The notes under the pieces: generated by a model
Databases searched by the model: none
Told to the model about the DNA's origin: nothing
What the model saw: the letters and a program-made list of their open reading frames with translations, nothing else
Position numbers and translations under genes: made by a program
Origin: a virus
Lineage: Duplodnaviria > Heunggongvirae > Uroviricota > Caudoviricetes
Length of the DNA: 24,654 nucleotides
Direction: 5' to 3' (one strand)
Virus record (IMG/VR): IMGVR_UViG_3300045988_113752
Span: 1-24,654 of that record
Shown here: positions 1 to 24,654 of the stretch, in pieces
Position numbering within the stretch: position 1 is the first letter of the stretch
Layout of the letters: each line of letters opens with the position of its first letter

Positions 1-2
1 TG

Positions 3-332
3 GTTGATGCTTATCCGAAGATTCTGGCAGGTGTTCAGCAGCGCCAGGCAGAAGCCTGGCAGAAAACAACCGAGCAGTGGGCTGCGGATGTAAAAGCTGA
101 CAAAGAAATCGGTGGCGACAAGTTGATTTCTAACCTTAGCGCCGCACAGCGTGCGCTTGACCAGTTCGGGACACCTGAACTCAAAGAATATCTGAACACC
201 ACCGGGCTGGGTAATCACCCTGATCTGGTCAAAACGTTCGTGAAAATCGGAAAGGCGATGTCTGAAGATGGCATGGTCACCGGTGGTAATGAAGGCCAGC
301 GTAGTGCGGCCGAAGTGCTCTATGGCAAATAA
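3..332 (+). CDS. Scaffolding-like protein, C-terminal fragment (gene continues upstream of the window)
   Basis: Frame is open from position 3 to the TAA at 330-332, so the listed 123..332 ORF is the tail of a longer gene. It sits directly upstream of the capsid gene and is charged and Ala/Gln/Lys-rich. It ends in SAAEVLYGK, a motif shared with the ORF at 2219..2542. Confidence 0.45.
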   Translation, partial: VDAYPKILAGVQQRQAEAWQKTTEQWAADVKADKEIGGDKLISNLSAAQRALDQFGTPELKEYLNTTGLGNHPDLVKTFVKIGKAMSEDGMVTGGNEGQRSAAEVLYGK

Positions 333-340
333 GAGAGGAA

Positions 341-1333
341 ATGACAATGGCTGTTAAAGGCTTAACTGCGCTAACGCTGGCTGACTGGGGTAAGCGCGTC
401 GATCCAAACGGGAAAGTCGATAAGATTATCGAGCTTCTCGGTCAAACTAACCCGATCCTTCAGGATATGCCTTTTGTCGAAGGGAACCTTCCTACCGGAC
501 ACCGAACCACCATTCGTTCTGGTTTACCTTCAGCTACCTGGCGTTTGCTGAACTATGGCGTACAGCCAAGCAAATCAACCACAGTGCAGGTAACCGATTC
601 CGTTGGCATGCTGGAAACCTATGCTGAAGTCGATAAGTCACTGGCTGATCTGAACGGCAATACCGCTGAATTCCGCCTGTCTGAAGACCGCGCATTTATT
701 GAAGCGATGAATCAGCAGATGGCGCAGACGCTGTTTTATGGTGATTCCAGCGTTAACCCTCAGCAGTTTATGGGACTGTCCTCCCGCTATTCCAGCCTGT
801 CTGCGGGTAATGCTCAGAACATCATTGATGCTGGTGGCACGGGTACAGATAACACCTCAATCTGGTTAGTGGTGTGGGGCGAAAACACCGTGCATGGCAT
901 CTTCCCGAAAGGGCAGAAGGCTGGCATCCAGATGGAAGATAAAGGCCAGGTGACACTGGAAGATGCGAATGGCGGCAAGTACGAAGGCTACCGTACCCAT
1001 TACAAATGGGACAACGGACTTGCTCTGCGTGACTGGCGTTATGTTGTTCGCATTGCAAACATCGATGTCAGCAATCTTTCAGAACCTTCCTCTGCCGCAA
1101 ATATTGCGAAGTTGATGGTTAAAGCACTGCATCGCATTCCAAATCGTGGCATGGGTCGCCCGGTGTTCTACATGAACCGCACTGTAGGCCAGGCTCTTGA
1201 TCTGCAATCTCTGGAGAAAACATCTCTGGCGATCAGCGTAAAAGAGACAGAAGGCGAGTGGTGGACTTCATTCCGTGGTGTACCAATCCGTGAAACTGAT
1301 GCGCTTCTGGAAACAGAAGCCCGCGTGGTGTAA
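341..1333 (+). CDS. Major capsid protein (putative)
   Basis: 330-aa ORF with RBS agagagga 2-9 nt upstream of ATG 341. It follows the scaffold-like gene and precedes a hairpin. Size and position fit a major capsid protein; the fold assignment is inferred, not verified. Confidence 0.65.
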   Translation: MTMAVKGLTALTLADWGKRVDPNGKVDKIIELLGQTNPILQDMPFVEGNLPTGHRTTIRSGLPSATWRLLNYGVQPSKSTTVQVTDSVGMLETYAEVDKSLADLNGNTAEFRLSEDRAFIEAMNQQMAQTLFYGDSSVNPQQFMGLSSRYSSLSAGNAQNIIDAGGTGTDNTSIWLVVWGENTVHGIFPKGQKAGIQMEDKGQVTLEDANGGKYEGYRTHYKWDNGLALRDWRYVVRIANIDVSNLSEPSSAANIAKLMVKALHRIPNRGMGRPVFYMNRTVGQALDLQSLEKTSLAISVKETEGEWWTSFRGVPIRETDALLETEARVV

Positions 1334-1349
1334 CGCCTGTTATTAACCT

Positions 1350-1369
1350 GTGGGTCGTAACAGACCCAC
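1350..1369 (+). promoter_or_regulatory. Stem-loop after the capsid gene (GTGGGTC-gtaaca-GACCCAC), no U-tract
   Basis: Perfect 7-bp stem with 6-nt loop, 17 nt after the capsid stop. Not followed by a T-run, so more likely an RNA stability or processing element than an intrinsic terminator. Confidence 0.35.
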
Positions 1370-1384
1370 TAATGGAGAAAGAAG

Positions 1385-1822
1385 ATGATCACCGACAAAC
1401 TGTTGATGTTCTCCGAAGCTCAGGCGGTTACGAATACCGCGGCTTCTACTGACGTAATCGATCTCGGTCCAATTGACGGAAAACGTCGTGATATCGGCGT
1501 GGGTTACCCGCTTGAGTTTTGGGCGCTGGTTAACACAGCCGCCGCGGCAAGCGGTGATGCAACTGTAAACATCCAGTTGCAGACGAGTGAGAATAACAGC
1601 TCATGGACCACTATTTATGATAGTGGCGCACTGGCAAAGACCGCCCTGACAGCAGGTAAACGAGTTGTTTCTGCAAAGGTGCCTGCCGGTGTTCAGCGAT
1701 ATCTGCGTGTTAACTACTCCGTCGCAACTGGCCCACTAACGGCTGGCGAATTCACTGCTGGTATCAGTCTTGATGTTGATGCCAATACGCCGTATCCGAT
1801 CCGCTCAAAAGTAACTGGTTAA
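1385..1822 (+). CDS. Hypothetical virion protein (possible capsid decoration/head protein)
   Basis: 145-aa ORF with RBS ggagaaag upstream of the ATG. Location immediately after the capsid gene. Function inferred from position only. Confidence 0.5.
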   Translation: MITDKLLMFSEAQAVTNTAASTDVIDLGPIDGKRRDIGVGYPLEFWALVNTAAAASGDATVNIQLQTSENNSSWTTIYDSGALAKTALTAGKRVVSAKVPAGVQRYLRVNYSVATGPLTAGEFTAGISLDVDANTPYPIRSKVTG

Positions 1823-1832
1823 GGTGATATCG

Positions 1833-2168
1833 ATGTCAGGTGAGAAACCAAGATACCGCGTTCTGCGCCTCTCTCATATCCATAACACTCTGTGGCCGGA
1901 GGGGGCAGAAATCGAATACGAAGGTGAGCCCGGTAGCGCACTGGAACCTGTTAACGATGCAGCCAGACAGGCAAAAGCAAAAATTGCAGGAAAGGTGTCA
2001 ATGGCAGCAACCAGCACCAAAATCATCAACGATGTGTCAGATGATGGTGAACTGGATAAGCTCCGTGAAGAGTACGAATTGCTCTTTAACGAGAAGCCAC
2101 ACCATAACGCCAAAGCCGAAACGCTCCGCGAGAAGATCGCAGATAAGCGTAAAGAACTGGGCGTGTAA
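1833..2168 (+). CDS. Hypothetical protein (head module)
   Basis: The track ORF starts at GTG 1824; the first ATG is at 1833, with aaggtga upstream. Charged, Lys/Glu-rich 111-aa product. Followed by a terminator. Confidence 0.5.
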   Translation: MSGEKPRYRVLRLSHIHNTLWPEGAEIEYEGEPGSALEPVNDAARQAKAKIAGKVSMAATSTKIINDVSDDGELDKLREEYELLFNEKPHHNAKAETLREKIADKRKELGV

Positions 2169-2184
2169 GCCTCGCGGATCAGAC

Positions 2185-2206
2185 AAGGGGCTTCGGCCCC
2201 TTTATT
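2185..2206 (+). terminator. Rho-independent terminator (aaGGGGC-ttcg-GCCCCtt then TTTATT)
   Basis: GC-rich 5-7 bp stem with TTCG tetraloop followed by a T-rich run, downstream of the head genes. Confidence 0.55.
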
Positions 2207-2218
2207 GCAGGAGTGTAT

Positions 2219-2542
2219 ATGGAACTCGTAAACCTCAAAACCGGCACTGACAGCTACCAGGATGAGAGCGGAGAAACCAGAACTCGCGATGAATACCCGT
2301 GGGGGCTGTGCATCACTCTTAATAACGACACATTGAATAAGCTGAAGGCGCAACCTCAGGGCGTCGGAACAGAAGTGATGATAACTGCAAAGGCTGTTAT
2401 TCGAGGCCTGTCTGCCAGAGAAACTGACGATGGTGTTAATCGCAGCGCCGATCTGCAGATCACTGATATGGCGATCGCTCCTGTTTCCGGGGATGTAGAA
2501 AAATCAGCGGCTGAAACCCTGTACGGCAATGGGGGTGAGTAA
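2219..2542 (+). CDS. Hypothetical protein with scaffold-like C-terminal motif (SAAETLYG)
   Basis: The track ORF starts at GTG 2213; ATG at 2219 has gcaggag upstream. Its C-terminus (EKSAAETLYGNGGE) resembles the scaffold C-terminus (QRSAAEVLYGK) at protein level but not at DNA level. Confidence 0.5.
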   Translation: MELVNLKTGTDSYQDESGETRTRDEYPWGLCITLNNDTLNKLKAQPQGVGTEVMITAKAVIRGLSARETDDGVNRSADLQITDMAIAPVSGDVEKSAAETLYGNGGE

Positions 2543-3147
2543 TGGCCTCTGTAGTAGAGATCTGCAATCGTGCGCTGTCCAATATTGGCAATAGCCGCAG
2601 CATTAACAGCCTGACGGAAGCCAGCAAGGAAGCGGGGGAATGTTCGCTGCACTTTGAGGCCTGCCGTGATGCTGTGCTTTCTGATTTTGACTGGAACTTT
2701 GCTACCAAACGCGTGGCGCTTGCAGATACGAACAATCCACCGCCTGACTGGGAATATGCGTACCAGTACCCGTCCGATTGTCTGCGCATTACTGAAATTA
2801 TGCTTCCTGGTGTACGCAATCCAACAGCAGCAATGCGCGTTCAGTACGAAGTTGGTGCAGACACCAACGGAACAGGAAAGTTGATCTACACAGACCAGCC
2901 GCAGGCATGGCTCAAGTATGTATCTCGCGTTACAGATGTGAACATGTTTGATGCCATTTTTATGGAGGCGTTGGCCTGGCGTCTTGCGGCAGCTATTAAC
3001 ATGGCGCTGACTGGGAATGCAGACCTCGGTACGTTTGCCCTCAATATGTACAATCGCGTGATTCTTAGTGCTGGCTCGCATAGCCAGAATGAATCACAGG
3101 AACCACTGCCACCGGTTGACGAGTTTACCATTGCGAGGTTGTCCTGA
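2542..3147 (+). CDS. Tail tubular protein A-like (gp11-like adaptor), putative
   Basis: 201 aa; start overlaps the previous stop (TAATG). Immediately precedes a large gp12-like gene. Size and position match T7-type tail tubular protein A. Confidence 0.45.
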   Translation: MASVVEICNRALSNIGNSRSINSLTEASKEAGECSLHFEACRDAVLSDFDWNFATKRVALADTNNPPPDWEYAYQYPSDCLRITEIMLPGVRNPTAAMRVQYEVGADTNGTGKLIYTDQPQAWLKYVSRVTDVNMFDAIFMEALAWRLAAAINMALTGNADLGTFALNMYNRVILSAGSHSQNESQEPLPPVDEFTIARLS

Positions 3148-5618
3148 TGGCTATCAGTTGGATCCAGCCCAGCTTTGCCGGTGGTGAGATTGGACCGTCG
3201 TTGTACGGTCGTATCGACATGGCGAAGTACCAGGTGGCATTGCGCAAGTGCGATAACTTTATCGTGCGGCAGTATGGCGGCGTTGAGAATCGACCTGGTA
3301 CGCGTTTTGTCGGTGCCGCCAAATACCCAAATCGGAAATGCCGCCTGATCCCGTTCCAGTTCTCGACGGTTCAGACTTATGCTCTGGAGTTCGGACACCA
3401 GTACATGCGCGTTATCAAAGATGGTGCGTTGGTGCTGAACAGCAGCAATGTTATTTATGAAATTGCCACGCCATATACTGAAGCCGATCTGTTCCGAATT
3501 AAATTCACGCAAAGCGCCGACGTGCTTACGCTGGTTCACCCGGCATACCCGCCGAAAGAGTTGCGTCGCTATGCGCATGACAACTGGCAACTGGTTGATG
3601 TGGTAACGAAGAACGGGCCATTTGAAGATATCAATATTGACGAGTCAGTGACGGTTTATGCCAGCGCCAGCACCGGGACAATTACGTTAACGGCAAGCGC
3701 CTCTATTTTTGGCGCGGAGCAGGTAGGCAAATTGTTCTATCTGGAACAGCCAGCAGTGGATTCAGTGCCGGTATGGGAAACCAGTAAGAGTACGTCGATT
3801 GGCGATATTCGCCGTGCAGACAGTAACTACTATCGCGCCGTTACAGCAGGCAAAACTGGTACTTTGCGCCCTTCGCATACAGAAGGCACATCATGGGATG
3901 GCTGGGGCGGATCCGGTGATGATGATACTGGCATTGAGTGGGAGTATCTGCACAGTGGGTTTGGCATTGCCCGTATCACTGCTGTAAACGGCACTACTGC
4001 AACTGCCGAGGTGATTTCCTATATCCCTTCGCAGGTCGTTGGCGAGGATAATGCCAGCTATAAATGGGCTAAATATGCCTGGAACAGTGTTAATGGTTAT
4101 CCTGGCACTGTTGTTTATTATCAACAACGTCTTTACTTCGCCGCATCGACTGCGTTTCCTCAGACTATCTGGGCCAGCCGTACCGGGGATTATAAGGATT
4201 TTGGCAAAAGCAATCCTACGCAGGATAACGACAGAATTATCTACACCTATGCCGGGCGTCAGGTTAATGAGATCCGCCACCTGATTGATGTCGGTTCGCT
4301 GGTGGCACTGACTTCCGGAGGTGAGTACGTCATCACCGGCGACCAGAACAAAGTGTTAACCCCATCATCATTTGCATTCAGCTCTCAGGGATCAAATGGC
4401 TCGAGCAATGTCCCACCAATTGCCGTGGCGAATATTGCTCTGTTCGTCCAGGAGAAAGGCAGTGTTGTCCGTGATCTGGCCTACTCATTCGATGTTGACG
4501 GCTATCAGGGGAACGACCTGACCATCCTTGCCAATCATCTTTTTCAGAAGCACAGCATTGTTGACTGGTGCTTCTCTATTGTCCCTTACTCCAGCGCCTT
4601 CTGCATTCGTGATGACGGTAAATTACTGGTGATGACCTATTTGCGTGATCAGCAGGTTTTTGCATGGGCACCACAATCCAGTACCGGAAAATATGAAAGC
4701 ACATGCAGTATCAGCGAAGGAAATGAAGATGCGGTGTATTTCGTCGTTAACCGAACCGTTAACGGGCAAACAGTGAGATACATCGAGCGACTGTCCAGCC
4801 GTTTATTTACCAGCGATGAAGATGCTTTCTTTGTTGATTCTGGCCTTAGCTATGATGGAAGAAATACGTCTGACAGAACGATGACCATCACTGGTGGTTC
4901 TGGCGAATGGGATTATCGCGCGGAATATACAATCAGTGTTTCTGGTGGTGCGTACTTCACCAGTAGTGATGTCGGCGCGCAACTACAGTTCCCTTATGTC
5001 GGAACTGATCCTGATACTGGCGATGAAGTGTCAAAAGAATTACGTTGCGACATTATTTCTGTAACCAGCAATACCGCTGTAGTGGTTCGCGCTAACAGGA
5101 ACGTCCCGCCATCCCTCAGGAATGTGGCCACCACGAACTGGCAGATGGCGCGCCGGACATTTGGAGGCCTGTCTCATCTTGAAGGCCAGACCGTAAACAT
5201 TCTCTCTGATGCGAACGTGGAGCCACAGAAAGTGGTTTCCGGAGGTGCCGTCACGCTGGAATCACCGGGAGCTGTTGTGCACATCGGCCTGCCAATAACT
5301 GCTGAATTCGAAACACTGGATATCAACATTAACGGACAGGAAACGCTGCTGGACAAAAAACAGGTGATCCCGTCCGTTACTCTGGTTGTGAATGCCAGTC
5401 GCGGCATCTGGGCGACTACGCCCGGCGGTAAATGGTACGAATATCCACAGCGTGAATTCGAGTTCTACGATGATCCTGTTGATGATGCTACCGGAAAAGT
5501 AGAAGTGAAACTGGACAGTAACTGGGGCAAAAACGGACGTGTAAAAATCCGTCAGCTTGATCCGTTGCCGCTGTCTGTTCTTGCCGTTATTCCTCGCCTT
5601 ACTGTTGGGGGATTCTGA
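3147..5618 (+). CDS. Tail tubular protein B-like (gp12-like nozzle), putative
   Basis: 823 aa; start overlaps the previous stop (TGATG). The N-terminal pattern (GGEIGPSLYGRID...RKCDNF...RPGTRF) resembles the T7 gp12 family as I recall it. Size matches. Confidence 0.55.
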   Translation: MAISWIQPSFAGGEIGPSLYGRIDMAKYQVALRKCDNFIVRQYGGVENRPGTRFVGAAKYPNRKCRLIPFQFSTVQTYALEFGHQYMRVIKDGALVLNSSNVIYEIATPYTEADLFRIKFTQSADVLTLVHPAYPPKELRRYAHDNWQLVDVVTKNGPFEDINIDESVTVYASASTGTITLTASASIFGAEQVGKLFYLEQPAVDSVPVWETSKSTSIGDIRRADSNYYRAVTAGKTGTLRPSHTEGTSWDGWGGSGDDDTGIEWEYLHSGFGIARITAVNGTTATAEVISYIPSQVVGEDNASYKWAKYAWNSVNGYPGTVVYYQQRLYFAASTAFPQTIWASRTGDYKDFGKSNPTQDNDRIIYTYAGRQVNEIRHLIDVGSLVALTSGGEYVITGDQNKVLTPSSFAFSSQGSNGSSNVPPIAVANIALFVQEKGSVVRDLAYSFDVDGYQGNDLTILANHLFQKHSIVDWCFSIVPYSSAFCIRDDGKLLVMTYLRDQQVFAWAPQSSTGKYESTCSISEGNEDAVYFVVNRTVNGQTVRYIERLSSRLFTSDEDAFFVDSGLSYDGRNTSDRTMTITGGSGEWDYRAEYTISVSGGAYFTSSDVGAQLQFPYVGTDPDTGDEVSKELRCDIISVTSNTAVVVRANRNVPPSLRNVATTNWQMARRTFGGLSHLEGQTVNILSDANVEPQKVVSGGAVTLESPGAVVHIGLPITAEFETLDININGQETLLDKKQVIPSVTLVVNASRGIWATTPGGKWYEYPQREFEFYDDPVDDATGKVEVKLDSNWGKNGRVKIRQLDPLPLSVLAVIPRLTVGGF

Positions 5619-6082
5619 TGATCGATGTTCAAATTATTCCCGCTACCGAAGAGCATCTTCAGATGATTTTGCCGGATGTTCGTCAGGCTGATATTGACGA
5701 ACTGTATGCGGTATCGCTGATGACTACCAAAGATGCGCTGCGTGTTGGTCTGCGCACTGCGACTATGGCCTGGTCAGGGTTCGCGAACGGAGAACTGGTA
5801 ACCATGTTTGGCGTATCTCCGGCGTCAATGATCGGTGGCAATGGTACGCCCTGGCTGGTCGGAACCAGCCGTATTGAAAAATATCAGAGGACATTTCTTC
5901 GCCACTGCCGACCTGTATTGCAGCAGATGCTGGCAGTTTATCCGCGCCTGGAAAACTATGTCGACGAGCGAAACCATGTTGCCAAAGCATGGCTGCACTG
6001 GCTTGGATTCAGGCTTGAAGAAGCCGCGCCTTATGGTGCTCTTGGTCTTAATTTCCACAGATTTCACATGGAGAGAAAATAA
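5618..6082 (+). CDS. Internal virion protein (hypothetical)
   Basis: 154 aa, translationally coupled (TGATG) to the flanking genes. Positioned like T7 gp13. Product unverified. Confidence 0.5.
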   Translation: MIDVQIIPATEEHLQMILPDVRQADIDELYAVSLMTTKDALRVGLRTATMAWSGFANGELVTMFGVSPASMIGGNGTPWLVGTSRIEKYQRTFLRHCRPVLQQMLAVYPRLENYVDERNHVAKAWLHWLGFRLEEAAPYGALGLNFHRFHMERK

Positions 6083-6627
6083 TGTGCGATCCGGTTATTG
6101 CTGGTGGCGCAATGCTCGCCATGAGTGGCATTCAGGCATACACCCAGTACCAACAGGGAAAGTATGCCTCGAAGGTTGCAGAAGCGAACGCAGATATAGC
6201 CACTGCTCAGGCAAATGATGCAATAAACAGAGGTAACGCTGAAGCTGAGCAACGGCGCAGAGAGACCCGACAGCGGCTTGGTACACAGGCGGCGACAATG
6301 GGGGCTACCGGCGCTGATTTATCTACAGGTAACGCGCTGGATATATTTGGCGACACTGCCCAGTTTGGCGCTCTTGATTCTCTGACGACGGTGAATAACG
6401 CGCAACGCGAGGCTTACGGTTATCAGGTTCAGGCTGCCAACTATAAAGCAGAAGCCAGTTCAGCCCGTAAACAGGGGAATGTGGGATCAGCAACAACATT
6501 GCTCACTGCGCCTCTGAAGGCATACGGTGCGTACCAGATGTTTGGTGGGACGTGGAGTCCGTTTACTCAAAGCACCCCTGCGCCAATCGGGGCAGCAGCA
6601 GGAACCAGATTACCCGGAGGATTATAA
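6082..6627 (+). CDS. Internal virion protein (hypothetical), Ala/Gly/Gln-rich
   Basis: 181 aa with a hydrophobic N-terminus, coupled (TAATG) to flanking genes. Positioned like T7 gp14. Confidence 0.5.
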   Translation: MCDPVIAGGAMLAMSGIQAYTQYQQGKYASKVAEANADIATAQANDAINRGNAEAEQRRRETRQRLGTQAATMGATGADLSTGNALDIFGDTAQFGALDSLTTVNNAQREAYGYQVQAANYKAEASSARKQGNVGSATTLLTAPLKAYGAYQMFGGTWSPFTQSTPAPIGAAAGTRLPGGL

Positions 6628-9344
6628 TGCCAGTCGTACCAACAGTATCCGGACGCCAGGTGCAAAGTCGTGGTGTGCAAACCGGTGGTTTTCAGACCTT
6701 CGATGTTCCTCAAGCAGGTCAGGTGCTGGCGAATGTCGCAGATCAGTATGCGGTGGCATATGGTGAAGCCAGGCAGAAAGCGAATGTTGCATTGTCTCAG
6801 GATGCCATCCTTCAGCTTAATCAGCGCAGCAATGAACGTCTTTATAACCCTCAAACCGGTTTTTATGCACAACAAGGCAAAAATGCGATTGGTAAGGGGC
6901 AAGAGTACATATCTGGATTTGATCAGGATGTGGAAGAAATAGCTGCTTCATTGACTGATGAAGCAGCAAGAAATATGTTTTTGCAACAAGCCAGAACACA
7001 GAAAATTCAGTTCAGTACTGGAGTTCTCAGACATGAGATAGGGCAGACAAATGCCTATGAAGATGAGCAATATCAGGCAACGAGAAAATTATGGATACAA
7101 AATGAAGCGGATGCCTGGAATGACCCGCAAACTGCCACTTTAGCCAGAAATTCCAGAATGGTAGCCATTGCCAGATATGGAGCTGCCAGGGGATGGTCAC
7201 AAGAACGCATTCTGGAAGAAATAGAAAGTGATGATCGCCGTGCCACAGAAATGCGGGCGAAGAATTATGCCGCTGCCAATCCAGAAGGATGGCTAAATGG
7301 TCTGTTTCAGAAAAATGATTCTGGAGGCATGGACATGCGTGCCATACGCCTTGTTGAATCAGGTGATCGACATTTTAATCCTGATGGTAGTCTTCTTGAA
7401 GGACCGATAACATCTTCTGGAGAGAGAGCCCAGGGGAAATACCAGTTAATGCCGGGCACAGGGAAAGAACTGGCGGCCAAGCGTGGCGTTAAATACAACC
7501 CTACGGACGAACAACAGCATGAAATGCTCGCCAGTGACTATGTAAATCAACTGTATGGTAAGTACGGCTCCGAAATATTGACCGGAGCAGCATATAACTG
7601 GGGGATGGGTAACGTGGATAAACTGATCGCCAAAGTCGGTGATCCACGTAAAGGTGAAATATCAGAAGAAGAATTTATCCGAAATCTTCCATCAGAAACA
7701 CAAGGGTGGCTTTCCCGATATAGAAAAAATAAAACTGGAATGGATCCGCTGACTATTTATCAAATAGATAACCTTGCTAATAGTCAGATAGAAAAGCAAA
7801 GGAAGTTAATATTAGAACAGCTTGAGCCAGCTATTAATAACACCATGGCCCAGCTATATAACGGTGAGGTTCCAGATTATATACCGGCTCAGGAGACTAT
7901 CATCAGGGGGTATGGAAAAAATGCAGATAAAATAATCAATCAACTGGATATAGCGATTGATAACGCGAGAATATTCCAGGCAATTCAGTATTTACCTCCT
8001 TCTCAGCAGCAAGAAGAAATGCAGAAAGTGAAGCCTGAGGTTAACGATCCTCACTATGCGTTAAAACTCGATGCTTACGGAAAATTGTCTGCATTGCTTC
8101 AGCGATCAAATGAAGCAATTCAGGCGCAACGTGATTCACGCAGATTCAATGAGGCGCTGACAATAGGTGAAAAATTAGACCCAAGCAACAAATCAATGCA
8201 GAAAGCTGCTGATTACACAGAAATGGCGCAGAACTTTCGTATTAATGATGCCTCCACTCATGATGGGGTTGTTCGGCTTGTGGCTCAGACTGGCATCATG
8301 CCTTCGCAGGTCATCACGCAGCTTTCAGCAGTATCCAGATCCAGCAATCAGGAAGTGGTTAAAAATGCAGCGAATTTGTTTAGTCGGTTATATGAAACAG
8401 ACAATGCATCTATTGGAAATATGCCGAAGGATATGCAGGGTTTTTATCTGACTGTTAAGCAACTAACAGATTCTGGCATGTCTGCTGATGCGGCTATCGA
8501 GCAGGCGCAGAACCTGACGTACAACCAGACCGATGCTCTTAAAGCTCAATTGGCATCAACGCAGAGTTCAAAAGAGTACAAAAATAATCGCAGCAAGGCG
8601 ATGAATTCTGCTGTCAGCAATATGGCGCAGTGGTTCCGTTGGGATCCGTCTGCGGATGACCAGACGCCGGAAGCAGCTAGATTCCGTAATGACTATCAGA
8701 CGCTGTATGACATTAACTACCGCGTTGCTGGTGGTAACGCTGACGTAGCGAAGCAAATGACCAACCAGCAGATAGCCCGCACCTGGAGTATCAGCGAGGT
8801 TAACGGAGAAGCGCAGTTTATGAAATATGCACCGGAGGCGCTTTATCAATATGGGCCGTCAGGCTGGCAGGCGGCGCAGTGGAAAGCTGAAAAAGAACGG
8901 CTGATGTACGGTGAGCGCAAAGAGATTATAACAACCAGTCCGACGTTGCTTGGGATCACGTCAGGTAATGCTCCTGTAGTTGAGACAAAAACCCCTGAGA
9001 GTCGTATTAATGGAGAATTATTCATAACCCCTGACGTGTTAACACCTCGTAATGGTGATTACGCCATTATGGTAAGAACTAAGGATGAAAATGGCATCGA
9101 TCGGGTCCAGCCGTTTTATAACAAACATGGGCGTCCTATGCGTTGGGAACCATCACTAGAAGATTGGGAACCTTATAAGAAAATGCAGCAGGAACGGGAG
9201 CAGTACGAGCAGGAAGAAATTATGCGTGGACAGGCTATACGAAACTTCAAAGACAAGCATCGCGCTCTGGATGAGCAGTATCAGCGCCTGCATAACGAAC
9301 GTATGGACAAATTTAAAGATTACTTTTCGTGGGGATCTAAATAA
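6627..9344 (+). CDS. Internal virion/ejection protein with lytic transglycosylase (SLT-like) domain
   Basis: The track ORF begins at 6552, but ATG 6627 overlaps the upstream stop and has ggagg upstream. The protein carries ESG...GKYQLMPGTG...AAYNWGMGNV, matching the SLT catalytic-Glu / GLMQ / AYNAG motif pattern. Confidence 0.7.
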   Translation: MPVVPTVSGRQVQSRGVQTGGFQTFDVPQAGQVLANVADQYAVAYGEARQKANVALSQDAILQLNQRSNERLYNPQTGFYAQQGKNAIGKGQEYISGFDQDVEEIAASLTDEAARNMFLQQARTQKIQFSTGVLRHEIGQTNAYEDEQYQATRKLWIQNEADAWNDPQTATLARNSRMVAIARYGAARGWSQERILEEIESDDRRATEMRAKNYAAANPEGWLNGLFQKNDSGGMDMRAIRLVESGDRHFNPDGSLLEGPITSSGERAQGKYQLMPGTGKELAAKRGVKYNPTDEQQHEMLASDYVNQLYGKYGSEILTGAAYNWGMGNVDKLIAKVGDPRKGEISEEEFIRNLPSETQGWLSRYRKNKTGMDPLTIYQIDNLANSQIEKQRKLILEQLEPAINNTMAQLYNGEVPDYIPAQETIIRGYGKNADKIINQLDIAIDNARIFQAIQYLPPSQQQEEMQKVKPEVNDPHYALKLDAYGKLSALLQRSNEAIQAQRDSRRFNEALTIGEKLDPSNKSMQKAADYTEMAQNFRINDASTHDGVVRLVAQTGIMPSQVITQLSAVSRSSNQEVVKNAANLFSRLYETDNASIGNMPKDMQGFYLTVKQLTDSGMSADAAIEQAQNLTYNQTDALKAQLASTQSSKEYKNNRSKAMNSAVSNMAQWFRWDPSADDQTPEAARFRNDYQTLYDINYRVAGGNADVAKQMTNQQIARTWSISEVNGEAQFMKYAPEALYQYGPSGWQAAQWKAEKERLMYGERKEIITTSPTLLGITSGNAPVVETKTPESRINGELFITPDVLTPRNGDYAIMVRTKDENGIDRVQPFYNKHGRPMRWEPSLEDWEPYKKMQQEREQYEQEEIMRGQAIRNFKDKHRALDEQYQRLHNERMDKFKDYFSWGSK

Positions 9345-12300
9345 TGCCAGTTTATGCACAAGCTGAAGATCTTAATAACGGACTGATCCCGTCAGGTAAT
9401 GTTTTGCCGGAACAAACTGGGTTTGATGTTGCCCTTCCGGAAGGGGCTAATCCTGAGCCATTGCCACCGGAGCCTTCCGTATGGGGGGCTGCAATGCGAC
9501 AGAACAATATTCTGGCTGGTTTTTTCCGACCAGCCAGACAGTTTGAACCGGTCGAAGGTTATAACCCATATGCTGATAAAAATGAGTTGCACGGTTATGA
9601 ATACTGGGGGGCGAAATTTGCAGATTCCCGATCGCCAGAGGAAACGGCGTGGATTAAGCAGCAGATAGATGATGAAAATGAAGACAGACGTTTATTGTCT
9701 GATGCTGGCGTAGTTGGAACCCTTGCCAGTATTGCTGCGGGAATGGATCCGGTTACTGTTGCGTCAATGTTTATCCCCGGTGCTCAAGGAGGGGCACTGG
9801 CGCGTATTGGCTCACAGATTGCGATTGGTGCAGCCGGTACAGCATTAAGCGAGGTTGTGCTGAATAATCAGCAAATAACACGCTCATGGGGTGAAAGTGC
9901 CGCTCACATTGCAGCGGGTGCGATGATGAGCGGCGTGTTTGCCAGTGCTGGTGTTGCGCTTTCGCCATCCGTCCGGGCTGCAGCCACGCGTGAGGTTGCT
10001 GATGCTCTTGATAATATGAGCATTACATCAGCGACTGACAGGGCTGCCGCTTCGCTTTCTGATGGTGGTAGTGTTGGTGCTATGAAAATTGATACAGCGA
10101 CTCTGGATGATTTAACCCCTGTTTCCGGTGGGGTGGTTGGAAAGGCTGCATGGAAAGCAGGGAGCTATCTTACTCCTTTGACAAGGTTAATGGAGTCTCC
10201 GTCCAAGACAGTGCGAAAAACAACGCTGGAGTTAGCCGAAAATAATTTCACCCTTAAAGGAAATGAAAGGGGGATTGAAACACCGGTAGCTGTAGAAACC
10301 CGTACACGTGGATGGCAGCGTGAAGAAGCTGCTGTTGTTGTCGGAAATAAACAGGCATACGCAAAGTATAAAGCTGATGGTGGTGACATGAGTTTTGATT
10401 CATTTCGTCAGCAGGTTGGGAATGCTATGCGAAGCGGTGATGTGCATGCTAATCCTGTTGTTCAGGAAACGGCGCAGGCGATGCGAACTGTATTAAATCG
10501 GGTGAAGGTTGAAATGCAAAAGCTTGGTTTATTGCCGCCAGATGAAGAACTGAAAGCATTAGGCCAGGCAAGCTATTTCCCACGTATATATAAAGTTGGA
10601 AAAATAATCAGTGAACGCGATAAATTTCGACGTATTTTGGTTGACTGGTGGTCGAGAGGCAATAAAACACTGGATCCTGAGGATGCTGAAATTGCAGCGG
10701 ATATCGTAATTAATAAAATTACTGGTGCTAAGGTTCCACAGGATTTTGTCAGCGTATTTTCTGTAAAAGCCGCAGGTAGTACGAAAGAAAGAACATTAAA
10801 TGTGCCTGATAGTCTTATCAGGGATTATCTCGAAAGTGATGTGAATTACGTTCTACAACGTCATATCCGTGAAGCGGCAGCAGAAATTGAGTTGACGAGA
10901 ACATTTGGCAAACGAACTATGACAGAGCGTCTGCAATTAATTGAGGACGAATATGACAGTCTGTTACGGGAAGTGCCTGAAAAAATAAAGGCAAAATATG
11001 ACGAAAGTGTGGCAAATCTGAAAGCACGTTATGAGAGCAATGGTGAAGTTGTTCCTCAGGGTAAACTCGATTCATTAATGCGAAAGTACGAAAAGGAATT
11101 ACGGAAAGAACAGTCCAGACTTTCAAAATCAAGAGCAAATGATCTCAGAGACATAACAGCATTACGCGATCGTCTTGTTGGTACATATGGTATGCCTGAT
11201 GACCCGTCTTCGTTTTTTGTTCGTGCTGGCGCTTTTCTGCGGGATGTGAACTTCACGACAAAACTCGGTGGAATGACAGTATCAGCTATTCCAGATCTGG
11301 CCAGAGGGGTTATGGTTAATGGTTTCCGTAACTCCATGAAAGGCTATGCTTCTCAGATATCCCAATCACCGGCATTTAAGGCCAGCAAAGAAGAGATGTT
11401 GAAGATGGGGATTGGATTGGAAACTGTACTACATTCACGTTCTCGTGCAATTGGTGATCTTGTTGACAGTTCTTCCAGGACAACAGCAGTCGAAGCAGGA
11501 ATGGAGCGAATTACTGATGCCTTCGGCAAGCTGACACTCATGGATCGATTTAATGACATAAACAAATCCATGAACGGAATGCTCACGTCAGACGGTATTT
11601 TGTCTGGTGCGTTTTCTGCACGTCGCATGGCAAAACTCGGTATCAACGACAATATGGCTGCGCGTATTCGCAGTGAGTTCGAGAAACATGGTGAGGTAAT
11701 TGATGGATGGCACATTGGTAACTTTGATAAATGGGACGATCAGTACGTTGCCGGAGTATTCCAGTCAGCGGTTCTGAAAGACGTTAATAACACTATCATT
11801 ACCCCCGGTATTGGTGACACACCTTTATGGGCGAGTACTCCAATGGGGCGAACGATATTTCAGTTTAAATCATTCACAACGGCTTCATACAACCGTGCGC
11901 TACTTGGTGGGTTACAGGAAGGAACTGCGCAATTTTATTATGGCACTGCATTTCAGATTGCTCTTGGCTCACTGGTCTATGCGCTTAAAGAAGCATCGAA
12001 AGGGAAAAATGTTGACTGGTCACCAGAGAAGCTGGTGCTTGAGGGTATAGATAGATCCGGTATTCTTGGGCCATTGATGGAATATAACAATATGGCTGAA
12101 AAGGCTACTGGTGGTGCTGTTGGGCTGGGGGCTTTATTTGGCACTGGCACACAGTCTAGGTATGCCAGTCGTGGATTCGTAGGATCTCTATTCGGACCGT
12201 CATTTGGTCTTGCGGATAGCATCATTGATGTGACCGCAGGAGTGTTGAATGGTGATGCCGGTGATCGTATTGTGCATAATGTCCGAACCCTGATACCCGG

Positions 12301-12358
12301 CAATAACCTGTTCTGGATTGCGCCACTAATAAACCAGGTGGATCCGGTGATGCGGTGA
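9344..12358 (+). CDS. Large internal virion/ejection protein (hypothetical)
   Basis: 1004-aa ORF coupled (TAATG) to the upstream gene. Last gene of the structural operon before the AT-rich accessory region. Confidence 0.6.
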   Translation: MPVYAQAEDLNNGLIPSGNVLPEQTGFDVALPEGANPEPLPPEPSVWGAAMRQNNILAGFFRPARQFEPVEGYNPYADKNELHGYEYWGAKFADSRSPEETAWIKQQIDDENEDRRLLSDAGVVGTLASIAAGMDPVTVASMFIPGAQGGALARIGSQIAIGAAGTALSEVVLNNQQITRSWGESAAHIAAGAMMSGVFASAGVALSPSVRAAATREVADALDNMSITSATDRAAASLSDGGSVGAMKIDTATLDDLTPVSGGVVGKAAWKAGSYLTPLTRLMESPSKTVRKTTLELAENNFTLKGNERGIETPVAVETRTRGWQREEAAVVVGNKQAYAKYKADGGDMSFDSFRQQVGNAMRSGDVHANPVVQETAQAMRTVLNRVKVEMQKLGLLPPDEELKALGQASYFPRIYKVGKIISERDKFRRILVDWWSRGNKTLDPEDAEIAADIVINKITGAKVPQDFVSVFSVKAAGSTKERTLNVPDSLIRDYLESDVNYVLQRHIREAAAEIELTRTFGKRTMTERLQLIEDEYDSLLREVPEKIKAKYDESVANLKARYESNGEVVPQGKLDSLMRKYEKELRKEQSRLSKSRANDLRDITALRDRLVGTYGMPDDPSSFFVRAGAFLRDVNFTTKLGGMTVSAIPDLARGVMVNGFRNSMKGYASQISQSPAFKASKEEMLKMGIGLETVLHSRSRAIGDLVDSSSRTTAVEAGMERITDAFGKLTLMDRFNDINKSMNGMLTSDGILSGAFSARRMAKLGINDNMAARIRSEFEKHGEVIDGWHIGNFDKWDDQYVAGVFQSAVLKDVNNTIITPGIGDTPLWASTPMGRTIFQFKSFTTASYNRALLGGLQEGTAQFYYGTAFQIALGSLVYALKEASKGKNVDWSPEKLVLEGIDRSGILGPLMEYNNMAEKATGGAVGLGALFGTGTQSRYASRGFVGSLFGPSFGLADSIIDVTAGVLNGDAGDRIVHNVRTLIPGNNLFWIAPLINQVDPVMR

Positions 12359-12369
12359 GTTAAACACCT

Positions 12370-12933
12370 TTAGCATGATTCAGGGGAAACCCCAATATTA
12401 AATATGAGTGTCTCCCCTGAATCAGCATAATAATGTAATATTATTGACTTACGTTGTTTTCTTGCTTCGTAGAATAAACGCTCTTGCGGCGATAATTTGT
12501 GAAAACTGCCGGATGCACAATATATGTTTTTTAACTTTTCGCGGGTTTCTTTTATTGTATCTTCTGATATGTATTTTAGGTATTTATCCGTATAGATGTT
12601 GCTACTATAAGAAATTAATGTTTTGCTGTTGTTGTGATGTATTGTATTTTTATCGTTGAAGTCTGTATTTTTATTTACTGTCATTAGGTTTTTAATGATT
12701 ACATGTAATACAATAGTCTCCCCATCATCAATTCCATATTTGATGTCATAGTCAGTATATTTATTTGTTATACCGCTTCCTGATAGCGGCACTATGTACT
12801 CTGAGAAAAATGAGTTTGCCGCGTGACTATCAAGAGCAATAGCAGTTTGTTTGTGGTAAAAATAAAACAATATTGAGAGAGTCAAAATAATAGCGACGCC
12901 TAATGCAACCTTTAATATAGATATGGTTTTCAA
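12370..12933 (-). CDS. AT-rich accessory gene: signal-anchored or secreted protein of unknown function (candidate superinfection-exclusion-type moron)
   Basis: The track ORF (12370..12981) starts at TTG with no RBS. An internal TTG at 12933 has a perfect AAGGAG 7 nt upstream and gives N-terminus MKTISILKVALGVAIILTLSILFYFY, a signal peptide or anchor. The region is strongly AT-rich compared with its flanks. Confidence 0.45.
   Translation of the reverse strand: MKTISILKVALGVAIILTLSILFYFYHKQTAIALDSHAANSFFSEYIVPLSGSGITNKYTDYDIKYGIDDGETIVLHVIIKNLMTVNKNTDFNDKNTIHHNNSKTLISYSSNIYTDKYLKYISEDTIKETREKLKNIYCASGSFHKLSPQERLFYEARKQRKSIILHYYADSGETLIFNIGVSPESC
12377..12423. other. 11-bp inverted repeat (gattcagggga ... 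tcccctgaatc) with 25-nt loop, at the junction of convergent genes
   Basis: Perfect inverted repeat read directly from the sequence. It overlaps the 3' end of the minus-strand ORF. Confidence 0.3.
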
Positions 12934-13023
12934 AATATCGCTCCTTGTTGTAACATACATCAGTAATGTGGCGTTTTTCAATTGTATTAAAGACGTGTAA
13001 TATGTACACGCCTTTTGCTCTTC

Positions 13024-13455
13024 CTATTCAGGTATTTCAATTCCAAAACCATCTGCATCCCATGAGTTTTCACAGATGATGTAACCTAGTTCATTGAGCT
13101 TATTAAATGTTTTTTCAAAGATGATCTGGTAATCATTATCTGCAAGTGATTCCAGTTCAAGGTCATTAAGGTTTATATAAAAACTTGTATGTCCAAGTGT
13201 TATTTTCTTATTAATTTCATTAAAGGTTCTTTTGAAAATAATATTTGATATTTCATGTCGTGCATTGTTTGCAATGATTTTTGCTTCATAAGCAGAAATT
13301 ACGTCATCTTCATGAATATCTTTCAGAAAACTGGTGTCAAGACGTTGTACTATTTCAGCGTTCATTGATCGCTTATTGGCTTTTGCAGAAATTTCTATTT
13401 TTTCTTTTACTTCGACGGGAAGTCTGATCCTTAGTTGTGGATCTTCTCTGCTCAT
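13024..13455 (-). CDS. Mnt-like ribbon-helix-helix repressor with ~100-aa C-terminal extension
   Basis: N-terminus MSREDPQLRIRLPVEVKEKIEISAKANKRSMNAEIVQRL resembles P22 Mnt/Arc RHH domains as I recall them. Transcribed divergently from the Arc-like gene. Start chosen at the ATG giving MSRED; the track ORF starts 10 codons upstream. Confidence 0.55.
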   Translation of the reverse strand: MSREDPQLRIRLPVEVKEKIEISAKANKRSMNAEIVQRLDTSFLKDIHEDDVISAYEAKIIANNARHEISNIIFKRTFNEINKKITLGHTSFYINLNDLELESLADNDYQIIFEKTFNKLNELGYIICENSWDADGFGIEIPE

Positions 13456-13575
13456 GTTCTTCACCAAATATTGAGTTACTTGCAATGATTGAAGTATGCC
13501 TCACCGTGTGCTTGACATCAATGACGCACGGTGTGACAATTATTTTGCCCCACGGTGGGGCTAAGGAGATATGAA
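13456..13575. promoter_or_regulatory. Divergent promoter/operator region between the Mnt-like and Arc-like genes
   Basis: TTGACA at 13512-13517 with a weak -10 (gacaat) 17 nt downstream on the plus strand. Inverted half-sites CACCGTG (13502-13508) and CACGGTG (13527-13533) flank the -35; a third CACGGTG lies at 13551-13557. Confidence 0.45.
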
Positions 13576-13743
13576 ATGCAAAAAGCAAAAGAGATGTGTC
13601 AACGACGAGTTCGTTTTCCGGACGATGTGAAGTTAGCTATTGAAAGAAATGGCGAAAAAGAATGCCGAAAGTTCAATACAGAGATTATCTATCAGCTGAG
13701 GAAAGTGTATGGACTCACTGGTGAGAAGAATAGCGTGGCATAA
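13576..13743 (+). CDS. Arc-like ribbon-helix-helix repressor
   Basis: 55 aa from ATG 13576, with taaggag 8 nt upstream. RVRFPDDVKLAIERNGEKECRKFNTEIIYQLRKVY resembles P22 Arc. Directly upstream of the antirepressor gene. Confidence 0.6.
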   Translation: MQKAKEMCQRRVRFPDDVKLAIERNGEKECRKFNTEIIYQLRKVYGLTGEKNSVA

Positions 13744-13814
13744 AACAGCGAAGCCCCACGGTGGCCAGACCGTCAGGGCTTCAGTATCGTAAAACTACGT
13801 ATAGGAATTAACGA
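13742..13814 (-). ncRNA. Candidate sar-like antisense RNA covering the antirepressor RBS/start
   Basis: Minus-strand promoter TTGATA-N17-TATACT (plus coordinates 13849-13844 and 13826-13821) fires antisense across the ant RBS (13802-13805) and ATG (13816). A strong hairpin (13750-13782) is followed on the minus strand by GCUGUUUUA. Predicted length is ~70 nt. Confidence 0.4.
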
Positions 13815-13815
13815 C

Positions 13816-14754
13816 ATGACGAGTATAGCAACAGCAGTATCTACTATCAACGTGCCATTCCACGGCGCAGAGCTTTATGTTGTCAATCACAACGGCGAAC
13901 CGTATACCCCAATGAAACCTATCGTTGAGGGAATGGGGCTAGACTGGAAATCTCAACATAAGAAGATTTCTCAACGCTTCTCGAAGGGTATGGTGGAAAT
14001 CACCATACCTTCTGCCGGTGGGGTGCAAGCCATGATTTGTATGGCTTTACGAAAATTGGCAGCTTGGTTGAACAGCATCAGCCCTAACAAAGTCCGCCCT
14101 GAAATCCGCGACAAGGTAATCCAGTATCAGGAAGAGTGTGACGATGTGCTCTACGAGTACTGGACTAAAGGCCATGTGGTTAACCCACGCAAAGCTAAAA
14201 AGGCGTTGCCGGGTAAAATAACAACTGAACAGCAGGAAGCCATTAAACAACTCGTCATGAGTCGCGGTCAGTCTCTGCCAAAAGAAAAACAGGCTAAGGC
14301 GATGATCACCATGTGGTCGTCACTGAAATCTCATTTTGGCTGTTCGTACAAAGAAATTGGTGAAGATCAATTTGCCGAAGCGTTGTCTCTTGTTGCTCGG
14401 GTTCCGCTTGAAGGGGAGTATCTCCCTGCTGGATCTGCATCAGAGAATGATGAAGTGGCAGTCAAGATGTTAGATGCGCTTCGTGAGGCAATTAAAACAC
14501 AGACAAAATGTTATGGTTATCCACTGAAGCCCGGCTACCGTAGCCTGATTCATTCGCCGTCTGGTGTTCTCGGCCTGACGGAGAACTCACTGCTGATGAA
14601 TCTGCTGAACCAGTTACAGGAAGACGGGCACGATGTATCGGGCGCGGCGGCGGAGCTGACCACCATGTTCTGCTACATCGTCGGTGTGAGCAAATGCCTG
14701 CGTGATATCCAGACGCACGCGGAATACATCAACGACAAGGCAGGGTTCTTCTGA
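13816..14754 (+). CDS. Antirepressor-like protein (Ant-type N-terminal region plus shared C-terminal domain)
   Basis: 312 aa immediately downstream of the Arc-like gene, in the immI-like arrangement. The C-terminal ~78 aa are identical to the C-terminus of the Bro-N protein at 16006..16698. Confidence 0.55.
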   Translation: MTSIATAVSTINVPFHGAELYVVNHNGEPYTPMKPIVEGMGLDWKSQHKKISQRFSKGMVEITIPSAGGVQAMICMALRKLAAWLNSISPNKVRPEIRDKVIQYQEECDDVLYEYWTKGHVVNPRKAKKALPGKITTEQQEAIKQLVMSRGQSLPKEKQAKAMITMWSSLKSHFGCSYKEIGEDQFAEALSLVARVPLEGEYLPAGSASENDEVAVKMLDALREAIKTQTKCYGYPLKPGYRSLIHSPSGVLGLTENSLLMNLLNQLQEDGHDVSGAAAELTTMFCYIVGVSKCLRDIQTHAEYINDKAGFF

Positions 14755-14774
14755 CAGAACGGCGGCACAGGGAC
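14521..14774. repeat. Inverted repeat, left copy (~253 bp, ~97% identical to 15988..16240 in reverse complement)
   Basis: Aligned by hand: about 6 substitutions, all synonymous in the coding part, plus a small indel just after the stop codon. It encodes the shared antirepressor C-terminal domain. Confidence 0.8.
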
Positions 14775-14804
14775 GTGCAAAACGAAACTAGCGTGACATG
14801 TCAC

Positions 14805-14829
14805 AGGCCGCTTTCGCGGCCTTGTTTTT
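14805..14829. terminator. Bidirectional intrinsic terminator (AGGCCGC-tttc-GCGGCCT then TGTTTTT)
   Basis: 7-bp GC-rich stem, TTTC loop and T-run on the plus strand after the ant stop. It sits between convergent genes and is preceded by the perfect palindrome GTGACATGTCAC (14793-14804). Confidence 0.5.
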
Positions 14830-14989
14830 AACGAATGCCACCGCCGCCAGGGCGGGAATCCGCAGAACGCCCACCGCAGCGGGAGCCGTCAGCGGCAGTA
14901 TCGCTGTCGTGCTGACAACGACCGGCAAAGGCCTGAGTTGAAGCTACCAGAGACAACAAAACGAACAGTGCAGCAAATGCTTTTTTCAT
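14828..14989 (-). CDS. Small secreted Cys-containing peptide (hypothetical)
   Basis: Internal ATG at 14989 gives MKKAFAALFVLLSLVASTQAFA, a classic signal peptide, followed by a ~31-aa Gly/Arg/Asp-rich mature part with 2 Cys. The track ORF extends to 15061. Confidence 0.4.
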   Translation of the reverse strand: MKKAFAALFVLLSLVASTQAFAGRCQHDSDTAADGSRCGGRSADSRPGGGGIR

Positions 14990-15082
14990 TGTGAAATTTC
15001 CATCTATAAGCCACCTCAATGTGGCGTCAATGAGTGTAGCACTGACTTTTGTTTCGTCCACAAAAAAGCCCGCAGCGCGGGC

Positions 15083-15631
15083 TTACTTTTCTTCAGGTTT
15101 GTTGTCTTCAGATTTCTTCTTGATGCTTGGTTTTTGTCTAAGAACGAAAATACCAGCCACTGCAACAACTGTACCGATCACTGTGCCAGCTAGAACTTCA
15201 TGACCTGTTAAACCTAATAATGTTGCACAAGCTACTGTAAAAATAGTTGCACTCAGGCCAAACCACTGCCCACGTTTATCTCTATTAATAGCCCCGTCAA
15301 GTGCCTTTTCCTCCATTTTCTGGCGGTGAGCAAACTCCTTCTCCGTCAGCTGGAAGATGCGTTCGGGGGCATCAGGTAAAATATCCTGATACCCGCGAAG
15401 CAGATAGGGGGGAGGAAGCGGACCCTGAAACGCATGGTGAGCGACAACTATCTCCTGAATTTCAGGGCGATCAAGAACTCTTGTGAAGGCATCTGGGTGT
15501 TGAATGATCTCGTTACTTAGCCCTTCCTCAACTTCCTCGAACTCAGTTTCTTCGTTATCACTTGGTTGCCCAATAGATTTTTGCATATTTGTCGAAGGAC
15601 ATTCCTTTAGCTTCTGGTTTTCCTCTTGCAT
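15083..15631 (-). CDS. Membrane protein with acidic N-terminus and two C-terminal TM helices (DUF2335-like by memory)
   Basis: 182-aa ORF with aggga upstream. Contains a PPPYLLRGYQDILPDAPERIF motif and two hydrophobic helices near the C-terminus. Its 5' end overlaps the upstream gene by 74 nt in another frame. Confidence 0.45.
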   Translation of the reverse strand: MQEENQKLKECPSTNMQKSIGQPSDNEETEFEEVEEGLSNEIIQHPDAFTRVLDRPEIQEIVVAHHAFQGPLPPPYLLRGYQDILPDAPERIFQLTEKEFAHRQKMEEKALDGAINRDKRGQWFGLSATIFTVACATLLGLTGHEVLAGTVIGTVVAVAGIFVLRQKPSIKKKSEDNKPEEK

Positions 15632-15884
15632 TTGAGTTTTTCCCTGTCACTATTGCCCATTTTCCGCCAGCAGGCGCTGCAATTTTTTTTCCGTTCTTTA
15701 CTATATATTCAGCATAAACACGATTTTCTGACCGTCTGAGATCGTCTCCGACCATATTCATGTCTCTTGATATAACTTTGACGACAGAGTCTCGGTTTAA
15801 AGCCTTGGCATAGTTGGAGCCAGGAACGATACCCAAAGGGGTGCCAGACTCTATAGCCAGCTCCTTGACATATCTTCTGCTCAT
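15558..15884 (-). CDS. Hypothetical protein (108 aa), basic
   Basis: The track ORF starts at TTG 15899; ATG at 15884 is preceded by GAGG at 5-nt spacing. No recognisable family. Confidence 0.4.
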   Translation of the reverse strand: MSRRYVKELAIESGTPLGIVPGSNYAKALNRDSVVKVISRDMNMVGDDLRRSENRVYAEYIVKNGKKIAAPAGGKWAIVTGKNSNARGKPEAKGMSFDKYAKIYWATK

Positions 15885-15987
15885 ATGAACCTCAACCAAT
15901 CGACTTTACCAATCGGGTAATTTTAAACATGAGTATAATGCTTTTAACTGCAACGAGTGTAAACAATTATTGATAATTGTAGGCACA

Positions 15988-16240
15988 TCCCTGTGCCGCC
16001 GCCCGTCAGAAGAACCCTGCTTTGTCGTTGATGTACTCCGCGTGCGTCTGGATATCACGCAGGCATTTGCTCACACCGACGATGTAGCAGAACATGGTGG
16101 TCAACTCCGCCGCCGCGCCCGATACGTCGTGCCCGTCTTCCTGTAACTGGTTTAGCAGATTCATCAGCAGTGAGTTCTCCGTCAGGCCGAGAACACCAGA
16201 CGGCGAATGAATCAGGCTGCGGTAGCCGGGCTTCAGTGGG
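15988..16240. repeat. Inverted repeat, right copy (partner of 14521..14774)
   Basis: Reverse complement matches the left copy at ~97%. It encodes the C-terminal 78 aa of the Bro-N antirepressor. Confidence 0.8.
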
Positions 16241-16698
16241 GCGCTGTAGGTTTTGTTCTCTACCTTCATTGCCTGCATCACTGCTGATGCTGTGGCGTTG
16301 GCTACCTGGTCGGCAACCATCTTTATGCGTTCTTCCTGCGGGAGCGAGTTTTTAATGTAACTTCCGGTGCGGCGGATCTGAGGAAGAACCTCACCTGTAA
16401 CCCATTCAAGAAATCTGAATGCTCTCGTTCCCTCAGTCATTGCCTCTTTGCAACGCAGAATAAGGATGTAGAGACCTGATTCTGAAACGATGGATAGTTC
16501 TTGTATTCCACCAGGGGTCTGTATTGAATACAGCCCCTTTTTGTTCCAGCCTTTTTTATCAAGTTTTCTCGCTTGTGTAACATCAATATTCAAAGCATTG
16601 CACACATCTTTGGTGACAAACCAAGGTTCTCCGTCAATCATGAACATACGGATCTGGCAGGATGACTCAAAGGAAAAGATGGAAGGTTTGGTATTCAT
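16006..16698 (-). CDS. Bro-N domain antirepressor with shared C-terminal domain
   Basis: Start chosen at ATG 16698 (AAGGTGA 5 nt upstream), giving MNTKPSIFSFESSCQIRMFMIDGEPWFVTKDVCNALNI, a Bro-N/antirepressor N-terminal signature. The C-terminus is identical to the Ant at 13816..14754. Confidence 0.65.
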   Translation of the reverse strand: MNTKPSIFSFESSCQIRMFMIDGEPWFVTKDVCNALNIDVTQARKLDKKGWNKKGLYSIQTPGGIQELSIVSESGLYILILRCKEAMTEGTRAFRFLEWVTGEVLPQIRRTGSYIKNSLPQEERIKMVADQVANATASAVMQAMKVENKTYSAPLKPGYRSLIHSPSGVLGLTENSLLMNLLNQLQEDGHDVSGAAAELTTMFCYIVGVSKCLRDIQTHAEYINDKAGFF

Positions 16699-17011
16699 AG
16701 CGATCACCTTTGTAGTTAGGTTAATCACCACCGCTGAGACCAATCAGATGGTGGTGAACTGTGCAGAGTTGGTCTTACCGGCTACAAAGGAACCCGGCGC
16801 ACCTTTCGGTGCCCCCACACAGCCCACCATAGAATAGGTGCGCTTTACACATAAAAAAACCGCTTATGCGGCATATGTGCCTCTGTAGTAATCCGGGAGA
16901 CCAATCCCGGCACTGGATTTTGCCAGTGCCCGATTACTATGGCACAAGAGGAGTGCAATGTAAATTTACCGAAAAGGTAAATATAAGCACTCCTATTGGT
17001 AATTTCAAAAC

Positions 17012-17269
17012 TTATCTGGTTTGTTTTCGTAATTGTTCGGCACAATAGTCGAGATGTGTTTGCAGATCCTGCATAGACATCTGTGAGCTGGTGACGTAGT
17101 TAATCAGTGCAGTCAGTTCGGCAAGTGGGCCATCGACATTAAATCCATCCTTATCGAGATCCCGGAGTAATTTCATCAAGTGCGATCCCTCCACCAGTGA
17201 CCTGACGCCTCCCGGCGTGTGAATCCTTTCGGTAAATCCCTCTTCCAGTGGATAGTGATACTGCTGCAT
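17012..17269 (-). CDS. Small protein homologous to the antirepressor C-terminal domain, LexA-box controlled
   Basis: 85 aa from the second ATG (17269), which has GGAG 9 nt upstream; the first ATG (17284) has no RBS. YPLEEGFTERIHTPGGVRSLVEGSHLMKLLRDLDKDGFNVDGPLAELTAL aligns with YPLKPGYRSLIHSPSGVLGLTENSLLMNLLNQLQEDGHDVSGAAAELTTM of both antirepressors. Confidence 0.6.
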   Translation of the reverse strand: MQQYHYPLEEGFTERIHTPGGVRSLVEGSHLMKLLRDLDKDGFNVDGPLAELTALINYVTSSQMSMQDLQTHLDYCAEQLRKQTR

Positions 17270-17289
17270 CTTAATCTTCTCCATGCAAT

Positions 17290-17309
17290 AACTGTATATT
17301 TATACAGTA
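17290..17309. promoter_or_regulatory. LexA (SOS) box aACTGTATATTTATACAGTAg
   Basis: Perfect CTGT-N8-ACAG palindrome with all-AT spacer, near-identical to the E. coli LexA consensus TACTGTATATATATACAGTA. It lies 21 nt upstream of the start codon of the minus-strand small gene. Confidence 0.7.
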
Positions 17310-17345
17310 GCAAATAATTTGTTTGCTATCCAGCACGTTTTGCAA

Positions 17346-17362
17346 ATTACCTGAAAGGTAAT
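17346..17362. promoter_or_regulatory. Perfect palindrome ATTACCT-gaa-AGGTAAT upstream of the tailspike gene
   Basis: 7-bp arms with 3-nt spacer, immediately downstream of TTGCAA (17340-17345), about 105 nt upstream of the tailspike ATG. Confidence 0.3.
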
Positions 17363-17465
17363 ATCTATTCATATTCACAGTCTTTCTATCCATATATGGT
17401 TTTTTGGGTAATAGAATAACCAGATATGCGGCGCAACGGGTGCTGCGACTATCTGGAGATTTAAC

Positions 17466-19766
17466 ATGACGGTCTCAACCGAAGTTGACCACAACGAATA
17501 CACAGGTAACGGCGTTACGACATCATTTCCGTATACCTTCCGTATTTTCAAAAAATCCGACCTGGTTGTTCAGGTGTCTGACCTTAACGGTAACGTTACA
17601 AAACTAGTGCTGGATGCTGGTTATACGGTAACAGGGGCGGGAACTTATAGTGGCGGTGCAGTGGTTCTTCCGTCGCCGCTTGCTGCTGGCTGGCGAATCA
17701 CGATAGAGCGTGTGCTTGATGTGGTGCAGGAGACTGATCTTCGCAATCAGGGAAAATTTTTCCCCGAAGTTCATGAGGATGCATTTGACTACCTGACGAT
17801 GCTGATCCAGCGATGTTTTGGGTGGTTCAGACGTGCATTGATGAAACCATCTTTGCTTGCAAAATATTACGATGCAAAGCAAAACAGAATATCTAACCTT
17901 GCCGATCCATCACTTGAGCAGGACGCTGTAAATAATCGCTCAATGCGTAATTATGTCGATGCTGCAATCGCCGGAGTTATTGGTGGTTTTGGTTGGTTTA
18001 TTCAGTATGGTTCTGGAGCAGTATACCGAACGTTCCAGGATAAGATGAGAGACACCGTTAGTGTTCGCGATTTTGGGGCAAAAGGCGATGGTATAACAGA
18101 TGATACATCTGCATTGATTCTGGCTGCAGAATATGCACGAGAATCATCCAGAACATTACGAGCGGAAGGTAATTTTATTATTACGGAGACATTAAATCTT
18201 CGTAATGTCAGCCTCGAAATGACCAATGCTGTTTTTACCATATCCCACTCAGGGATAGGGGTATTGCTTGGCGGGAATGCATCAAACCCTAACAACCCAA
18301 GACAAAACTTCGGAACGATTATCAGAAATTCTGGTATTTCATCTGAAACGACACCGGATATTCGTATTATCGGGGCAAAAGGGCAGCATATTAACATTGA
18401 GCGTTGCGACTACTTACAGTTATATGCAAACTCTGATGATTCAGTATATGAAACAGATTATTCTATAGCCTACTCAACCTTTAACCTGAAAAAGGTCGAT
18501 ACAATTCATTTTCTTGGTGTAGTTAGAGGTTGGATAAACGAAAACAAGTTTTACCTAAACAGGACAAATAATGTGATTATTGCTGATAATCCGTATTCAC
18601 ATAATCACAACAAGTTTTTTGGTGGAACGATGGAGAATACTGGGGTTATTGACATTCAGCGTGGTAATAATAATCATTTTTACGGACTCCGTTTTGAGCG
18701 CAGACCAGACAACCCAGATGACACACAAAGAATTAATTTTGGTAGTTATACGTGGAATAATTCTGTTCAGGCATCATGGCTTAGCTTTTCTGCATATACC
18801 AATGAACCATATAACCCAAACAATCTTGTAACTGTCACTGATAATGGTAATGGAAATGCTGTATATCATATTCAGGAAGAACTAACTAATGAAGTGTCGC
18901 TTTTTTCAGTGAGTGAGAAAACGCCATTTTTATCAAGCGTTAATATGGGAAGTTCAGATACACCTGATTATGTTACAGATGTAAAAAGTGTGCGAAATTT
19001 AATTCATCTTGTTAATGGTAGTTTTGCTATTGGACGTAACTTCAGGACAATTTGGGAATCAGGTGATATAAGCGTCAGGAATGGCGATGTGTTTGCATTT
19101 ACTTCTGATGTCAGCGCATTCCGCATAAGGGTTTATGGAATTGATGAGAATGGCAGTGTTATTACAAATGAGCCTGAAGGGATTGGTTTTCCAGGGGCTT
19201 CATGGGATGATGAAAACAGTCGTTTTACTACCCAGTCTAACATCGGTAATGCAAAGTTTAGGATAACCGACAAAGGAGGAGTAAAATCAATAAGGGTTGT
19301 CATTCTGTCGGGTGGTAATACATCTGGAATTACCTTCAAATATATCAGATTTACCGGAAGATATTATAAGGATAGTTCTGCGTATCCTCGAAGAAATATG
19401 GATGATCATAATATCCACAGGTCTGGTGCTGTGATGTTTAATTCATCACTTGATGTCAAAATGGAAAATATAGCATCAGGTGTTACCTGTTATGTAAAAG
19501 ATGCATCTGATGTTAAGGTTAATATATTAAGAAATAGATACGTTGTTAAATCGGTGTCCGGGAATACTATATATGTGCGTAACCAGGATGAAATTTCATA
19601 TTCTGGTCCTTATGATGACTTTAAGGTTGCATATACTAGCGGGGCAAAAAATATGATTTCTGATGTTTCAGGAATTTCATCTAATGCAATAAAGTTATCA
19701 GGTAGTGTTCCTTCTGAAATATCAGAAGGAAGCAATATTGATTTGATTAAAATATTAACGAAGTAG
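17466..19766 (+). CDS. Tailspike protein: gp17-like N-terminal anchor plus pectate-lyase-type beta-helix depolymerase domain
   Basis: 766 aa with GGAG RBS. The N-terminal ~150 aa follow the pattern of T7 gp17-type tail fibre N-termini. The central DFGAKGDGITDDTSAL is the hallmark of pectate-lyase-fold tailspikes. The C-terminal half is AT-rich. Confidence 0.8.
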   Translation: MTVSTEVDHNEYTGNGVTTSFPYTFRIFKKSDLVVQVSDLNGNVTKLVLDAGYTVTGAGTYSGGAVVLPSPLAAGWRITIERVLDVVQETDLRNQGKFFPEVHEDAFDYLTMLIQRCFGWFRRALMKPSLLAKYYDAKQNRISNLADPSLEQDAVNNRSMRNYVDAAIAGVIGGFGWFIQYGSGAVYRTFQDKMRDTVSVRDFGAKGDGITDDTSALILAAEYARESSRTLRAEGNFIITETLNLRNVSLEMTNAVFTISHSGIGVLLGGNASNPNNPRQNFGTIIRNSGISSETTPDIRIIGAKGQHINIERCDYLQLYANSDDSVYETDYSIAYSTFNLKKVDTIHFLGVVRGWINENKFYLNRTNNVIIADNPYSHNHNKFFGGTMENTGVIDIQRGNNNHFYGLRFERRPDNPDDTQRINFGSYTWNNSVQASWLSFSAYTNEPYNPNNLVTVTDNGNGNAVYHIQEELTNEVSLFSVSEKTPFLSSVNMGSSDTPDYVTDVKSVRNLIHLVNGSFAIGRNFRTIWESGDISVRNGDVFAFTSDVSAFRIRVYGIDENGSVITNEPEGIGFPGASWDDENSRFTTQSNIGNAKFRITDKGGVKSIRVVILSGGNTSGITFKYIRFTGRYYKDSSAYPRRNMDDHNIHRSGAVMFNSSLDVKMENIASGVTCYVKDASDVKVNILRNRYVVKSVSGNTIYVRNQDEISYSGPYDDFKVAYTSGAKNMISDVSGISSNAIKLSGSVPSEISEGSNIDLIKILTK

Positions 19767-19776
19767 GATTAAATGC

Positions 19777-20091
19777 ATGGAATATAGAACCGGACATTTT
19801 ATTGCAATGGATATAACACCTTTCCTTCATGCGCTTTGTGCTGTGGCCGCACAGATACTGATTGGCCTTTTTACCGGAAACTGGGCTTACGGAGCGATAG
19901 CTGGTTGTACGTTCTTCATTGCGCGTGAACACACCCAGGCAGAATATCGCTGGATTGAAATGTTCGGGCATGGCAAGCGTATGAATATGCCGTGGTGGGG
20001 CGGTTTTGATCCGCGCGTATGGGATGTTGGAAGCCTGTTTGACTTTGTTGTTCCTGTTACTGTTTGTTTTGGTGTTTATTTCTATATTTGA
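19777..20091 (+). CDS. Small hydrophobic membrane protein (hypothetical)
   Basis: 104 aa with aggat 8 nt upstream, starting 11 nt after the tailspike stop. Two to three predicted TM segments and a Trp-rich motif (MPWWGGFDPRVWD). Confidence 0.5.
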   Translation: MEYRTGHFIAMDITPFLHALCAVAAQILIGLFTGNWAYGAIAGCTFFIAREHTQAEYRWIEMFGHGKRMNMPWWGGFDPRVWDVGSLFDFVVPVTVCFGVYFYI

Positions 20092-20313
20092 CTGCTACCG
20101 CGCCATCAAATGGCGCGGAATTCAACTAAGCCTCTATATTTTAAATCATTTCTGTACTGCAATCTCTTCAGAGTTATGTAAAAGGCAAGCCTTATTATCG
20201 ACATGAAAGGAAGGGGATTGACAATGCATGGGTAACAAAAAACCATAAATGGTTTATCATGCGTAATGCCTTTACTATTCAGGAGGTAGTTATGCATATA
20301 AACGGTGGAAAAC

Positions 20314-20718
20314 ATGTCAGCTCAACTAACCAGTGAAACTTTAAATCAGTGGCTTAGCATGAGTTCTCTGGCGGCGGTGATAGCAGGAGTTCCTCCTGAG
20401 GTTGCTTTGGGGGCTTTGGCTGGGGCGGTAATTTTTGTTACCTCTGCGGTAGAGTATCCTATTCGTCGTCGTGTACTCTTGTCGATGCTTAGCTTTCTCT
20501 GCGGCCTTCTTTTTTATAAACCAGCAGCATCAATTCTTATCGGCATAGCCAGCCTGATCCCTACCATCACGCAGGACTCTTTTGAAAAAGGGATTGTTTT
20601 CTCAGCTGGCGCATTCGTGTCAGCAATTGTTGCTGTGCGTATTGGTATATGGCTCTATCACCGTTCCGATAATCCACGCGAGTTAATTCCGGGGAGAAAA
20701 GACGATGGTAACGCATGA
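20314..20718 (+). CDS. Multi-TM membrane protein, first gene of lysis cassette (holin/antiholin candidate)
   Basis: Four hydrophobic segments. The track ORF starts at GTG 20305; ATG 20314 is preferred. Its end overlaps the start of the next membrane-protein gene. Confidence 0.45.
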   Translation: MSAQLTSETLNQWLSMSSLAAVIAGVPPEVALGALAGAVIFVTSAVEYPIRRRVLLSMLSFLCGLLFYKPAASILIGIASLIPTITQDSFEKGIVFSAGAFVSAIVAVRIGIWLYHRSDNPRELIPGRKDDGNA

Positions 20719-21013
20719 GTTTTTTTTGCTTATCACCAATGCAGTTATTTGTACTGGCATAGCAATTCGCGTTGTCACATTCCGGCGTAACGGCTCTCAA
20801 CATCGAAGATGGGGAGGGTGGCTTGCTTATTTCCTTATTGTTGCTGCGGCCAGTATTCCTGTTCGTGTCGTCTATGCAATCTGGTTACGCACGCCAATGG
20901 CTGTGGATTTATCTGAGGTCATTATCAACGCTGTCATGCTTGCCGCGGTTATTAAAACACGCGGTAACGTTGTTCAGATTTTCAAAATATCGAGGTCTAA
21001 ACATGGAGATTAA
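20705..21013 (+). CDS. Holin (putative, three TM segments)
   Basis: 102 aa with GGAG RBS, three hydrophobic helices and a charged C-terminus. Overlaps the endolysin start. Confidence 0.55.
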
Positions 21014-21632
21014 ACAATTCCAGCGAGCTGCTGGTATTAGCGAGGCGCTGGCCGCTCGCTGGTTCTCGCATATAACTTCTGCGATGAAAGAGTTTGGTAT
21101 CAGCAAGGCAGAAGATCAGGCAATGTTTATTGCTCAAGTTGGGCATGAGTCTGGGGGGTTCACCAGGTTGCAGGAGAATTTCAACTACAGCGTTACCGGA
21201 CTGGTGAGCTTTGTCCGGACTGGACGCCTCACCCAGGGACAGGCTAATGCACTGGGGCGCCGCGTTGGTGAACCACCATTGCCACTTGAGCGCCAGCGCG
21301 CGATCGCAAATCTGGTATACAGCAAACGCATGGGTAACAATGCTCCCGGCGATGGCTGGAATTACCGTGGGCGCGGGCTTATCCAGATTACCGGTTTGAA
21401 TAACTATCGTGACTGCGGAAACGGTCTGAAAGTTGACCTGCTGGAGAATCCTGAACTGCTGGCACAGGACGAATACGCGGCTCGTAGCGCGGCCTGGTTC
21501 TTCTCCAGCAAAGGCTGCATGAAGTATACCGGAGATATTGTACGTGTAACTCTGATTATCAATGGTGGCAGGAACGGCATCGACGACCGGCGCGCGCGAT
21601 ACATCACTGCCAGTAAGGTGCTGGCGGTATGA
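21003..21632 (+). CDS. Endolysin, glycoside hydrolase family 19 (chitinase-like lysozyme)
   Basis: Internal ATG of track ORF 20772..21632. [12 protein letters not shown] and [16 protein letters not shown] match the GH19 catalytic signature regions. Confidence 0.8.
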
Positions 21633-22111
21633 TCTGGGCATTCGCAAAAGCATACTGGAAACAGTTGGTTATCATGGCGATGCTTGCTGTTCTGGTCATA
21701 TCAGGAGTTGTCGCCTGGAATGCACACGGCAGTCGCCAGTACGATGCCGGGTATGCTCAGGCGGAAGAAGACCGCAAAGCCGAAGAAGACAAAGTTCGTC
21801 AGCACTACGAACAGGAGAAATCGATCAATGAACGTGAAGCGCAGCAGAGGATCGACCAGGCGCGCAATGATGCTCTTGATGCTGCCGCTCGCGCTGGCCG
21901 GTTGCAGCAACAGCTCGTTGCCATCCGTGAGCAGCTCAGGCACTATAACGCCATTGTCGGCGCTGGGACGTCAGCCGCAGACACCGGAGTTTTGCTTGCC
22001 GACGTGCTCAGTAAATCTCTCGAGAGAAACAGACAACTGGCAGAGTATGCTGACCGGGCAGCCGAAGCCGGAAGAGTCTGTGAAAAACAGTACGACACCC
22101 TGACCAGATAG
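21629..22111 (+). CDS. Rz-like i-spanin
   Basis: Start overlaps the endolysin stop (ATGA). N-terminal TM helix followed by a charged, coiled-coil-like periplasmic domain. Confidence 0.7.
21828..22103 (+). CDS. Rz1-like o-spanin lipoprotein, embedded in Rz in the +1 frame
   Basis: [26 protein letters not shown] has a basic n-region, hydrophobic core and LAGC lipobox. GGAG lies 10 nt upstream. The mature part is Pro/Ser-rich. Confidence 0.6.
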   Translation: MNVKRSRGSTRRAMMLLMLPLALAGCSNSSLPSVSSSGTITPLSALGRQPQTPEFCLPTCSVNLSRETDNWQSMLTGQPKPEESVKNSTTP

Positions 22112-22218
22112 CATGGCATTTTTCATGGTACTGATTTCCGGTGACGGTATATAAAACGGTACGAGGAAAATTGAGCTTTGGAAAAATGTTATCACTCAAT
22201 TGGTTATGGTGTCCGTAA

Positions 22219-22236
22219 ATAATTGAGTGGGAATGA
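22219..22236 (+). other. guaA: Remnant 3' end of guaA (ATA ATT GAG TGG GAA TGA = IIEWE-stop): probable prophage att junction
   Basis: E. coli GuaA ends ...PPATIEWE as I recall it. Here only the last codons are present and the frame is closed by TAA two codons upstream, so the upstream DNA is not guaA. A host-like terminator follows. Confidence 0.45.
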
Positions 22237-22262
22237 TTTTGATCCCTGCACTATGAATGAAC

Positions 22263-22292
22263 AAAACCCTCTGTTACTACAGAGGGTTTTTT
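22263..22292. terminator. Bidirectional intrinsic terminator (AAAA-CCCTCTG-ttacta-CAGAGGG-TTTTTT)
   Basis: Perfect 7-bp stem flanked by an A-run and a T-run, between convergent genes. Confidence 0.7.
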
Positions 22293-22330
22293 ATCTTCAA
22301 GAATTATAGGCTTGAAGTTACTTACATCGA

Positions 22331-22870
22331 TTAATTAAACCAGCTGTCCGATTTGTTCTCTTCTGCTTTGCCCACGCTTTTCATCAGATCGCGACCGCCT
22401 TCAGTCATATTTCTGTTGGCGTCAGCTTCAGATTGCACCACATCGGTTTGCGCAGCTTTGTGCTTCAGTTCCTGATCGATAAATTCGTTTTCTCGCTTAA
22501 CGCGGGCTTCTTCTTTTGCCAGCGCCAGTTTTTGTTTCTGAATCTCTAAGCTGTGTAGCTCATCTTCATAACTTTGATCGCGTTTTTTGTCCGCAGAGGC
22601 TTCGGCGTCCAGTTTATCCTGACGAGCTTTCTTATTTGCTGCTGCCGTTGCCGCTCTTTTGTTAGCGGCGGCCTGGGCATTTGCGCGACGTTGCTTCTCT
22701 TGCTGGATTTCCCTGTTGCGCTCCGCGACCCATTCGTCATGCTGCCTTTGCTCTTCATTTTTACCTTGCTGTTCAGCTTCTGCTACAGCAGAGAGTTGAT
22801 CCTGCAATGATGAGGCGATAGCCGGATAGCTTAAGGAGGCCAAGATGGCGCAAAGAAAAACTTTCTTCAT
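22331..22870 (-). CDS. yfgI: Periplasmic coiled-coil protein, YfgI-like (host gene)
   Basis: 179 aa with signal peptide MKKVFLCAILASLSYPAIA, then a highly charged Gln/Ala/Lys/Glu-rich sequence. Length and neighbourhood match E. coli yfgI as recalled. Confidence 0.5.
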   Translation of the reverse strand: MKKVFLCAILASLSYPAIASSLQDQLSAVAEAEQQGKNEEQRQHDEWVAERNREIQQEKQRRANAQAAANKRAATAAANKKARQDKLDAEASADKKRDQSYEDELHSLEIQKQKLALAKEEARVKRENEFIDQELKHKAAQTDVVQSEADANRNMTEGGRDLMKSVGKAEENKSDSWFN

Positions 22871-22885
22871 GACTCCTCCTGATTA

Positions 22886-23404
22886 TTAGCTCTTTTCAGG
22901 ACATTTAGTATTTGGCTGAATACGCGTTTCGTTATACGTTGTGGTAATAACAACGGCTAAACCTGTCGTAAACTGGCACTCTTTACCCACCTGGGTAGAG
23001 GTATACACTTTGGTGCCTTCCTTATATGTTAAAGAAACACCTTCCACTAAGGTTTTATCATTCACCATAGAACCCGCTGCCGCGCCTACAGCTCCGCCGC
23101 CAACTGCCCCTGCCGTCGTTCCGGAATTGCTGCCAGAACCGACGTTGTGGCCGATAACACCGCCAGCGACTGCGCCAATAAGCGCGCCGAAGGCTTGTGC
23201 GTTCCGTTTATTTTGGGAGTTGTCTACGGCAACTTTTGCGGGAAGAATGGAAATAATATTAACGGTTTTAGTTTCTTGTTTGGTATTCAGTTGATCGGTT
23301 TGATAAACATCGGCGGCATGATCGTCAGCATTTGACTGGCATCCTGCCAGAGTGAATGACGCTAACATTGCCACAGGCAGAAGACATTTTTTAAATTTCA
23401 TCAC
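22886..23404 (-). CDS. yfgH: Outer-membrane lipoprotein with glycine-zipper region, YfgH-like (host gene)
   Basis: 172 aa with LAGC lipobox and a Gly/Ala-rich segment (GALIGAVAGGVIGHNVG...GAVGGGAVGAAAG), similar in architecture to SlyB/Pcp-type lipoproteins. Confidence 0.5.
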   Translation of the reverse strand: MMKFKKCLLPVAMLASFTLAGCQSNADDHAADVYQTDQLNTKQETKTVNIISILPAKVAVDNSQNKRNAQAFGALIGAVAGGVIGHNVGSGSNSGTTAGAVGGGAVGAAAGSMVNDKTLVEGVSLTYKEGTKVYTSTQVGKECQFTTGLAVVITTTYNETRIQPNTKCPEKS

Positions 23405-23714
23405 TATTCCTTGTTATACACATTACGAAAAATAAGACATTTAAGATCATCAAAAGAGGAAAGTAAATGTATTGCGTATAAAGGGATAGATTAAATTTAT
23501 TAAAATTCACGCAGGGAATAATTTATAAAAATATATCATTACAACATATATATTAATTTTATATTTATTTCGCAGCCAAACAGGATAAACATCAGTCAGG
23601 ACAAAGACGTAAAATTTAAGATGAAAGAATATCTGCCGCTTTGATAATTCCAAAGAGCAAAAGCATCCGACAGCGAAGTGCCGTTAGGTTCTGTGAAAGT
23701 GGAGAAGGTAACCG

Positions 23715-23906
23715 CTAACGTTGTACCGGTGATTCGACGGAGAGTGTGGATTGCTGAGCTTCTTTTTTGCTCTGATGGTGCTGCCAGGCACCGACGGACG
23801 AGTAGATAAAACGGCCAAAGAAGAAGATAAAGCTGATGAGCAGTACGATACGGGTCATGCGACTGTTAAATCGGTGTCGTTTTCGCATACTGGTTGCCTG
23901 ACTCAC
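23715..23906 (-). CDS. yfgG: Small single-TM membrane protein, YfgG-like (host gene)
   Basis: 63 aa with a basic N-terminus and one hydrophobic helix (IVLLISFIFFFGRFIY). Size and position match yfgG. Confidence 0.45.
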   Translation of the reverse strand: MSQATSMRKRHRFNSRMTRIVLLISFIFFFGRFIYSSVGAWQHHQSKKEAQQSTLSVESPVQR

Positions 23907-24257
23907 AAAAGGTTCCTTGAAGTATGTCCCACGCTGTGGACGGTACTTACATTAAGGCACAACAGGACAAAATGGTCAATTCTTCGTTATGTAAAAAAGC
24001 GTCAGTGGATACATATTTTAATGTTATGGAAGTTAATTTAATTATTTACAATGATGATGTAATAATGATGAATTAACATGATAAACGTAATAATTCATTA
24101 ATCAGGGTTATTTTGTTTGATATATATCAATTGGAACTTTCATATGACACTTAGAATCAATGCTCTCTATAGTGATGAATAATCATCATTCGAAGTCAGG
24201 TGGGATGCCTGTCTGAATACACCTCCTTCAGGATGTGGGGGATTCTGCTGAGCATCT

Positions 24258-24654
24258 ATGAAACTGAATGCAACTTATATAAAAATACGTGATAAATGGT
24301 GGGGGCTTCCGCTGTTCCTGCCTTCTTTAATCTTGCCCATTTTCGCCCACATTAATACTTTCGCGCATATTTCTTCCGGTGAGGTTTTTCTCTTTTATCT
24401 GCCTTTGGCACTGATGATCAGCATGATGATGTTTTTCAGCTGGGCGGCATTGCCAGGGATCACCTTAGGGATTTTTGTCCGCAAATATGCAGAGCTGGGT
24501 TTTTACGAAACGCTCTCATTAACGGCTAATTTTATTATCATTATCATTCTCTGTTGGGGCGGTTACAGGGTCTTTACTGGATTTGCCCCTATATTTCCAG
24601 ACATCTGTTATCACTTAACCCATTACAAGCCCGCTGCCGCAGATATTCCCGTGG
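24258..24654 (+). CDS. pdeF: N-terminal fragment of a multi-TM membrane protein, probably the sensor domain of PdeF/YfgF (continues past window end)
   Basis: Open frame from ATG 24258 to the window end (132 codons) with several hydrophobic segments. Not in the ORF track because it has no stop. Assignment rests on synteny recalled from E. coli. Confidence 0.4.
   Translation, partial: MKLNATYIKIRDKWWGLPLFLPSLILPIFAHINTFAHISSGEVFLFYLPLALMISMMMFFSWAALPGITLGIFVRKYAELGFYETLSLTANFIIIIILCWGGYRVFTGFAPIFPDICYHLTHYKPAAADIPV

Follow-up and report, generated by a model that had tools for sequence, protein, structure and literature searches.

The scaffolding protein and the gp10-like protein of this phage carry the same short peptide at their C-termini, and the two tails (approximately the last 10 residues of each protein) are, judged from sequence comparison, probably two copies of one coat-docking short linear motif. 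The window, which is the whole stretch of 24,654 nucleotides that was analysed, belongs to a Uetakevirus with 98% identity to phiV10, and the phage is assigned to the epsilon15/phiV10 type. The head-module features of the window on which the analysis draws are as follows:

3..332, plus strand: gp6-type scaffolding protein, C-terminal 109 codons and stop; the ORF runs in from the left edge and its N-terminus lies outside the window
270..299, plus strand: Gly-rich variable tether of the scaffold, GMVTGGNEGQ, which varies in 120 close homologues while its flanks are fixed; disorder is predicted
300..329, plus strand: C-terminal tail of the scaffold, RSAAEVLYGK (short helix and LYG hook), from the translation and homologue conservation
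341..1333, plus strand: major capsid protein (MCP) of the epsilon15 gp7/BPP-1 Bbp17 family (Pfam PF20911, 497 bits), with a probable start at ATG 347
1385..1822, plus strand: Bbp16-like cement protein, the epsilon15 gp8 homologue (Pfam PF21190, 159 bits)
1833..2168, plus strand: gp9-like small protein (phrog_590), part of the mosaic block that moves together with the MCP
2185..2206, plus strand: terminator-like hairpin AAGGGGC-TTCG-GCCCCTT followed by TTTATT, with a 7-bp stem on folding, just 5' of the 107-aa ORF
2219..2470, plus strand: residues 1-84 of the gp10-like protein, a beta-rich core domain that contains the invariant YPWGL and LQITDM (Pfam PF21628, AF2)
2471..2500, plus strand: AIAPVSGDVE, the variable tether of the gp10-like protein; homologues differ strongly here in both sequence and length, and the pLDDT is low
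2501..2527, plus strand: C-terminal tail of the gp10-like protein, KSAAETLYG, residues 95-103, the peptide common to the scaffold
2528..2542, plus strand: acidic/Gly end NGGE of the gp10-like protein, then its stop codon, overlapping with the ATG that starts the next gene (TAATG)
2542..3147, plus strand: gp11-like adaptor (tubular tail A-like; phrog_394), outside the mosaic block, with a start codon coupled to the stop codon of the 107-aa ORF

The epsilon15 record features an annotated rho-independent terminator at the position that matches the 2185..2206 hairpin; a consensus terminator scan did not report this hairpin.

The 107-aa ORF (2219..2542, plus strand) begins with an ATG at 2219 that has AGGAG five bases upstream, and it ends ...DVEKSAAETLYGNGGE. 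The encoded protein is identified from its sequence as a homologue of epsilon15 gp10. It matches Pfam PF21628 (Gp10-like) with 173.6 bits at a cut-off of 27, with residues 5-101 aligned to profile positions 1-98 of 98, it matches phrog_825 over the full length, and it matches the 3J40_N sequence (epsilon15 gp10) with E = 2e-21. The PF21628 core motifs YP(W/Y)GL and LQITD(M/L) and the C-terminal L-Y tail are all present, and the invariant columns in gp10-like alignments are Y26 P27 W28 G29 L30, Q80 I81 T82 D83, and Y102. The AF2 model has a pLDDT of 80-90 over residues 31-90, including a long beta-hairpin at 53-88, and is followed by a tether with a mean pLDDT of 51 (residues 91-100) that drops below 50 at residues 92-94; a short terminal helix is predicted at 97-102. 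The predicted architecture runs from a beta domain through a disordered tether to a short terminal helix, with low AF2 confidence for this tail and for that of the scaffold (pLDDT ~35-50). Fusions of gp10-like sequences with ClpP, which are present in two database proteins, were considered as a natural combination of protease and tail; they are reciprocal chimeras with 'QITDMAI' microhomology joints on short contigs and are probably assembly artefacts.

The upstream partial ORF (3..332) ends ...NEGQRSAAEVLYGK and matches the C-terminus of phiV10 p09 with 100% identity. The scaffold-like protein is encoded between gp5/portal and the MCP, directly 5' of the MCP gene, and it is acidic overall with a low-complexity acidic/Pro-rich N-terminus. 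Sequence searches of Pfam, NCBIfam, and the PDB gave no match to a peptidase domain. Position, composition, and the missing protease signature fit a scaffold of the gp6 type, to which the ORF probably belongs, and the 'protease' or 'peptidase' label that it carries in database records is probably wrong. The AF2 model of the scaffold fragment is all-helical with, at low confidence, a tether and a short terminal helix as in the gp10-like protein. The mature shells of BPP-1 and PhiXacm4-11 consist of MCP and cement only, and the BPP-1 capsid proteins have been reported as uncleaved.

In both proteins a variable tether is followed, at the C-terminal end, by K/R-S-A-A-E-x-L-Y-G. A sequence-only reading of this DNA had proposed that the 107-aa protein and the scaffold-like protein have a common C-terminal peptide and that the match exists at the protein level, not as a DNA repeat, and both statements are confirmed here. 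The common stretch (R/K)SAAE(V/T)LYG is identical at 7 of 9 residues and is the only part of the two proteins that is aligned by BLASTP (E = 0.019 for a single comparison). The DNA of the tail stretch is identical at 15 of 27 bases, with Ser encoded by AGT in one tail and TCA in the other and with synonymous differences at Ala, Leu, and Tyr. This codon usage rules out a DNA repeat or recent gene conversion as the origin of the tail, and the different codons indicate that selection acts on the peptide.

The peptide is specific to these two proteins. The pattern [AST]x[VTAIM][LFM]Y[GPDS] at 16 or fewer residues from the C-terminus is found in 2 of the 286 stop-to-stop ORFs of the window and in 2 of the 706 stop-to-stop ORFs of the complete phiV10 genome, and in each case these are the scaffold and the gp10-like protein. 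No internal copy of the pattern was found in the real genes among the window and phiV10 ORFs. When 2,202 locus ORFs were compared, the gp10-like tail was the best match to the scaffold tail of its own genome in 18 of 20 independent lineages, and a third protein family with the scaffold tail was not found among these ORFs. Small proteins of the gp3 type, which end KTLLGQ, were considered as third bearers and rejected; epsilon15 and phiV10 have this same ending, which shows no co-variation with the scaffold tail.

Homologues retain the motif, and a lack of conservation there was part of what the sequence-only reading had named as counting against its proposal. The gp10-like family comprises 3,495 representatives at 50% identity (E <= 1e-3), and 121 of the 143 full-length representatives (85%) feature [LFMIV]Y in the last 16 residues. 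Most of the remaining representatives have LF or a longer extension, and in two the tail motif is duplicated in tandem. Tyr102 shows no variation among 46 close and 42 diverse members, which makes it as conserved as the residues of the core fold, and the tether before the motif is hypervariable. The scaffold tail retains QR(S/T)AAEV(L/I)YG in 120 of 120 close homologues and x-[LFM]-Y-x in 21 of 21 lineages. The search of viral contigs at first returned only 100%-identical prophages, and a seed alignment of 10 sequences gave 13 useful loci.

The flanks of the tyrosine differ between lineages and do so in both proteins of a genome together, as in these pairs:

window: scaffold tail RSAAEVLYG, gp10 tail KSAAETLYG
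epsilon15: scaffold tail LISAFYPKK, gp10 tail LKDAFYPDG (AFYP in both)
BPP-1: scaffold tail ARRLYAASNMNP, gp10 tail AQRLYGASSMSA (RLYAASNMNP and RLYGASSMSA)
BcepC6B: scaffold tail ARAAKLYD, gp10 tail QRAAKFYA
L118: scaffold tail GADAKRLYPNSNMN, gp10 tail GADPKSLYPNSGMT

In a set of 21 lineages, which cover at least five bacterial phyla, the scaffold and gp10 tails are more alike within genomes than between them (p <= 2e-5). With the invariant Tyr excluded, the mean BLOSUM score of the tails is 18.2 within and 5.6 across genomes for 15 non-redundant lineages (0 of 50,000 permutations). The co-variation spans phages of Proteobacteria, Acidobacteria, and Planctomycetes. A short motif at the extreme C-terminus, with a hydrophobic/aromatic core that is kept across very different hosts, is also what would be expected if a host factor read the tail as a C-terminal protease degron or as a chaperone tag on both proteins, for example for clearance after assembly. 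However, the flanks, which are specific to lineages, vary together in the two proteins of a genome and go with the phage MCP even where the hosts are closely related (Salmonella for epsilon15, E. coli for phiV10), and the motif is, to our knowledge, unlike the ssrA-like LAA or MuA-like ClpX tags, so that recognition by a host factor appears extremely improbable.

The partner that the tails follow most closely is the coat protein. Between epsilon15 and phiV10 the portal is 80% identical, the scaffold body ~75%, gp11 85%, and gp12 88%, whereas a divergent block contains the scaffold tail, the MCP (43%), gp8 (32%), gp9 (40%), and gp10 (41%); within the scaffold, the break in identity falls at the variable tether. 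Of the identities compared, that of the MCP gives the best correlation with the similarity of the tails (Mantel r = 0.60, p = 0.0002, for 19 lineages with non-independent pairs). The partial Mantel correlation with the MCP is r ~0.54 (p < 0.001, ~19 lineages with non-independent pairs) when portal, scaffold body, or gp10 body is controlled for, and the reverse partial correlations of portal, scaffold body, and gp10 body with the MCP controlled are not significant. Two tails that change together and with the coat protein suggest a common tag for docking on the coat, by which the small protein would enter the capsid. The proposal of the sequence-only reading that the C-terminal peptide is a capsid-targeting signal is thus partly supported, at the level of sequence, as the peptide is conserved, co-varies with the scaffold tail, and exists in variants that follow the coat protein.

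The correlations also bear on whether the tails dock on another partner in the head module, such as the portal, the Bbp19-like gp5, the cement protein gp8, or gp9, for example for recruitment to the portal vertex. The gp10-like gene lies immediately 3' of the portal gene in BPP-1, BcepC6B, Caulobacter phages, and many metagenomic relatives, gp8 and gp9 are located in the same epsilon15/phiV10 mosaic block as the tails and the MCP, and the scaffolds of other phages also touch portals, all of which would fit such a partner. Tail similarity is, however, less well correlated with these proteins than with the MCP. The value for portal identity is r = 0.36, and its significance is lost once the MCP is controlled for; for gp5 it is 0.41 with all available pairs and 0.21 with the pairs in which every protein is present, and for gp8 the corresponding values are 0.28 and 0.40. 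Additionally, the portals of epsilon15 and phiV10 remain highly identical while the tails differ completely, and gp8 is located outside the shell. Docking on one of these other proteins is considered rather unlikely.

A similar argument applies to contacts between the tails themselves, in which the gp10-like protein would cap or bridge the scaffold C-termini and regulate scaffold oligomerisation or release. Homotypic contacts would likewise hold the peptides similar and co-varying, and the two proteins are both acidic with a similar pI (~4.5 for the gp10-like protein). A peptide of 6-9 residues on a floppy tether would nevertheless be a weak self-association module, known scaffold C-termini dock on coat proteins, and tail-to-tail binding does not predict that the tail type follows the MCP independently of scaffold-body and gp10-body identity. 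This arrangement is judged quite unlikely.

For the coat-docking motif, the following mechanism is proposed. The motif would consist of a short amphipathic helix (SAAExL) that ends in an invariant Tyr 'hook' (L-Y-G/P) and is carried on a flexible, variable tether. Both tails would bind one site on the MCP, the partner to which the co-evolution points, and this site would most likely lie on the inner face of the procapsid, where scaffold C-termini dock. With its tail, the scaffold would drive shell assembly; the gp10-like protein would enter the procapsid by its own copy as the shell assembles and would there necessarily share the scaffold sites or compete for them, be it as cargo, as a competitor of the scaffold, or as a retained inner protein. 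Near-universal conservation of the gp10-like protein suggests that its beta domain has a morphogenetic or internal structural role and is not a variable host-directed effector. The acidity that it has in common with scaffolds would favour expulsion during DNA packaging over retention, and such an expulsion sits awkwardly with the reported, putative presence of gp10 in epsilon15 virions.

An internal position of the gp10-like protein has to be set against its long-standing description as a capsid staple. Chain N of PDB 3J40 was built with the epsilon15 gp10 sequence and has been modelled as an external staple for over a decade, and a 2025 paper still has gp10 as the staple. The family carries the labels 'capsid staple protein' and 'major coat protein-like', and its Pfam and NCBI names follow the 3J40 assignment. 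The external staple label, taken at face value, would conflict with the internal role that the sequence-only reading had put forward. These names, chain N, and the 2025 paper would all support an external staple or decoration protein whose tail resembles that of the scaffold incidentally, as would the epsilon15 virion proteomics, which reported gp10 in virions, an identification that a secondary source describes as 'putative'.

There are several discrepancies between this description and other studies. The re-analysis by Hryc & Baker (2022) reassigned the staple density to a 130-aa protein, which is gp8, with map-model correlations of 0.61-0.81 for the 130-aa protein versus 0.10 for the 111-aa model, and a 2026 preprint also points to the Bbp16-like cement protein (gp8), not gp10, as the staple. 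The capsid of the CP2-like phage PhiXacm4-11 at 3.16 A, with 7 MCP and 7 cement proteins per asymmetric unit, is fully explained by these two proteins, and its genome carries a gp10-like gene (gp18). The AF2 fold of the gp10-like protein, when compared with solved structures, matched neither 3J40 chain N nor 3J4U nor any other structure, and the model does not contain the eight-stranded jellyroll of the Bbp16 type; gp8 is the protein with the Bbp16 cement domain. Co-variation in 21 lineages would not be expected of an incidental match, and the terminator-like hairpin 5' of the gp10-like ORF argues against a 1:1 stoichiometry with the MCP. An external staple with an incidental tail is therefore very unlikely. 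The gp8 homologue (1385..1822) is probably the real external staple, an external-staple role for the gp10-like protein is unlikely, and the two labels on PF21628 are probably wrong. The reassignment of the staple density to gp8 leaves gp10 without a location.

The scaffold-like tail predicts such a location, namely the docking site of the scaffold at the inner coat surface, and also the route by which gp10 would arrive there. A broader and more tentative reading, which we regard as possible, is that PF21628 is a universal internal partner of the epsilon15/BPP-1-type capsid, not a staple, and is loaded by a portable, scaffold-mimicking 'AAxxLYG' tag; the tag would then be the phage-native equivalent of an encapsulin cargo-loading peptide, maintained by co-evolution among three partners, the scaffold tail, the gp10 tail, and the coat. 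If this is true, the tag would be a ready handle for packaging foreign proteins, and the place of gp10 in epsilon15 after its removal from the outer shell would be explained. In practice, capsids of the BPP-1 or epsilon15 type could be loaded with cargo by means of such a 10-residue tag. The annotations in need of correction are the PF21628 labels and the 'protease' or 'peptidase' names of the scaffold. The arrangement would also represent a new way of keeping a common tail, in two unrelated genes of one phage that co-evolve with the coat, as opposed to gene nesting or satellite mimicry. The searched literature on capsid staple proteins and on epsilon15-type scaffolds and procapsids contained nothing on the gp10-like family or its tail.

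The putative tag can be compared with several known systems. The internal proteins of T4 are delivered to the prohead by a short N-terminal signal that targets the scaffold core and is cleaved by the prohead protease; these proteins are basic and variable. The gp10-like protein resembles them in being small and in having a short terminal peptide, and it differs in being acidic, highly conserved, and tagged at the C-terminus. A common coat-binding C-terminus is also a feature of nested or overlapping protease/scaffold pairs (lambda C/Nu3, Mu I/Z, P2 gpO, and herpesvirus UL26/UL26.5), and the HK97 prohead protease has a C-terminal capsid-targeting tail. As in the nested pairs, two head-interior proteins are proposed here to reach the shell via the same C-terminal segment. 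Those pairs share the segment by reading the same DNA, or only one protein carries it, whereas the present case involves two unrelated genes with different codons and no protease. Encapsulin cargo-loading peptides are short C-terminal peptides after a flexible linker that place otherwise unrelated proteins on the lumenal side of an HK97-fold shell. The gp10-like tail is similarly modular and occasionally duplicated (the two tandem cases); encapsulins, in contrast, are not viruses, use another type of motif, and have no scaffold. The 'capsid staple' gp10 of epsilon15 is a clear homologue in sequence, and the AF2 fold of the window protein is unlike the deposited model.

The closest parallel is found in the 80alpha system, where the C-terminal 'helix-and-hook' of the scaffold (gp46), with its RIIK motif, binds the N-arm of the coat protein, and the CpmB protein of SaPI1 has the same helix-and-hook and competes for that coat site (Dearborn et al. 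2017, PMC5644958). In both systems a second small protein features the C-terminal peptide of the scaffold, and in both the peptide is an amphipathic helix with a hook on a chain that is otherwise disordered or unresolved, although for the phage described here these elements are predicted. CpmB is the product of a parasitic satellite and changes the size of the capsid, whereas both genes here reside in one phage and are co-inherited across thousands of lineages. Additionally, the AAxxLYG motif is unrelated to RIIK, and the body of the gp10-like protein is a predicted beta domain and not a helical dimer. The 80alpha scaffold and CpmB are thus best regarded as an analogue, not a relative, of the gp10-like tail, for which binding to the coat protein is predicted.

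The first 6 kb of the window are 98-99% identical to the Escherichia phages phiV10, TL-2011b, PAS61 and their relatives (genus Uetakevirus), and parts of this stretch match Salmonella phage epsilon15 at ~77% identity. The structural genes follow the epsilon15 order:

3..332 (+), scaffold (gp6 type), which starts outside the window
341/347..1333 (+), major capsid protein (MCP), Pfam PF20911
1347..1366 (+), inverted repeat GTGGGTC-GTAACA-GACCCAC, directly 3' of the MCP stop codon, without a T-run
1385..1822 (+), Bbp16-like cement protein, 145 aa, PF21190 (159 bits), epsilon15 gp8 homologue
1833..2168 (+), gp9-like protein
2185..2206 (+), terminator-like hairpin AAGGGGC-TTCG-GCCCCTT with TTTATT behind it, in the gap that separates the gp9-like gene from the 107-aa ORF
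2219..2542 (+), 107-aa ORF, PF21628 'Gp10-like'
2542..3147 (+), adaptor gp11
3147..5618, nozzle gp12, with internal virion proteins after it

The inverted repeat at 1347..1366 may be an mRNA-stabilising hairpin behind the most highly expressed gene.

The sequence-only reading had proposed that the scaffold and the 107-aa protein share a C-terminal peptide, matched at the protein level with different codons, and translation and BLASTP bear out both points. The C-termini are ...DVEKSAAETLYGNGGE in the 107-aa protein and ...GQRSAAEVLYGK in the scaffold; this tail is the sole stretch aligned between them (7/10 identical, E = 0.019 for the single pair). Of 27 coding bases 15 are identical; Ser is written AGT in one gene but TCA in the other, and synonymous differences also separate the codons for Ala, Leu and Tyr, so the match is kept at the protein level. 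The pattern [AST]x[VTAIM][LFM]Y[GPDS], located at most 16 residues from the C-terminus, matches only the scaffold and the gp10-like protein, both in the window (2 of 286 ORFs) and in the complete phiV10 genome (2 of 706), and no internal copies occur in real genes of either set.

Loci were collected from one-genome-per-species contigs, annotated phages and IMG/VR, and their tails were taken with profile HMMs. The paired resemblance is present in every lineage collected, and in epsilon15 both tails are altered relative to the window in like manner.

Paired tails of scaffold and gp10-like proteins
epsilon15: scaffold ...DLISAFYPKK; gp10 ...ELKDAFYPDGEDD
BPP-1: scaffold Bbp18 ARRLYAASNMNP; gp10-like Bbp20 AQRLYGASSMSA
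BcepC6B: scaffold gp07 ARAAKLYDKS; gp10-like gp06 QRAAKFYANTPTT
Xylella/Xanthomonas phage Usme: scaffold NRLYPDM; gp10-like ARMYADDPSMKD
Planctomycete prophage L099: scaffold AEVLYPGQS; gp10-like FQVMYPGSGE
Metagenomic locus L118: scaffold GADAKRLYPNSNMN; gp10-like GADPKSLYPNSGMT

With the invariant Tyr left out, the mean BLOSUM score of tail pairs in 15 non-redundant lineages is 18.2 within genomes vs 5.6 across genomes, and the observed within-genome similarity was reached in 0 of 50,000 permutations. In 18 of 20 lineages, no other ORF of the locus matches the scaffold tail as well as the gp10-like tail does, and no third protein family with the tail was found among the ORFs of these 20. Association of the two tails with each other is an alternative reading of this pairing. 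A second conserved C-terminal peptide was seen in relatives, in small proteins whose genes lie 5' of the portal gene; each ends in K-x-x-LGQ, LGM or LGS (loci L001 1011..1217; L100 3357..3563; L101 2831..3238; L102 2831..3058; L103 1935..2135 and 2140..2409). They are epsilon15 gp3, phiV10 p06, BPP-1 Bbp22, BcepC6B gp04 and two Usme ORFs; those of epsilon15, phiV10 and Usme start MC.. (lipobox-like), and this ending does not change in step with the scaffold tail.

A profile search of 1.84 billion cluster representatives returned 3,495 gp10-like proteins at E <= 1e-3. The tail is conserved in homologues, where non-conservation would have counted against the proposal. Only five columns are invariant across 42 diverse members, four in the beta core and the tail Tyr, and [LFMIV]Y is found among the last 16 residues in 121 of 143 full-length representatives (consensus K-[SD]-A-A-[DEK]-x-L-Y-G), most others having L-F or a longer extension. 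The closest scaffold homologues end in QR(S/T)AAEV(L/I)YG in 120 of 120 cases. From the LQITDM motif to the tail, both length and sequence are free to vary. Two representatives, P0248 and P0343, have a tandem double xLYG tail (...ATMLYGNGSENSRIDGLSNALYGGS and ...AAKGLYGEDGATESSQAPGIGSAIADALYS), as a modular docking peptide would lead one to expect. AlphaFold2 (46-sequence alignment) predicts a beta-rich core with pLDDT 80-90 over residues 31-90 and a long hairpin at 53-88, then a disordered tether and a short helix (97-102) just ahead of Y102-G103; the tail is predicted at low confidence. The scaffold fragment is predicted, at low confidence, as all-helical with the same arrangement: tether 91-101, short helix 102-106 and LYGK. 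Two proteins from short ENA contigs, P0021 and P0117, are reciprocal chimeras of gp10-like protein with Firmicute-type ClpP, joined at the common 'QITDMAI'; they were rejected as natural protease-plus-tail fusions and are most likely metagenome assembly artefacts.

Comparison of epsilon15 with phiV10 separates conserved flanks (portal 80%, gp5 65%, scaffold body ~75%, gp11 85%, gp12 88% identity) from a divergent block (MCP 43%, gp8 32%, gp9 40%, gp10 41%, scaffold tail completely different). The block is contiguous, from the scaffold tether to the gp10 stop, and is a natural tail swap travelling with the coat protein. The Advenella prophage L089 is the converse case: relative to phiV10 the bodies have diverged (scaffold 54%, gp10 49%), the MCP is conserved (78%) and phiV10-type tails are kept. 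Tail similarity was compared with protein identity across 19 lineages. The correlation is r = 0.60 with the MCP (Mantel p = 0.0002) and lower with the portal (0.36), the gp10 body (0.34) and the scaffold body (0.33). The MCP partial r is ~0.54 (p < 0.001) controlling for each of these; the reverse partials, controlling for MCP, are not significant. Another head-module partner is an alternative, as gp8 and gp9 also lie within the mosaic block; the gp8 correlation is lower (0.28-0.40), and gp8 is located outside the shell.

The older assignment of gp10 as an external staple is a further, unlikely alternative. The database names 'capsid staple protein' and 'major coat protein-like' exist because the 4.5 A epsilon15 model (3J40) used the gp10 sequence. 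Hryc & Baker 2022 (PMC9207676) found that an AF2 model of the 111-aa gp10 misfits the staple density (map-model CC 0.10) and that a 130-aa protein fits it (CC 0.61; 0.81 once refined), and they judged the earlier assignment to be probably mistaken. This 130-aa protein is gp8, whose homologue Bbp16 is the BPP-1 cement protein, solved at 3.5 A in the same capsid position. The window's 145-aa ORF is probably the true staple, and the gp10 family names look like a mis-assignment that was inherited. For the CP2-like phage PhiXacm4-11, which encodes a gp10-like protein (gp18; CP2 ORF12), a 2026 preprint describes a 3.16 A shell of seven MCP and seven cement proteins per asymmetric unit. With the density reassigned and this shell composed of MCP and cement, gp10 is therefore not assigned to any position in the virion at present; its detection in epsilon15 particles is called putative (PMC9207676). 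The scaffold and its homologues are recorded as 'protease', 'peptidase' or 'endoprotease' (window 3..332; homologue at locus L002 2137..2832). Pfam, NCBIfam and PDB sequence searches found no peptidase signature and so lend this label no support; the protein, acidic with a Pro/Glu/Lys-rich N-terminus and a helical body, looks like a scaffolding protein.

In the epsilon15 record, a rho-independent terminator is marked at the position matching the 2185..2206 hairpin, which a simple consensus terminator scan of the window did not report. The hairpin would leave the gp10-like and tail genes expressed at a lower level than the capsid genes, and is not expected ahead of a protein needed 1:1 with the MCP. 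The gene itself shifts within the structural module: epsilon15 types have it before the adaptor, BPP-1, BcepC6B and Caulobacter phages have it directly behind the portal, and Xanthomonas phages have it directly behind the large terminase. A fourth position, adjoining ejection/core proteins, is seen in locus L116 (IMG/VR 3300020000_000026; 3981..4304), between the nozzle (phrog_376) and T7_gp14-like internal virion protein genes. Limnohabitans phage DC33 (PQ492659.1; 39 kb) has the gene in a structural module and a taxonomy line of Inoviridae (filamentous ssDNA phages), which looks like an error in the record.

The best-supported reading is a shared MCP-docking motif that would recruit the gp10-like protein to the procapsid. 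Both tails would be copies of one short motif that binds the MCP where the scaffold does, and docking would bring the gp10-like protein into the assembling procapsid. That both dock on the MCP is judged moderately probable, based on co-evolution among ~20 lineages; the alternatives, including a tag for a host factor, jointly hold the smaller remaining share. The near-invariant motifs of the beta domain favour a core function in morphogenesis or structure over that of a variable effector directed at the host. The domain may have an internal structural role, regulate scaffold occupancy or release, or be ejected with the DNA; the acidity of the gp10-like proteins (median pI 4.5; scaffolds 4.6) argues against DNA binding.

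The closest precedent for a second protein with the scaffold's coat-docking tail is the 80alpha scaffold and SaPI1 CpmB, where both proteins compete for the coat N-arm through a common C-terminal helix-and-hook (PMC5644958); here docking is predicted. Unlike that pair, the scaffold and gp10-like protein come from the same phage, and their pairing differs in being ancient and widespread. Unlike lambda C/Nu3 or herpesvirus UL26/UL26.5, they are the products of unrelated, separately encoded genes.

Follow-up and report, generated by a model that had tools for sequence, protein, structure and literature searches.

What does a prophage gain from a small gene that is read against its late operon, directly behind the last gene for a protein ejected with the phage DNA? 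Little is understood of the way in which podoviruses assemble a conduit for DNA through the periplasm and in which resident prophages sabotage it, and SieA of phage P22 is the only well-studied example at such a genomic position. The question is raised here by a 24,654-nucleotide stretch of a Caudoviricetes genome (IMG/VR record IMGVR_UViG_3300045988_113752), analyzed at its full length and called the window below. A previous sequence-only reading had described positions 12359 to 13023 as an AT-rich island whose single gene would encode a secreted or membrane-anchored protein, in the place that P22 uses for sieA.

Gene content and composition of the locus

The gene (12370..12933, minus strand; 187 aa plus stop) lies opposite to the plus-strand structural genes, within an open reading frame spanning 12370-12981, and begins with a TTG codon at 12933-12931. 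The Shine-Dalgarno sequence AAGGAG that had been pointed out before this start was confirmed by reading the sequence (12941..12946, minus strand; 7-nt spacer). The TTG start is further supported by an end-to-end match to the PHROG profile (1-187 of 187), and the same 187-aa start is used in the annotation of Escherichia phage TL-2011b and in the RefSeq annotation. The product is gp39 of TL-2011b (UniProt A0A2J1C6S7; phrog_8033, annotated as of unknown function), and this name is used for it below.

The sharp shift to AT-rich DNA claimed to follow the last ejection-protein gene was borne out by computing GC content along the window. Values were 0.329 in 12359-13023 and 0.324 in the gp39 coding sequence, against 0.463 in the whole window and 0.464 in the upstream gene, and composition changes from about position 12350, shortly before the stop of the upstream gene, which places the start of the island at most 11 bp from that stop. 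The lowest-GC 665-bp segment in the whole sequence begins at 12591, and the 1.9% of such segments that are equally low in GC all fall inside the island. The island is nevertheless larger than described: it reaches about 13500 (12359-13500 is the most AT-rich part of the 24.6-kb window, with a GC content of 0.33 versus 0.46) and contains, besides gp39, a second minus-strand gene (13024-13455; GC 0.322) for an Arc/Mnt-like product. Recent horizontal acquisition was rejected as the cause of the AT-richness, since all homologues are AT-rich, in hosts that differ in GC content, with values of 0.33-0.37 in gp39 homologues versus 0.40-0.52 in their flanks (0.32 versus 0.46 for gp39 itself).

On one side, gp39 faces the last internal virion (ejection) protein gene (9344..12358, plus strand; 1004 aa; phrog_342 and phrog_16310) in convergent orientation, at a distance of 11 bp. 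An inverted repeat of 24+24 nt (12376..12424), a candidate two-way terminator or RNA-end stabilizer, lies 18 nt past the stop of the virion protein gene and covers part of the last 17 codons of gp39; its hairpin is stable on both strands (z -4.75 and -5.80), and a hairpin of this type is also present in the 48%-identical homologue of locus L002. On the other side, a 90-bp spacer (12934..13023, minus strand) holds a hairpin with an 11-bp stem (12989-13015) and two weak sigma-70-like promoter matches, at consensus level only (13008 to 12981 and 12981 to 12952); promoter-like matches in the region are fewer than in shuffled sequence. Beyond the spacer lies the Mnt-like gene (13024..13455, minus strand; 143 aa; PF03869; phrog_1388 residues 11-153), whose product combines an N-terminal Arc ribbon-helix-helix domain with a C-terminal domain without assigned function. 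Then come an inverted repeat (13497..13538) around a TTGACA-17-GACAAT promoter-like site (13512-13540, plus strand), which is a candidate arc/ant operator and promoter, the Arc-like repressor gene (13576..13743, plus strand; 55 aa when started at the ATG chosen for TL-2011b), the sar antisense RNA (13747..13814, minus strand; Rfam RF00262, 44.8 bits versus a gathering score of 43), and the antirepressor gene ant (13816..14754, plus strand; P22_AR_N domain).

The synteny with P22 that had been proposed holds in part. The order in the window is internal virion protein (plus), gp39 (minus), mnt-like (minus), arc-like, sar RNA, ant, and later the tailspike, and that of P22 is gene 16 (plus), sieA (minus), orf59a (minus), mnt (minus), arc, ant, and gene 9. 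Thus, gp39 occupies the sieA slot beside a P22-like immI module, but the upstream gene is no homologue of gene 16 (E 0.55), and only the immI module is P22-like here. The 1004-aa protein comes from a separate internal-virion-protein lineage, that of phrog_342, whose relatives adjoin a T7_gp14-like gene and an SLT-domain protein.

Protein family and predicted fold

The gp39 family is small and found in prophages of Escherichia, Serratia, Providencia, and Proteus; its database entries are all named hypothetical, and the literature mentioning TL-2011b contained no functional data on gp39. The exact 187-aa protein was found on 767 contigs. Across a family that spans 26% to 99% identity, residues P49, L134, Y138, C139, and K162 are invariant and C187 is nearly so, down to the 26% level, and pN/pS between E. 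coli alleles is 0.23-0.33. By these comparisons, gp39 is a real gene under selection.

Searches of Pfam, NCBIfam, and PADLOC with gp39 and 12 family members gave no credible match. The search for remote homologues suggested in the sequence-only reading returned the phrog_8033 family and a resemblance in fold. Two matches were set aside as noise, namely, a ThsB/TIR-like PADLOC match (E 0.0053, 15 bits), which is absent from the 48%-identical homologue P0005, and an Imm42 match (E 0.0044), seen in 1 of 12 members and far under any curated cut-off. A profile search of PDB sequences also suggested iota-carbonic anhydrase by summing weak repeat matches (each repeat with an E of about 1); this candidate was dropped because it is at odds with the order of secondary structures in the model and was absent from the results of the fold searches.

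Codons 1-27 (12853..12933, minus strand) form a predicted N-terminal export signal, in which K2 and K8 precede an uncharged hydrophobic run. A hydropathy scan placed the sole hydrophobic segment of the protein at about residues 3-26, as expected from the signal-anchor-like start that had been noted, and the predicted signal upholds the claim that the product is exported to the envelope. All full-length family members with a clear start have one to three N-terminal K/R followed by 16-25 uncharged residues. In gp39 the signal could be either an anchor or a rather long signal peptide; residues 31-33 (A-I-A) are a possible cleavage motif. Several relatives carry textbook cleavable signal peptides, such as MKKLIPLLLIFPFIAFA before SPD and MKKTLLILLLSSPLATFA before ATD. 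Since some members have cleavable signals, the conserved feature would be delivery of the domain to the periplasm. A lipoprotein reading was rejected because there is no canonical lipobox and the N-terminal segment of gp39 has no Cys; where relatives have an N-terminal Cys, the preceding residue, as read from the sequences, is F, L, I, or V and never G, A, or S.

The remainder of the protein (codons 34-187; 12373..12834, minus strand) is predicted to be a periplasmic alpha/beta domain with a PA3611/AspS-like fold. AlphaFold2 (AF2) gave a confident fold model of this domain from a 12-sequence alignment; a model based on three sequences had been discarded (pLDDT 59.7). A clade-specific insertion after strand beta3 (codons 85-113; 12595..12681, minus strand) has low model confidence, and the E. 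coli allele P0001 lacks 7 of its residues. Cys139, which is invariant (12517..12519, minus strand), lies at the end of helix alpha2 and Cys187, its presumed disulfide partner (12373..12375, minus strand), is the C-terminal residue; the two cysteines are 41-50 residues apart in the family. By analogy with the disulfide described for AspS and PA3611 (PMC3542185), they probably form a disulfide bond in the periplasm.

The closest folds to the model were PA3611 (PDB 3npd) and the secretin pilotins AspS and EpsS; Foldseek against the viral predicted structures of BFVD returned no match at E up to 0.001. Sequence tests for membership of the AspS/GspS-beta family were negative, as none of the 12 family members matched PF16549 at E up to 1 and profile-profile alignment (hhalign) of the gp39 family with a 10-sequence GspS-beta alignment gave a probability of 0.26%, but the resemblance in fold remains.

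Position, divergence, and gene replacement

In all 33 loci compared (7 diverse loci and 26 from IMG/VR), the context is a prophage and gp39 is convergent with the last internal-virion-protein gene, 0-29 bp apart, and the position is kept down to about 28% identity between gp39 homologues. Some variation is seen around it, as gp39 overlaps the Arc/Mnt-like gene by 17 nt in locus L002 and is divergent from its neighbors in loci L004 and L007.

Despite this fixed position, gp39 diverges much faster than the adjacent internal virion protein and independently of it. gp39 proteins are 33-41% identical where the neighboring virion proteins are 82-86% identical, and the reverse is seen in another pair (78% for gp39 and 46% for the virion protein). 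The divergence of gp39 was correlated neither with that of the whole virion protein (Spearman -0.12) nor with that of its C-terminal 300 residues, and the C-terminal tail of the virion protein is equally conserved with or without gp39 beside it. The pattern resembles that of an arms race in these alignments. It is important to consider, given the missing codivergence and a tail conserved regardless, that the adjacency may reflect no more than a site tolerant of insertions where a gene block ends.

The slot itself is exchanged. Matches to E. coli genomes revealed a mosaic joint in the last 45-55 bp of the internal-virion-protein gene (12300..12354, plus strand): in 44 of the 80 matching genomes the 3' end of this gene is kept and different genes fill the gp39 slot. 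These 44 complete genomes match the joint at at least 98% identity and diverge completely past the stop codon, and the replacements encode other, unrelated AT-rich membrane or secreted proteins. Likewise, EC.W1-9 and ST512-KPC3phi13.3, which have a related virion protein, carry unrelated genes instead of gp39, as does locus L017, whose virion protein has a near-identical C-terminus. Judged by these replacements, gp39 is dispensable and swappable. Its orientation and composition unlike those of the flanking late genes, and its presence or replacement among similar prophages, are features by which morons are recognized.

A further link to the virion protein comes from two family members of the Providencia clade, P0024 and P0091, in which the gp39 domain is joined to 60 aa that copy the N-terminal motif of the internal virion protein (E 1e-16) and to a second membrane segment; the fusion is known from these two closely related metagenome-derived sequences only.

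Proposed role of gp39 and alternative explanations

We tentatively propose, at somewhat less than even odds, that gp39 is a periplasm-facing accessory protein that is expressed in the lysogen and blocks phage DNA entry. The N-terminal signal would send the protein through the Sec pathway and leave a domain of about 155 aa, probably disulfide bonded, in the periplasm; the allele in the window would probably keep its anchor uncleaved and stay attached by it to the inner membrane, and signal peptidase would free the domain in some relatives. As a moron, an accessory gene read in the direction opposite to the late operon, gp39 may be transcribed from a weak promoter of its own or together with the mnt-like maintenance repressor, and in either case it would be made in the lysogen. 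The overlap with the Arc/Mnt-like gene in L002 would suit such expression; H-NS might silence so AT-rich a gene. The pilotin-like domain would then bind a periplasm-exposed segment of the incoming podovirus DNA-delivery conduit, the leading candidate being the motif at the N-terminus of the large internal virion protein, and the conduit would thereby fail to assemble or to function. The phenotype that we infer is superinfection exclusion at the DNA-entry step. A role in DNA entry is made more plausible by the fixed position, the fast and independent divergence, the swapping of the slot, and the fusion to a virion-protein motif. A bolder version, which we regard as improbable, would make gp39 a new structural class of superinfection-exclusion protein, in which a periplasmic pilotin-fold domain captures the conserved N-terminal motif of the incoming phage's virion protein immediately before inner-membrane insertion and aborts assembly of the conduit, the fusion in P0024 and P0091 acting as a built-in decoy.

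A role directed at the host is the strongest alternative to exclusion, although we consider it doubtful. Here, gp39 would be a periplasmic accessory protein that binds a protein of the host envelope, for instance a secretin or another outer-membrane assembly, or an orphan immunity protein against toxins acting in the periplasm, and would alter the fitness or virulence of the lysogen. The closest folds agree with this, PA3611 being a proposed secretin binder (PMC3542185), as do the frequent occurrence of the prophage in pathogenic E. coli of human and livestock origin and the weak Imm42 match (E 0.0044). However, this match is confined to one of 12 members and lies far below curated cut-offs, no lipobox or link to secretion-system genes was found, and the family is restricted to one prophage lineage, always beside the internal-virion-protein gene. 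Moreover, the partner in the P0024 fusion is a phage ejection-protein motif and no host protein.

The same adjacency in 33 loci and the same fusion could instead reflect a function in the phage's own lytic cycle, with gp39 as a periplasmic helper or chaperone for the internal virion proteins or as a factor for lysis or release; pilotin-like folds do serve as assembly chaperones (PMC3542185). This is quite unlikely, as gp39 lies opposite to the late operon strand, grouped with the immI genes on the lysogeny side, and evolves much faster than the structural genes, and a periplasmic protein made after entry cannot aid an ejection that is already over. Furthermore, L017, EC.W1-9, and ST512-KPC3phi13.3 carry unrelated genes in its place, which argues that infectious virions do not need it.

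A membrane protein of the abortive-infection or toxin-like kind, by which infected cells would be killed or arrested, is very unlikely. Membrane targeting, AT-richness, and prophage origin would suit it, and a YafO-family toxin-like gene lies near gp39 in the close relative TL-2011b, but it fits poorly with a small periplasmic domain bearing a conserved cysteine pair: the protein has a single hydrophobic segment, some members carry a cleavable signal peptide in its stead, so that membrane insertion is not the conserved feature, and a disulfide-bonded domain in the periplasm would be cut off from cytoplasmic infection cues and NAD-type substrates. The weak ThsB/TIR-like match (E 0.0053, 15 bits) is no help, being missing in P0005. 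Finally, a chance or decaying reading frame without a functional product, for which the few stop constraints of AT-rich DNA, the TTG start, and the lack of known domains might speak, has a negligible probability in view of the invariant residues in a family spanning 26% to 99% identity, the confident fold model, a pN/pS below 1, a strong and correctly spaced Shine-Dalgarno sequence, and an intact 187-aa protein on 767 contigs.

These results make gp39 a good candidate for a new way to shut out rival phages. In a podovirus lineage other than that of P22, the place equivalent to sieA is held by an unrelated protein with a soluble domain; folds of its kind are known to grip a peptide segment of a partner, and one natural variant is joined to an ejection-protein motif. 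Consequently, gp39 would offer a tractable probe, with a domain that can be purified, a partner that can be pulled down, and escape mutations that can be mapped. The results also define, for a group of prophages that is frequent in pathogenic E. coli, a hypervariable envelope-protein slot bordered by a sharp recombination joint, a finding that bears on the prediction of phage host range and on failures of phage therapy. If it had no anti-phage activity, gp39 would be an ordinary uncharacterized accessory gene.

Comparison with known systems

The model of gp39 shares the fold order a1-b1b2b3-a2-a3-b4b5-a4 with AspS, GspS-beta (YghG), and EpsS, and its two cysteines, one closing a2 and the other C-terminal, may be equivalent to the published AspS disulfide, which joins helix a2 to the C-terminal helix, and agree with it in position. 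Pilotins of the AspS type, which serve Vibrio-type type II secretion, are small proteins that face the periplasm and take hold of one short stretch of their partner, the S-domain of the secretin. They are, however, outer-membrane lipoproteins with a lipobox, encoded in secretion-system operons (yghG lies in an E. coli secretion-gene cluster), whereas gp39 is prophage-borne, without a lipobox, and its loci are not in such clusters. PA3611 of Pseudomonas aeruginosa, described as a non-lipoprotein periplasmic protein and proposed to bind secretin (PMC3542185), differs in being chromosomal rather than phage-borne, with 8-9% identity to gp39 and sequence homology that is undetectable. Since PA3611 itself has no known function, this match speaks for fold and compartment only and not for activity.

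Several phage-encoded proteins, namely, Sim of P1, Sp and Imm of T4, and gp15 of HK97, are small, exported or membrane anchored, and stop DNA entry after adsorption. The bacterial defense system HXS also uses a periplasmic effector to arrest phage entry (PMC13128918). Comparisons through PHROGs, PADLOC, Pfam, and NCBIfam revealed no similarity between gp39 and any of these, so the likeness is conceptual only.

The closest parallel is SieA of P22. Both genes have the same slot and orientation, as the first gene past the last ejection gene, on the opposite strand, and beside mnt-arc-(sar)-ant; both are AT-rich relative to their flanks, and both products are targeted to the envelope, that of gp39 by prediction. 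Both families are also very divergent, with SieA types less than 30% identical (PMC10883804) and gp39 types 26-48% identical. The proteins themselves differ: gp39 is not recognizably SieA, as had been observed (BLASTP E 0.25), and P22 SieA matches phrog_7745, whereas gp39 matches phrog_8033 only. With four hydrophobic segments, SieA lacks a soluble domain of appreciable size; gp39 has one N-terminal segment, a predicted folded periplasmic domain of about 155 aa, and a cysteine pair, and the ejection proteins adjoining the two are unrelated. SieA prevents DNA injection, and the mutations by which phages escape it lie in the ejection proteins gp16 and gp20 (PMC10883804). The exclusion that we propose would thus be analogous to that of SieA but carried out by an unrelated protein, with the conduit of ejection proteins, on which SieA acts, as the putative object of gp39 as well.

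AT-rich island at a module boundary

Over 12000-13950, the window shows 99.1% identity to Escherichia phage TL-2011b (NC_019445), which derives, as a prophage, from an EHEC O103:H25 outbreak strain. The plus strand of the window encodes tail proteins, the major head protein, and small internal virion proteins, as well as an SLT-domain protein of 930 aa (6552-9344) and, last among the internal virion proteins, one of 1004 aa (9344-12358; phrog_342 and phrog_16310). A tailspike (17466-19766) and lysis genes lie farther downstream. The 1004-aa protein is not homologous to P22 gene 16 (E 0.55), its relatives are found in Klebsiella, E. coli, and many Vibrio podoviruses, and a T7_gp14-like gene precedes the relative in related loci, so the virion module is of the T7-like ejectosome type. 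The arc/ant immunity-I (immI) module downstream is P22-like, comprising a Mnt-like protein with an Arc domain, an Arc-like protein, the sar antisense RNA (Rfam match, 13747-13814), and Ant with a P22_AR_N domain, and is followed by further antirepressor genes.

Between these modules, near position 12350, GC content drops to 0.30-0.35 after values of 0.45-0.49, and it rises again near 13500. The segment 12359-13023 has a GC content of 0.329, versus 0.463 for the whole window, and the 665-bp stretch of minimum GC in the entire sequence falls within this AT-rich island. The scan thus confirms the compositional shift proposed by the sequence-only reading, but the island (~1.15 kb) extends beyond 13023 and contains two minus-strand genes. 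The target ORF (12370-12981, minus strand) has a TTG start at 12933, 7 nt after AAGGAG, giving a 187-aa product (phrog_8033; gp39 of TL-2011b), and this start is shared by the PHROG profile (1-187 of 187, 427 bits), the TL-2011b annotation, and RefSeq. A single hydrophobic segment (residues ~3-26) agrees with the signal-anchor-like beginning described previously, and there are two cysteines (139 and 187). Searches of the protein against Pfam and NCBIfam gave no match, and PADLOC gave none that was credible. The proposed synteny with P22 also holds, as the order there is gene 16 (+), sieA (-), orf59a, mnt (-), arc, ant, and gene 9, with sieA likewise an AT-rich patch. Each element of the sequence-only observation is thus confirmed.

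The second island gene (13024-13455, minus strand) encodes the Mnt-like protein (phrog_1388), with an Arc ribbon-helix-helix domain (PF03869, E 1e-14) and a length of 143 aa, compared with 83 aa for P22 Mnt; its C-terminal domain of ~90 aa matched no known family. Its GC3 is 0.24, so its third positions are more AT-rich than those of the target, and the TL-2011b copy, annotated at 113 aa, has an apparently disrupted N terminus. Within 13497-13564, the inverted repeat TGCCTCACCGTG...CACGGTGTGACA flanks the -35 hexamer of an arc/ant promoter-like site and is a candidate operator. The arc leader in this interval contains a GC-rich hairpin, GCCCCACGGTGGGGC, and a related element, CCCCACGGTGG, recurs in the sar region (13750-13782). 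Downstream of ant, the minus strand encodes a DUF2335 membrane protein (15083-15631; phrog_3996) and a 53-aa protein (14828-14989) with a classical signal peptide (MKKAFAALFVLLSLVASTQAFA, followed by GRC...), which is annotated in TL-2011b as a "transmembrane anchored protein" and recurs across related prophages. Furthermore, C4 antisense (RF01695, 78.6 bits) and isrK (RF01394, 74.7 bits) RNAs (16747-16929, minus strand) immediately precede a Bro-N antirepressor-like gene (16006-16743, minus strand), whose C-terminal part matches Ant-family PHROGs. Consequently, the prophage seems to carry a P1/P7-style antirepressor module besides the P22-style mnt/arc/sar/ant one.

Fixed position and hypervariable slot

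In all seven diverse loci compared (E. coli relatives, Providencia, Serratia, and metagenomes), the target homologue and the last internal-virion-protein gene (936-1133 aa) converge across a gap of 2-29 bp, and the neighbor on the other side of the homologue varies among an Arc/Mnt-like gene, Bro-N, a 175-aa secreted protein, and 98-aa membrane proteins. The identical arrangement, with 0-11 bp between the genes, recurs in 26/26 IMG/VR loci; the target is the sole reverse-strand gene in nine of these. All homologues have a lower GC content than their loci (0.33-0.37 versus 0.40-0.52); therefore, the AT-rich composition is a family trait rather than evidence of recent import.

The target diverges much faster than its virion-protein neighbor and independently of it (rank correlation -0.12). 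In three locus pairs, identities for the internal virion protein and the target are 86% and 39% (L007 and L011), 82% and 33% (L011 and L012), and 46% and 78% (L004 and L014), a pattern suggestive of an arms race. Among E. coli alleles, the target has a pN/pS of 0.23-0.33, the mnt-like gene 0.04, and the virion protein 0.05-0.21; on small counts, this indicates selection on the target that is purifying yet comparatively relaxed.

The final 45-55 bp of the internal-virion-protein gene (12300-12354, plus strand) act as a mosaic joint: in 44 complete E. coli genomes, the match covers only this piece (query positions 1-55) and ends within a few bases of the gene's stop. The three of these genomes whose slots were inspected revealed an N-terminally anchored protein of 175 aa (phrog_21690), a membrane protein of 98 aa with two segments (phrog_21905), and a 282-aa cysteine-rich secreted protein adjoining the 98-aa gene; EC.W1-9 carries a 283-aa protein (phrog_6118) and ST512-KPC3phi13.3 a 204-aa protein. 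All these alternative occupants are AT-rich. Across related loci, slot occupants or border genes (L017 5081-5608, L016 5078-5374, L009 5472-6323, L010 5480-6094, L004 7352-7879, L011 3223-3519, and L012 5934-6230) mostly have a GC content of 0.34-0.38, the exception being the L012 98-aa gene (0.48), and their products are mostly envelope targeted (175-aa N-anchored, 98-aa with 2-3 membrane segments, 283-aa Cys-rich secreted, and 175-aa secreted). The position is thus a hypervariable slot, with a sharp recombination joint at its edge and mostly envelope-targeted accessory proteins as occupants. In MCJCHV-1 (L018 5001-5045), the 45 bp at the joint form an unannotated intergenic scar between the 282-aa secreted and 98-aa membrane genes, downstream of a different internal-virion-protein type. 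Against E. coli N25, synonymous divergence (pS) is 0.07-0.08 in 12359-13500 and 0.017 in 9344-12358, a roughly fourfold contrast consistent with separate recombination histories on either side of the joint.

Expression signals at the sequence level

In one related locus (L002), the target and an Arc/Mnt-like gene share 17 nt, which implies probable cotranscription with a lysogeny-maintenance gene. In the window, 90 bp separate the mnt-like gene and the target, and this spacer contains a hairpin with an 11-bp stem as well as two weak matches to promoters. In Providencia and Serratia, the target is divergent from its neighbor and, judging from this orientation, must have its own promoter. The orientation and position of the target resemble those of a lysogeny-expressed accessory gene. 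A 24+24-nt inverted repeat (12376-12424, both strands) lies within the last 17 target codons, 18 nt past the convergent stop, with strand-wise stabilities of -26 and -37 kcal/mol (z -4.75 and -5.80). The hairpin also occurs, with different codons, in a 48%-identical homologue (z -5.75), whereas more distant homologues have a weaker form or none. A two-way terminator within coding sequence is one possible role, and stabilization of both convergent transcripts is another.

An exported family with a predicted pilotin-like fold

A word-indexed search of 5.8 billion proteins gave five clusters; HMMER, run exhaustively against 1.84 billion representatives, gave 17; and a profile search gave 15, including named hypothetical proteins of Serratia fonticola, Providencia, and Proteus. 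In E. coli, E. albertii, and E. marmotae, 767 contigs encode exactly the window protein (UniProt A0A2J1C6S7), and 36/5426 complete E. coli genomes contain the whole island. In an alignment of 12 members (26-47% identity to the window protein), P49, L134, Y138, C139, and K162 are invariant, and Y46, Y62, G67, Y168, Y169, F178, P184, and C187 nearly so. A 29-residue insertion (85-113) marks the window clade, and one E. coli allele lacks 7 of these residues.

Every full-length member whose start codon is clear opens with 1-3 basic residues, followed by a run of 16-25 without charge. Some, including the window protein, have long anchor-like segments, and others have textbook cleavable signal peptides (MKKLIPLLLIFPFIAFA before SPD in nine IMG/VR loci; MKKTLLILLLSSPLATFA before ATD in the member P0007), so the conserved property is export of the domain. 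In the window protein, A-I-A at 31-33 could be a cleavage site, the alternative being an anchor. Export and the invariant cysteine pair together point, we infer, to a disulfide-bonded periplasmic domain. The gene is real and conserved, with a product predicted to be exported.

AlphaFold2 gave a poor model from three sequences (pLDDT 59.7) and a better one from 12 sequences without the anchor (pLDDT 80.7, pTM 0.76), in which only the insertion was unconfident. The modeled elements are a1 (36-46), b1-b3 (62-87), the insertion, a2 (124-139, ending in Cys139), a3 (149-159), b4 (163-169), b5 (176-182), and a short helix before Cys187. This order matches that of the secretin pilotin AspS (a1, b1-b3, a2, a3, b4, b5, a4), which shares a conserved a2-a4 disulfide with the Pseudomonas aeruginosa periplasmic protein PA3611; PA3611 has an additional helix following b3 (PMC3542185), exactly where the model places the clade-specific insertion. 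However, none of 12 family members matched the AspS Pfam family, profile-profile comparison with a GspS-beta (YghG) alignment gave a probability of 0.26%, and, unlike AspS pilotins, the family lacks a lipobox and lies outside secretion operons. For these reasons, we call the predicted fold PA3611/AspS-like and reject family membership; it is, as modeled, of a kind used for gripping a partner's peptide. Against PDB sequences, the family profile matched the three repeats of iota-carbonic anhydrase (7c5x) over the region 'LSG..A..F..Y.VP ... DY.v.YG.DD..I', with a summed E of 2e-6 and an E of ~1 for each repeat; this match was judged spurious.

In two assemblies (P0024, at L014 2958-3752, and P0091), the family domain is naturally fused, in frame, to ~60 residues homologous to residues ~44-119 of the last internal virion protein, which precede a hydrophobic segment, and a basic tail. 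The motif (EGYNP...SPEET...IK) matches the Providencia virion protein (E 1e-16), that of its own neighbor (5e-13), and that of the window (2e-12), and its divergence (37-50% identity) rules out an assembly chimera. As the motif likewise precedes hydrophobic, glycine-rich segments in the virion protein, the fusion mimics the N-terminal module of the ejection protein, displaying this membrane-proximal part beside the pilotin-like domain. It is the sole direct hint of a functional partner, from two related sequences.

Candidate function

The sequence-only reading considered a novel exclusion or abortive infection protein plausible, an interpretation that is partly supported. The slot, export, fast divergence, and ejection-motif fusion fit exclusion, and the most economical reading, which we favor tentatively, is that a protein of new structure would exclude superinfecting phages as their DNA enters the cell. 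The main rival, in which the protein would act on the host from within the periplasm, for example by binding secretins or conferring immunity, is compatible with the pilotin-like model, the absence of a lipobox and secretion operon notwithstanding, and we consider it somewhat less likely. A role in the phage's own cycle is improbable; the gene adjoins a virion gene throughout, but close relatives without it indicate that it is inessential for making virions. Abortive infection, the other half of the initial proposal, is very unlikely, and a nonfunctional ORF is scarcely credible given the invariant residues and purifying selection.

Many genomes already list the gene as hypothetical, but the family, fold affinity, fixed position, slot polymorphism, and fusion are undescribed within the libraries searched. 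We regard the product as a candidate exclusion protein or other prophage envelope accessory protein. P22 SieA, encoded in the equivalent slot, blocks DNA injection, with escape mutations in ejection proteins gp16 and gp20 (PMC10883804), and the bacterial HXS system arrests DNA entry through a periplasmic effector (PMC13128918).

Follow-up and report, generated by a model that had tools for sequence, protein, structure and literature searches.

The immI region of phage P22, from which the model proteins Arc and Mnt come, is a textbook example of a regulatory circuit. P22 Mnt tetramerises via a C-terminal coiled coil, and P22 Ant inactivates the c2 repressor. A second antirepressor system is represented by the 'Repressor' and 'Anti-repressor protein' chains of PDB entry 5d50, a pair that we take to be that of the Salmonella epsilon15-like phage SPC32H (Kim & Ryu 2013; Kim et al. 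2016). A LexA-controlled Ant is cited in PMC7380047. In P22-like phages the 'ant moron', which varies greatly and is transcribed on its own, is inserted upstream of the tailspike gene and often carries immI genes (PMC2629481). Finally, the Pf prophages of Pseudomonas encode uncharacterised Arc/Mnt-domain proteins of about 140 aa that combine an N-terminal ribbon-helix-helix (RHH) domain with an extra domain (PMC7549136).

In the present study we analysed a 24,654-nucleotide stretch of tailed-phage DNA, referred to here as the window. The locus at 13024-14754 is probably a complete P22-type immI ('ant moron') cassette that belongs to a separate 'long-Mnt' subfamily, works much as in P22 and is carried by an epsilon15/phiV10-like (Uetakevirus) E. 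coli prophage. In the ORF list a minus-strand mnt-like gene, a 120-bp control region, a gene for a 55-aa Arc-like protein and a gene for a 312-aa antirepressor follow one another. A previous sequence-only reading of this DNA had proposed the P22 immI layout for these genes; all three were found at the positions it gave, and the gap between the divergent Mnt-like and Arc-like genes (13456-13575) is exactly 120 bp. The genes and the antisense RNA of the cassette are as follows.

13024 to 13455, minus strand: mnt-like gene ('long Mnt', annotated 'Arc family DNA-binding protein'), 143 aa plus stop
13576 to 13743, plus strand: arc-like gene, 55 aa, first in the ant operon, with ribosome-binding site AAGGAG at 13563-13568
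13747 to 13814, minus strand: sar antisense RNA; its complement is the arc-ant spacer with the ant ribosome-binding site (AGGA, 13804-13807)
13816 to 14754, plus strand: ant, encoding a 312-aa chimeric antirepressor (P22_AR_N plus a 5d50-like C-terminal domain)
13822 to 13850, minus strand: Psar-like promoter, TTGATA-17-TATACT with TG, within the 5' end of ant

Gene order and orientation are like those of P22 immI (GenBank X01916), where an Arc-sized protein is likewise encoded by the first gene of the ant operon, the antirepressor carries P22_AR_N, and sar is transcribed against the arc-ant spacer from a Psar located within ant. The sar RNA matches Rfam family RF00262 over model positions 1-68 of 68 with 44.8 bits, above the gathering score of 43, and has a predicted fold of -23.1 kcal/mol (z -2.6). 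In the promoter scan a gap of 7 nt separates the Psar-like promoter from the 5' end of sar. The Enterobacter cassette also carries a sar of family RF00262 (59.4 bits). The full-length sar between arc and ant, its Psar-like promoter, the Omnt-like palindrome and the P22-like synteny all support the proposed layout.

As in P22 (PMC2629481), the cassette lies between ejection-protein genes (here ejection/internal-protein genes) and the tailspike gene, and a matching gene order surrounds it in a P22-like phage. The neighbouring genes had been described as T7-like; one of them is indeed annotated 'T7 gp14 family', but they are internal-core/ejection genes of an epsilon15/phiV10-like podovirus prophage. 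The carrier is not a P22-like phage, and in contrast to the ant moron described from P22-like phages this form occurs in a Uetakevirus and, in other genera, in siphovirus-type prophages. The related phage EC.W1-9 does not carry the cassette. Long-Mnt immI is common in Enterobacterales prophages from at least a dozen genera, including those of Yersinia pestis, Enterobacter, Salmonella, Klebsiella and Proteus, and a literature search found no paper describing the variant; it is a widespread, experimentally untouched version of a known circuit.

The GC content of the mnt gene is 30-37% and that of an adjoining membrane-protein gene 32%, compared with 46% for the whole window.

12370 to 12933, minus strand: AT-rich single-pass membrane protein of 187 aa, encoded downstream of mnt in the position of P22 sieA; phrog_8033, function unknown

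This protein has no similarity to SieA and no family match in NCBIfam or Pfam, and its TIR-like PADLOC match (E 0.005) was set aside as weak. The genes downstream of mnt vary in other genera, and the membrane protein is neighbouring cargo outside the conserved cassette.

Two RHH proteins side by side could also be read as a partition (ParG-like) or antitoxin-type pair and not as immI, since RHH folds are common in ParG and antitoxins and PHROGs 795 and 2685, both labelled 'partition protein ATPase', match the RHH here. We consider this reading very improbable. RefSeq puts the same label on the bona fide P22 mnt, so that the label is an annotation artefact, a propagated mislabel. Moreover, the gene context contradicts a partition or antitoxin pair: no ATPase or toxin partner gene was found, whereas sar, Ant, the Omnt-like operator and the P22 synteny all suit immI. 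The immI assignment also improves the annotation of two further genes, as PGAP calls the Arc-like gene 'hypothetical' and the mnt of the sequenced phage TL-2011b is likewise 'hypothetical'.

The mnt gene can be read from a TTG as a longer ORF of 153 aa (13024 to 13485, minus strand). Translation almost certainly begins at the ATG at 13455, giving 143 aa, because all homologues begin with MSREDPQ and the DNA further upstream is not conserved. In E. coli UTAK-1, too, PGAP calls this 432-bp coding sequence. Within the protein, three parts can be told apart.

13318 to 13455, minus strand: RHH DNA-binding domain of long Mnt, residues 1-46 (homologue alignment)
13195 to 13293, minus strand: long helix of long Mnt, residues 55-87 (AF2 model)
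13027 to 13194, minus strand: added alpha/beta domain of long Mnt, residues 88-143, absent from P22 Mnt

The sequence-only reading had suggested aligning the protein with Arc/Mnt family profiles and predicting the structure of its C-terminal extension. The alignment agrees with the proposed family: long Mnt fits Pfam Arc (PF03869) over residues 2-46 with E 1e-14, and its closest solved structure is P22 Mnt (1mnt, 3.5e-7). The phrog_1388 profile is matched over 143 of 143 positions, the phrog_795 match reaches across residues 1-84, and 262 homologous clusters align over the full length with 58-69% identity. The N-terminal arm of the RHH domain, MSREDPQLRIRLP, is near-invariant in the homologue alignment. 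Among the operator-reading residues of P22 Mnt, counted without the initiator Met, R2 and R10 are kept in long Mnt while H6 is replaced by Q and N8 by R. A Pf phage protein of the kind introduced above shares 40% identity over 87% of the long Mnt query.

The extension proved to be real but smaller than first described. P22 Mnt is 83 aa long, as had been stated, and BLASTP places all 83 of its residues on residues 1-86 of long Mnt (32% identity), with P22 residues 57-83, the C-terminal tetramerisation helix, aligned to helix 55-87. The portion beyond P22 Mnt is consequently about 57 aa (residues 87/88-143), an added alpha/beta domain; the earlier figure of about 100 aa counts everything after the RHH domain. 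The C-terminal part is AT-rich as claimed, with 30% GC against 46% in the window; for residues 88-143 the GC content is 33%. This low GC is the one feature that would fit a translation artefact of a mis-called stop, a reading to which we give next to no credence. The extension is conserved in length and in sequence to its final residues in homologues from many genera, and its dN/dS is 0.17-0.22; it is under purifying selection across the family. The structure prediction (AF2) gave a compact alpha/beta fold with pLDDT 82-94, and the PGAP call in UTAK-1 covers the same frame. Together, conservation, dN/dS, the predicted fold and the PGAP call refute the mis-called stop.

The function of the added domain is most likely oligomerisation. 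In our model, residues 88-143 together with helix 55-87 would build a higher-order oligomer, allowing RHH dimers to occupy several operators cooperatively. A structure search with the domain gave no informative fold match. When residues 50-143 alone were searched against 1.84 billion representatives, the matches were of identical architecture or fragments only; a 758-aa match was rejected as a repeat artefact.

NikR shows that an RHH repressor can carry a C-terminal regulatory domain, and MetJ-type co-repressor control is also established. The added domain could thus be sensory or partner-binding, responding to a small molecule, to Ant or to a phage or host protein, with de-repression of ant dependent on that signal. 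Its compact alpha/beta fold, which in the AF2 model is distinct from the Mnt coiled coil, and its strong conservation would both be in keeping with such a role. If so, the immI antirepressor would be released by a specific cue and not solely by the absence of Mnt. We regard this as unlikely. No structural similarity to NikR-type domains was detected for the domain, and nothing in our analysis supports a sensory role. We favor oligomerisation for the added domain.

In size (55 aa, compared with about 53 aa) and in gene position the Arc-like protein resembles P22 Arc, but its assignment to the RHH fold rests on weak though consistent sequence signals. BLASTP aligns it to P22 Arc with 33% identity over 40 aa (pairwise E 4e-5), a weak homology, and it matches a PHROG 'Arc-like repressor' at 3e-5; RefSeq likewise uses 'Arc-like repressor' for the arc-like gene of TL-2011b. 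The Arc-like and Mnt-like families align in register with an hhalign probability of 82%. The profile match to PDB Arc is weak (E ~0.1), Pfam gave no match to the protein, and its AF2 model built with database homologues has low confidence (pLDDT 55).

Between the two divergent genes, the control region contains two predicted promoters and three candidate operators.

13493 to 13521, minus strand: predicted Pmnt, -35 TTGATG (13521..13516), 17-nt spacer containing O1, -10 CATACT (13498..13493)
13512 to 13540, plus strand: Pant-like promoter, TTGACA, 17 nt, (TG)TGACAAT, scan score 10/12, extended -10
13498 to 13512, no strand: candidate operator O1, GCCTCACCGTGTGCT, abutting the Pant -35 inside the Pmnt spacer
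13523 to 13537, no strand: candidate operator O2, GACGCACGGTGTGAC, inside the Pant spacer, where P22 has Oarc
13547 to 13561, no strand: candidate operator O3, GCCCCACGGTGGGGC, perfect palindrome GCCCCAC-G-GTGGGGC, 6 nt past the Pant -10

The three operators are the only copies of the 15-bp motif GnCnCAC-N-GTGnGnC in the 24.6 kb. This layout is not due to chance, because all three copies fall inside the control region and none of 100 shuffles reaches three copies. Furthermore, a control core of about 75 bp has a mean pairwise identity of 84% in 15 loci that represent roughly 12 genera of Enterobacterales (Escherichia, Enterobacter, Kluyvera, Yersinia, Citrobacter, Xenorhabdus, Pantoea, Proteus, Morganella, Raoultella, Mixta and others), compared with 75% for the RHH-coding DNA and 37-39% for the flanking leaders of the same loci. 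The order of long Mnt, divergent 55-aa Arc-like gene and variable antirepressor is kept across these 15 loci. Long-Mnt immI is marked by the new Mnt domain and by this unusually conserved control region with three candidate operators.

The hexamers of the Pant-like promoter are invariant or almost so in the 15 loci. The predicted Pmnt was read off the sequence and scores 8/12, under the scan threshold; at the Raoultella locus the promoter scan does report an equivalent candidate, TTGATG-17-CATAAT, and the -10 columns of Pmnt are invariant in the locus alignment. Transcription would start near 13547 (plus strand) from Pant, near 13486 (minus strand) from Pmnt and near 13815 (minus strand) for sar. 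The two candidate promoters (13521..13493 and 13512-13540) stand back-to-back and overlap in their -35 hexamers only, whereas P22 Pant and Pmnt overlap fully (both at 302-335 of the record).

O3 has the core CCACGGTGG of P22 Omnt (AGGTCCACGGTGGACCT) and, like Omnt, begins 6 nt past the -10 hexamer of Pant; in both systems another operator occupies the Pant spacer. P22 Oarc is 21 bp long with TAGA boxes between the -35 and -10 of Pant, and here the equivalent position holds a different palindrome, O2. P22 has two operators, Oarc and Omnt, that are unrelated in sequence, while the present locus has three candidates of one motif. The family consensus for O1 is GCCCCACNGTGGGGT, from which O1 in the window deviates with GTGTGCT for GTGGGGT. 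A fourth, partial copy of the motif, GCCCCACGGTGG, in the sar terminator stem (13753-13764) is absent from other genera and was not counted as an operator. Covariation across the loci found no pairing of operators with proteins: O1-O3 all share one core, and the approach failed because the DNA-reading residues of both RHH proteins are invariant while O3 varies.

From these positions we propose how the switch may work. In a lysogen, long Mnt made from Pmnt would bind the 15-bp palindromes and keep the arc-ant operon off. O3, spanning about +1 to +15 of Pant, would take the position of Omnt, and O1, about 49 bp or roughly five helical turns away, would therefore lie on roughly the same face of the DNA. 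In a genome entering a cell without Mnt, Pant would fire and give a burst of Arc-like protein and Ant. The Arc-like protein would then shut Pant, and probably also Pmnt, via O2 and O1 in the two promoter spacers, and sar from Psar would pair with the ant ribosome-binding site and block translation.

Ant itself does not appear to be a straight orthologue of P22 Ant. Residues 12-121 (13849-14178) match P22_AR_N at 6e-45, and the similarity to P22 Ant, 39% identity over 217 aa, is confined to residues 1-212. In contrast to P22, no P22_AR_C was found in the protein with Pfam; instead, residues 231-307 (14506-14736) match 5d50_E at 7e-14, so that this C-terminal stretch of 77 residues is homologous to the Ant chain of that structure, which has 86 aa. 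By sequence, then, Ant is a chimera that joins a P22-type N-terminal domain to a C-terminal domain resembling the repressor-binding Ant of 5d50. The window also contains a pair of 270-bp inverted repeats, at 14486-14755 and 16005-16274. The gene for the main repressor lies outside the window. In the UTAK-1 prophage, which is collinear and 97-99.7% identical, the repressor matches the 5d50_A chain at 3.5e-42. We thus suggest that the C-terminal domain of Ant inactivates the prophage's own main repressor, a homologue of that chain. This would be an instance of modular evolution, in which an effector domain that fits the repressor of another phage lineage has been attached to a P22-type regulatory cassette and N-terminal Ant module.

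Two more antirepressors in the window bear the same 5d50-like domain. One is a Bro-N antirepressor that follows a C4 antisense RNA. The other is a small ant (17012-17284) with the only perfect LexA box near an ant gene in front of it (17292-17307), a near-identical counterpart of the stand-alone 5d50 Ant. The immI Ant differs from the 5d50 system in that the domain is fused behind P22_AR_N and is predicted to be under the control of Mnt, Arc and sar, not LexA. No LexA box (CTGT-N8-ACAG) was found in 13400-13830, even with one mismatch, and LexA control of immI was rejected because 13456-13575 contains no such box. A second perfect LexA box lies at 1348-1363, far upstream among head genes. A single effector domain thus serves under three different kinds of control in this prophage. 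That a signal-responsive long Mnt, the C4-controlled Bro-N Ant and the LexA-controlled small Ant would feed three independent inputs into one master repressor is a doubtful extension of this view.

The presence of a dedicated SOS-controlled Ant also raises the question of whether the immI cassette is a decaying, non-functional remnant, with the prophage induced via the small Ant that LexA controls. Rapid gene turnover and decay are well known in ant morons (PMC2629481), the O1 copy of the window is degenerate, and in TL-2011b a 1-bp insertion, unless it is a sequencing error, frameshifts mnt, so that some lineages may be losing the immI switch or be able to do without it. For the locus studied here, however, we consider decay improbable. 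In the window the three ORFs are intact, as are sar, Psar, Pant, O2 and O3, and purifying selection across the family argues for a working cassette. Complete E. coli genomes with the immI module number 35; in the best 15 of them the module is at least 99.6% identical, and mnt is annotated as full-length in the one inspected.

The locus is essentially a P22-type immI (immunity-I) switch, as the sequence-only reading had interpreted it, and the switch belongs to a widespread, uncharacterised subfamily with a long Mnt, a Mnt-like ribbon-helix-helix (RHH) protein extended at its C-terminus. The divergent Mnt-like and Arc-like genes, their 120-bp gap and the antirepressor gene that follows were found as ORFs just as that reading described them, and a sar RNA, Psar-like and Pant-like sites and an Omnt-like palindrome add to the gene matches. 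The subfamily has a novel accessory domain, a control region with three predicted operators and candidate back-to-back promoters, and an antirepressor whose effector domain has been exchanged for one that fits a repressor of the epsilon15-like kind. A long-Mnt immI is unsurprising in principle, yet well defined and readily testable.

Features of the cassette
13024..13485, minus strand: mnt-like ORF, 153 aa from a TTG (ORF list)
13498-13512: O1, copy of a 15-bp motif, abutting the Pant -35
13512-13540, plus strand: candidate Pant, TTGACA-17-(TG)TGACAAT (promoter scan)
13523-13537: O2, copy of the motif inside the Pant spacer
13547-13561: O3, perfect palindrome GCCCCAC-G-GTGGGGC, beginning 6 nt after the candidate Pant -10
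Minus strand: candidate promoter, -35 TTGATG, -10 CATACT (family consensus CATAAT), O1 within its spacer
13576-13743, plus strand: arc-like ORF, 55 aa, good RBS (ORF list)
13747-13814, minus strand: full-length sar RNA (Rfam, above gathering score)
13850..13822, minus strand: Psar-like site TTGATA-17-TATACT, separated by 7 nt from the sar 5' end (promoter scan)
13816-14754, plus strand: ant (P22_AR_N, 6e-45)

All long Mnt homologues begin with MSREDPQ at an ATG equivalent to 13455, and the DNA upstream is unconserved; thus the protein is 143 aa, in agreement with the PGAP start call. It matches Pfam Arc at 1e-14, and P22 Mnt is its best solved relative. In the original immI record, X01916, P22 Mnt has the 83 aa given in the sequence-only reading, and its entire length aligns to long Mnt residues 1-86 (BLASTP, 32% identity). 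The homologues form 262 clusters across Enterobacterales, all full length, at 58-69% identity. An AlphaFold2 model built on a 34-sequence alignment (mean pLDDT 82) consists of the RHH, a long helix (55-87) and a compact alpha/beta unit (E91-95, H106-123, E136-140; pLDDT about 82-94). The helix aligns with the C-terminal helix of Mnt (BLASTP; phrog_795), and therefore the true addition is residues 88-143. The claimed extension is real, while its proposed size of about 100 aa includes a helix that is Mnt-like. The C-terminal part is AT-rich as claimed, at 30% GC compared with 37% for the RHH part of the gene and 46% for the window.

The extension is not an artefact of a mis-called stop, since it is conserved among homologues to the last residues, has a dN/dS of about 0.2 and is called by PGAP. 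A search of 1.84 billion representative proteins with the C-terminal part by itself found it almost exclusively downstream of an RHH. The proteins concerned are 138-148 aa long, and some have different reading heads. P22 Mnt requires its C-terminus for tetramerisation. From this, and from the co-occurrence of the extension with three operators of which the outer two lie about five helical turns apart, we infer a role in oligomerisation or cooperativity. The extension could conceivably be a sensory domain; its conserved residues are mainly hydrophobic, and the homologue alignment contains no ligand-type motif among them.

Exactly 120 bp lie between the mnt-like and arc-like start codons. The motif GnCnCAC-N-GTGnGnC (15 bp) occurs there three times and nowhere else in 24.6 kb, a number of copies reached in 0 of 100 shuffles. 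The plus-strand site at 13512-13540 is taken as Pant. In P22, Omnt (AGGTCCAC-G-GTGGACCT) likewise begins 6 nt after the Pant -10, and its core, CCACGGTGG, is identical to that of O3, whereas the P22 Pant spacer holds Oarc, which is unrelated to O2. An equivalent of the minus-strand promoter was reported by the promoter scan in a Raoultella locus. From their positions, the two candidate promoters would therefore lie back-to-back, sharing only their -35 regions, unlike the P22 pair, which overlap completely. O1 and O2 are centred 25 bp apart and O2 and O3 24-27 bp apart, which puts 49-52 bp between the centres of O1 and O3.

The 55-aa Arc-like protein shows weak but consistent similarity to P22 Arc. 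Its structure prediction was uninformative (pLDDT 55). When 16 orthologues were combined into a profile, this lined up with the Mnt-like family, in register over the RHH (hhalign 82%, E 1e-5). The sar RNA folds into the two expected hairpins and covers the ant RBS (AGGA, 13804-13807) in antisense. A single base separates it from the ATG at 13816, which favours this ant start over the GTG called by PGAP. A sar match is present in the Enterobacter cassette too. In the arc-ant spacer, within the sar terminator stem, there is a partial fourth copy of the operator sequence (13753-13764, GCCCCACGGTGG) that equals O3 over its left two-thirds. The cassettes of the other genera examined lack this copy, so it could have arisen by chance or be a site particular to this lineage.

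In 18 loci that represent about a dozen genera, the order of long Mnt, divergent 55-aa Arc-like gene and antirepressor recurs. The antirepressor N-terminal modules vary (Bro-N/P22_AR_C, P22_AR_N, ORF6N and others), and the prophage backgrounds differ widely, the Enterobacter cassette lying among siphovirus tail genes. Mean pairwise identity is 84% in a 75-bp core (O1, both -35 hexamers, O2, -10, O3), compared with 37-39% in the flanking leaders and 75% in RHH-coding DNA. The DNA-reading arms are nearly invariant (PQLRIRLP in Mnt-like, YQRK(V/I)RFP in Arc-like proteins). Both have Q, R/K and R at alternating positions, and one core is common to all operators; the sites recognised by one repressor probably overlap with those of the other. 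Covariation between operators and arms in the fetched loci gave no site-to-protein assignment; by positional analogy with P22, the candidate sites would be O3 (and O1) for Mnt and O2 (and O1) for Arc.

Ant is 39% identical to P22 Ant over the first 212 or so residues; beyond these it has no resemblance to P22 Ant and P22_AR_C is absent. Residues 231-307 instead resemble the PDB 5d50 chain named 'Anti-repressor protein' (7e-14), and Ant is a chimera. We take 5d50 to be the complex of Rep and Ant from SPC32H, an epsilon15-like Salmonella phage in which ant is under LexA control. The 'Repressor' chain of 5d50 is matched by the repressor of the E. coli UTAK-1 prophage (3.5e-42), and the target of the immI Ant is most likely the prophage's own repressor. 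The LexA-Ant principle is summarised in PMC7380047, which cites Kim & Ryu 2013. The immI control region contains no LexA box.

The UTAK-1 prophage, integrated beside guaA, is collinear with the window at 97-99.7% identity, and the whole module is present in 35 of 5426 complete E. coli genomes. Positions 12300-15083 are about 97% identical to Escherichia phage TL-2011b, of the genus Uetakevirus (epsilon15/phiV10-like podoviruses; PMC11522302) and the only isolated phage carrying this mnt. Its mnt has a 1-bp insertion (GATCCCTTAG vs GATCCTTAG; TL-2011b 13066-13160, equivalent to window 13425-13431), possibly a genuine mutation, possibly a sequencing error. The gene is frameshifted after about 8 codons and for this reason annotated in RefSeq as a 113-aa 'hypothetical protein'. 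The label 'partition protein ATPase', which genuine mnt genes of the P22 type bear in RefSeq (e.g. NC_031946, NC_011802) and PHROGs (phrog_795, phrog_2685), is a mis-annotation that has been propagated.

The cassette has the same setting as in P22-like phages, with ejection/internal-core genes on one side and the tailspike gene on the other. This location was named the 'ant moron' by Casjens and colleagues, who showed that it undergoes rapid flux (PMC2629481). EC.W1-9, a related podovirus, is without the cassette. Prophage right end and host genes occupy about 22111-24654 (yfgI, yfgH, yfgG homologues, 22331-23404 and beyond; host DNA from about 22.3 kb), and therefore the window includes the junction of prophage and host at the end distal to guaA.

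Neighbouring genes and elements
12370-12933, minus strand: AT-rich (32% GC) membrane protein, 187 aa, one N-terminal transmembrane helix; phrog_8033, function unknown
15083-15631, minus strand: 'YafO family toxin' per RefSeq and PGAP
16006-16743, minus strand: Bro-N antirepressor, 245 aa, last 76 residues identical to those of the immI Ant
16747-16834, minus strand: C4 antisense RNA (RF01695, 78.6 bits)
16853-16929, minus strand: isrK (RF01394, 74.7 bits)
16890-16942, minus strand: c4 a1/b1 target elements
17012-17284, minus strand: stand-alone Ant, 90 aa (1.7e-47 to 5d50_E)
17292-17307: perfect LexA box CTGTATATTTATACAG, ahead of the 90-aa ant

The 187-aa protein gene lies downstream of mnt in the position of P22 sieA. 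No reliable family match was obtained for its product, which is not similar to SieA, and the gene is not kept together with the cassette in other loci; it is a candidate for a role in lysogenic conversion or exclusion. At odds with its name, the 'YafO' protein matches only DUF2335 in Pfam (predicted membrane protein, 1.6e-15) and nothing in an NCBIfam search.

The window contains two further antirepressor genes, and the repressor-binding domain is common to all three. The 90-aa protein is presumably the SOS-inducible Ant of the prophage. The Bro-N gene, with C4 RNA, isrK and a1/b1 targets directly upstream, forms a module (16006-16942) under C4-type RNA control that resembles P1 immI. The immI and Bro-N ant genes converge, and their 3' ends constitute an inverted repeat (270 bp, 92%; 14486-14755 and 16005-16274) around 1249 bp with three leftward genes, a possible substrate for recombinational inversion.

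Follow-up and report, generated by a model that had tools for sequence, protein, structure and literature searches.

The question raised by this locus is whether the short palindromic motifs around the promoter of an arc-ant operon and their counterpart in the spacer between arc and ant are sites of one and the same regulator. In the window, which is the whole stretch of DNA of 24,654 nucleotides analysed here, a preliminary description had located operator-like motifs in the control region of an immunity-I (immI) module and again in the arc-ant spacer, and had read this reuse as one regulator binding the promoter as well as the intercistronic site. Reading of the sequence from 13000 to 14400 together with pattern searches confirms all coordinates given there: CACCGTG (13502-13508) and CACGGTG (13527-13533), 18 bp apart, flank the TTGACA element at 13512-17, a third CACGGTG lies at 13551-13557, and the 12-mer GCCCCACGGTGG occurs exactly at 13547-13558 and 13753-13764, with the second copy within a hairpin at 13750-13782. 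As CACSGTG is self-complementary except for its central base, what had been described as a motif and its reverse complement is the same palindromic heptamer recurring with G or C at the centre.

With respect to chance, the window holds five copies of CACSGTG against about 2.5 expected, and the crowding of four copies inside 262 bp was seen in 0 of 3000 Markov-1 simulations, that of three copies inside 56 bp in 1 of 3000. Chance does not account for the promoter cluster of three sites. The GCCCCACGGTGG repeat alone is not significant; the window contains three pairs of exact direct 12-mers separated by less than 300 bp, the GCCCCACGGTGG pair included, and at least one such pair arises in 35% of simulated sequences, so that short-range exact 12-mer repeats are not unusual here. 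The promoter cluster and the repeat in the spacer are treated separately in what follows.

Escherichia phage TL-2011b is 95.9% identical to the window over 12900-14900 and 100% identical over 13440-13830, and several E. coli chromosomes share the latter stretch with 100% identity; judged by sequence, the window is a TL-2011b-like prophage of E. coli. The region 13024-14754 reads as a complete P22-type immunity-I (immI, antirepressor) module, since a divergent mnt-like gene, an arc-like gene, ant, the promoter Pant, a Psar-like promoter and sar are all found in it. The immunity-I module also goes by the name 'ant moron' (PMC2629481). Its order is the divergent mnt-like gene, Pant, the arc-like gene, the sar antisense RNA and ant, with the following genes and signals:

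13024..13455, minus strand: mnt-like repressor gene, 143 aa (Pfam PF03869 Arc, PDB 1mnt, BLASTP match to P22 Mnt)
13564-13568, plus strand: Shine-Dalgarno sequence AGGAG of the arc-like gene
13576..13743, plus strand: arc-like repressor gene, 55 aa (BLASTP match to P22 Arc, PHROG 228, TL-2011b annotation)
13747..13814, minus strand: gene for a sar-type antisense RNA that spans the ant ribosome-binding site (Rfam RF00262)
13816..14754, plus strand: ant antirepressor gene, 312 aa (Pfam PF10547 P22_AR_N, E 6e-45; PHROG 524/245 'anti-repressor Ant')

The mnt-like gene faces the arc-ant operon across one short control region, as annotated likewise in TL-2011b and P22, and the PF10547 match identifies the antirepressor as one of the P22 Ant type. 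Both repressors are assigned to the ribbon-helix-helix proteins of the Arc/Mnt family, with weaker support in the case of the Arc-like protein. The Mnt-like protein matches PF03869 Arc (E 1e-14), has P22 Mnt as its best PDB match (1mnt, E 3.5e-7) and is 32% identical to P22 Mnt by BLASTP (E 3e-14); its N-terminal ribbon-helix-helix head MSREDPQLRIRLP, invariant in all homologous loci, is followed by an alpha/beta domain at the C-terminus, about 90 aa long and without a clear known fold. The Arc-like protein aligns residue for residue with P22 Arc (BLASTP, 33% identity, E 4e-5) and matches PHROG 228 'Arc-like repressor' (E 3e-5); its similarity to Arc is weak (E about 1e-5). A Pfam search with the Arc-like protein gave no match and an NCBIfam search added nothing useful; the only matches of its PDB search, to TALE repeats, were discarded as spurious summed hits.

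The three heptamers next to the promoter are the cores of longer palindromes, termed O1, O2 and O3, which are arranged around two promoters:

13493..13521, minus strand: putative promoter Pmnt of the mnt-like gene, -35 TTGATG (reverse complement of 13516-13521), 17-bp spacer, -10 CATACT (reverse complement of 13493-13498)
13498..13512, no strand: operator-like site O1, GCCTCACCGTGTGCT, centre 13505, inside the Pmnt spacer, directly next to the Pant -35
13512..13540, plus strand: promoter Pant, -35 TTGACA 13512-17, 17-bp spacer, extended -10 TGtGACAAT 13532-40 (promoter scan 10/12 with TG)
13522..13538, no strand: operator-like site O2, pseudo-palindrome TGACGCACGGTGTGACA, centre 13530, in the Pant spacer and reaching into the extended -10
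13547..13561, no strand: operator-like site O3, GCCCCACGGTGGGGC = GCCCCAC-G-GTGGGGC, a 15-bp perfect palindrome, centre 13554, with the first 12-mer copy inside

Pant occupies the position homologous to the annotated Pant of P22. Pmnt would stand back to back with it, the -35 hexamers of the two overlapping by 2 bp, and O1 in the putative Pmnt spacer parallels O2 in the Pant spacer. The promoter scan did not call Pmnt in the window because only 8 of 12 positions match the consensus. The minus strand of relatives reads TTGATG-17-CATAAT at the same place, and the scan does call Pmnt in one of them (L066).

Relatives were gathered in three ways. Genomes scanned with the Mnt-like protein yielded two Xenorhabdus prophages with mnt-like genes 58-60% identical, viral contigs (IMG/VR) searched with the Arc-like protein gave 62 loci, of which 26 are distinct, with identities of 62-100%, and a scan with the 14-mer ACGCACGGTGTGAC gave 80 matches that were fetched, 55 of which lie in an immI context. 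Pooled, the searches comprise 62 distinct control regions and 57 distinct spacers downstream of arc; an alignment of 23 control regions, A1, is restricted to those retrieved with protein queries, independently of the motif. The layout shared in A1 reads, in its left part, AAATTATG-CCCCAC(S)GTGGGG-TTGACnnCAATGACG-CACGGTG-TGACAnT, and continues to the right with 7-10 variable bases, GCCyCAC(N)GTGrGGC, a variable stretch and the Shine-Dalgarno sequence. The TTG of the Pmnt -35 as well as the A and T of its -10 are invariant columns of the same alignment.

The operator-like motifs which the preliminary description had seen in the immI control region hold up well in this comparison, and so does their conservation in related prophages, which it had named as a check: O1-O3 are kept in position and sequence in the 62 distinct control regions, including the two Xenorhabdus prophages and the 26 distinct IMG/VR loci. 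O1 is of the full palindrome type, with single-base variants only, in 57 of the 62 distinct control regions; the form GCCTCACCGTGTG is confined to five TL-2011b-type regions, the window among them, with GCCCCACSGTGGG in the others, and O1 of the window departs from the family consensus GCCCCAC(G/C)GTGGGGT, of which it is a degenerate version. O2 is invariant in all 23 control regions of A1, and its 17-mer ATGACGCACGGTGTGAC is identical in 60 of the 62 regions, a set partly chosen by this very motif. O3 forms a conserved island between variable flanks in A1, the centre of which is free, as G, C, A and T all occur there. At positions -4/+4 of O3, C/G, T/G, C/A and T/A are all found, with the C-A mismatch present in several loci, and this free combination favours recognition by protein over an RNA stem. 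From relative to relative, O2 and O3 are a few bp closer together or farther apart, which suggests that each is occupied independently of the other. On the other hand, the 50 bp with O1, both -35 hexamers and O2 make up one conserved block, so that bases kept for an operator and bases kept for a promoter are inseparable by conservation in this part.

The O1-O3 regions are always flanked by a Mnt-like protein on one side and an Arc-like one on the other, and the strand with which these proteins read DNA is nearly invariant. The divergent gene begins in all loci with MSREDPQ[LF]RIRLP...NxRSMNAEI and the downstream gene encodes an Arc-like protein with ...MYQR[KR][VI]RFP. The C-terminal parts of the Mnt-like proteins are of at least four unrelated types, in proteins of 86-91, 117-126, 124 and 142-153 aa. 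The family extends through the Enterobacterales (Escherichia, Salmonella, Klebsiella, Enterobacter, Yersinia, Proteus and Xenorhabdus), where the widespread Mnt-like proteins are annotated just as 'Arc family DNA-binding protein'. Assigning each protein to its site from loci with a single repressor was ruled out, as both repressors are present in every locus with the operator array. No paper on the O1-O3 operator family or on immI in TL-2011b was found in the literature.

How the array relates to a known switch becomes apparent from the comparison with P22, the circuit of which is known from the work of Susskind, Youderian, Sauer and McClure. The immI genes of P22 have the same order and orientation as those of the window. 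In both, the repressors are Mnt and Arc homologues of the ribbon-helix-helix type, the antirepressor is a P22_AR_N protein, and the sar RNA has a terminator hairpin that is homologous between the two. They also agree in placing one operator within the Pant spacer and another immediately past the -10. In the P22 record, the Pant -35 TTGACA is at 14793-98, Oarc at 14798-14818 lies inside the promoter spacer, as O2 does in the window, and Omnt at 14822-44 (operator AGGTCCACGGTGGACCT) contains the perfect 17-bp dyad AGGTCCAC-G-GTGGACCT. O3 is a perfect dyad, comparable in length to that of Omnt, at the start of Pant with a CCAC-G-GTGG centre, which is what characterizes a Mnt-type operator; it has the inner 9 bp CCACGGTGG and the central G in common with Omnt, and its centre is 14 bp past the Pant -10, at or just after the Pant start, compared to 15 bp in P22. 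O3 is therefore homologous to the Mnt operator both in sequence, by the identity of CCACGGTGG, and in position, by this spacing. In the outer bases of the half-sites O3 has GCC C and Omnt AGGT, a difference which parallels the changes H6Q and N8R in the reading strand of the Mnt-like protein.

Further differences concern the architecture. Where P22 has two unrelated operators, the window has three sites with one common core, including with O1 an extra site upstream of the Pant -35 which P22 does not have, and Pmnt and Pant, completely overlapping in P22, are predicted to be back to back. The short tetramerisation helix of P22 Mnt is replaced by the 90-aa alpha/beta C-terminal domain, and the module is carried by an epsilon15/TL-2011b-like and not a P22-like phage. 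In the case of CUS-3, the ant region (annotated 'boundary sequence', bsq2) has a sar hairpin and an ant start homologous to those of the window, the likeness starting exactly at the hairpin (window position 13750). The repressor genes of CUS-3 are different, as is the repeated promoter motif, ATGCGTACC, which is nevertheless placed as O2 and O3 are, once in the spacer and once past the -10. Cumulatively, these sequence comparisons support O1-O3 well as conserved sites that most likely act as operators, a genuine array belonging to a known type of switch with a somewhat different architecture.

Alternate residues of the reading strand reportedly contact the bases, as seen in the Arc-operator structure and in the Arc/Mnt swaps of Knight and Sauer. 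By pairwise alignment these residues are Q9/R11/R13 in the Arc-like protein, compared to Q9/N11/R13 in P22 Arc, and Q7/R9/R11 in the Mnt-like protein, compared to H/N/R in P22 Mnt; both repressors of the window possess the triad Q-R-R, unlike Q-N-R (Arc) and H-N-R (Mnt) of P22. O1-O3 may have one CAC-N-GTG core in common because the Gln-x-Arg-x-Arg triad is the same in both repressors. The Arc-operator structure and the swap experiments of Knight and Sauer are cited in PMC3413123. The sites come in two flavours, CCCCAC..GTGGGG and CGCAC..GTGTGAC, which trade places between positions 1 and 3 in the window and in Xenorhabdus; an assignment of proteins to sites modelled on P22 may therefore be wrong and is made with low confidence. 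As a separate observation, which is suggestive only, more distant Mnt-like relatives (L006, L026 and L027) combine other reading strands with other palindromes, for example CCATAGC..GCTATGG.

What, then, is the second copy of the 12-mer at 13753-13764, called site 4 here? It is located in the gene for the sar RNA, for which the Rfam model RF00262 gives a match over its full length with 44.8 bits, at a gathering score of 43 (E 6e-8). The elements of this gene are:

13750..13782, minus strand: sar terminator stem-loop GAAGCCC...GGGCTTC, = GAAGCCCCACGGTGGCCAGACCGTCAGGGCTTC, holding the second 12-mer copy (site 4)
13822..13850, minus strand: Psar-like promoter inside the ant start, TTGATA, 17 bp, TATACT, with TG (promoter scan 10/12)

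The location of the Psar-like promoter agrees with that of the annotated Psar of P22. As in P22, a sar RNA with its promoter inside the ant start and its terminator in the arc-ant spacer thus runs across the ant ribosome-binding site, and this terminator consists of a hairpin followed by a U-run. The hairpin folds with -19.5 kcal/mol (z = -4.1), and the minus strand continues past the stem with GCUGUUUU at 13742-13749. A simple terminator scan misses the hairpin of the window because there are only four U, beginning 4 nt past the stem; the same scan does call the homologous hairpin in L066.

The P22 record has the sar terminator at 15021-58, GAAGCCCCAACTGCGGTAACAGTCAGGGCTTC. Its outer stem is the same as in the window; the inner stem is different and still self-complementary, ACGGU/ACCGU with the loop CUGGCC in the window versus ACUGU/GCAGU with the loop UACC in P22. 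On the sar strand, all of nine hairpin variants with different inner stems fold with -17 to -25 kcal/mol, and a U-run follows each of them. Consensus folding of 13 variants recovered only the invariant outer stem with one compensatory pair, as MAFFT misaligned the variable inner stems, and the variants were then folded singly. The sar terminator is conserved as a structure, not as a sequence. The 12-mer of site 4 is composed of the conserved stem bases GCCCCA and one of several interchangeable inner stems, and the resemblance to an operator arises because the variant inner stem of the window creates it.

This composition is reflected in the relatives. CACSGTG occurs in one of the 57 distinct spacers, the allele of TL-2011b and the window, AACGGTG in 6 of 57 and other inner stems in 50 of 57, so that the proposed conservation check on related prophages fails for the arc-ant spacer. 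Position 13757 is A (AACGGTG) in 6 of the 17 IMG/VR loci whose Arc-like protein is identical, and also in both E. coli prophages examined; it is a wobble or bulge position, and the hairpin is equally stable with C and with A there (-19.5 versus -19.1 kcal/mol). Since several of the loci with A at 13757 also have C at the O3 centre, the identity of the two 12-mers is lost twice over. Identical control regions are combined with different hairpins in L064 and L075, which shows that control region and hairpin recombine freely. When the longest word common to control region and spacer was determined for 31 distinct locus pairs as a measure of covariation between operator and hairpin, no coupling was seen: a common word of 12 exists only in the TL-2011b allele, in the other pairs it is at most 8, the best direct word being ACGGTGG. 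The promoter-to-spacer reuse of the 12-mer is the weakest part of the finding, and the idea that one regulator binds the promoter and the intercistronic site is not borne out, given a heptamer that is present in a single spacer allele and polymorphic at 13757. Most likely, the likeness of site 4 to O3 is a lineage-specific coincidence.

One rival explanation is a working auxiliary operator at site 4. A single repressor, such as a Mnt-like protein in tetrameric or higher-order form, would occupy O3 and the spacer 206 bp away, and DNA looping or a block of transcription would couple repression of the promoter to the control of ant or sar. The identity of 12 bases, which takes in the centre together with the complete left half-site and, on the right, 4 of the 7 half-site bases, is in line with this model, as is the large extra C-terminal domain of the Mnt-like protein, which could mediate oligomerisation. 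The right half-site of site 4 is broken, however (GTGGCCA versus GTGGGGC), and unlike in a Mnt-type operator the site is not conserved together with the repressor, as 56 of the 57 homologous spacers are devoid of the heptamer despite O1-O3 and the same reading heads and as C and A alternate at 13757 among loci with identical Arc-like proteins and in the E. coli prophages examined. With the homologous hairpins of P22, CUS-3 and Xenorhabdus showing no similarity to an operator, and with a sequence that is wholly explained by the sar terminator, we consider such an auxiliary operator very unlikely. Site 4 is most likely not an operator, but an arm of the sar terminator hairpin; its lack of conservation makes a function of site 4 unlikely, although a young, lineage-specific role would be compatible with it.

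Two other explanations place the repeat or O3 on the level of RNA. The 3' stem of sar, CCACCGUGGGGC, could, besides its role in cis, pair in trans with the 12-mer in a hairpin of the arc-ant leader; complementarity follows directly from the direct repeat, and with a transcription start about 7 bp past the -10 the leader would open with the hairpin GCCCCACGGUGGGGC (the first 54 nt of the leader fold with about -14.5 kcal/mol). Both partners are buried in stable stems, though, and the pairing shrinks to at most 7 nt in close relatives with AACGGTG and/or C at the O3 centre and is absent from the rest of the family; not being conserved even in the nearest relatives, pairing in trans was rejected and is regarded as extremely improbable. 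O3, on the other hand, could mainly be an RNA element, a 5' stem-loop which stabilises the arc-ant mRNA, with the heptamers of O1 and O2 as incidental parts of the promoters. Stem-loops that protect the 5' end of mRNAs are well known, and O3, located where the 5' end is predicted, would fold into a stem of 6 bp closed by a loop of 3 nt. Yet O1 and O2 share the core and are located upstream of the Pant start, a maintained stem would not be expected to show all four combinations at -4/+4 including C-A mismatches, and the free centre in a 15-bp dyad fits an operator for a dimer of dimers like Omnt of P22. A role mainly as RNA is thus unlikely for O3, and a role as RNA and a role as operator are compatible with each other.

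The best explanation, which we consider probable, is that in TL-2011b-like immI three CAC-N-GTG palindromes of 15-17 bp are the operators of two ribbon-helix-helix repressors and that site 4 is a coincidence arising from the sar terminator. The analysis establishes where the motifs lie, how they are conserved, the homology of the genes, the sites and the RNA, and the folding of the hairpins, whereas binding by the repressors, the matching of each protein to a site and the place of Pmnt are inferred. If the circuit works as in P22, the Mnt-like protein would in the lysogen be bound to O3, and perhaps to O1, and keep Pant off so that transcription of arc-ant is blocked. After infection, Pant would fire and the Arc-like protein would accumulate, which on O2 and possibly on other sites would shut off Pant and Pmnt. 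Located within the Pmnt spacer, O1 could serve repression or autoregulation of the mnt-like gene. Falling transcription from Pant would then free Psar from convergent interference, and sar would pair with the ant ribosome-binding site and repress translation of ant.

P22 Arc, Mnt, sar and ant are a textbook model of DNA recognition by ribbon-helix-helix proteins and of antisense control, and the window belongs to a large family of such switches. It is highly improbable that site 4 in the TL-2011b lineage is a newly evolved element, either a half-operator acting through looping or modulation of sar termination or a partner in the pairing of the sar 3' stem with the leader; if true, transcriptional and antisense control of the antirepressor would be tied together. 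More plausibly, the whole family may operate on one recognition code, with Q-R-R reading CAC-N-GTG in both repressors and at the three operators, which, if true, would be unlike the two-code switch of P22. The family appears to combine three operators of one common core with two repressors whose reading residues are the same, and one reading head is fused to several unrelated C-terminal domains. The family would thereby constitute a natural experiment on the evolution of specificity and of circuit wiring in ribbon-helix-helix repressors, for which concrete sites are now available.

The control region of phage CUS-3 (L002 2100-2160) carries a repeated motif, ATGCGTACC, unlike that of the window, with one copy located between the -35 and -10 elements and one directly past the -10. 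As this placement corresponds to that of the operator-like palindromes O2 and O3 around the window's Pant promoter, the comparison suggests that CUS-3 combines the same architecture with another specificity. In distant relatives of the Mnt-like protein (L026 and L027), head identity is 41-45% and the DNA-reading strand is FVVRLP or FLVRLP. Ahead of these genes, another palindrome is repeated, CCATAGC-N5-GCTATGG (in L027 upstream of 1501), which is in line with the idea that reading strand and operator change together.

In the control regions of two Xenorhabdus prophages (L004 and L005; 2395-2445, minus strand), the third site is a unit of the type of site 2 (O2) including a second copy of the -10 element, with CACGGTGTGACAAT occurring twice, approximately 25 bp apart, and the first site is the full palindrome; the site flavours are therefore swapped with respect to the window. 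The gene 3' of arc in these prophages is not an ant of the P22 type.

The published sequence of the close relative TL-2011b harbours one extra C in the mnt-like gene (L001 ~2030-2035, corresponding to window ~13429-13431; gatcCCCttag versus gatCCttag in the window). As the extra C shifts the frame within the DNA-binding strand (PQLRIRLP to PQLRDQTSR*), only a truncated 113-aa open reading frame is annotated in the TL-2011b record. The extra C is either a sequencing error or the hallmark of a maintenance-repressor mutant phage.

Elsewhere in the window, two further exact direct 12-mer repeats, each with copies less than 300 bp apart, and an open reading frame just past the mnt-like gene, the position of sieA in P22, were observed:

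2744/3007 and 6931/7213, 12-mer direct repeats CTGACTGGGAAT and TGGAAGAAATAG, respectively
12370-12981, minus strand, 203-aa open reading frame matching PHROG 8033 (unknown function)

The 203-aa product likely possesses an N-terminal membrane helix, and has no match in Pfam.

Similarity between the window and CUS-3 starts exactly at the sar terminator hairpin (L002 2503-2535), where the CUS-3 record has a 'boundary sequence' annotated, and in E. coli N25 (L209) P22-like sequence is found from immediately past this hairpin. Loci with identical control regions possess differing hairpins and differing types of downstream antirepressor. The sar terminator hairpin (window 13750-13782; L002 2503-2535; L209) is a marker of mosaic joints.

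Follow-up and report, generated by a model that had tools for sequence, protein, structure and literature searches.

We present comparative sequence evidence that a 24,654-nt stretch of viral DNA (IMG/VR record IMGVR_UViG_3300045988_113752, Caudoviricetes; hereafter the window) carries a new, unannotated copy of the already known sar family of small phage RNAs. The element lies on the minus strand across the translation start of an antirepressor gene, ant, and by its sequence and predicted structure is almost certainly a homolog of the sar RNA of phage P22. We further consider it highly likely that the element is a transcribed and functional part of a P22-type immI module composed of mnt, arc, sar, and ant (Table 1). 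An initial annotation of the region had seen the architecture of P22 sar in it, a reading with which the match to the Rfam sar family (RF00262), the alignment to P22, and the neighbouring Mnt, Arc, and Ant homologs all agree. The mechanism of P22 sar has been described (PMC7968456, PMC2629481), its RNA was seen by RNA-seq during infection (PMC13397905), and the P22 sar papers of Liao et al. 1987, Wu et al. 1987, and Schaefer & McClure 1997 are cited in PMC2629481.

Table 1 Features of the immI module and its predicted sar RNA (positions are those of the window)
Feature	Position	Strand	Remarks
mnt-like repressor gene, 143 aa, divergent	13024..13455	minus	Pfam Arc domain, E 1.1e-14
Pant-like promoter	13512-13540	plus	TTGACA-17-GACAAT, consensus scan
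Palindrome GCCCCACGGTGGGGC	13547-13561	plus	core CCACGGTGG common with P22 Mnt operator
arc-like gene, 55 aa	13576..13743	plus	predicted ribbon-helix-helix protein; P22 Arc likeness
U-run UUUU	13742..13745	minus	within GCUGUUUUAU 3' of hairpin; overlaps arc stop TAA 13741-13743
Predicted sar RNA, ~71-74 nt	13743..13815	minus	ends inferred from sequence
Stem-loop 2, predicted sar terminator hairpin	13749..13783	minus	9 outer pairs, G bulge, inner stem, 6-nt loop
Stem-loop 1	13786..13815	minus	GUCGUUA/UUACGAU, one U·U mismatch, 16-nt loop
ant translation start	13803..13818	plus	Shine-Dalgarno AGGA 13803-13806, 9-nt spacer, ATG 13816-13818
ant, antirepressor gene, 312 aa	13816..14754	plus	Pfam P22_AR_N, E 5.9e-45
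Psar TG-extended -10, TGC TATACT	13822..13830	minus	TATACT 13827-13822, TG 13830-13829; within ant codons 3-5
Psar -35 TTGATA	13850-13845	minus	5/6 consensus; over Ile-Asn codons of conserved Ant motif TINVPF

The host of the module is a TL-2011b-like E. coli prophage with phiV10-like structural genes and a P22-type immI insert. Over 84% of its length, the window aligns with Escherichia phage TL-2011b at 97.6% identity, and its structural genes are ~95% identical to those of phiV10, i.e., they are of the Uetakevirus type and not, as in P22, of the Lederbergvirus type. No mnt-arc-sar-ant block is present at the corresponding position of phiV10, and the P22-type immI module has moved into a phage with Uetakevirus-like structural genes. 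It is flanked by genes for a large virion protein (9344-12358) and a tail fibre (17466-19766), both on the plus strand, a location that makes read-through from the late operon into ant plausible. The 'ant moron' of P22-like phages occupies the same kind of place (PMC2629481).

Homologs of mnt, arc, and ant stand in the P22 order and are accompanied by a Pant-like promoter and an operator of the Mnt type. The encoded proteins have diverged from those of P22. Ant is 39% identical over 217 aa, aligned from residue 1, and the Mnt-like protein is 32% identical and, unlike its P22 counterpart, extended by 60 aa. For the arc-like protein, a stretch of 40 aa shows 33% identity to P22 Arc (pairwise E 4e-5), and the gene is labelled 'Arc-like repressor' in the TL-2011b record; as a Pfam search with the 55-aa protein gave no match, the arc assignment is the weaker one. 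The palindrome downstream of the Pant-like promoter and the P22 Mnt operator AGGTCCACGGTGGACCT both contain the core CCACGGTGG, at nearly equal distance from the respective -10 element.

The predicted sar RNA (13815-13743) is antisense to the arc-ant spacer, covers the ant ribosome-binding site, and ends at the arc stop codon. We place its 5' end at G13815 because this base lies 7 nt past the -10 element, as in P22; the predicted start is the base directly in front of the ant ATG. For the 3' end, a position inside the U-run is inferred. The candidate promoter, Psar, is located in the 5' end of ant and is convergent with Pant. Its two hexamers, which match the consensus at 10 of 12 positions in a consensus scan, are separated by a 17-nt spacer, and the promoter spans ant codons 3-12 and is aimed back across the ATG and the Shine-Dalgarno sequence. 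A near-consensus minus-strand promoter of the form TTGATA-17-TATACT, pointing over the ant start codon and Shine-Dalgarno sequence, had been proposed in the initial annotation, and both its motif and its placement are confirmed by our coordinates. The elements also fall within the span 13742-13849 given there, except that its right end has to be moved by one base, since the -35 hexamer reaches 13850. Taken by itself, the Psar promoter match is within chance expectation: two matches of this quality were found in 1.8 kb of sequence vs 2.7 expected.

Two stem-loops are predicted in the RNA, and both show covariation among homologs (see below). The loop of the first holds the anti-Shine-Dalgarno sequence UCCU (13806-13803), the complement of the ant AGGA. 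The second is a predicted factor-independent terminator with a 5-bp inner stem (ACGGU/ACCGU), which on the plus strand of the DNA reads GAAGCCC (13750-13756) and GGGCTTC (13776-13782) enclosing ACGGT/ACCGT. On the plus strand the hairpin is followed by AGTATCGTAAAAC (as RNA AGUAUCGUAAAAC) and the U-run is absent. It had been claimed earlier that this hairpin precedes a U-run on the minus strand and that, lacking one on the plus strand, it would not terminate plus-strand transcription; the hairpin, the U-run, and the plus-side sequence are all present as described, and the argument from this strand asymmetry holds. The distance of ~70 nt at which the hairpin was said to follow the promoter, on the other hand, fits the end of the RNA and not the beginning of the hairpin, which starts ~32 nt past the predicted transcription start and ends at about nucleotide 67. 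A T-run is found at the same offset after the hairpin in most homologs. A simple terminator scan of the region did not call the sar hairpin, because its stem is bulged and the search pattern allows no bulge; for this reason, and because the terminator of P22 is arranged likewise, we do not count the miss against a terminator function. The U-run begins 3-4 nt past the stem, and the working terminator of P22 is laid out alike.

Membership of the element in the sar family was assessed with two covariance models. The whole-window Rfam scan at gathering thresholds returned three matches, one of which places sar RF00262 on the minus strand at 13814..13747 (E 2.9e-6, full-length model 1-68), with a score of 44.8 bits that exceeds the gathering score of 43 bits by only 1.8 bits. 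Our own model (R1), which was built from eight sequences with the window and its close relatives left out, was run with filters off and identified 13815..13741 on the minus strand with 49.7 bits (E 2.4e-9) as the single significant site in the 24.6-kb window, where the next best match had an E value of 0.3. The complete element is therefore far beyond chance. The two models differ markedly in sensitivity: across the same 20 diverse loci, the Rfam gathering score retrieves sar in only three (P22, CUS-3, and locus L129), whereas model R1 retrieves it in all 20, which indicates that the sar family is wider than the current Rfam threshold shows.

Direct comparison with the P22 reference record (sar 15021..15090 on the minus strand, promoter 15097..15125, ant coding sequence from 15091, arc end at 15022) reveals a shared organization. 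In both phages, the RNA is antisense to the spacer between arc and ant and to the ribosome-binding site of ant, its 3' end overlaps the stop codon of arc, and mnt, arc, and ant are its neighbours. The TG-extended -10 element TTGCTATACT, with TATACT in ant codons 3-4, and the motif TCATG are invariant between the two loci, the last base of the -10 element lies 6 nt away from the ATG of ant, and the predicted start adjoins this codon. The two-hairpin layout is likewise common to both, and the outer terminator stem (GAAGCCCTGAC/TGGGGCTTC) is the same in sequence. In contrast, the sequences of stem 1 and of its loop differ, with compensatory changes, and the inner terminator stem, here ACGGU/ACCGU with a 6-nt loop, is CUGU/GCAG with a 4-nt loop in P22. 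The -35 element of the window, TTGATA, is closer to consensus than the GTGTTA of P22, and the U-run is longer. The P22 RNA is reportedly 68-69 nt long.

Among other P22-like phages, CUS-3 shares with the window 91-96% of the block formed by sar and the ant 5' end and scores 84.6 bits with the Rfam sar model. Unlike the window, it lacks an arc gene upstream, and its inner terminator stem is of the P22 type. For epsilon34, a Sar RNA gene has been predicted (PMC2629481).

It might be argued that the element, while descended from sar, is an idle relic in phiV10/TL-2011b-type prophages, its promoter silent or Ant no longer under its control. The Rfam score is borderline, and stem 1 is mismatched. 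The single-sequence fold of the RNA (-24.1 kcal/mol, z = -2.63 vs shuffled sequences) is only moderately unusual and is weaker than that of P22 sar (-29.5 kcal/mol; z of -2.6 vs -5.3). In addition, the module resides in a foreign phage backbone, given that phiV10 is without it. However, ant is intact with 312 aa, the -35 element is nearer to consensus than that of P22, and compensatory changes keep both stems in the relatives. Several E. coli chromosomes, moreover, carry the region 13400-14000 with 100% identity, and of 5426 complete genomes, 201 contain some part of it. The identity and spread of the sar-ant block also speak against decay. Many of the genome matches begin at 13742 or 13750, i.e., at the sar 3' end, and sar therefore travels with the 5' portion of ant as one block beside differing upstream genes; an example is CUS-3, with sar and ant and without arc. 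We regard the loss of sar function in this lineage as improbable.

The conservation of the element was followed in 149 loci, which were collected as homologs of the Ant N-terminus in viral contigs and in bacteria, each species being represented by one genome. The sar-ant 5' region was found by nhmmer in 90 of these, with 48 distinct sequences. Model R1, applied to 100 sources, gave 53 matches, nearly all of them immediately upstream of the ant start. Sar-like matches extend from phages of the Escherichia/Salmonella type and Erwinia, Mixta, Mangrovibacter, Izhakiella, Klebsiella, and Raoultella to Yersinia, Rosenbergiella, Proteus, Providencia, Morganella, Photorhabdus, and Xenorhabdus. In many genera of the Enterobacterales, strongly covarying sar-like elements stand beside ant homologs, and the Rfam threshold recovers few of these elements.

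Base pairing was counted in 52 distinct homologs, with Escherichia, Salmonella, Erwinia, Mixta, Klebsiella, Raoultella, Yersinia, Proteus, and Xenorhabdus among their sources, and compared to 500 shuffles and to controls with slid partners. In this alignment, which was fitted to the model structure so that pair counts are biased upward, 95.9% of the cells were paired vs 79.9% in the shuffles and 29-50% with slid partners, and the terminator stem alone reached 98.5%. Changes on both sides of a pair were seen in 16 of 20 pairs (all seven of stem 1 and nine of 13 in the terminator), and none of the 500 shuffles attained any of the five covariation measures. RNAalifold on a plain MAFFT alignment predicted the terminator stem with seven compensatory pairs and did not recover stem 1. 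We attribute this loss to differences in loop length, which shift the register of the MAFFT alignment and which the covariance model had solved.

As helices are common to both strands of a cis-antisense pair, compensatory changes do not by themselves tell which strand is folded. The hairpins could accordingly act in the plus-strand arc-ant mRNA, as a processing site, a stabiliser, or a translational structure, and the Psar-like site could be a by-product of conserved Ant codons. The ant leader can indeed form the complementary hairpins. The 1997 work of Schaefer and McClure is said to describe a target hairpin in the P22 ant mRNA. Wobble pairs, which we counted for this reason, separate the two strands: the minus-strand pairs include 165 G·U cells vs 7 A·C cells, and the same pairs read as plus strand are only 80.2% paired vs 95.9%, which shows that preservation concerns the fold of the minus strand. 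The U-run, too, is on the minus strand only.

The promoter sequences point in the same direction, with one reservation. TTGATA, or its variants ending in T or G, is found at 17-nt spacing in nearly all of the 48 sequence variants, but since this hexamer overlies the conserved TINVPF motif of Ant, its conservation is inseparable from protein constraint and would fit a promoter-like site that is a by-product of the codons. The TG-extended -10 element is different in this respect. The pattern TGnTAnnnT was present in all 42 variants scanned of the 48, and in the remaining variants likewise by alignment, although the Ant residues 3-4 that are encoded beneath it vary between Ser-Ile, Ser-Leu, Asn-Leu, and Ile-Leu. 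A -10 element that stays constant while the encoded residues change favours selection on the promoter and not on the protein. Taken together, a function of the hairpins in the plus-strand mRNA in place of a minus-strand sar RNA seems very improbable to us.

A further proposal, which is compatible with sar function, concerns the DNA of the terminator. The operator core CCACGGTGG occurs twice in the window (0.13 expected), once in the palindrome (13550-13558) and once in the sar terminator (13756-13764), and the terminator copy agrees with the palindrome at 12 of 15 positions. In the TL-2011b-type lineage, the terminator might therefore double as a secondary, weaker operator for the Mnt-like repressor. 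If this were true, the repressor could occupy the spacer between arc and ant and there block read-through into ant or alter the termination of sar. However, the closest relatives (L078 group) read CAACGGTGG at this site, as do Erwinia and Rosenbergiella loci that have the same inner-stem allele, and other terminator alleles are found in L121 and L005, two loci that have this operator type. The single base by which the motif is completed also re-forms a U·G pair of the hairpin, and this suffices to explain its presence. Because the motif is neither kept in the closest relatives nor tracks the operator type, we judge a dual role of the terminator DNA to be highly unlikely.

Regulation of Ant by the window's sar RNA could proceed analogous to the model established for P22. 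Briefly, RNA polymerase would start at Psar, at about G13815, transcribe leftward over the ant ribosome-binding site, and stop at the hairpin and U-run on the arc stop codon, which would yield a two-hairpin RNA of ~73 nt. Loop 1 would present the anti-Shine-Dalgarno sequence UCCU, as suggested by the P22 literature, and the RNA, whose complementarity to the ant mRNA is complete by construction, would pair with the arc-ant intercistronic region of any plus-strand transcript, be it initiated at Pant or the product of late-operon read-through. By masking the ant Shine-Dalgarno sequence, this pairing would block translation of Ant and thereby limit antirepressor synthesis. Given the position of the module, sar may also silence read-through from the late operon into ant. 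In P22, Psar is reportedly stimulated by transcription from Pant. What is known of how sar works is left unchanged by the copy described here.

The practical value of the finding lies in annotation. The sar RNA is annotated neither in the TL-2011b record nor in the RefSeq E. coli record that we inspected, and a search of the literature for RF00262 and TL-2011b retrieved nothing on the RNA of the window. In the inspected RefSeq record, ant is begun at a GTG codon at 13852, 36 nt downstream of the ATG, a wrong start codon that hides the true ant start as well as the promoter embedded in the gene.

Control of an antirepressor by a small phage RNA is also known from the C4 antisense RNA (RF01695) of P1 and P7, which acts in icd-ant control, likewise blocks antirepressor translation, and belongs to a region also named 'immI'. 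C4 differs from sar in that its sequence and fold are unrelated, it is processed from the transcript of its own target, and it acts at upstream complementary sites with no convergent promoter within the target gene. An assignment of the sar element to C4 was rejected, as RF01695 matches 16747-16834 and not 13742-13849. The window thus also contains a copy of C4, 3 kb away from the sar element.

Rfam matches to the C4 antisense RNA and to isrK are located in the window immediately upstream of the Bro-N antirepressor gene. This arrangement, together with the sar element beside ant, places two distinct RNA-controlled antirepressor modules no more than 3 kb apart. Judged by sequence, the two modules are of the P22 sar type and the P1/P7 C4 type, each predicted to control an antirepressor by RNA. 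phiV10, in contrast, carries only the Bro-N module. Relative to phiV10 (L154, 19345-20230), the window (compared over 12370-16000) contains about 3.7 kb of additional sequence between the virion structural and Bro-N genes. This insert comprises a 203-aa ORF, the mnt-like and arc-like genes, sar and ant, together with a small ORF, the gene of a DUF2335 membrane protein and an ORF of 113 aa. The Escherichia phage TL-2011b differs in having a YafO-family toxin gene at the position of the DUF2335 gene.

The two antirepressor genes are also connected by a 270-nt inverted repeat with 92% complementarity, which encodes the near-identical C-terminal ~75-90 residues of Ant and the Bro-N antirepressor and whose arms enclose a 1.2-kb segment; an additional 19-nt inverted pair lies close by. 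The longer repeat could permit inversion of this segment, or it could be the recombination joint at which the immI block entered. Separately, a 90-aa ORF is similar to the C-terminal domain shared by Ant and the Bro-N antirepressor.

Around the Pant-like promoter, the palindrome GCCCCACGGTGGGGC is located 14 nt past the -10 hexamer and has the core CCACGGTGG in common with the P22 Mnt operator. This core occurs twice in the window (0.13 occurrences expected), the second time within the sar terminator, where it is not kept in the closest relatives compared. Two further sequences, CACCGTGTG and CACGGTGTG, may be operator half-sites recognised by the Arc-like or the Mnt-like protein; their GACGCACGGTGTGAC motif was found again at the equivalent position in Mixta, Raoultella and other loci. 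The Mnt-like repressor itself comprises 143 aa as compared to 83 aa for P22 Mnt, and its additional ~60 C-terminal residues are without a Pfam match.

Coordinates of features in the window and in compared loci (L-numbers)
Feature	Position	Strand	Remark
Mnt-like repressor	13024-13455	minus	
CACCGTGTG	13503-13511		upstream of Pant hexamers
CACGGTGTG	13528-13536		overlapping Pant hexamers
Palindrome GCCCCACGGTGGGGC	13547-13561		
Second CCACGGTGG	13756-13764		
270-nt inverted repeat	14486-14755 / 16005-16274		
19-nt inverted pair	14760-14778 / 15983-16001		
Bro-N antirepressor ORF	16006-16743	minus	
C4 antisense RNA	16747-16834	minus	Rfam, 78.6 bits
isrK	16853-16929	minus	Rfam, 74.7 bits
90-aa ORF	17012-17284	minus	
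Distant sar-like match	L027:1345-1416		
Distant sar-like match	L034:1302-1371		
Distant sar-like match	L031:1656-1730		
Distant sar-like match	L030:1659-1717		
CRISPR-DR4 repeat match	L007:946-973		43.3 bits

Sar is absent from the annotation of every public record inspected (TL-2011b, RefSeq). Moreover, the RefSeq record starts ant at GTG 13852 in place of ATG 13816, and the Mnt-like gene of the TL-2011b record begins at an internal Met (13365), so that its ribbon-helix-helix domain is lost (affected region, 13365-13455).

At its gathering score, the Rfam sar model detected three of 20 diverse loci. The covariance model built here identified sar-like elements 5' of ant in all 20, which span several Enterobacterales families; the loci concerned are L004-L034, L085, L120, L141 and L142. 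Sar-like matches of 34-36 bits were present 0.8-1.1 kb upstream of ant in Xenorhabdus and Morganella loci. In both Xenorhabdus loci L027 and L034 the distant match is a second copy, besides the one adjoining ant, and such second copies may reflect tandem antirepressor modules. An Erwinia sp. contig contains a CRISPR-DR4 repeat match, situated upstream of its ant homolog at a distance of about 1.5 kb.

Follow-up and report, generated by a model that had tools for sequence, protein, structure and literature searches.

The window, which is the whole stretch of 24,654 nucleotides that was analysed, contains an immunity-I-like region that belongs to an E. coli prophage of the epsilon15/phiV10 type (Uetakevirus). 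Judged by homology, this prophage carries one small, putatively repressor-disabling module in three copies, one standing alone and two fused to the C-termini of longer proteins. The antirepressor family itself is known, and its presence here on three chassis under three different apparent controls is a modest refinement of phage antirepressor biology. What is new is that the accessory-gene cassette lying between the two fused copies exists in both orientations in complete genomes.

The two fused copies have been located in Ant (13816..14754, plus strand, 312 aa in the ORF list), hereafter long antirepressor 1, and in a Bro-N protein (16006..16698, minus strand, 230 aa from its ATG), long antirepressor 2. 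The longest open frame of the latter reaches a TTG at 16743, giving a 245-aa ORF. A preliminary description had reported that the last ~78 aa of both proteins are identical and that a third, diverged copy of ~40% identity exists. The 78-aa identity is found exactly so, and the third copy is 39% identical to the shared module in a multiple alignment and 43–44% by tblastn. The coordinates given in that description were also correct to within a few bases. The third copy is the stand-alone small antirepressor (17012..17269, minus strand), which has 85 aa with the ATG at 17269 as its start, as in the annotation of relatives; the open frame as a whole spans 17012-17284 on the minus strand and encodes 90 aa. 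The tailspike gene (17466..19766, plus strand) forms the boundary of the locus.

The small ORF matches chain E of PDB 5D50, the Ant of the Salmonella phage SPC32H, at ~88% identity (E = 1.7e-47), and residues 231–307 of Ant match the same chain (5D50_E, E = 7e-14). Both also match PHROG 450 (E = 1e-47 for the small ORF and 1.9e-36 for Ant), a family labelled 'unknown function', and a Pfam scan matched no family to the module. The homology of the small ORF and of the Ant C-terminus extends over the full length of the ~86-aa SPC32H Ant, and both fused copies are full-length homologues of this Ant domain of ~80 aa. The stand-alone copy is an orthologue of SPC32H Ant and epsilon15 gp19, and the shared C-terminal module is a homologue of SPC32H Ant. 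SPC32H Ant is reported to have been crystallised in complex with its repressor (PDB 5D50; Kim & Ryu 2013; Kim et al. 2016). A secondary source describes it as a small helical antirepressor that, as a tetramer, captures two dimers of the repressor and takes apart the repressor tetramer on the DNA. Because the module is a homologue of an Ant crystallised with its repressor, the earlier proposal that it is a candidate repressor-binding domain is well supported by homology. The specificity of the arm-type domain could differ, since its identity to the characterised Ant is only 39–44%.

The resemblance to SPC32H and epsilon15 extends to the setting of the stand-alone copy, which lies just upstream of the tailspike gene behind a LexA box, and to the relatives of the window prophage, which carry an SPC32H-type repressor (Rep). 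The Salmonella phages have one copy, whereas three are present here, two of which form the C-termini of fusion proteins and lack a LexA box. Between the E. coli group and Salmonella, Rep identity is only ~45–50%, as against ~88% for the small Ant. The perfect LexA box CTGTATATTTATACAG (17292..17307; CTGT-N8-ACAG with an AT-rich centre, from a motif scan) lies 37 nt upstream of the small ant ATG and is conserved in 87 of 88 loci, which supports the LexA control that had been proposed for the 85-aa ORF. No credible LexA box was found upstream of 16698 (Bro-N) or 13816 (Ant). The putative LexA control that characterises the SPC32H Ant family is therefore seen in the stand-alone copy and not in the two fused copies, which appear to be homologues under different control.

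Ant residues 12–121 match P22_AR_N (PF10547, Pfam E = 5.9e-45), and no match to P22_AR_C was found in Ant by Pfam scan. Only the first ~220 positions of the PHROG 524 and 245 profiles are matched (to ~221–229 of 317–319). The middle part of the protein resembles P22-type Ant, and its last ~78 aa are SPC32H-Ant-like, replacing P22_AR_C. The Mnt and Arc regulators expected of a P22-type ant are found directly upstream. The Mnt-like repressor (13024..13485, minus strand, 153 aa; Pfam Arc PF03869, E = 1.2e-14) has an N-terminal Arc-type ribbon-helix-helix, is divergent from the arc-ant operon, and is annotated in relatives as 'Arc family DNA-binding protein'. The small Arc-like protein (13555..13743, plus strand, 62 aa; PHROG 228 'Arc-like repressor', E = 1.8e-5) is annotated with 55 aa in RefSeq relatives and as an Arc-like repressor in TL-2011b. 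Upstream of arc-ant, a consensus scan identified a promoter-like site, TTGACA-17-GACAAT with TG (13512..13540, plus strand), which is overlapped by a CACCGTG/CACGGTG palindrome read directly from the sequence. By analogy, this site probably corresponds to P22 Pant and its operator. The likeness to P22 immI (mnt-arc-ant) thus includes the divergent Mnt-like Arc-family gene, the small arc-like gene, the P22_AR_N ant, and a position flanked by the tail/ejection genes and the tailspike gene. It differs in the SPC32H-Ant-like domain in place of P22_AR_C and in the repressor, which is c2-like in P22 and of the SPC32H type here, as seen in relatives.

Long antirepressor 2 has the Bro-N domain (Pfam PF02498, E = 2.2e-13, residues 31–121 of the 245-aa ORF) at its N-terminus, as in the Bro-N family. 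It is 80% identical to ORF4 of phage ZX5, and the C-terminal halves are nearly identical. ZX5 ORF4, which also combines Bro-N with the module, is an experimentally tested anti-repressor, the overexpression of which reduced lysogens from 1e9 to 1e6 (PMC9782041); this result lends indirect support to the putative tetramerisation of the module and its release of Rep dimers from DNA. In every fusion the module forms the very end of the protein, following an AntA, Bro-N, Phage_pRha, ORF6N or P22_AR_N domain, so that five N-terminal families carry it, and PHROG 1760 'anti-repressor' already includes such a fusion. Domain shuffling among the modular Bro-N, KilA-N, AntA, ORF6N and Rha phage proteins was reportedly described by Iyer et al. 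in 2002. The proteins studied here share with these 'antirepressors' a Bro-N-like N-terminus and an exchangeable C-terminus; the difference is that the C-terminal partner is identifiable here as a structurally characterised repressor-binding protein. For the E. coli Uetakevirus prophages, the homology would name the active part of common, poorly understood phage "antirepressors" (Bro-N, AntA, ORF6N, Rha and P22_AR_N proteins) as a C-terminus homologous to a repressor-binding protein of solved structure.

No Rep is encoded in the window, and no repressor candidate was seen after the lysis genes, which end at ~22.1 kb. In TL-2011b, which has the same three-copy layout, gp10 is a full-length homologue of SPC32H Rep (matching 5D50_A, E = 6.6e-42), and this Rep is 98.5–100% identical in phiV10 and ZX5 (98.5% in ZX5). 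Among 50,697 phage records, 34 contain the module and 37 contain Rep, and the two sets belong to the same host genera and largely to the same named phages. A cognate SPC32H-type Rep is therefore found through relatives and through co-occurrence across phage records.

Because the two long genes converge, their 3' ends form inverted repeats. Arm A (14521..14778, plus strand) consists of the last 78 ant codons and 24 nt past the stop, and arm B (15983..16239, minus strand) of the last 78 Bro-N codons and 23 nt past the stop. In a gapped alignment of 14521-14778 with 16239-15983, the core is 258/257 nt long; the repeat search reports a wider pair, 14486-14755 and 16005-16274, of 270 nt at 92%. The 234 coding nucleotides contain 6 substitutions, all of them synonymous transitions, and the 24 nt after the stop contain 3 more substitutions and one 1-nt indel. 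This agrees closely with the ~253-bp repeats and ~6 synonymous substitutions noted before. All 6 changes would be synonymous by chance with a probability of 1.9e-4 under equal likelihood of every change and of 2.5e-3 when only transitions are considered.

The preliminary description had attributed this pattern to purifying selection or gene conversion, and the signatures of both are present. The pN/pS of the arms is ~0.03 (0.034), and 37 arm pairs from 37 loci contain 52 variable sites with 31 shared polymorphisms and no fixed differences. Rare variants also tend to occur on both arms, with 4 of 9 doubleton sites found on both arms of one locus against an expectation of 1.4%. Together, these observations indicate that the arms are under purifying selection with exchange between them. 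Within a locus the two arms are closer to each other than are arms taken from different loci (8.8 vs 9.4 differences; permutation P = 0.017). Since this difference is only slight, much of the exchange may occur between phages rather than within one genome.

The segment between the arms has a conserved end and variable cargo. The end is marked by a 53-aa protein with a signal-peptide-like N-terminus (14828..14989, minus strand; PHROG 14503 'membrane associated protein', E = 2.3e-40), 98–100% conserved across most loci. Next to it lies a DUF2335 membrane protein (15083..15631, minus strand; Pfam E = 1.6e-15), at the position of which other loci have a YafO toxin, DUF4760 or other genes. A hypothetical protein of PHROG 10654, unknown function (15558..15899, minus strand; 113 aa as an ORF), is also variable cargo and is annotated in relatives, with 108 aa in RefSeq. 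Consensus matching identified a terminator-like hairpin, AGGCCGCTTTCGCGGCCT followed by TGTTTTT (14805..14822, plus strand), just after ant and inside the invertible segment, and a bidirectional terminator-like hairpin between the DUF2335 and 53-aa genes (15066..15084).

The inversion was observed in a related locus, L094, whose positions 3396-4973 align in reverse to 4602-3022 of L012 at 98.3% with colinear flanks. The orientation of L094 is opposite to that of L008, L010 and L012, with the breakpoints inside the arms, and at least ~24 complete genomes span the whole inverted junction. In L094 the hairpin equivalent to 14805..14822 is on the opposite strand, just after the gene that ends in arm B, so the predicted terminator flips with the cassette. 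Both orientations, as expected of a programmed invertible element, are thus found, and no Pfam recombinase family was detected among the ORFs scanned between 12370 and 17284 (tail gene to tailspike), which leaves the segment without an adjacent dedicated invertase or recombinase in that scan. Because of this result and because the repeats are 258-nt coding 3' ends, homologous recombination, either general or phage-encoded, is the most likely cause of the inversion; genes for RecT and exonuclease VIII are present in TL-2011b. The closest known systems include inverted repeats homogenised by gene conversion, and also Hin/Gin/Cin and the shufflons, in which a repeat-flanked segment likewise occurs in both orientations and the flip changes the promoter that reads the enclosed genes. 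Those systems use short crossover sites rather than protein-coding 3' ends, and the inversion here appears as a population polymorphism, not a demonstrated programmed switch. The locus provides a clear natural case, in prophages, of protein-coding inverted repeats that evolve in concert and cause accessory genes, among them toxin genes, to be inverted and exchanged.

Based on these observations, we consider it probable that three differently controlled copies of the module act against the resident Rep and that the arms recombine and invert the cassette. The stand-alone module behind its LexA box would provide an SOS input, the C-terminus of the P22-type Ant would place a second copy in an Mnt/Arc-regulated operon, and the C-terminus of the Bro-N protein would be a third copy, presumably under separate control. 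We infer that the fused copies would bind Rep as well, and that all three most likely target the resident SPC32H-type repressor encoded outside the window. Strong purifying selection on the protein, together with recurrent inter-arm recombination or gene conversion, would keep the arms alike, and the same recombination would invert and exchange the variable accessory cassette. Since the terminator flips with the cassette, the cargo would always be read through from one antirepressor gene and the other gene would be terminated. The locus would give direct experimental access to the question of how several independently regulated inputs can switch off one repressor. A bolder extension, which we regard as rather doubtful, is that the arms, beyond being a by-product of the domain common to two genes, are a selected recombination scaffold and that the three paralogous domains possibly form mixed tetramers. 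The antirepressor 3' ends would then be a recombinase-free, invertible and exchangeable accessory-gene slot, in which homologous recombination flips or swaps cargo such as toxins and membrane proteins. With the terminator flipping as well, control of the cargo would pass back and forth between the ant operon under Mnt/Arc and the operon of the Bro-N gene, and mixed tetramers would let the SOS and immI signals converge on one repressor.

The arm-type domain could instead be an antirepressor for a different repressor, which would leave the Rep of the phage itself to the small LexA-controlled Ant alone. In that case the long proteins would serve in anti-immunity or cross-talk, directed against heteroimmune resident prophages, as has been thought for P22 Ant and the Gifsy antirepressors, and such cross-talk between prophages is described as established (Lemire 2011, as cited in PMC7380047). 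The two subfamilies are indeed only 39–44% identical, yet each is 96–100% conserved across E. coli loci. Stand-alone arm-type proteins of ~95 aa occur in Klebsiella and Raoultella and may be the primary Ant there, and in the Klebsiella phages with arm-like copies the identity of Rep to its E. coli counterpart is only 45%. We nevertheless find this unlikely, as ZX5 ORF4, with its arm-type domain, made lysogeny by ZX5 itself less frequent, and the Rep proteins of ZX5 and TL-2011b share 98.5% identity. In addition, all phage records that contain the domain family belong to the SPC32H-type Rep group.

Still less probable is that the module in the long proteins serves only for oligomerisation (tetramerisation) of the DNA-binding-like Bro-N and P22_AR_N domains, with antirepressor activity located elsewhere. 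The tetramer reported for SPC32H Ant, the putative long-helix fold of the module, which always follows KilA-N/Bro-N-like domains, and the Bro-N function given as unknown (PMC9782041) would fit this. However, the single 86-aa SPC32H protein is reported both to tetramerise and to bind Rep (5D50), and the sharing of the module by five unrelated N-terminal families, together with the co-occurrence of its family with the Rep family, is easier to reconcile with a repressor-binding module than with a generic oligomeriser. It is scarcely credible that the repeat arose by recent neutral duplication or as an assembly artefact and lacks functional meaning, although the window arms are almost the same in sequence and short-read assemblers can be misled by 258-nt repeats. 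The same three-copy layout recurs in TL-2011b and in dozens of complete E. coli genomes, which answers the earlier call for a check of related prophages and rules out an artefact. It is present in 13 sampled complete genomes from differing hosts and continents, and an arm with the adjoining 53-aa gene occurs in 537 of 5426 complete E. coli genomes (~10%). The 52 variable sites with a pN/pS of 0.03 mark the copies as old and selected, which refutes a recent neutral origin.

Two further signals have been identified around the small ant gene. A second LexA-like box with one mismatch (17365..17380, from the motif scan) lies at about -110 and is perfect in two related loci. A terminator-like hairpin with a T run (16859..16872, minus strand, a consensus match) lies between the small ant and Bro-N genes, and the phiV10 annotation has a 'putative rho-independent terminator' at the equivalent place.

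All three ORFs that had been described before were recovered in an ORF listing of the window: an antirepressor gene encoding Ant of 312 aa (13816–14754, + strand), a gene for a Bro-N protein of 230 aa counted from its ATG (16006–16698, − strand), and the gene of the small Ant, of 85 aa counted from the annotated start of its relatives (17012–17269, − strand). Ant and the Bro-N protein do finish in an identical module of 78 residues, and the small Ant, put earlier at ~40% identity, shows a measured 39–44% to it. A repeat finder reports a 270-nt inverted repeat of 92% identity, and gapped alignment places its high-identity core at 14521–14778 (arm A) against 16239–15983 (arm B). The 234 coding bases of the arms differ by six substitutions, in line with the ~6 noted earlier, and all six are synonymous transitions. 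The probability of this is 1.9e-4 with all changes equally likely and 2.5e-3 counting transitions only. Three further substitutions and a 1-nt indel fall in the 24 nt past the stop codons. This extension of the likeness beyond the stop codons points to duplication at the DNA level.

In PDB 5D50, chain E ("Anti-repressor protein") is ~88% identical to the full length of the 85-aa ORF (E 1.7e-47). PDB 5D50 is the Rep–Ant complex of Salmonella phage SPC32H, and the preliminary proposal that the module is a candidate repressor-binding domain is favoured by homology to this Ant. According to a secondary source (PMC9638917), SPC32H Ant acts as a tetramer, which engages two Rep dimers and takes apart the Rep tetramer on DNA. 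Because the prophage lysis genes stop near 22.1 kb, the repressor itself, Rep, is absent from the window. Phage TL-2011b shows the identical three-copy layout, and its gp10 protein is homologous to SPC32H Rep over the full length (E 6.6e-42); Rep of this type is 98.5–100% identical in phiV10 and vB_EcoP_ZX5.

The best-supported interpretation is that one repressor-binding module is carried on three chassis under three controls. The small Ant would respond to SOS through LexA, Ant would belong to a Mnt/Arc-type immI circuit, and the Bro-N gene would be read from a putative separate promoter. The duplicated coding DNA of the module would double as a recombination substrate. The stand-alone Ant and its mechanism, P22-type immI regions, and Bro-N "antirepressors" and their domain shuffling were previously known. 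In the literature searched, no description was found of long-antirepressor C-termini as SPC32H-Ant homologues, of the three-copy, three-control layout, of concerted evolution of convergent 3' ends, or of an invertible accessory-gene cassette without a recombinase.

The module family is small and narrow, with 62 matches in an exhaustive profile search of 1.84 billion representative proteins, most of them stand-alone proteins of 80–95 aa. Fused copies are always at the extreme C-terminus, following AntA, Bro-N, Phage_pRha, or ORF6N domains, and P22_AR_N in the window. These architectures come from the profile search; a word-index protein search gave 20 candidates, short proteins only. Among 50,697 phage records, the module occurs in 34 and an SPC32H-type Rep in 37, and the two sets share the same host genera and largely overlap in their named phages. 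Module copy number is one in Salmonella members, two in most E. coli, Klebsiella, and Enterobacter members, and three in TL-2011b and HEMP4. One metagenomic protein of 84 aa (P0012) looks chimeric, its N-terminal third resembling the small Ant (QQYHHPLEDGFTERIHTPAGVRSL) and the remainder the arm-type module (DGHDVSGAAAELTTMLCYIAGVSKCLREIETH). In phiV10, tblastn gives two matches in different frames within the Ant-like domain of the Bro-N gene (L014 4065–4279; phiV10 19554–19783), where the record has a 194-aa Bro-N protein and a 29-aa ORF. The frameshift reflects a pseudogene or else an error in sequencing.

The main alternative is that the arm-type subfamily targets another, heteroimmune repressor. 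The arm-type and small Ant subfamilies are only ~40% identical, and arm-type stand-alone proteins exist in Klebsiella and Raoultella. Klebsiella phages have arm-like copies alongside a Rep that is only 45% identical to the E. coli Rep. It is also odd that, between E. coli and Salmonella phages, the small Ant (~88%) is far more conserved than its presumed target, with only ~45–50% identity to the SPC32H and epsilon15 Rep (the Rep compared is at 5306–5890 of the related locus L095). Against this alternative, and in support of a fused copy, stands an experiment on ZX5: with its ORF4 "anti-repressor" overexpressed, lysogens fell from 1e9 to 1e6 (PMC9782041). ORF4 is 80% identical to the Bro-N protein of the window and nearly identical in its C-terminal half. 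A purely oligomerising role of the module is a weak reading. So is the view that the repeat is an artefact, and an assembly artefact is ruled out by the recurrence of the three-copy layout in complete genomes and in TL-2011b.

Among the first 14 loci, 40 of the 234 arm sites are variable, 34 of these with synonymous changes only, and pN/pS is 0.034; 16 sites are polymorphic in both arms and no fixed difference separates them. When 37 distinct arm pairs are compared, the variable sites number 52 and the shared polymorphisms 31, and again no difference is fixed. Arms of the same locus are slightly closer than arms of different loci (8.8 vs 9.4 differences, permutation P = 0.017). The earlier suggestion had been purifying selection or recent gene conversion; these statistics indicate both strong purifying selection and repeated sequence exchange between the arms. 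A recent neutral duplication is ruled out by the arm variation across loci and by pN/pS. Of the nine doubleton sites, four have both occurrences within one locus, one on each arm (L011, L017), against a chance expectation of 1.4%, and such private variants copied onto both arms mean that some exchange occurs within a genome. Much of the exchange probably takes place through recombination in the phage population.

TL-2011b has the complete layout, as do all 13 complete E. coli genomes sampled for it, so the duplication does extend to related prophages. The recurrent order is Mnt, Arc, Ant::domain, a 53-aa gene, cargo, X::domain, small ant, and tailspike. The arms are 97–100% identical as protein across loci, and an arm with the adjoining 53-aa gene is present in 537 of 5426 complete E. 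coli genomes. The slot between the arms (window 14755–16005; related loci L001–L013, L093, and L094) is variable, with a DUF2335 membrane protein, a YafO-family toxin, DUF4760, a 633-nt hypothetical gene, and others; the 53-aa signal-peptide protein is always at one slot end. The second long gene differs among loci in its N-terminal domain, which is a Bro-N variant (62–100% identity), AntA/AntB, or ORF6N. In single-arm phages, including phiV10, ZX5, and many IMG/VR contigs, one strand encodes all of small ant, Bro-N::domain, cargo, and the 53-aa gene, an arrangement that suggests an ancestral operon. In one IMG/VR contig (L026 4516–5081), small ant directly follows the Ant::domain gene after a gap of ~80 nt; without cargo and second long antirepressor gene, this is a two-copy deletion variant. 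In E. coli CE0007a (L093 4741–6255), an AntA-type gene is proximal to small ant, and the window-type Bro-N::domain gene is in the distal position, adjoining a truncated, oppositely oriented P22_AR_N pseudogene. This layout points to rearrangement beyond simple inversion.

The locus lies between the tail genes and the tailspike gene of an epsilon15/phiV10-type (Uetakevirus) E. coli prophage and resembles an immunity I region. Leftmost is a divergent Mnt-like gene of the Arc family (Pfam Arc, E 1.2e-14), followed by a small arc-like gene and by ant. Ant has a P22_AR_N domain; P22_AR_C was not found in it with Pfam and PHROG profiles. A CACCGTG...CACGGTG palindrome overlaps the −35 element of a promoter-like site before arc (13512–13560) and is followed by CCCCACGGTGGGG; both are candidate Mnt/Arc operators. 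A terminator-like hairpin that matches the consensus lies 3' of ant (14805–14822, + strand). Beyond it, the conserved 53-aa signal-peptide gene, the variable cargo, and the Bro-N gene are on the − strand, and a second terminator-like hairpin (16859–16872) lies between the Bro-N gene and small ant. Two promoter-like sites (16936–17008, − strand) are located directly 3' of the small ant stop codon and 5' of this hairpin, and would give a short transcript only; they may serve the Bro-N gene or a small RNA.

The predicted LexA control of the small ORF is supported by a perfect LexA box (17292–17307) ahead of small ant, between it and the tailspike gene; the box is kept at −37/−38 in 87 of 88 related loci. 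Farther out, ~110 nt 5' of small ant, is a second LexA-like box (17365–17380; CTGTGAATATGAATAG on the minus strand), with one mismatch here and none in two related loci. A pattern search of the window gave no credible LexA box upstream of the Bro-N gene or ant; the sole near-match close to the Bro-N gene (16807–16822) is GC-rich, and LexA control of this gene was rejected.

The segment between the arms is inverted in some genomes. In the complete genome of E. coli SCU-387 (L094), the flanking genes are those of the related loci L008, L010, and L012, and the inter-arm segment is reversed: L094 3396–4973 matches L012 4602–3022 at 98.3%, with both flanks colinear, which places the breakpoints inside the arms. 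The clean case of inversion is L094 against these three loci. In L094, the hairpin equivalent to 14805–14822 is on the minus strand directly after the second antirepressor gene. As the hairpin flips with the segment, in either orientation one antirepressor gene would be terminated and the other would read into the cargo; this switch upon inversion is an inference, since the terminators are consensus matches only. In the ORFs scanned within the locus, Pfam and PHROG profiles detected no recombinase domain, and inversion is therefore likely to be the work of general or phage RecT-type recombination.

Complete genomes were also searched with an inverted-state query (53-aa gene, arm, AntA-type gene, small ant), and the resulting ranking of 938 records was sampled at every ~24th record. 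Query coverage was 100% in the first two sampled records and 85% in the third, so the inverted state is present in at least ~24 complete genomes, many of which may be clonal. Orientation could be scored in 34 sampled two-arm loci, a sample biased to colinear matches, with 32 normal and 2 inverted. Twelve genomes match a synthetic junction of the 53-aa gene, arm B, and the window-type Bro-N gene; they were not counted as inversions because L093 gives the same junction through the distal position of its Bro-N gene. Two IMG/VR draft contigs (L016 and L041) look inverted, but this is weak evidence since short-read assemblers cannot orient a segment between near-identical repeats.

Beside the locus, the first 145 aa of the tailspike (17466–19766) are 67–100% identical across loci, with annotated products as different as endosialidase, GH28, and SGNH hydrolase; receptor-binding modules are commonly swapped in this way. 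Lysis is encoded at ~19777–22111 (holins, endolysin, Rz). Past these genes, the − strand encodes a DUF5384-like coiled-coil protein and a glycine-rich lipoprotein-like protein (22331–23404), the equivalents of which lie inside the phage in the TL-2011b record.

What the first reader, a model, noticed from the sequence alone, without database searches (positions are those of the whole stretch)
14775..15987. 1.2-kb cassette flanked by the inverted repeats carries three small uncharacterised genes
Between the two repeat copies, all on the minus strand, lie a secreted Cys-containing peptide (signal peptide MKKAFAALFVLLSLVASTQAFA, ~31-aa mature part), a 182-aa protein with an acidic N-terminus and two C-terminal TM helices, and a basic 108-aa protein. 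The latter two overlap by 74 nt. None is a recognisable structural, lysis or replication gene. Its placement inside the immunity region, between two antirepressor paralogues, is typical of phage accessory (moron, exclusion or defence) loci. The flanking repeats could also drive inversion or deletion of the cassette by homologous recombination.
Basis: partly seen in the sequence, partly recalled or inferred. Interest (0 to 1): 0.65.

Follow-up and report, generated by a model that had tools for sequence, protein, structure and literature searches.

The report
Swappable accessory-gene slot in a prophage
The three small genes lie in a swappable accessory-gene slot of an E. coli prophage; two of them form an unstudied gene pair found in temperate phages of many bacterial groups, a reasonable but untested candidate for phage exclusion or defence.

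Summary
Three minus-strand genes lie between two 270-nt inverted repeats: a 53-aa signal-peptide protein, a 182-aa DUF2335 membrane protein and a basic 108-aa protein. The last two overlap by 74 nt.

The repeats are not cassette ends. They are the near-identical 3' coding ends of two convergent antirepressor genes in an epsilon15/phiV10-like (Uetakevirus) prophage. Only 3 of 68 E. coli genomes with the cassette have both arms, and none has it flipped.

The segment holds two units:
- **Peptide gene.** It is prophage backbone, present in about 10% of complete E. coli genomes.
- **Replaceable operon slot upstream of it.** I found nine alternative cargoes, including YafO-type toxin pairs and DUF4760. 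The slot is bounded by a conserved promoter and a conserved terminator.

The slot's promoter carries a palindrome, TTACC-N5-GGTAA. This palindrome also flanks the prophage repressor gene, so I infer it is the repressor's operator.

The cargo here belongs to a conserved two-gene module: a small partner protein with no Pfam family, translationally coupled to DUF2335. It occurs in temperate phages of several phyla. In 63 of 63 cases the partner lies directly upstream of DUF2335.

Function is untested. My best guess is a partner-gated membrane effector acting in exclusion, abortive infection or toxin-antitoxin style. No known defence model matches.

The parts
13747..13814 (-). sar-type antisense RNA between the Arc-like gene and the left antirepressor gene
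   Evidence: Rfam RF00262, 44.8 bits against a gathering score of 43
13816..14754 (+). Left antirepressor (Ant, P22_AR_N type, 312 aa). Its 3' end is the left repeat arm.
   Evidence: PF10547 5.9e-45 and phrog_524/245
14486..14755 (.). Left arm of the inverted repeat; it codes for the shared antirepressor C-terminal domain (phrog_450)
14805..14822 (+). GC hairpin followed by a T-run: plus-strand terminator after Ant, lying just beyond the 3' end of the peptide gene
14828..14989 (-). 53-aa signal-peptide protein ('transmembrane anchored protein', phrog_14503). The mature part, CxHDxDxAxDGSRCGGRSxDSRPGG, is invariant across genera.
15066..15084 (-). Intrinsic terminator that starts at the DUF2335 stop codon. 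It is the conserved 3' boundary of the cargo slot.
15083..15631 (-). 182-aa DUF2335 protein: acidic N-terminus, conserved cytoplasmic GPLPPP...HR..ME motif, two C-terminal TM helices, charged tail
   Evidence: PF10097 1.6e-15; alignment A2
15558..15884 (-). 108-aa basic partner protein, member of a family with no Pfam model. It has the motifs ESGxPLGIxPxSNY and DMxxVGxDLRR and a lineage-specific C-terminal extension.
15906..15920 (.). Palindrome TTACC-N5-GGTAA abutting a -10 hexamer: the inferred prophage repressor operator at the cargo promoter
15920..15963 (-). Two overlapping sigma-70-like promoters for the cargo operon (TTTACA-17-CATTAT and TTAAAA-16-TAAAAT)
15982..15997 (-). Hairpin GGCACAgggaTGTGCC just after the antirepressor stop, conserved in front of all nine cargo types
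16005..16274 (.). Right arm of the inverted repeat; it is the 3' coding end of the Bro-N antirepressor gene
16006..16743 (-). Right antirepressor (Bro-N type). The longest ORF is 245 aa; RefSeq aa, starting at about 16698.
   Evidence: PF02498 2.2e-13. The 99% identical ORF4 of phage vB_EcoP_ZX5 acted as an anti-repressor on overexpression (PMC9782041).
16747..16834 (-). C4 antisense RNA in the leader of the Bro-N operon
   Evidence: Rfam RF01695, 78.6 bits
16853..16929 (-). isrK-type sRNA in the leader of the Bro-N operon
   Evidence: Rfam RF01394, 74.7 bits
16966..16980 (.). Second exact TTACC-N5-GGTAA palindrome, abutting the -10 of the isrK/C4/Bro-N promoter (17008-16980)
17012..17284 (-). 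90-aa stand-alone copy of the antirepressor C-terminal domain (phrog_450)
17347..17361 (.). Third exact TTACC-N5-GGTAA palindrome, upstream of the 90-aa gene

Best explanation
The window is an epsilon15/phiV10-like (Uetakevirus) prophage of E. coli. Two antirepressor modules point at each other. The left one is P22-type: Mnt-like, Arc-like, sar RNA, Ant. The right one is P1/Gifsy-type: isrK, C4 RNA, Bro-N antirepressor. Their shared C-terminal domain creates the inverted repeat.

The segment between them holds two separate units:
1. A backbone gene for a small exported, Cys- and Asp-rich peptide.
2. Upstream of it, a replaceable operon slot, bounded by a conserved promoter-plus-palindrome on one side and a conserved terminator on the other. 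Recombination in these conserved flanks exchanges the cargo.

The cargo here is one member of a widespread two-gene module: a small cytoplasmic partner protein translationally coupled to a DUF2335 protein. DUF2335 has a conserved cytoplasmic domain and is anchored by a two-helix membrane hairpin.

**Inferred mechanism, not shown.** The partner binds and gates DUF2335. When released or triggered, DUF2335 acts on the inner membrane. The outcome would be exclusion of incoming phage, abortive infection, or toxin-antitoxin-like killing.

The promoter carries the palindrome that also flanks the prophage repressor gene. The operon is therefore probably held down by the repressor and switched on together with the Bro-N antirepressor operon, at infection or induction.
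For: **Shown: phage type and regulatory RNAs.** The DNA matches Uetakevirus phages. Rfam finds sar, C4 and isrK at gathering score.

**Shown: the repeat is coding sequence.** The last 78 aa of the two antirepressors are identical.

**Shown: a variable slot.**
- Nine cargo types occur among 80 viral contigs. The DUF2335 pair accounts for 3, YafO-type pairs for 29, DUF4760 for 11.
- All types share the 5' hairpin, promoter and palindrome. Eight of nine share the 3' terminator that starts at the cargo stop codon.
- The peptide gene region occurs in 532 of 5426 E. coli genomes, the whole cassette in 68.

**Shown: the module moves on its own.**
- Same pair, same overlap, in a Klebsiella prophage but in a different slot.
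- In an Enterobacter island next to an Avs8/PD-Lambda-4A gene.
- In a Leclercia island.
- At the end of an unrelated myovirus-type E. coli prophage.
- DNA homology to the Enterobacter copy covers only 15063-15981, that is, promoter to terminator.

**Shown: the operon is conserved far beyond Enterobacterales.**
- DUF2335 occurs in phages of Klebsiella, Leptospira, Streptococcus, Ralstonia, Arthrobacter, Lacticaseibacillus and Porphyromonas.
- Where I inspected the context (Leptospira, Streptococcus, Arthrobacter, a Methylococcaceae genome), a small gene overlaps the start of DUF2335.
- Of 119 viral loci found with a GPLPPP pattern, 108 encode DUF2335.
- An iterative search from the 108-aa protein found 67 partner ORFs, one per locus. 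All 63 that lie in a locus with DUF2335 are directly upstream on the same strand.

**Shown: the palindrome is non-random.** The window has 3 exact sites, all abutting promoters (expected 0.44 matches at up to one mismatch). Two full prophages have 14 and 15 sites against 0.8 expected, including both sides of the HTH repressor gene.

**Supporting literature.** The same Bro-N protein acted as an anti-repressor and ORF21 as the repressor on overexpression in phage ZX5, which carries this cassette (PMC9782041).
Against: - No functional evidence exists for any of the three proteins.
- PADLOC, NCBIfam and the PDB give nothing for them.
- Both AlphaFold models are poor, pLDDT 60 and 51. The partner-DUF2335 interaction and any membrane damage are therefore pure inference.
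- The partner has no recognisable DNA-binding domain, unlike classical type II antitoxins.
- A repressor-controlled promoter fits poorly with a defence that must be ready in the lysogen.
- A ZX5 lysogen carrying the cassette showed no change in growth, stress response, biofilm, antibiotic sensitivity or virulence. Phage challenge was not done.
- The palindrome is also kept where the module sits in islands that may lack the repressor. It could instead be an RNA hairpin or the site of another protein.
Confidence: 0.55

Rival explanations
1. Toxin-antitoxin-type addiction module. DUF2335 is a membrane toxin and the small upstream protein its labile antitoxin. The pair stabilises the prophage or island rather than defending against phages.
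For: - Two small overlapping genes with the small one first.
- The same slot most often holds YafO-family toxin pairs with the same layout.
- The module occurs on islands, prophage ends and some plasmids.
- The partner evolves faster than DUF2335, dN/dS 0.15-0.40 against 0.045. That pattern is common for antitoxins (my own knowledge).
Against: - No DNA-binding domain in the partner and no known toxin fold.
- The promoter carries a phage-wide palindrome rather than a pair-specific autoregulatory site.
- Only 7 plasmid records match, out of 72,556.
Confidence: 0.2
2. Lytic-cycle helper. The operon is repressed in the lysogen and expressed early after infection or induction together with the antirepressor. 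There it would aid the phage itself: exclusion of secondary phages during lytic growth, lysis timing (holin/antiholin-like), host takeover or counter-defence.
For: - The inferred repressor operator abuts the -10 of the cargo promoter, in the same register as at the antirepressor operon and many other operon starts.
- No strong terminator separates the Bro-N gene from the cargo operon.
- DUF2335 has a two-helix hairpin and a charged tail, as holins do. Two of 12 members give weak Holin-X hits, best E-value 2e-5, below the cut-off.
Against: - In other phages the pair sits in typical lysogeny or moron positions: after the lysin at the prophage end in Streptococcus, between integrases near the repressor in Arthrobacter.
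- The window has its own lysis ORFs at about 20.3-22.1 kb, annotated as holins, endolysin and a DUF2514 protein in the near-identical prophage.
- The module persists in non-phage islands.
Confidence: 0.2
3. Invertible or phase-variable cassette. The 270-nt inverted repeats drive flipping of the 1.2-kb segment, which would switch expression of the three genes or swap antirepressor C-termini.
For: - Long, 92-97% identical inverted repeats flank the segment.
- The arms have recombined during evolution. A junction of this Bro-N gene, the arm and the peptide gene, on the opposite side and strand, occurs in 5 genomes at full length and 7 more at 82%.
- One such locus also carries an inverted Ant remnant.
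Against: - 0 of 5426 complete genomes carry the flipped junction of this cassette, against 3 with the window's arrangement.
- No invertase gene lies nearby in the window.
- The arms are ordinary coding sequence.
- Most copies of the cassette have only one arm.
Confidence: 0.03
4. Lysogenic-conversion factor. The exported peptide, with or without the membrane pair, changes the cell envelope or host interaction rather than acting on phages.
For: - The mature peptide is nearly invariant across Enterobacterales genera while its signal peptide varies, with dN/dS of 0.05.
- It is kept in about 10% of E. coli genomes.
- It follows a terminator and has no palindrome in front of it.
Against: - The ZX5 lysogen showed no change in adhesion, invasion, serum sensitivity, virulence, biofilm or stress response.
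- No canonical -10 hexamer precedes the gene.
- It has no similarity to any known factor.
Confidence: 0.1

Closest known systems
Accessory-gene hotspots of temperate phages and satellites (P22 immI/sieA region; P2 and P4 defence hotspots, Rousset et al. 2022; cited from my own knowledge)
   Same: Conserved flanking genes with many alternative small cargoes between them, often one- or two-gene systems, exchanged by recombination in the flanks. The position, next to antirepressor genes and before the tail spike, is the one used by P22.
   Different: The cargo lies between a conserved promoter bearing the inferred repressor operator and a conserved terminator that begins at the cargo stop codon. 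None of the nine cargoes matches a PADLOC model.
Lambda RexA/RexB and mycobacteriophage Butters or Sbash gp30/gp31 (my own knowledge)
   Same: Prophage-borne pair of a small cytoplasmic protein and a membrane protein, encoded in or next to the immunity region.
   Different: No sequence similarity was detected. DUF2335 has two TM helices and a ~120-aa cytoplasmic domain, not a four-helix channel. DUF2335 queries found no mycobacteriophage records. No defence phenotype is known here.
SpoIISA/SpoIISB membrane toxin-antitoxin of Bacillus (my own knowledge)
   Same: A membrane-anchored protein with a cytoplasmic domain, neutralised by a small cytoplasmic partner encoded in the same operon.
   Different: Gene order is reversed and there is no homology. 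Toxicity of DUF2335 is untested.
YafO-family toxin pairs
   Same: They occupy the same slot in sister prophages with the same layout, small gene first and overlapping.
   Different: YafO is a soluble ribosome-dependent RNase (my own knowledge). DUF2335 is a membrane protein with no YafO similarity.
Pfam DUF2335 (PF10097)
   Same: The 182-aa protein is a clear member (57 bits against a cut-off of 25).
   Different: The Pfam model covers only the 50-residue cytoplasmic motif and says nothing about function or the obligate upstream partner. The papers that call DUF2335 a phospholipase almost certainly mean DUF2235, the Tle1 family (my own knowledge).

Membership tests
Pfam DUF2335 (PF10097) | Match to the family HMM above the gathering score | tested here: met
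   57.2 bits against a cut-off of 25, E = 1.6e-15, residues 73-122
Pfam DUF2335 (PF10097) | Predicted membrane protein: hydrophobic helices after the conserved motif | tested here: met
   Helices 88-141 and 145-165 in the model; hydropathy peaks at about 132 and 155; conserved across alignment A2
Partner + DUF2335 two-gene module (defined in this work) | Small ORF directly upstream on the same strand, overlapping or abutting DUF2335, with the PxxNY and D(W/M)xxVGxD(L/M) motifs | tested here: met
   74-nt overlap in the window. 63 of 63 partner hits lie directly upstream of DUF2335. The strict motif is present in 66 of 95 evaluable upstream ORFs.
Type II toxin-antitoxin system | Two small adjacent co-oriented genes in one operon | tested here: met
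Type II toxin-antitoxin system | Antitoxin with a DNA-binding domain that autoregulates the operon | tested here: not met
   No Pfam or NCBIfam domain in the 108-aa protein or its relatives. The promoter palindrome is phage-wide, not pair-specific.
Type II toxin-antitoxin system | Toxin kills or arrests growth and the antitoxin neutralises it | not testable with these tools
   Needs expression experiments
Known anti-phage defence systems (PADLOC-DB 2.0) | Match to a defence-protein HMM | tested here: not met
   No hit for the peptide or the 108-aa protein. The only hit for DUF2335 is a chance-level one (E = 0.039) to a methyltransferase model.
Known anti-phage defence systems (PADLOC-DB 2.0) | Neighbourhood of known defence genes | tested here: inconclusive
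   One lineage (Enterobacter, L010-L012) has the module directly 3' of PD-Lambda-4_A/Avs8A. No other instance was found.
Moron (Hendrix/Juhala sense; definition from my own knowledge) | Present or absent between otherwise similar phages, with its own promoter and terminator | tested here: met
Moron (Hendrix/Juhala sense; definition from my own knowledge) | Expressed from the repressed prophage, independently of phage regulation | tested here: inconclusive
   The promoter carries the palindrome that also flanks the repressor gene. No expression data are available.
Invertible DNA segment (Gin/Cin/Hin type; definition from my own knowledge) | Flanking inverted repeats | tested here: met
Invertible DNA segment (Gin/Cin/Hin type; definition from my own knowledge) | Adjacent invertase gene, and both orientations seen in the population | tested here: not met
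   No recombinase ORF near the segment. 0 of 5426 genomes carry the flipped junction.
Holin | Small membrane protein encoded next to the endolysin | tested here: not met
   The lysis genes lie about 5 kb away, at 20.3-22.1 kb. Holin-X hits are below the cut-off in 2 of 12 members.
Sec-exported peptide | n-h-c signal peptide with small residues at -3 and -1 | tested here: inconclusive
   MKK / AFAALFVLLSLVA / STQAFA|G by inspection. The signal region varies while the mature part is invariant. No signal-peptide predictor was available, and NCBI names it membrane-anchored.

The most novel reading that the evidence does not exclude
The partner + DUF2335 pair is a new, widespread two-component system of temperate phages and islands. 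A small cytoplasmic protein would control a two-helix membrane effector to exclude or abort infecting phages. In Uetakevirus prophages it would sit in an expression slot wired to the prophage repressor, so that loss of repression arms it together with the antirepressor.
Probability: 0.3. Interest if true: 0.7.

Novelty: new member of a known kind. Interest (0 to 1): 0.48.

Why it matters
As a locus this is ordinary: prophages keep swappable accessory genes near their immunity and tail-spike genes.

Three things go beyond routine annotation:
- **DUF2335 has an obligate partner.** DUF2335 is a domain of unknown function with no literature of its own. It turns out always to come with a small upstream partner from an undescribed family, in temperate phages of several phyla. 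That gives a defined two-gene unit to test for defence, exclusion or toxin-antitoxin activity.
- **The slot offers more candidates.** It holds at least nine cargoes, none in current defence catalogues, all framed by the same promoter and terminator. This is a compact source of further candidates.
- **The cargo promoter shares the palindrome that flanks the repressor gene.** These cargoes may act when repression is lifted rather than in the quiet lysogen, which would affect how such 'morons' are screened.

Tried and rejected
- **Structure route.** AlphaFold2 models of DUF2335 (pLDDT 60) and the 108-aa protein (pLDDT 51) were too poor. I did not run fold searches, because matches to such models would be meaningless.
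- **PDB profile searches.** Only chance-level hits.
- **PADLOC and NCBIfam.** Nothing for the three proteins or for the other cargoes.
- **Giant repetitive proteins in the exhaustive search**. Rejected as spurious. They match only a short beta-rich stretch, many times over, and belong to Ig or cadherin-like families or give only scattered fragmentary Pfam matches.
- **Genome-collection scan with the DUF2335 alignment.** Only 2 loci. I replaced both with a degenerate GPLPPP DNA pattern.
- **Literature on 'DUF2335 phospholipase'**. Rejected as a confusion with DUF2235.
- **Literature on DUF4760, phiV10 and Uetakevirus**. Nothing on this slot apart from the ZX5 paper. The epsilon15 genome paper could not be retrieved.
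- **Inversion of the cassette.** Searched for and not found.
- **Link to Avs8B.** The window proteins hit no PADLOC model, so they are not PD-Lambda-4_B, assuming PADLOC carries a model for it. I could not obtain the Avs8B sequence, and the Enterobacter Avs8A DNA found no E. coli match.
Full report
**1. The observation.**
The repeat finder reports one long inverted repeat, arms 14486-14755 and 16005-16274, 270 nt at 92% complementarity, 1249 nt apart. Sixteen of its 22 mismatches lie in the first 35 positions, so the inner ~236 nt are about 97% identical.

Three minus-strand ORFs lie between the arms:
- 14828-14989: 53 aa, MKKAFAALFVLLSLVASTQAFA followed by GRCQHDSDTAADGSRCGGRSADSRPGGGGIR.
- 15083-15631: 182 aa.
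- 15558-15884: 108 aa, pI 10.0.

The last two overlap by 74 nt. RefSeq annotates exactly these three CDS in a 99.8% identical prophage. Pairwise dN/dS is about 0.05 for the peptide, 0.045 for the 182-aa protein and 0.15-0.40 for the 108-aa protein. All three are real genes.

**2. Where we are.**
The DNA matches Escherichia phages EC.W1-9, vB_EcoP_ZX5, TL-2011b and phiV10 (genus Uetakevirus, epsilon15-like). A near-identical prophage is integrated next to guaA in E. coli.

Left of the segment are an Arc-domain Mnt-like gene, a small Arc-like gene, a sar-type antisense RNA (13747-13814) and an Ant gene of P22_AR_N type.

Right of it, on the other strand, are an isrK-type sRNA, a C4 antisense RNA and a Bro-N antirepressor gene. 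The 99% identical Bro-N protein of phage ZX5 behaved as an anti-repressor on overexpression, and ORF21 as the repressor (PMC9782041).

So two antirepressor modules of different regulatory types converge on the segment.

**3. What the inverted repeats are.**
The arms end at the stop codons of the two antirepressor genes and encode the same C-terminal domain (phrog_450); the last 78 residues are identical. A third, diverged copy of the domain is the stand-alone 90-aa ORF at 17012-17284.

The repeats do not define the cassette:
- Phage EC.W1-9 has the same three genes with only the right arm.
- Of 68 complete E. coli genomes with the whole segment, 3 also have the left junction of the window.
- Of 80 viral contigs with the peptide gene, 79 have the upstream arm but only 17 have the second arm. 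None of the 3 with this cargo has it.

I built the junction that a flip would create and searched 5426 complete E. coli genomes. None contains it; the best coverage, 73%, is the normal arrangement.

The arms have nevertheless recombined over evolutionary time. This Bro-N gene, its arm and the peptide gene occur joined on the opposite side and strand in 5 genomes at full length and in 7 more at 82%. One such locus carries an inverted Ant remnant. Inverted repeats cannot delete the segment by a simple crossover.

**4. The segment holds two units in a cargo slot.**
An intrinsic terminator (15084-15066) starts at the stop codon of the 182-aa gene and separates it from the peptide gene.

In 532 of 5426 E. 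coli genomes some part of the segment is present. In most it is only the peptide gene region, and what lies upstream differs. Examples are a YafO-family toxin pair (TL-2011b), a DUF4760 protein and other one- to three-gene sets.

I cut out the sequence between the antirepressor stop and the peptide start in the 79 viral contigs that have the upstream arm, added the window's own slot, and clustered the 80 sequences. They fall into nine cargo types:

| Cargo | Loci |
|---|---|
| YafO-type pairs (two types) | 29 |
| DUF4760 | 11 |
| Five further types, no Pfam family found | 36 |
| DUF2335 pair | 3 (plus the window) |

All types share the first part of the slot: a hairpin, GGCACAgggaTGTGCC, then a promoter and a palindrome, ATTACC-N5-GGTAAT, that abuts the -10. 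Eight of nine share the terminator GCCCGCGCTGCGGGCTTTTTT, which begins at the cargo stop codon. None of the cargoes matches a PADLOC model. This is a recombination hotspot with conserved flanks.

**5. The palindrome.**
TTACC-N5-GGTAA occurs three times exactly in the window. The expected number of matches, allowing one mismatch, is 0.44. The sites are:
- 15906-15920, in front of the cargo operon.
- 16966-16980, in front of the isrK/C4/Bro-N operon.
- 17347-17361, upstream of the 90-aa gene.

The first two abut a predicted -10 hexamer.

In the full TL-2011b genome there are 14 sites, and in the MSB1_8B prophage, which carries this cassette, 15. The expectation is 0.8 in each. They lie on both sides of the HTH repressor gene, in the pattern of left and right operators, and near the starts of most operons.

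I infer that this is the operator of the prophage repressor, and that the cargo operon belongs to its regulon. That is inference. An RNA hairpin or another binding protein is not excluded. The palindrome is also kept where the module sits in Enterobacter and Leclercia islands.

**6. The cargo proteins.**
- **182-aa protein.** It is Pfam DUF2335 (57 bits against 25). Alignment of relatives shows an invariant cytoplasmic motif, GPLPxP...Y...H, with R..ME nearly invariant. This is followed by RGQ and two hydrophobic helices, then a charged tail.
- **108-aa protein.** It has no Pfam, NCBIfam or PADLOC match. Only a handful of close relatives exist among 5.8 billion clustered proteins. The exhaustive search added a few small relatives sharing ESGxPLGIxPxSNY, DMRxVGxD and FxKYAxLYWxTK. 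Its hits to giant repetitive proteins look spurious.
- **Structure.** AlphaFold models were poor, pLDDT 60 and 51, and PDB profile searches were empty. Structure gave no lead.

**7. The pair is a conserved, mobile operon.**
The same two genes, with the same roughly 77-nt overlap, occur in several other places:
- A Klebsiella Uetakevirus-like prophage, in a different slot, upstream of Bro-N.
- An Enterobacter island.
- A Leclercia island, behind an 82-aa ORF that resembles AlpA by eye (not tested).
- With the peptide gene, at the end of an unrelated myovirus-type E. coli prophage next to yfhH.

DNA homology to the Enterobacter copy spans only 15063-15981, that is, promoter to terminator.

Distant DUF2335 genes were found in phages of Leptospira, Streptococcus, Arthrobacter, Ralstonia, Lacticaseibacillus and Porphyromonas. 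In Leptospira, Streptococcus and Arthrobacter phages and in a Methylococcaceae genome, a small gene overlaps the start of DUF2335. Each of these small proteins carries a D-W-x-x-V/T-x-x-D-L/Y motif like DMNMVGDDL of the E. coli protein.

A degenerate DNA pattern for GPLPPP-x2-L-x2-Y pulled 119 viral loci, and 108 of them encode DUF2335. An iterative profile search started from the 108-aa protein against all 8061 ORFs of these loci found 67 hits, one per locus. Every one of the 63 in a locus with DUF2335 lies directly upstream on the same strand. The Leptospira partner scored E = 2e-10 and the Arthrobacter partner E = 7e-7.

The alignment shows a roughly 60-residue core: GSxxD(I/L)xPxxxY, a spacer, then DWxxVGxD(L/M/I)xxA. 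The E. coli protein adds a C-terminal extension of about 50 residues. I found no description of this partner family or of the pairing.

**8. The peptide.**
The family, named 'transmembrane anchored protein' by NCBI, occurs in Escherichia, Shigella, Citrobacter, Klebsiella, Cronobacter, Franconibacter, Salmonella, Pectobacterium and Dickeya. The hydrophobic N-terminus varies, while the mature part, CxHDxDxAxDGSRCGGRSxDSRPGG, is invariant. That pattern is expected for an exported functional peptide.

The D/H/C pattern suggests metal binding, but no model matches. No canonical -10 precedes the gene.

**9. How it most likely works.**
Shown:
- The architecture of the slot.
- The two-unit structure of the segment.
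- The conserved operon.
- The non-random palindrome.

Inferred:
- The partner, made in fixed ratio by translational coupling, binds the cytoplasmic domain of DUF2335 and controls it.
- DUF2335 acts at the inner membrane.
- The operon is repressed by the prophage repressor and comes on with the antirepressor.

I put about 0.9 on the comparative description. I put about 0.35 on a gated membrane effector serving exclusion, abortive infection or toxin-antitoxin-like killing.

Rivals are a plain addiction module, a lytic-cycle helper, lysogenic conversion by the peptide, and an invertible cassette, the last nearly excluded. One weak association with defence exists: in Enterobacter the module lies directly 3' of PD-Lambda-4A/Avs8A. 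Avs8A is a STAND NTPase that senses major capsid proteins (bioRxiv 10.64898/2026.01.04.697583 and 10.1101/2025.07.02.662641).

A ZX5 lysogen showed no phenotype in growth, stress, biofilm, adhesion or virulence assays. No phage challenge was done.

**10. Verdict.**
This is an ordinary kind of locus, a prophage accessory hotspot, correctly spotted. The repeats were misread as cassette boundaries. The added value is a defined, widespread and unstudied two-gene module, and a hotspot apparently wired to the repressor. Both can be tested directly.

Noticed in passing
L010-L012 (Enterobacter), 1-3519 and 3646-4565 of L010: The partner + DUF2335 module lies immediately 3' of a 1283-aa PD-Lambda-4_A/Avs8A STAND NTPase gene (PADLOC E = 0, 1574 bits) and is followed by an IS3 element. 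Homology to the window starts 127 nt after the Avs8A stop, so the module may have replaced Avs8B.
   Followed up: partly
window 12370-12981 (-): AT-rich (GC about 0.32) 203-aa ORF with an N-terminal hydrophobic helix, between the last internal-virion/injection-type gene and the Mnt-like gene. This is the position of sieA in P22. It matches phrog_8033 (unknown function) and gives a weak ThsB/TIR-like PADLOC hit (E = 0.006).
   Followed up: no
window 15906-15920, 16966-16980, 17347-17361; L100 and L101 genome-wide: The palindrome TTACC-N5-GGTAA sits near the starts of most operons of these prophages (14-15 sites against 0.8 expected) and on both sides of the HTH repressor gene. This looks like a P1-like dispersed operator network in Uetakevirus phages.
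   Followed up: partly
window 16980-17012; L101 36736-37702; L008 3742-4546: A second variable slot lies between the isrK/C4 promoter and the 90-aa gene. It is empty in the window. In E. coli MSB1_8B it holds a plus-strand YafO-type pair with its own near-palindrome. In a Klebsiella prophage it holds the DUF2335 pair.
   Followed up: partly
window 13024-13485 (-) and 13555-13743 (+): The Mnt-like regulator is a 153-aa protein with an Arc domain plus a roughly 90-aa C-terminal extension (phrog_1388). The Arc-like gene encodes about 55-62 aa. Together with sar they form a P22-type immI module inside an epsilon15-like phage.
   Followed up: no
L013 (E. coli O121 strain 201805972), 3001-3450: A decayed copy of the three-gene segment next to yfhH and a pinE pseudogene. 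An internal deletion removed the segment from within the peptide gene to within the 108-aa gene (window 14973-15695).
   Followed up: no
papers: Three papers on T6SS and T4SS effectors call a lipase domain 'DUF2335'. This is very probably a slip for DUF2235 (Tle1), and it could mislead annotation of true DUF2335 proteins.
   Followed up: partly
L014 (E. coli CE0007a), 1482-5169: A rearranged immI region: an inverted, truncated Ant (P22_AR_N) remnant, then this Bro-N operon on the opposite strand and side, then the peptide gene, another cargo and a third antirepressor type. This shows past inversion or recombination at the shared C-terminal-domain sequence.
   Followed up: partly

Follow-up and report, generated by a model that had tools for sequence, protein, structure and literature searches.

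Genomic setting of the spacer

The window analysed here is the whole stretch of 24,654 nucleotides of the viral sequence IMGVR_UViG_3300045988_113752:1-24654. It derives from a phiV10-like podovirus (Uetakevirus group) of Escherichia coli. The spacer under study separates two antirepressor genes, and all RNA features found in it are read on the minus strand, which is also the strand of both flanking genes. The adjoining genes and the LexA box are as follows:

17290..17309, minus strand: LexA box CTGT-n8-ACAG (motif 17292-17307) of the small ant promoter, read from the sequence
17012..17284, minus strand: small antirepressor gene ant of the SPC32H type (90-aa ORF; PDB 5D50 chain E; SPC32H ant; phrog_450)
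16006..16698, minus strand: Bro-N antirepressor gene, regarded as the regulated target (Pfam Bro-N, 1.9e-13; PHROG anti-repressor families)

The small Ant matched PDB 5D50 chain E ('Anti-repressor protein') with an E-value of 1.7e-47. It is the SPC32H-type Ant, for which a structure of the complex with Rep has been solved. Translation of the small Ant likely starts at the second Met, 17269. The LexA box is perfect, lies upstream of the RNA cassette described below, and occurs also in phiV10, ZX5, phiv142-3, Tyrion, SPC32H, and EC.W1-9. The Bro-N Ant possesses a C-terminal domain homologous to the small Ant (41% identity over 78 aa). The AUG of its gene is located at 16698-16696 and the Shine-Dalgarno sequence AAGGUG at 16710-16705. 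Overexpression of the ZX5 counterpart (Bro-N ORF4) resulted in less lysogeny (PMC9782041); that report on ZX5 mentions neither an sRNA nor LexA control.

At a distance of 3 kb from the cassette, a complete P22-type immI module was identified at 13024-14754. It comprises the following elements:

13485..13024, minus strand: Mnt-like Arc-domain protein
about 13573..13743, plus strand: Arc-like small ORF
13814..13747, minus strand: sar antisense RNA (Rfam, 44.8 bits versus 43)
13816..14754, plus strand: P22_AR_N antirepressor

With this module, three antirepressor modules under three different controls are present in the window. A 270-bp inverted repeat (14486-14755 and 16005-16274), 92% complementary, coincides with the two large ant genes at their 3' termini. 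The encoded proteins share C-terminal domains of 84-100% identity, which are homologous to SPC32H Ant. Between the repeat arms lies a segment of 1.25 kb with a DUF2335 membrane-protein gene and a phrog_10654 gene, and this segment could invert or recombine.

At least 80% of a 626-bp query covering the spacer and the small ant (16695-17320) was recovered in 281 of 5426 complete E. coli genomes (~5%). In RefSeq E. coli genomes, only ORFs are annotated under the matches to the cassette.

An IsrK-type RNA and a C4 RNA

A scan of the entire window at Rfam gathering thresholds yielded three matches, two of them in the spacer:

16929..16853, minus strand: IsrK-type short RNA (Rfam RF01394; 74.7 bits versus gathering threshold 50; E 1.5e-14; full length)
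16834..16747, minus strand: C4 antisense RNA (Rfam RF01695; 78.6 bits versus gathering threshold 45; E 4e-14)

The C4 match spans model positions 1-87 of 87. An earlier note on this DNA had suggested a small RNA as one option for the region; the number of RNAs encoded is two. Their order, IsrK followed by C4 and then by the antirepressor gene, is equal to that in Gifsy-1. The c4-a1b1 model (RF03163), which overlaps IsrK, scored 39.9 bits, below its threshold of 46.7, though the a1 and b1 sites are present. Weak Rfam matches in the region to FtrA, RT-7, L20 leader, and snoR14 (E 2.7-9.5, far below threshold) were discarded as chance hits, and a tRNA/tmRNA scan of the window gave no match.

The comparative set consisted of the window and 18 other ant-linked loci (19 in all). 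It included phiV10, ZX5, phiv142-3, Tyrion, two Klebsiella phages, Stx phages of several types, SfV, Salmonella 118970_sal3, APSE-7, Moraxella Mcat4, and P1. A tandem of IsrK (or a1b1) and C4 was present directly upstream of the antirepressor gene in all 18 other loci, and Gifsy-1 has this tandem as well. It was not found in SPC32H, which has the small ant gene only. The Stx2a phage Stx2_EH0787 contains, about 560 nt downstream of C4 (L014 1843-1926), a match of gathering level to sRNA-Xcc1 (75.7 bits).

All five features listed in the earlier note are present on direct reading of the sequence. Its two abutting hairpins and weak terminator correspond to the three hairpins of the IsrK-type RNA, namely hairpin 1 (16929-16910), hairpin 2 (16909-16894), and a terminator (16872-16859) followed by U7. 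The terminator stem CCGC-ttat-GCGG at 16860-16871 adjoins seven A residues (16853-16859), read as U7 on the minus strand, and is the sole minus-strand terminator-like site detected by a terminator scan of 16500-17500. The stems CCGGGA/TCCCGG (arms 16893-16898 and 16905-16910) and GGCACTGG/CCAGTGCC (arms 16909-16916 and 16923-16930) exist as described but are not fully separate: G16909-16910 is common to both, so that the real stems have 5 and 7 bp. The minimum-energy fold of IsrK equals the structure of the Rfam model (z-score -2.8). In the MAFFT alignment, 91.5% of cells are paired and 9 of 17 pairs show compensatory change; this pairing far exceeds that in shuffled and slid controls. Both the Rfam scores and the folding z-scores place the hairpins of the spacer beyond chance.

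An outer helix formed by 16880-16874 with 16853-16847 encloses the IsrK terminator and its U tract. This helix is conserved, being predicted in 18 of 18 IsrK loci with sequences that differ yet remain mutually complementary. Its 3' arm lies partly past the terminator, so the helix is possible in the read-through RNA only. It buries the 3' end of the b1 site and would leave b1 accessible in the short isoform only.

The largest structure of the spacer, the 17-bp closing stem of C4 (16829-16813 with 16768-16752), was overlooked in the earlier note, as was a second internal hairpin of C4 formed by 16798-16794 and 16781-16777; nor did the note list the antisense complementarities treated below. The GCACC-tttc-GGTGC hairpin at 16799-16812, which that note did list, is the first internal hairpin of C4. 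The thermodynamic fold of C4 (z-score -4.5) reproduces the model structure. In the MAFFT alignment, 97.6% of 454 cells are paired and 13 of 27 pairs are changed on both sides; none of 500 shuffles reached this compensatory level, and slid controls were 32-50% paired. Covariance across relatives, the check proposed for these hairpins, is accordingly found in both RNAs. Of 17 sequences, 15 have CCA after the C4 closing stem, and the window has ACCA at this position. By analogy with the P1 annotation, from which the ends are taken, mature C4 would extend from about 16828 to 16749 and end in ACCA.

Public phage records annotate ORFs over the homologous stretch, and in the window itself ORFs of 66 and 60 aa are located at 16845..17045 and 16866..17048. 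These ORFs, or the ZX5 ORF called 'ash family protein', could mean that small proteins are encoded here and that the hairpins are incidental. However, neither the frame nor the length of such ORFs is conserved, the substitutions are compensatory for base pairs, and the covariance-model scores are high. The small-ORF readings of the spacer were rejected on the lack of conservation of frame and length, and we give this explanation hardly any credence. The ORFs annotated across the IsrK and C4 RNAs in public records include 'ash family protein', 'putitave protein', orf34, and 'immunity region' orf37 (L006 1331-1444, L009 1306-1449, L010 1263-1436, and L013 825-1661). Judging from the unconserved reading frame, they are probably mis-calls.

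Promoters and inferred operator

Two tandem promoters and an inferred operator precede the IsrK-type RNA:

16980..17008, minus strand: upstream promoter P2, TTGAAA, 17-nt spacer, TATATT (promoter scan, 10 of 12 matches)
16966..16980, no strand assigned: inferred Rep operator TTACC-n5-GGTAA, between the promoters, core of the palindrome 16950-16994
16936..16964, minus strand: promoter P1 (PisrK), TTTACA, 17-nt spacer ending in TGC, CATAGT (extended -10; promoter scan, 9 of 12 matches with TG)

PisrK ends 7 nt ahead of the 5' end of IsrK, and its predicted start is near 16929. In phage P1, its counterpart in the alignment is the annotated P1c4/P51b promoter, and -35/-10 pairs line up at this position across all 19 loci; CTTGTGCCATAGT of PisrK is invariant in eight relatives. 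For P2, the -35 element TTG(A/C/T)AA and an AT-rich -10 element are conserved in seven of the eight phiV10-like and Klebsiella loci. Conservation extends to both promoters in this set, which includes EC.W1-9. The RNA cassette of EC.W1-9 is 100% identical to that in the window, and two genes on the opposite strand are inserted between it and the small ant. Since the promoters are kept even in this phage, the cassette represents an autonomous unit.

These data bear on the function proposed in the earlier note, namely that the hairpins are terminators or attenuators, which meter read-through from the LexA promoter into the Bro-N gene without antisense action. The gene order LexA box, small ant, cassette, and Bro-N is indeed common to phiV10, ZX5, phiv142-3, and Tyrion, and in the terminator scan the IsrK terminator is the first one on the minus strand past the stop of the small ant (17012). 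Dependence on the LexA promoter is nevertheless contradicted by the two conserved promoters of the cassette itself and by its separation from the small ant in EC.W1-9. Moreover, the cassette occurs without an upstream LexA gene in Stx phages, SfV, APSE, Mcat4, P1, and Gifsy-1, and attenuation alone leaves the co-change of loop and target sequences (see below) unexplained. The part of the proposal that holds is the split between short and read-through transcripts at the weak terminator, which was shown experimentally for the homologous isrK of Gifsy-1 (PMC4825925). The earlier interpretation is, therefore, partly supported, but we regard it as very unlikely that the hairpins work as independent attenuators. 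What is found instead is an antisense RNA, decoy sites upstream of it, and targets over the ribosome-binding site of the antirepressor gene.

The long palindrome is present with arms GGAGTGC/GCACTCC at 16950-16956 and 16988-16994, and thus ends at 16994 rather than at 16992 as first listed. As a conserved RNA hairpin it was rejected: it folds well (z-score -4.4), but the arms are absent in Tyrion and in the Klebsiella phages. Across eight related loci, invariance is limited to the half-sites TTACC and GGTAA; the outer arms differ, as do the 5 nt between the half-sites. Invariant half-sites with a free spacer and variable arms are the pattern of a dimeric DNA-binding protein, and the palindrome was therefore read as a protein operator. 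This candidate operator abuts the -35 element of the inner promoter and is overlapped by the -10 element and the start site of P2.

The window contains three perfect TTACC-n5-GGTAA sites, and seven sites at no more than one mismatch versus 0.44 expected. In SPC32H, 18 sites were counted versus 0.56 expected; three of them occupy the interval from rep to the divergent cro-like gene, and another three follow just downstream of rep. The right arm of phiV10 has nine sites, likewise clustered around the repressor gene. This distribution of sites suggests that TTACC-n5-GGTAA is the Rep operator, which would make it the functional analogue of C1 at Op51 in P1. Among the lambdoid, APSE, Moraxella, and P1 loci checked, the motif was not found. 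Rep may shut off the entire cassette in the lysogen, and C4 would then be mainly relevant during infection or induction.

The further perfect copies of the motif in the window are located at 15906-15920, upstream of the phrog_10654 gene, and at 17347-17361, between the LexA-controlled ant promoter and the tailspike gene. SPC32H and its relatives have a site at the position matching 17347-17361.

Antisense recognition sites

The cassette contains two unpaired segments of C4 (a' and b') and two pairs of complementary sites, which are listed here together with one further complementary segment:

16898..16904, minus strand: a1 site UUGGUCU, loop of IsrK hairpin 2, complementary to a'
16880..16888, minus strand: b1 site CUACAGAGG, 9 nt past a1, complementary to b' with one G-U pair
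16782..16790, minus strand: b' segment CCUUUGUAG, loop of C4 hairpin 2
16769..16775, minus strand: a' segment AGACCAA, single-stranded, between C4 hairpin 2 and the closing stem
16737..16743, minus strand: a2 target UUGGUCU, 3 nt past the C4 3' end, loop of a small CUGA/UCAG hairpin
16732-16725, minus strand: GGUGGUGA, able to pair with UCACCACC (16757-16750), the 3' strand of the C4 closing stem
16707..16715, minus strand: b2 target CUACAAAGG, nine Watson-Crick pairs with b', overlapping the AAGGUG Shine-Dalgarno sequence

Segments a' and b' match both the upstream pair a1/b1 and the downstream pair a2/b2, and b2 ends 8 nt ahead of the Bro-N AUG. Within the window, the 10-nt a site occurs at a1 and a2 only. 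Exact b sites at 2546-2554 and 22277-22285 were rejected as extra C4 targets; they have no adjoining a site, and their count is within chance.

Variation is greatest in the recognition segments, and both target pairs vary along with them. Among the 19 loci, 15 distinct b' loops and eight a' classes were distinguished. Mean duplex energies of cognate versus non-cognate combinations were -12.4 versus -6.0 kcal/mol (b'-b2), -11.2 versus -5.0 kcal/mol (b'-b1), -9.8 versus -6.2 kcal/mol (a'-a2), and -9.9 versus -5.4 kcal/mol (a'-a1). A 1-nt deletion in the loop of phiV10 is mirrored in both its targets. As a pattern of sequence change, this is the signature expected of a functional, specificity-determining RNA-RNA interaction. 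An interaction of this kind was reportedly described for P1/P7 heteroimmunity by Citron and Schuster in 1990.

The 245-nt read-through RNA has a folding z-score of -5.2. Its minimum-energy fold contains the helix between GGUGGUGA and UCACCACC, which as modelled can form only in unprocessed RNA; a2 is then located in a hairpin loop. This helix retains 147 of 152 pairs in the 19 loci and is compensatory in YYZ-2008 and partly compensated in P1. The pairs were counted by script; a MAFFT alignment of the C4 3' strand and the downstream region misaligned APSE-7. The helix may have a role in folding or processing of the precursor.

Comparison with known control systems

The immI region of P1 and P7 displays the same element order and the same C4 fold. 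It comprises in P1 the Op51/Oc4 operator, the P51a/P51b promoters, a1 b1, c4, a2 b2, icd, and ant1/2; the curated P1 annotation gives operator Oc4, promoters P2c4 and P1c4, a1, b1, a 77-nt c4, a2, and b2. Further features in common are the two unpaired recognition segments, the duplicated upstream and downstream target pairs with b2 on the ribosome-binding site, the tandem promoters with an operator (a putative one here) for the primary repressor, and an antirepressor gene as the output. The spacing is also nearly identical: a2 follows C4 after 3 nt in both systems, b2 follows a2 after a gap of 21 nt here versus 22 nt in P1, and b2 precedes the first start codon by 8 nt here and by 9 nt in P1 (ahead of icd).

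Several differences from P1 were also revealed. No icd-like ORF was found between C4 and ant, the AUG of which lies 49 nt past the C4 3' end, whereas P1 has icd, the translation of which is required for transcription of its ant. Here, b2 is located on the Shine-Dalgarno sequence of ant itself, so that Rho-dependent polarity via icd is unneeded. The absence of icd alters the wiring but not the RNA. The a1/b1 leader has an intrinsic terminator of its own (the isrK form), which P1 does not have, and the recognition sequences are AGACCAA and CCUUUGUAG here but CUGUCAA and UCACUAAC in P1. The operator lies between the promoters and would be bound by a Rep of the SPC32H/phiV10 type, whereas the P1 operator is recognised by C1 and is located on the -35 element of the upstream promoter. 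Finally, the N-terminus of the Bro-N Ant is unrelated to that of P1 Ant1/2.

The isrK locus of Gifsy-1 (isrK, orf45/STnc1160, anrP) contains IsrK with its terminator, a C4-family RNA about 25 nt later, and then the antirepressor gene. In the Gifsy-1 sequence (NC_010392), isrK is located at 34316..34240, C4 at 34214..34131, and anrP at 34076..33513. The C4 assignment follows from the score of 'orf45'/STnc1160 with this model (69 bits; region 34131-34316, L022). As on ant here, b2 of Gifsy-1 lies on the Shine-Dalgarno sequence of anrP, and by this likeness of design short and read-through isoforms are to be expected in the phiV10-like phage too. The specificity sequences of Gifsy-1 are not those of the window. 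In Gifsy-1, the ORF beginning within C4 is 45 codons long and extends over the anrP start; here it comprises 28 codons and stops long before ant. The setting also differs: the late/Q region of a lambdoid prophage in Gifsy-1 versus the vicinity of the tailspike gene in a phiV10-like podovirus.

Two other systems are more distant. In P22 immI (mnt, arc, sar, ant), the ribosome-binding region of an antirepressor gene is likewise the target of an antisense RNA, and this gene adjoins the tailspike gene; sar, however, is a cis-antisense RNA from the opposite strand, while C4 comes from the strand and transcript of its own target and carries two short complementary segments. The CI RNA of P4 with seqA/seqC is likewise a processed leader RNA pairing with repeats upstream and downstream of it, and was cited as a structural homologue by the authors of the IsrK study (PMC4825925). 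In P4, the RNA makes transcription of replication genes end prematurely, whereas C4 would block the ribosome-binding site of an antirepressor gene.

Proposed mode of action

We consider it probable that the spacer is an RNA control cassette of the P1-immI/Gifsy-1-isrK type for the Bro-N antirepressor. C4 very probably blocks translation of the adjoining antirepressor gene, in line with the control of Ant by C4 established in P1 (PMC8201110). The direction of regulation, the processing steps, and the binding of Rep are transferred here by homology with these systems.

In this scheme, the phage repressor Rep would bind an operator between the two tandem sigma-70 promoters, and transcripts would begin near 16929 or further upstream. 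Most of them would end at the CCGC/GCGG-U7 terminator, giving an IsrK-type RNA of about 77 nt, in which a hairpin loop would expose a1, with b1 following closely. The read-through RNA would carry C4. The tRNA-like stem ending in ACCA suggests that C4 is excised, probably by RNase P and a 3' activity. Free C4 would use a' and b' to bind the ant mRNA at a2 and b2; since b2 covers the Shine-Dalgarno sequence, the Bro-N Ant would remain untranslated. The short IsrK, having both sites, would titrate C4 and relieve the block. The output of the second antirepressor would, then, be set by the ratio of terminator read-through and by promoter activity.

Data on Gifsy-1 provide experimental background. 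IsrK supplied in trans increased translation of the antirepressor 139-fold and its transcription 8-fold, and mutated IsrK failed to activate in trans (PMC4825925). Binding of Hfq and activation of the long form in trans by the short form are known for Gifsy-1 only (PMC4825925). Mutations in a' derepress strongly, and this derepression persists when only a1 is compensated (PMC4825925). We found that the mutated residues G28 and G31 (G28A, G31A) fall in a1 and that their partners, C162 and C159, are in a', which makes a1:a' an experimentally validated pairing in this homologue. The simplest unified reading that we infer is that IsrK acts as an anti-C4 decoy. Mutations of a1 in cis, however, raise basal expression in Gifsy-1 (PMC4825925), and this does not fit a pure decoy model.

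The authors of the Gifsy-1 study explained their data by RNA refolding and translational coupling through 'orf45', and not by relief from a C4-type repressor (PMC4825925). According to this mechanism, the read-through RNA is inactive, with a1/b1 paired in cis with C4; IsrK refolds it, so that the small ORF is translated and coupled into ant, and C4 is no independent repressor. The minimum-energy fold of the 245-nt RNA does have a1/b1 paired with b'/a' in cis and the C4 3' strand paired with GGUGGUGA, resembling the published structure A, and orf45 stop-codon mutants of Gifsy-1 lose activation (PMC4825925). An AUG at the C4 5' end, as the coupling model would have it, is invariant across loci. 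This AUG, however, belongs to the covarying closing stem, and the 28-codon ORF starting from it in the window has a stop codon that ends at 16744, 45 nt ahead of the ant AUG, which makes coupling by overlap impossible. In the 19 loci, this ORF varies from 3 to more than 60 codons in differing frames, so that neither the length nor the frame needed for coupling of ant to an ORF in the C4 region is conserved. Furthermore, b2 lies directly on the ant Shine-Dalgarno sequence, and Gifsy-1 double mutants with a1:a' restored remain 56- to 80-fold derepressed, as loss of a':a2 predicts. We judge the coupling mechanism to be rather improbable for this cassette, and prefer repression of ant by C4.

A more far-reaching idea concerns three sensors within 4.3 kb, which would all be wired to one Rep-binding Ant domain: the LexA-controlled small Ant, the Bro-N Ant under C4/IsrK, and the P22-type Ant under Mnt/Arc/sar. 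With no terminator between the LexA promoter and the IsrK terminator, SOS transcription would add RNA with the a1/b1 decoy, titrate C4, and turn on the second antirepressor. The cassette would thereby serve as an RNA-level feed-forward amplifier of induction. With 'orf45' of Gifsy-1 being C4 itself, IsrK would in addition be the general anti-C4 decoy of the entire family. We offer this as a tentative and somewhat doubtful possibility.

Significance

The cassette is an ordinary, standard member of a well-studied and characterised family, unannotated in this phage group, and its identification leaves the basic picture unchanged. Specific to the lineage is the wiring, that is, the putative Rep operator between tandem promoters, the absence of an icd-like ORF, and the neighbouring LexA-controlled ant. 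An unannotated spacer of 300 bp is hereby explained; phiV10-like phages used for typing and detection of O157 also carry it, in records with ORFs only. The literatures on IsrK and on P1 c4 become linked, as they deal with the same module and 'orf45'/STnc1160 of Gifsy-1 is a C4 RNA by score. Taken together, the 19 loci amount to a small natural collection of about 15 C4 loop/target specificities that are orthogonal to one another. For the phages themselves, the finding means that they hold a second, very probably RNA-gated antirepressor beside the LexA-gated one, which bears on how and when these prophages induce.

Follow-up and report, generated by a model that had tools for sequence, protein, structure and literature searches.

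The stretch of DNA analysed here, a viral record of 24,654 nucleotides referred to below as the window, raises the question of whether a palindrome in front of a small minus-strand gene is an SOS-controlled operator, and whether the product of that gene is an antirepressor in its own right or a detached domain that modulates larger antirepressors encoded nearby. The comparisons presented below make it very probable that the palindrome is a LexA box and that, together with the small gene ant, it feeds the SOS signal into the lytic switch of an epsilon15/phiV10-like Escherichia coli prophage, as in the Salmonella phage SPC32H. The original prediction of an SOS-coupled small antirepressor acting on a repressor that RecA does not cleave is thus supported by the orthology of the gene product to SPC32H Ant, by the register of the box among related phages and by a Rep repressor lacking an S24 domain in related prophages. 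The coordinates of the features considered are given in Table 1.

Table 1. Features of the window considered in this study, with coordinates, strand and supporting evidence or remarks.
Feature	Coordinates	Strand	Evidence or remarks
LexA operator (SOS box), predicted, TACTGTATAAATATACAGTT	17309..17290	-	Sequence, weight matrix, conservation
ant, 85-aa antirepressor, orthologue of SPC32H Ant	17012..17269	-	PDB, tblastn and PHROGs matches
GGAG ribosome-binding site	17279..17282	-	9 nt before the ATG at 17269; invariant in 11/11 aligned relatives
Candidate ant promoter (inferred)	17304..17332	-	-35 TGGATA 17332..17327, 17-nt spacer, -10 TACTGT 17309..17304
Rep operator palindrome (predicted), TTACC-N5-GGTAA	17347..17361	.	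ant-tailspike intergenic region; exact match
Second Rep operator palindrome (predicted), TTACCGAAAAGGTAA	16966..16980	.	Exact match; abuts the -10 of TTGAAA-17-TATATT
Third Rep operator palindrome (predicted)	15906..15920		Exact match
Promoter-like TTGAAA-17-TATATT	16980..17008	-	Directly after the ant stop codon; 10/12 consensus matches
isrK-like RNA with c4-a1b1 target motif	16853..16942	-	Rfam isrK, 74.7 bits (gathering score 50)
C4 antisense RNA homologue	16747..16834	-	Full-length match to Rfam RF01695 at 78.6 bits (gathering score 45); lies ahead of the Bro-N gene
Bro-N antirepressor, 230 aa, Ant-like C-terminal domain	16006..16698	-	Pfam PF02498 Bro-N, 1.9e-13
P22_AR_N/Ant-like antirepressor gene, 312 aa	13816..14754	+	P22 immI-type module
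sar RNA	13747..13814	-	P22 immI-type module
Arc-like gene	13024..13485	-	P22 immI-type module
Tailspike-type ORF	17466..19766	+	Divergent from ant
DUF5384/yfgI-type host gene	22331..22870		Right end of the window; same host genes as at the SURV0398 flank
Glycine-zipper lipoprotein/yfgH-type host gene	22886..23404		Right end of the window

The 800 bp around the LexA box are 90-96% identical to epsilon15/phiV10-like short-tailed temperate phages of the genus Uetakevirus, the matches including Phi05_1387 B, ZX5, phiv142-3, phiV10 and TL-2011b, and a close relative of the window in E. coli SURV0398 is a prophage sitting between guaA and yfgI. Considering these Uetakevirus matches and the yfgI/yfgH-type genes at its right end, arranged as in SURV0398, the window is the right half (structural, tailspike and lysis genes) of an integrated epsilon15/phiV10-like prophage together with its host flank; a tRNA search found none. 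Of 5426 complete E. coli genomes, 531 (~10%) carry the region containing the box and ant, and in the best 15 of these 531 matches the small gene is labelled 'hypothetical protein' by RefSeq. The locus closes the virion gene block and is separated from the divergent tailspike gene by an intergenic region of 196 bp, a layout that is the same in SPC32H, epsilon15, phiV10 and ZX5, and the gene is divergent from the tailspike gene in all the phage relatives found here to carry an ant homologue.

The program-made list of open reading frames begins the gene further upstream (17012..17284, 90 aa), and the ATG at 17269 is the conserved start, giving a protein of 85 aa. This start had been proposed together with its GGAG ribosome-binding site, and both the annotated gene of SPC32H and the crystallised protein (PDB chain) begin at the equivalent codon. 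The upstream ATG at 17284 was rejected as a start, as it overlaps the ribosome-binding site and, in the Klebsiella relatives, does not stand in frame with the gene. Among PDB sequences, the 85-aa protein matched only chain E of 5D50 ('Anti-repressor protein', E 1.6e-47) over 83 residues (2-84), 5D50 and 5D4Z being the PDB entries for the SPC32H Ant-Rep-LexA switch, and it is 89% identical to SPC32H Ant. The tblastn search with the protein returned 35 phage records, with identities of 96-99% in E. coli Uetakeviruses, 89% in the Salmonella phages SPC32H, SPC32N, SPN1S and relatives (the records of SPC32H and SPC32N name the gene 'ant: anti-repressor protein'), 85.5% in epsilon15 gp19, 78-84% in Enterobacter phages and 59-64% in Klebsiella phages. 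In PHROGs the protein falls in phrog_450 (E 1e-47) and also matches phrog_15539 strongly, both of 'unknown function', with a weak match to phrog_1760, 'anti-repressor'. The Pfam and NCBIfam scans gave no credible model for Ant (NCBIfam returned nothing), a sub-threshold Pfam match to DUF724 was discarded as spurious, and Pfam detected no P22_AR_N domain in the 85-aa protein.

The original prediction had regarded the 85-aa protein as a stand-alone copy of a domain, possibly a modulator of the full-length antirepressors, and it is here that our results depart from it. Judged from its sequence relationships, the protein is a complete prototype antirepressor, neither a fragment nor a modulator, and the larger proteins are the fusions. 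A decayed piece of a larger antirepressor was ruled out by the match to the PDB Ant chain over 83 of 85 residues, and such a reading is also countered by the conservation of the gene in phages of four host genera and by its own ribosome-binding site and operator.

Upstream of ant, the minus strand reads ...gctggatagcaaacaaattatttgc, then TACTGTATAAATATACAGTT, then attgcatGGAGaagattaag, and then the first codons of the gene (ATG cag cag tat cac...). The CTGT-N8-ACAG palindrome with an all-A/T spacer, as originally described, is exact in the 20-mer TACTGTATAAATATACAGTT, whose plus-strand reading at 17290..17309 is AACTGTATATTTATACAGTA and which is contained in ctactgtataaatatacagtt (minus strand, 17310..17290); the string first printed for it had 21 letters, not 20. 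The window contains two matches to CTGTN8ACAG where 0.36 would be expected, and the spacer of the second copy (1348..1363) is G+C-rich. Scoring with a LexA weight matrix, which had been suggested as a check, relied on a symmetrised matrix for which 26 SOS boxes of E. coli were taken as known from the literature, so that the matrix is approximate; with this approximate matrix the box reached 27.0 bits and stood above all 26 training boxes, among which tisAB was the best (26.5 bits), umuDC scored 26.0, recA 22.2 and the weakest 12.9. The runner-up in the window scored 9.8 bits, the box being the only LexA-like site there, and the best score over 200 shuffles of the window was 19.9 bits. Moreover, the box is the sole LexA-like site in the whole SURV0398 prophage, and likewise in SPC32H and epsilon15, where the runner-up sites do not exceed 10.6 bits and thus fall under the weakest training site. 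Since these three genomes hold no other LexA-like site, ant is the only visible entry point for the SOS signal.

The alignment of the ant-tailspike intergenic regions of 11 phages (Uetakeviruses of Escherichia, Salmonella, Enterobacter and Klebsiella) keeps the box in register in every one of them, across the four host genera, while the flanking sequence drifts, and the scores of the aligned boxes range from 17.0 to 27.0 bits. The box of ZX5 is identical to that of the window, that of phiV10 reads TACTGTGTATTTATACAGTT, that of SPC32H reads TACTGTATGTTTATACAGTG (24.6 bits), epsilon15 carries a variant (...CAGTA), Tyrion and BUCT554 have intact boxes, and the three Klebsiella phages show a weaker form, ATGT-N8-ACAG. 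Besides, only two positions distinguish SPC32H from SPC32N over the 6.2 kb compared. One falls in codon 5 of the tailspike gene; the other, in the ACAG arm of the box, is a change from C to A that takes the box score from 24.6 down to 17.6 bits and that we take to be the published mutation that renders ant constitutive. Kim and Ryu, in their 2013 work, reportedly found the two phages to be two nucleotides apart and the box mutation of SPC32N to result in constitutive Ant. The same work is said to have established that SPC32H Rep escapes cleavage during the SOS response and owes its inactivation to the small Ant, and that LexA represses ant at a site overlapping the ant promoter.

For the window, both the binding of LexA and the exact position of the ant promoter are proposed from homology and the literature. 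A simple search for sigma-70 consensus promoters gave no call at the box, and hexamer pairs were instead picked by positional conservation, a procedure that yields weak candidates only. The pair TGGATA-17-TACTGT keeps its alignment columns in 10 of 11 relatives, within which a CTGGA.A block is invariant; it is weak by consensus (7/12 matches), and its candidate -10 coincides with the left arm of the LexA box. The alternative candidate is TAGCAA-18-TATAAA, and with either of the two the box would cover the -10 and the start region.

The gene rep is not within the window, and the data on Rep come from the related prophage of E. coli SURV0398, which occupies the same guaA-yfgI site. Its Rep homologue has 194 aa, carries an HTH_3 domain and is 41% identical to SPC32H Rep over the full length, and a search for a Peptidase_S24 domain in this homologue found none. 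In the epsilon15 record, 'repressor' sites of 16 to 17 bp are annotated with the form ATTACC-N5-GGTAAT, and in epsilon15, SPC32H and the SURV0398 prophage clusters of the core TTACC-N5-GGTAA flank rep on either side, the core also preceding terminase, portal, tailspike, lysis and replication genes there. The window holds three exact copies of this core, against a chance expectation of 0.44 for matches with up to one mismatch. In the copy between ant and the tailspike gene, ATTACC and GGTA are invariant in the 11-phage alignment, and the half-sites of the second copy are invariant in five relatives. The intergenic copy is found on the tailspike side of the LexA box, 37 bp upstream of it, and also upstream of any plausible -35 of ant. 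Its counterpart in epsilon15 and SPC32H has TTGCAA on one side and a TAAGT-type hexamer on the other, both read on the tailspike strand. A function as a co-repressor site for ant was considered, and this operator probably serves the divergent tailspike promoter rather than ant. According to what is reported of SPC32N by Kim and Ryu in 2013, loss of LexA control alone suffices for constitutive synthesis of Ant.

The switch that we propose would operate as follows. In the lysogen, the LexA protein of the host would occupy the near-ideal SOS box, which would overlap the ant promoter at its -10 and start, and keep ant silent, whereas upon DNA damage activated RecA would bring about the self-cleavage of LexA, so that ant would be transcribed and the 85-aa Ant produced. 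By homology, Ant would form a tetramer and bind the C-terminal domains of the phage repressor Rep, an HTH protein expected to be devoid of a self-cleaving S24 domain, and this binding would break the DNA-binding Rep tetramer and strip Rep off its TTACC-N5-GGTAA operators. As these operators appear to guard the early operons and several late operons in the genus, the lytic genes would then be turned on. The binding of Ant to Rep in the E. coli lineage is what we infer from homology and the literature, because Rep is only 41% identical to its SPC32H counterpart against 89% for Ant. For SPC32H itself, Rep is described as a tetramer on palindromic operators, which is broken when an Ant tetramer binds two Rep dimers (PMC9638917), and Ant binding is assigned to the same C-terminal domain that serves tetramerisation of Rep (PMC9986798).

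The unit in the window is the E. coli prophage counterpart of the SPC32H switch (Kim and Ryu 2013, J Virol 87:11775; Kim et al. 2016, PNAS 113:E2480) and, given the orthology of Ant and a box that aligns base for base with that of SPC32H, it represents an SOS antirepression system that has already been described, its mechanism being known since 2013-2016. The two share the genus, the position of the gene divergent from the tailspike gene, the LexA box in register, the operator motif and, as seen in the E. coli relatives, the type of Rep (HTH, without an S24 domain). They differ in the host, which is E. coli here, in the divergence of Rep and in the box, which is nearer the consensus in the window (27.0 vs 24.6 bits). 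The surroundings differ as well, since a convergent membrane-protein gene lies within ~50 bp after ant in SPC32H and a terminator stem-loop is annotated directly after the ant orthologue in the epsilon15 record, whereas ant in the window is followed by the isrK/C4/Bro-N module and further inserted accessory genes. The unit adds little biology, genetic and crystallographic work having already defined the orthologous switch of the same genus, and its value lies chiefly in the annotation of a common E. coli prophage gene that is labelled hypothetical, is of unknown function in PHROGs and has no model in Pfam or NCBIfam. Additionally, a guaA-integrated prophage that is SOS-inducible through LexA and Ant would be relevant to prophage induction by DNA-damaging antibiotics.

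The Ant of SPC32H is said to have been called structurally distinct from the Tum, Gifsy and Fels-2 antirepressors by Kim and Ryu in 2013. The likeness of Ant to the Tum and Gifsy-type proteins is one of regulatory logic and not of fold, and they are set side by side here by that logic alone; the phages differ in morphotype, and the PHROGs families that Ant matches strongly are of unknown function. The logic, in which an uncleaved repressor is bound by a small antirepressor under LexA repression, is the same in 186 Tum and in the antirepressors of Gifsy-1, Gifsy-3 and Fels-2 (Shearwin 1998; Lemire et al. 2011, PMC3121763; see also PMC7380047). The SPC32H system is itself cited among the LexA-dependent antirepressors (PMC7380047; bioRxiv 2025.11.27.690993).

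The Bro-N gene lies downstream on the same strand, as originally noted, and Pfam assigns its product to Bro-N. The promoter-like TTGAAA-17-TATATT site, in which TTG.AAT and TTAT are conserved in relatives, heads this neighbouring module and is outside the LexA unit. The isrK-like region that follows is a structured RNA (z = -6.2), and the c4-a1b1 motif within it scored 39.9 bits, under its gathering score of 46.7. Downstream of ant, the scan first calls a terminator-like element at the isrK hairpin with its U7 (16872..16853), so that none separates ant from the module. Homologues of the C4 RNA are also found in phiV10, ZX5, Tyrion and OXA245phi3.2, and the complete order of operator, isrK, C4 and Bro-N gene is kept in phiV10, ZX5, Tyrion and a Klebsiella prophage, being missing, among the relatives compared, from SPC32H, epsilon15 and BUCT554. 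With a promoter-like site, a Rep operator and an isrK/C4 riboregulator of its own, the Bro-N gene is, on these predicted elements, not simply part of a LexA operon. Its product is 80% identical to ORF4 of ZX5, the C-terminal halves being identical, and overexpression of ORF4 lowered lysogeny ~1000-fold in a study that attributes antirepression to this Bro-N gene (PMC9782041). In that study, the one experimental paper on an E. coli member of the group, the small ant and the LexA box went unrecognised (PMC9782041).

The module of the Bro-N gene has the same layout as the c4 antisense RNA locus of P1/P7 immI and, as regards this gene only, as the isrK-orf45-anrP locus of Gifsy-1, which comprises a promoter with a repressor operator, a1b1/isrK, a C4-like RNA and an antirepressor gene. 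The layout of P1 immI corresponds to the order operator, a1b1, C4 and antirepressor. In contrast to P1/P7 and Gifsy-1, the module in the window lies directly downstream of a gene predicted to be LexA-controlled, with no terminator between them. The Gifsy-1 study showed that the short IsrK switches on, in trans, the translation of a read-through mRNA of the downstream antirepressor (PMC4825925). Since transcription past the ant stop codon would meet no terminator-like element before that of isrK, a LexA-driven ant mRNA might carry IsrK/a1b1 as its 3' end, and the SOS response might thereby feed the Bro-N/Ant-like riboregulator too, a tentative proposal that we regard as rather unlikely. If it were true, LexA would drive a two-stage cascade of two antirepressors with one common effector domain, and the P22-type gene, a third copy controlled by Arc and sar, would contribute another input.

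Other explanations of the locus have to be weighed against an SOS switch acting through ant. That the palindrome is a chance A/T-rich inverted repeat devoid of LexA function is barely conceivable, for although the window does contain one other CTGT-N8-ACAG match, the score of the box exceeds those of all training boxes and lies far above those of the shuffles, its register is kept across four host genera and the SPC32H/SPC32N pair provides a natural box mutant. The box also lies within an intergenic region common to ant and the tailspike gene and could on that ground control chiefly the divergent tailspike/late unit, or both units, instead of ant; its edge, however, is 20 nt from the start codon of ant as opposed to 156 nt from that of the tailspike gene (17466), a Rep operator and conserved sequence intervene on the tailspike side, and the box mutation of SPC32N, as reported in the 2013 paper, leads to constitutive synthesis of Ant, so that we consider this arrangement very improbable.

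A further reading accepts the LexA-ant unit as real and holds that the small Ant of the E. coli lineage no longer controls its own Rep, serving in cross-talk to SPC32H-immune prophages or being redundant, with induction proceeding mainly via the Bro-N/Ant-like antirepressor. The disparity between Rep and Ant in their identity to SPC32H would agree with it, and so would the effect of ZX5 ORF4, which acts alone in the overexpression experiment and shares its C-terminal half with the protein of the window; trans-acting antirepressors are, moreover, documented in Salmonella prophages (PMC3121763; PMC7380047). Against this, the whole related E. coli prophage, whose Rep is without an S24 domain, has no LexA-like site besides the ant box. 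ZX5 is all the same inducible by mitomycin C, from 1e7 to 1e9 PFU/mL (100-fold) (PMC9782041), which leaves the SOS signal without another visible entry point, and the retention of ant and its box (96-99% protein identity among E. coli Uetakeviruses; the ~10% of complete E. coli genomes given above) argues for a function in cis. Overall, we judge a loss of control over the resident Rep to be quite improbable, and the SOS input through LexA and ant remains our preferred reading.

The homology between the 85-aa protein and the C-terminal domain of both larger antirepressor-type proteins, which had been pointed out at the outset, was recovered at 42% identity over the C-terminal ~75 residues of each, with E-values of 6e-16 for the Bro-N protein (16006..16698) and 3e-16 for the P22-type protein (13816..14754). 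The C-terminal 84 aa of the Bro-N protein also match 5D50_E at 1.1e-14, and the stretches encoding the C-terminal domains of the two larger genes form an inverted repeat of 270 nt that is 92% complementary. The larger proteins are, by these alignments, Bro-N and P22_AR_N fusions ending in an Ant-like domain. Like P22 immI (mnt-arc-ant with sar RNA), the window places an antirepressor locus beside the tailspike gene of a short-tailed temperate phage, and a true P22-type module, with an Arc-like gene, a sar RNA and a P22_AR_N protein, is found 2.3 kb from the small ant. The P22-type features nevertheless belong to that separate gene (13816..14754) and its neighbours, the small Ant being without P22_AR_N, and P22 Ant is governed by Mnt, Arc and sar rather than LexA and is dispensable for P22 induction (PMC7380047). 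The window thus contains three differently controlled antirepressor genes with one Ant-like domain in common, the Bro-N gene being associated with a Rep operator and the isrK/C4 RNAs and the P22-type gene with an Arc-like repressor and sar RNA, a combination that may merit a separate look.

The P22 immI-type module found at 13024..14754 contains a P22_AR_N protein whose C-terminus is a domain resembling the SPC32H Ant, and the sar antisense RNA of this module faces the leader of the P22_AR_N protein gene on the opposite strand (see table). Therefore, the prophage is one with three antirepressor-type genes, each of them differently controlled and all having one effector domain in common.

Coordinates and properties of the features identified in the antirepressor region and at the right prophage end
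Feature	Position	Strand	Details
Arc-like DNA-binding gene	13024..13485	-	PF03869, 1.2e-14
sar antisense RNA	13747..13814	-	44.8 bits (gathering score 43)
P22_AR_N protein	13816..14754	+	312 aa
DUF2335 membrane-protein gene	15083..15631		between the arms of the 270-nt inverted repeat
phrog_10654 gene	15558..15899		between the arms of the 270-nt inverted repeat; 113-aa ORF
Third exact Rep-operator palindrome, TTACCAATCGGGTAA	15906..15920		directly upstream of phrog_10654 ORF
C4 antisense RNA	16747..16834	-	within riboregulator
isrK/c4-a1b1 element	16853..16942	-	within riboregulator
Rep operator	16966..16980		within riboregulator
Promoter-like TTGAAA-17-TATATT		-	part of riboregulator
Host yfgI-type gene	22331..22870		DUF5384; after TTTCCGGTGACGGTATATAA
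Host yfgH-type gene	22886..23404		glycine-zipper lipoprotein; after TTTCCGGTGACGGTATATAA

Between ant, the gene of the 85-aa antirepressor, and the Bro-N gene lies a riboregulator (16747..17008, minus strand) of the type described for P1 immI and the Gifsy-1 isrK-anrP locus, which it resembles. This element is kept in phiV10, ZX5, Tyrion and OXA245phi3.2 and, among the relatives compared, is missing from SPC32H, epsilon15 and BUCT554. No terminator-like site was found from the ant stop codon to the isrK terminator.

Both larger antirepressor genes contribute their 3' ends to an inverted repeat of 270 nt (14486..14755 and 16005..16274; 92% complementary), which could allow inversion or gene conversion between these copies. 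The arms enclose 1249 nt, and because an operator palindrome of the phage repressor Rep stands upstream of the phrog_10654 gene there, with promoter-like hexamers (15963..15920) adjoining it, the sequence points to Rep control of this inserted accessory gene as well.

Ant and Rep have diverged unevenly between the E. coli prophage lineage and that of Salmonella SPC32H (window 17012..17269; Rep loci L013, 35417..36001, and L011, 33739..34335), since Ant identity is 89% and that of Rep only 41%, while the operator half-sites TTACC/GGTAA are unchanged. The Ant family (17012..17269) has been characterised by experiment and structure, yet an annotation gap persists in the databases: PHROGs lists it as phrog_450, 'unknown function', Pfam and NCBIfam hold no model for it, and 'hypothetical protein' is the RefSeq label of ant among the E. 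coli matches listed. The ant region was found in 531 of 5426 E. coli genomes, and Ant also went unrecognised in the ZX5 paper (PMC9782041).

The intergenic region between ant and the tailspike gene contains a perfect 10-bp palindrome, CCATATATGG (17390..17399), adjoined by a conserved TCTATTACCC block with a single TTACC half-site; in relatives the palindrome is imperfect.

The prophage right end and host flank occupy 22135..23404, beginning with TTTCCGGTGACGGTATATAA (22135..22154), which has the same letters as the epsilon15 stretch spanning its annotated integrase-binding site, located directly past the spanin genes. ZX5, phiV10 and the SURV0398 prophage are integrated between guaA and yfgI, and this layout agrees with that location.
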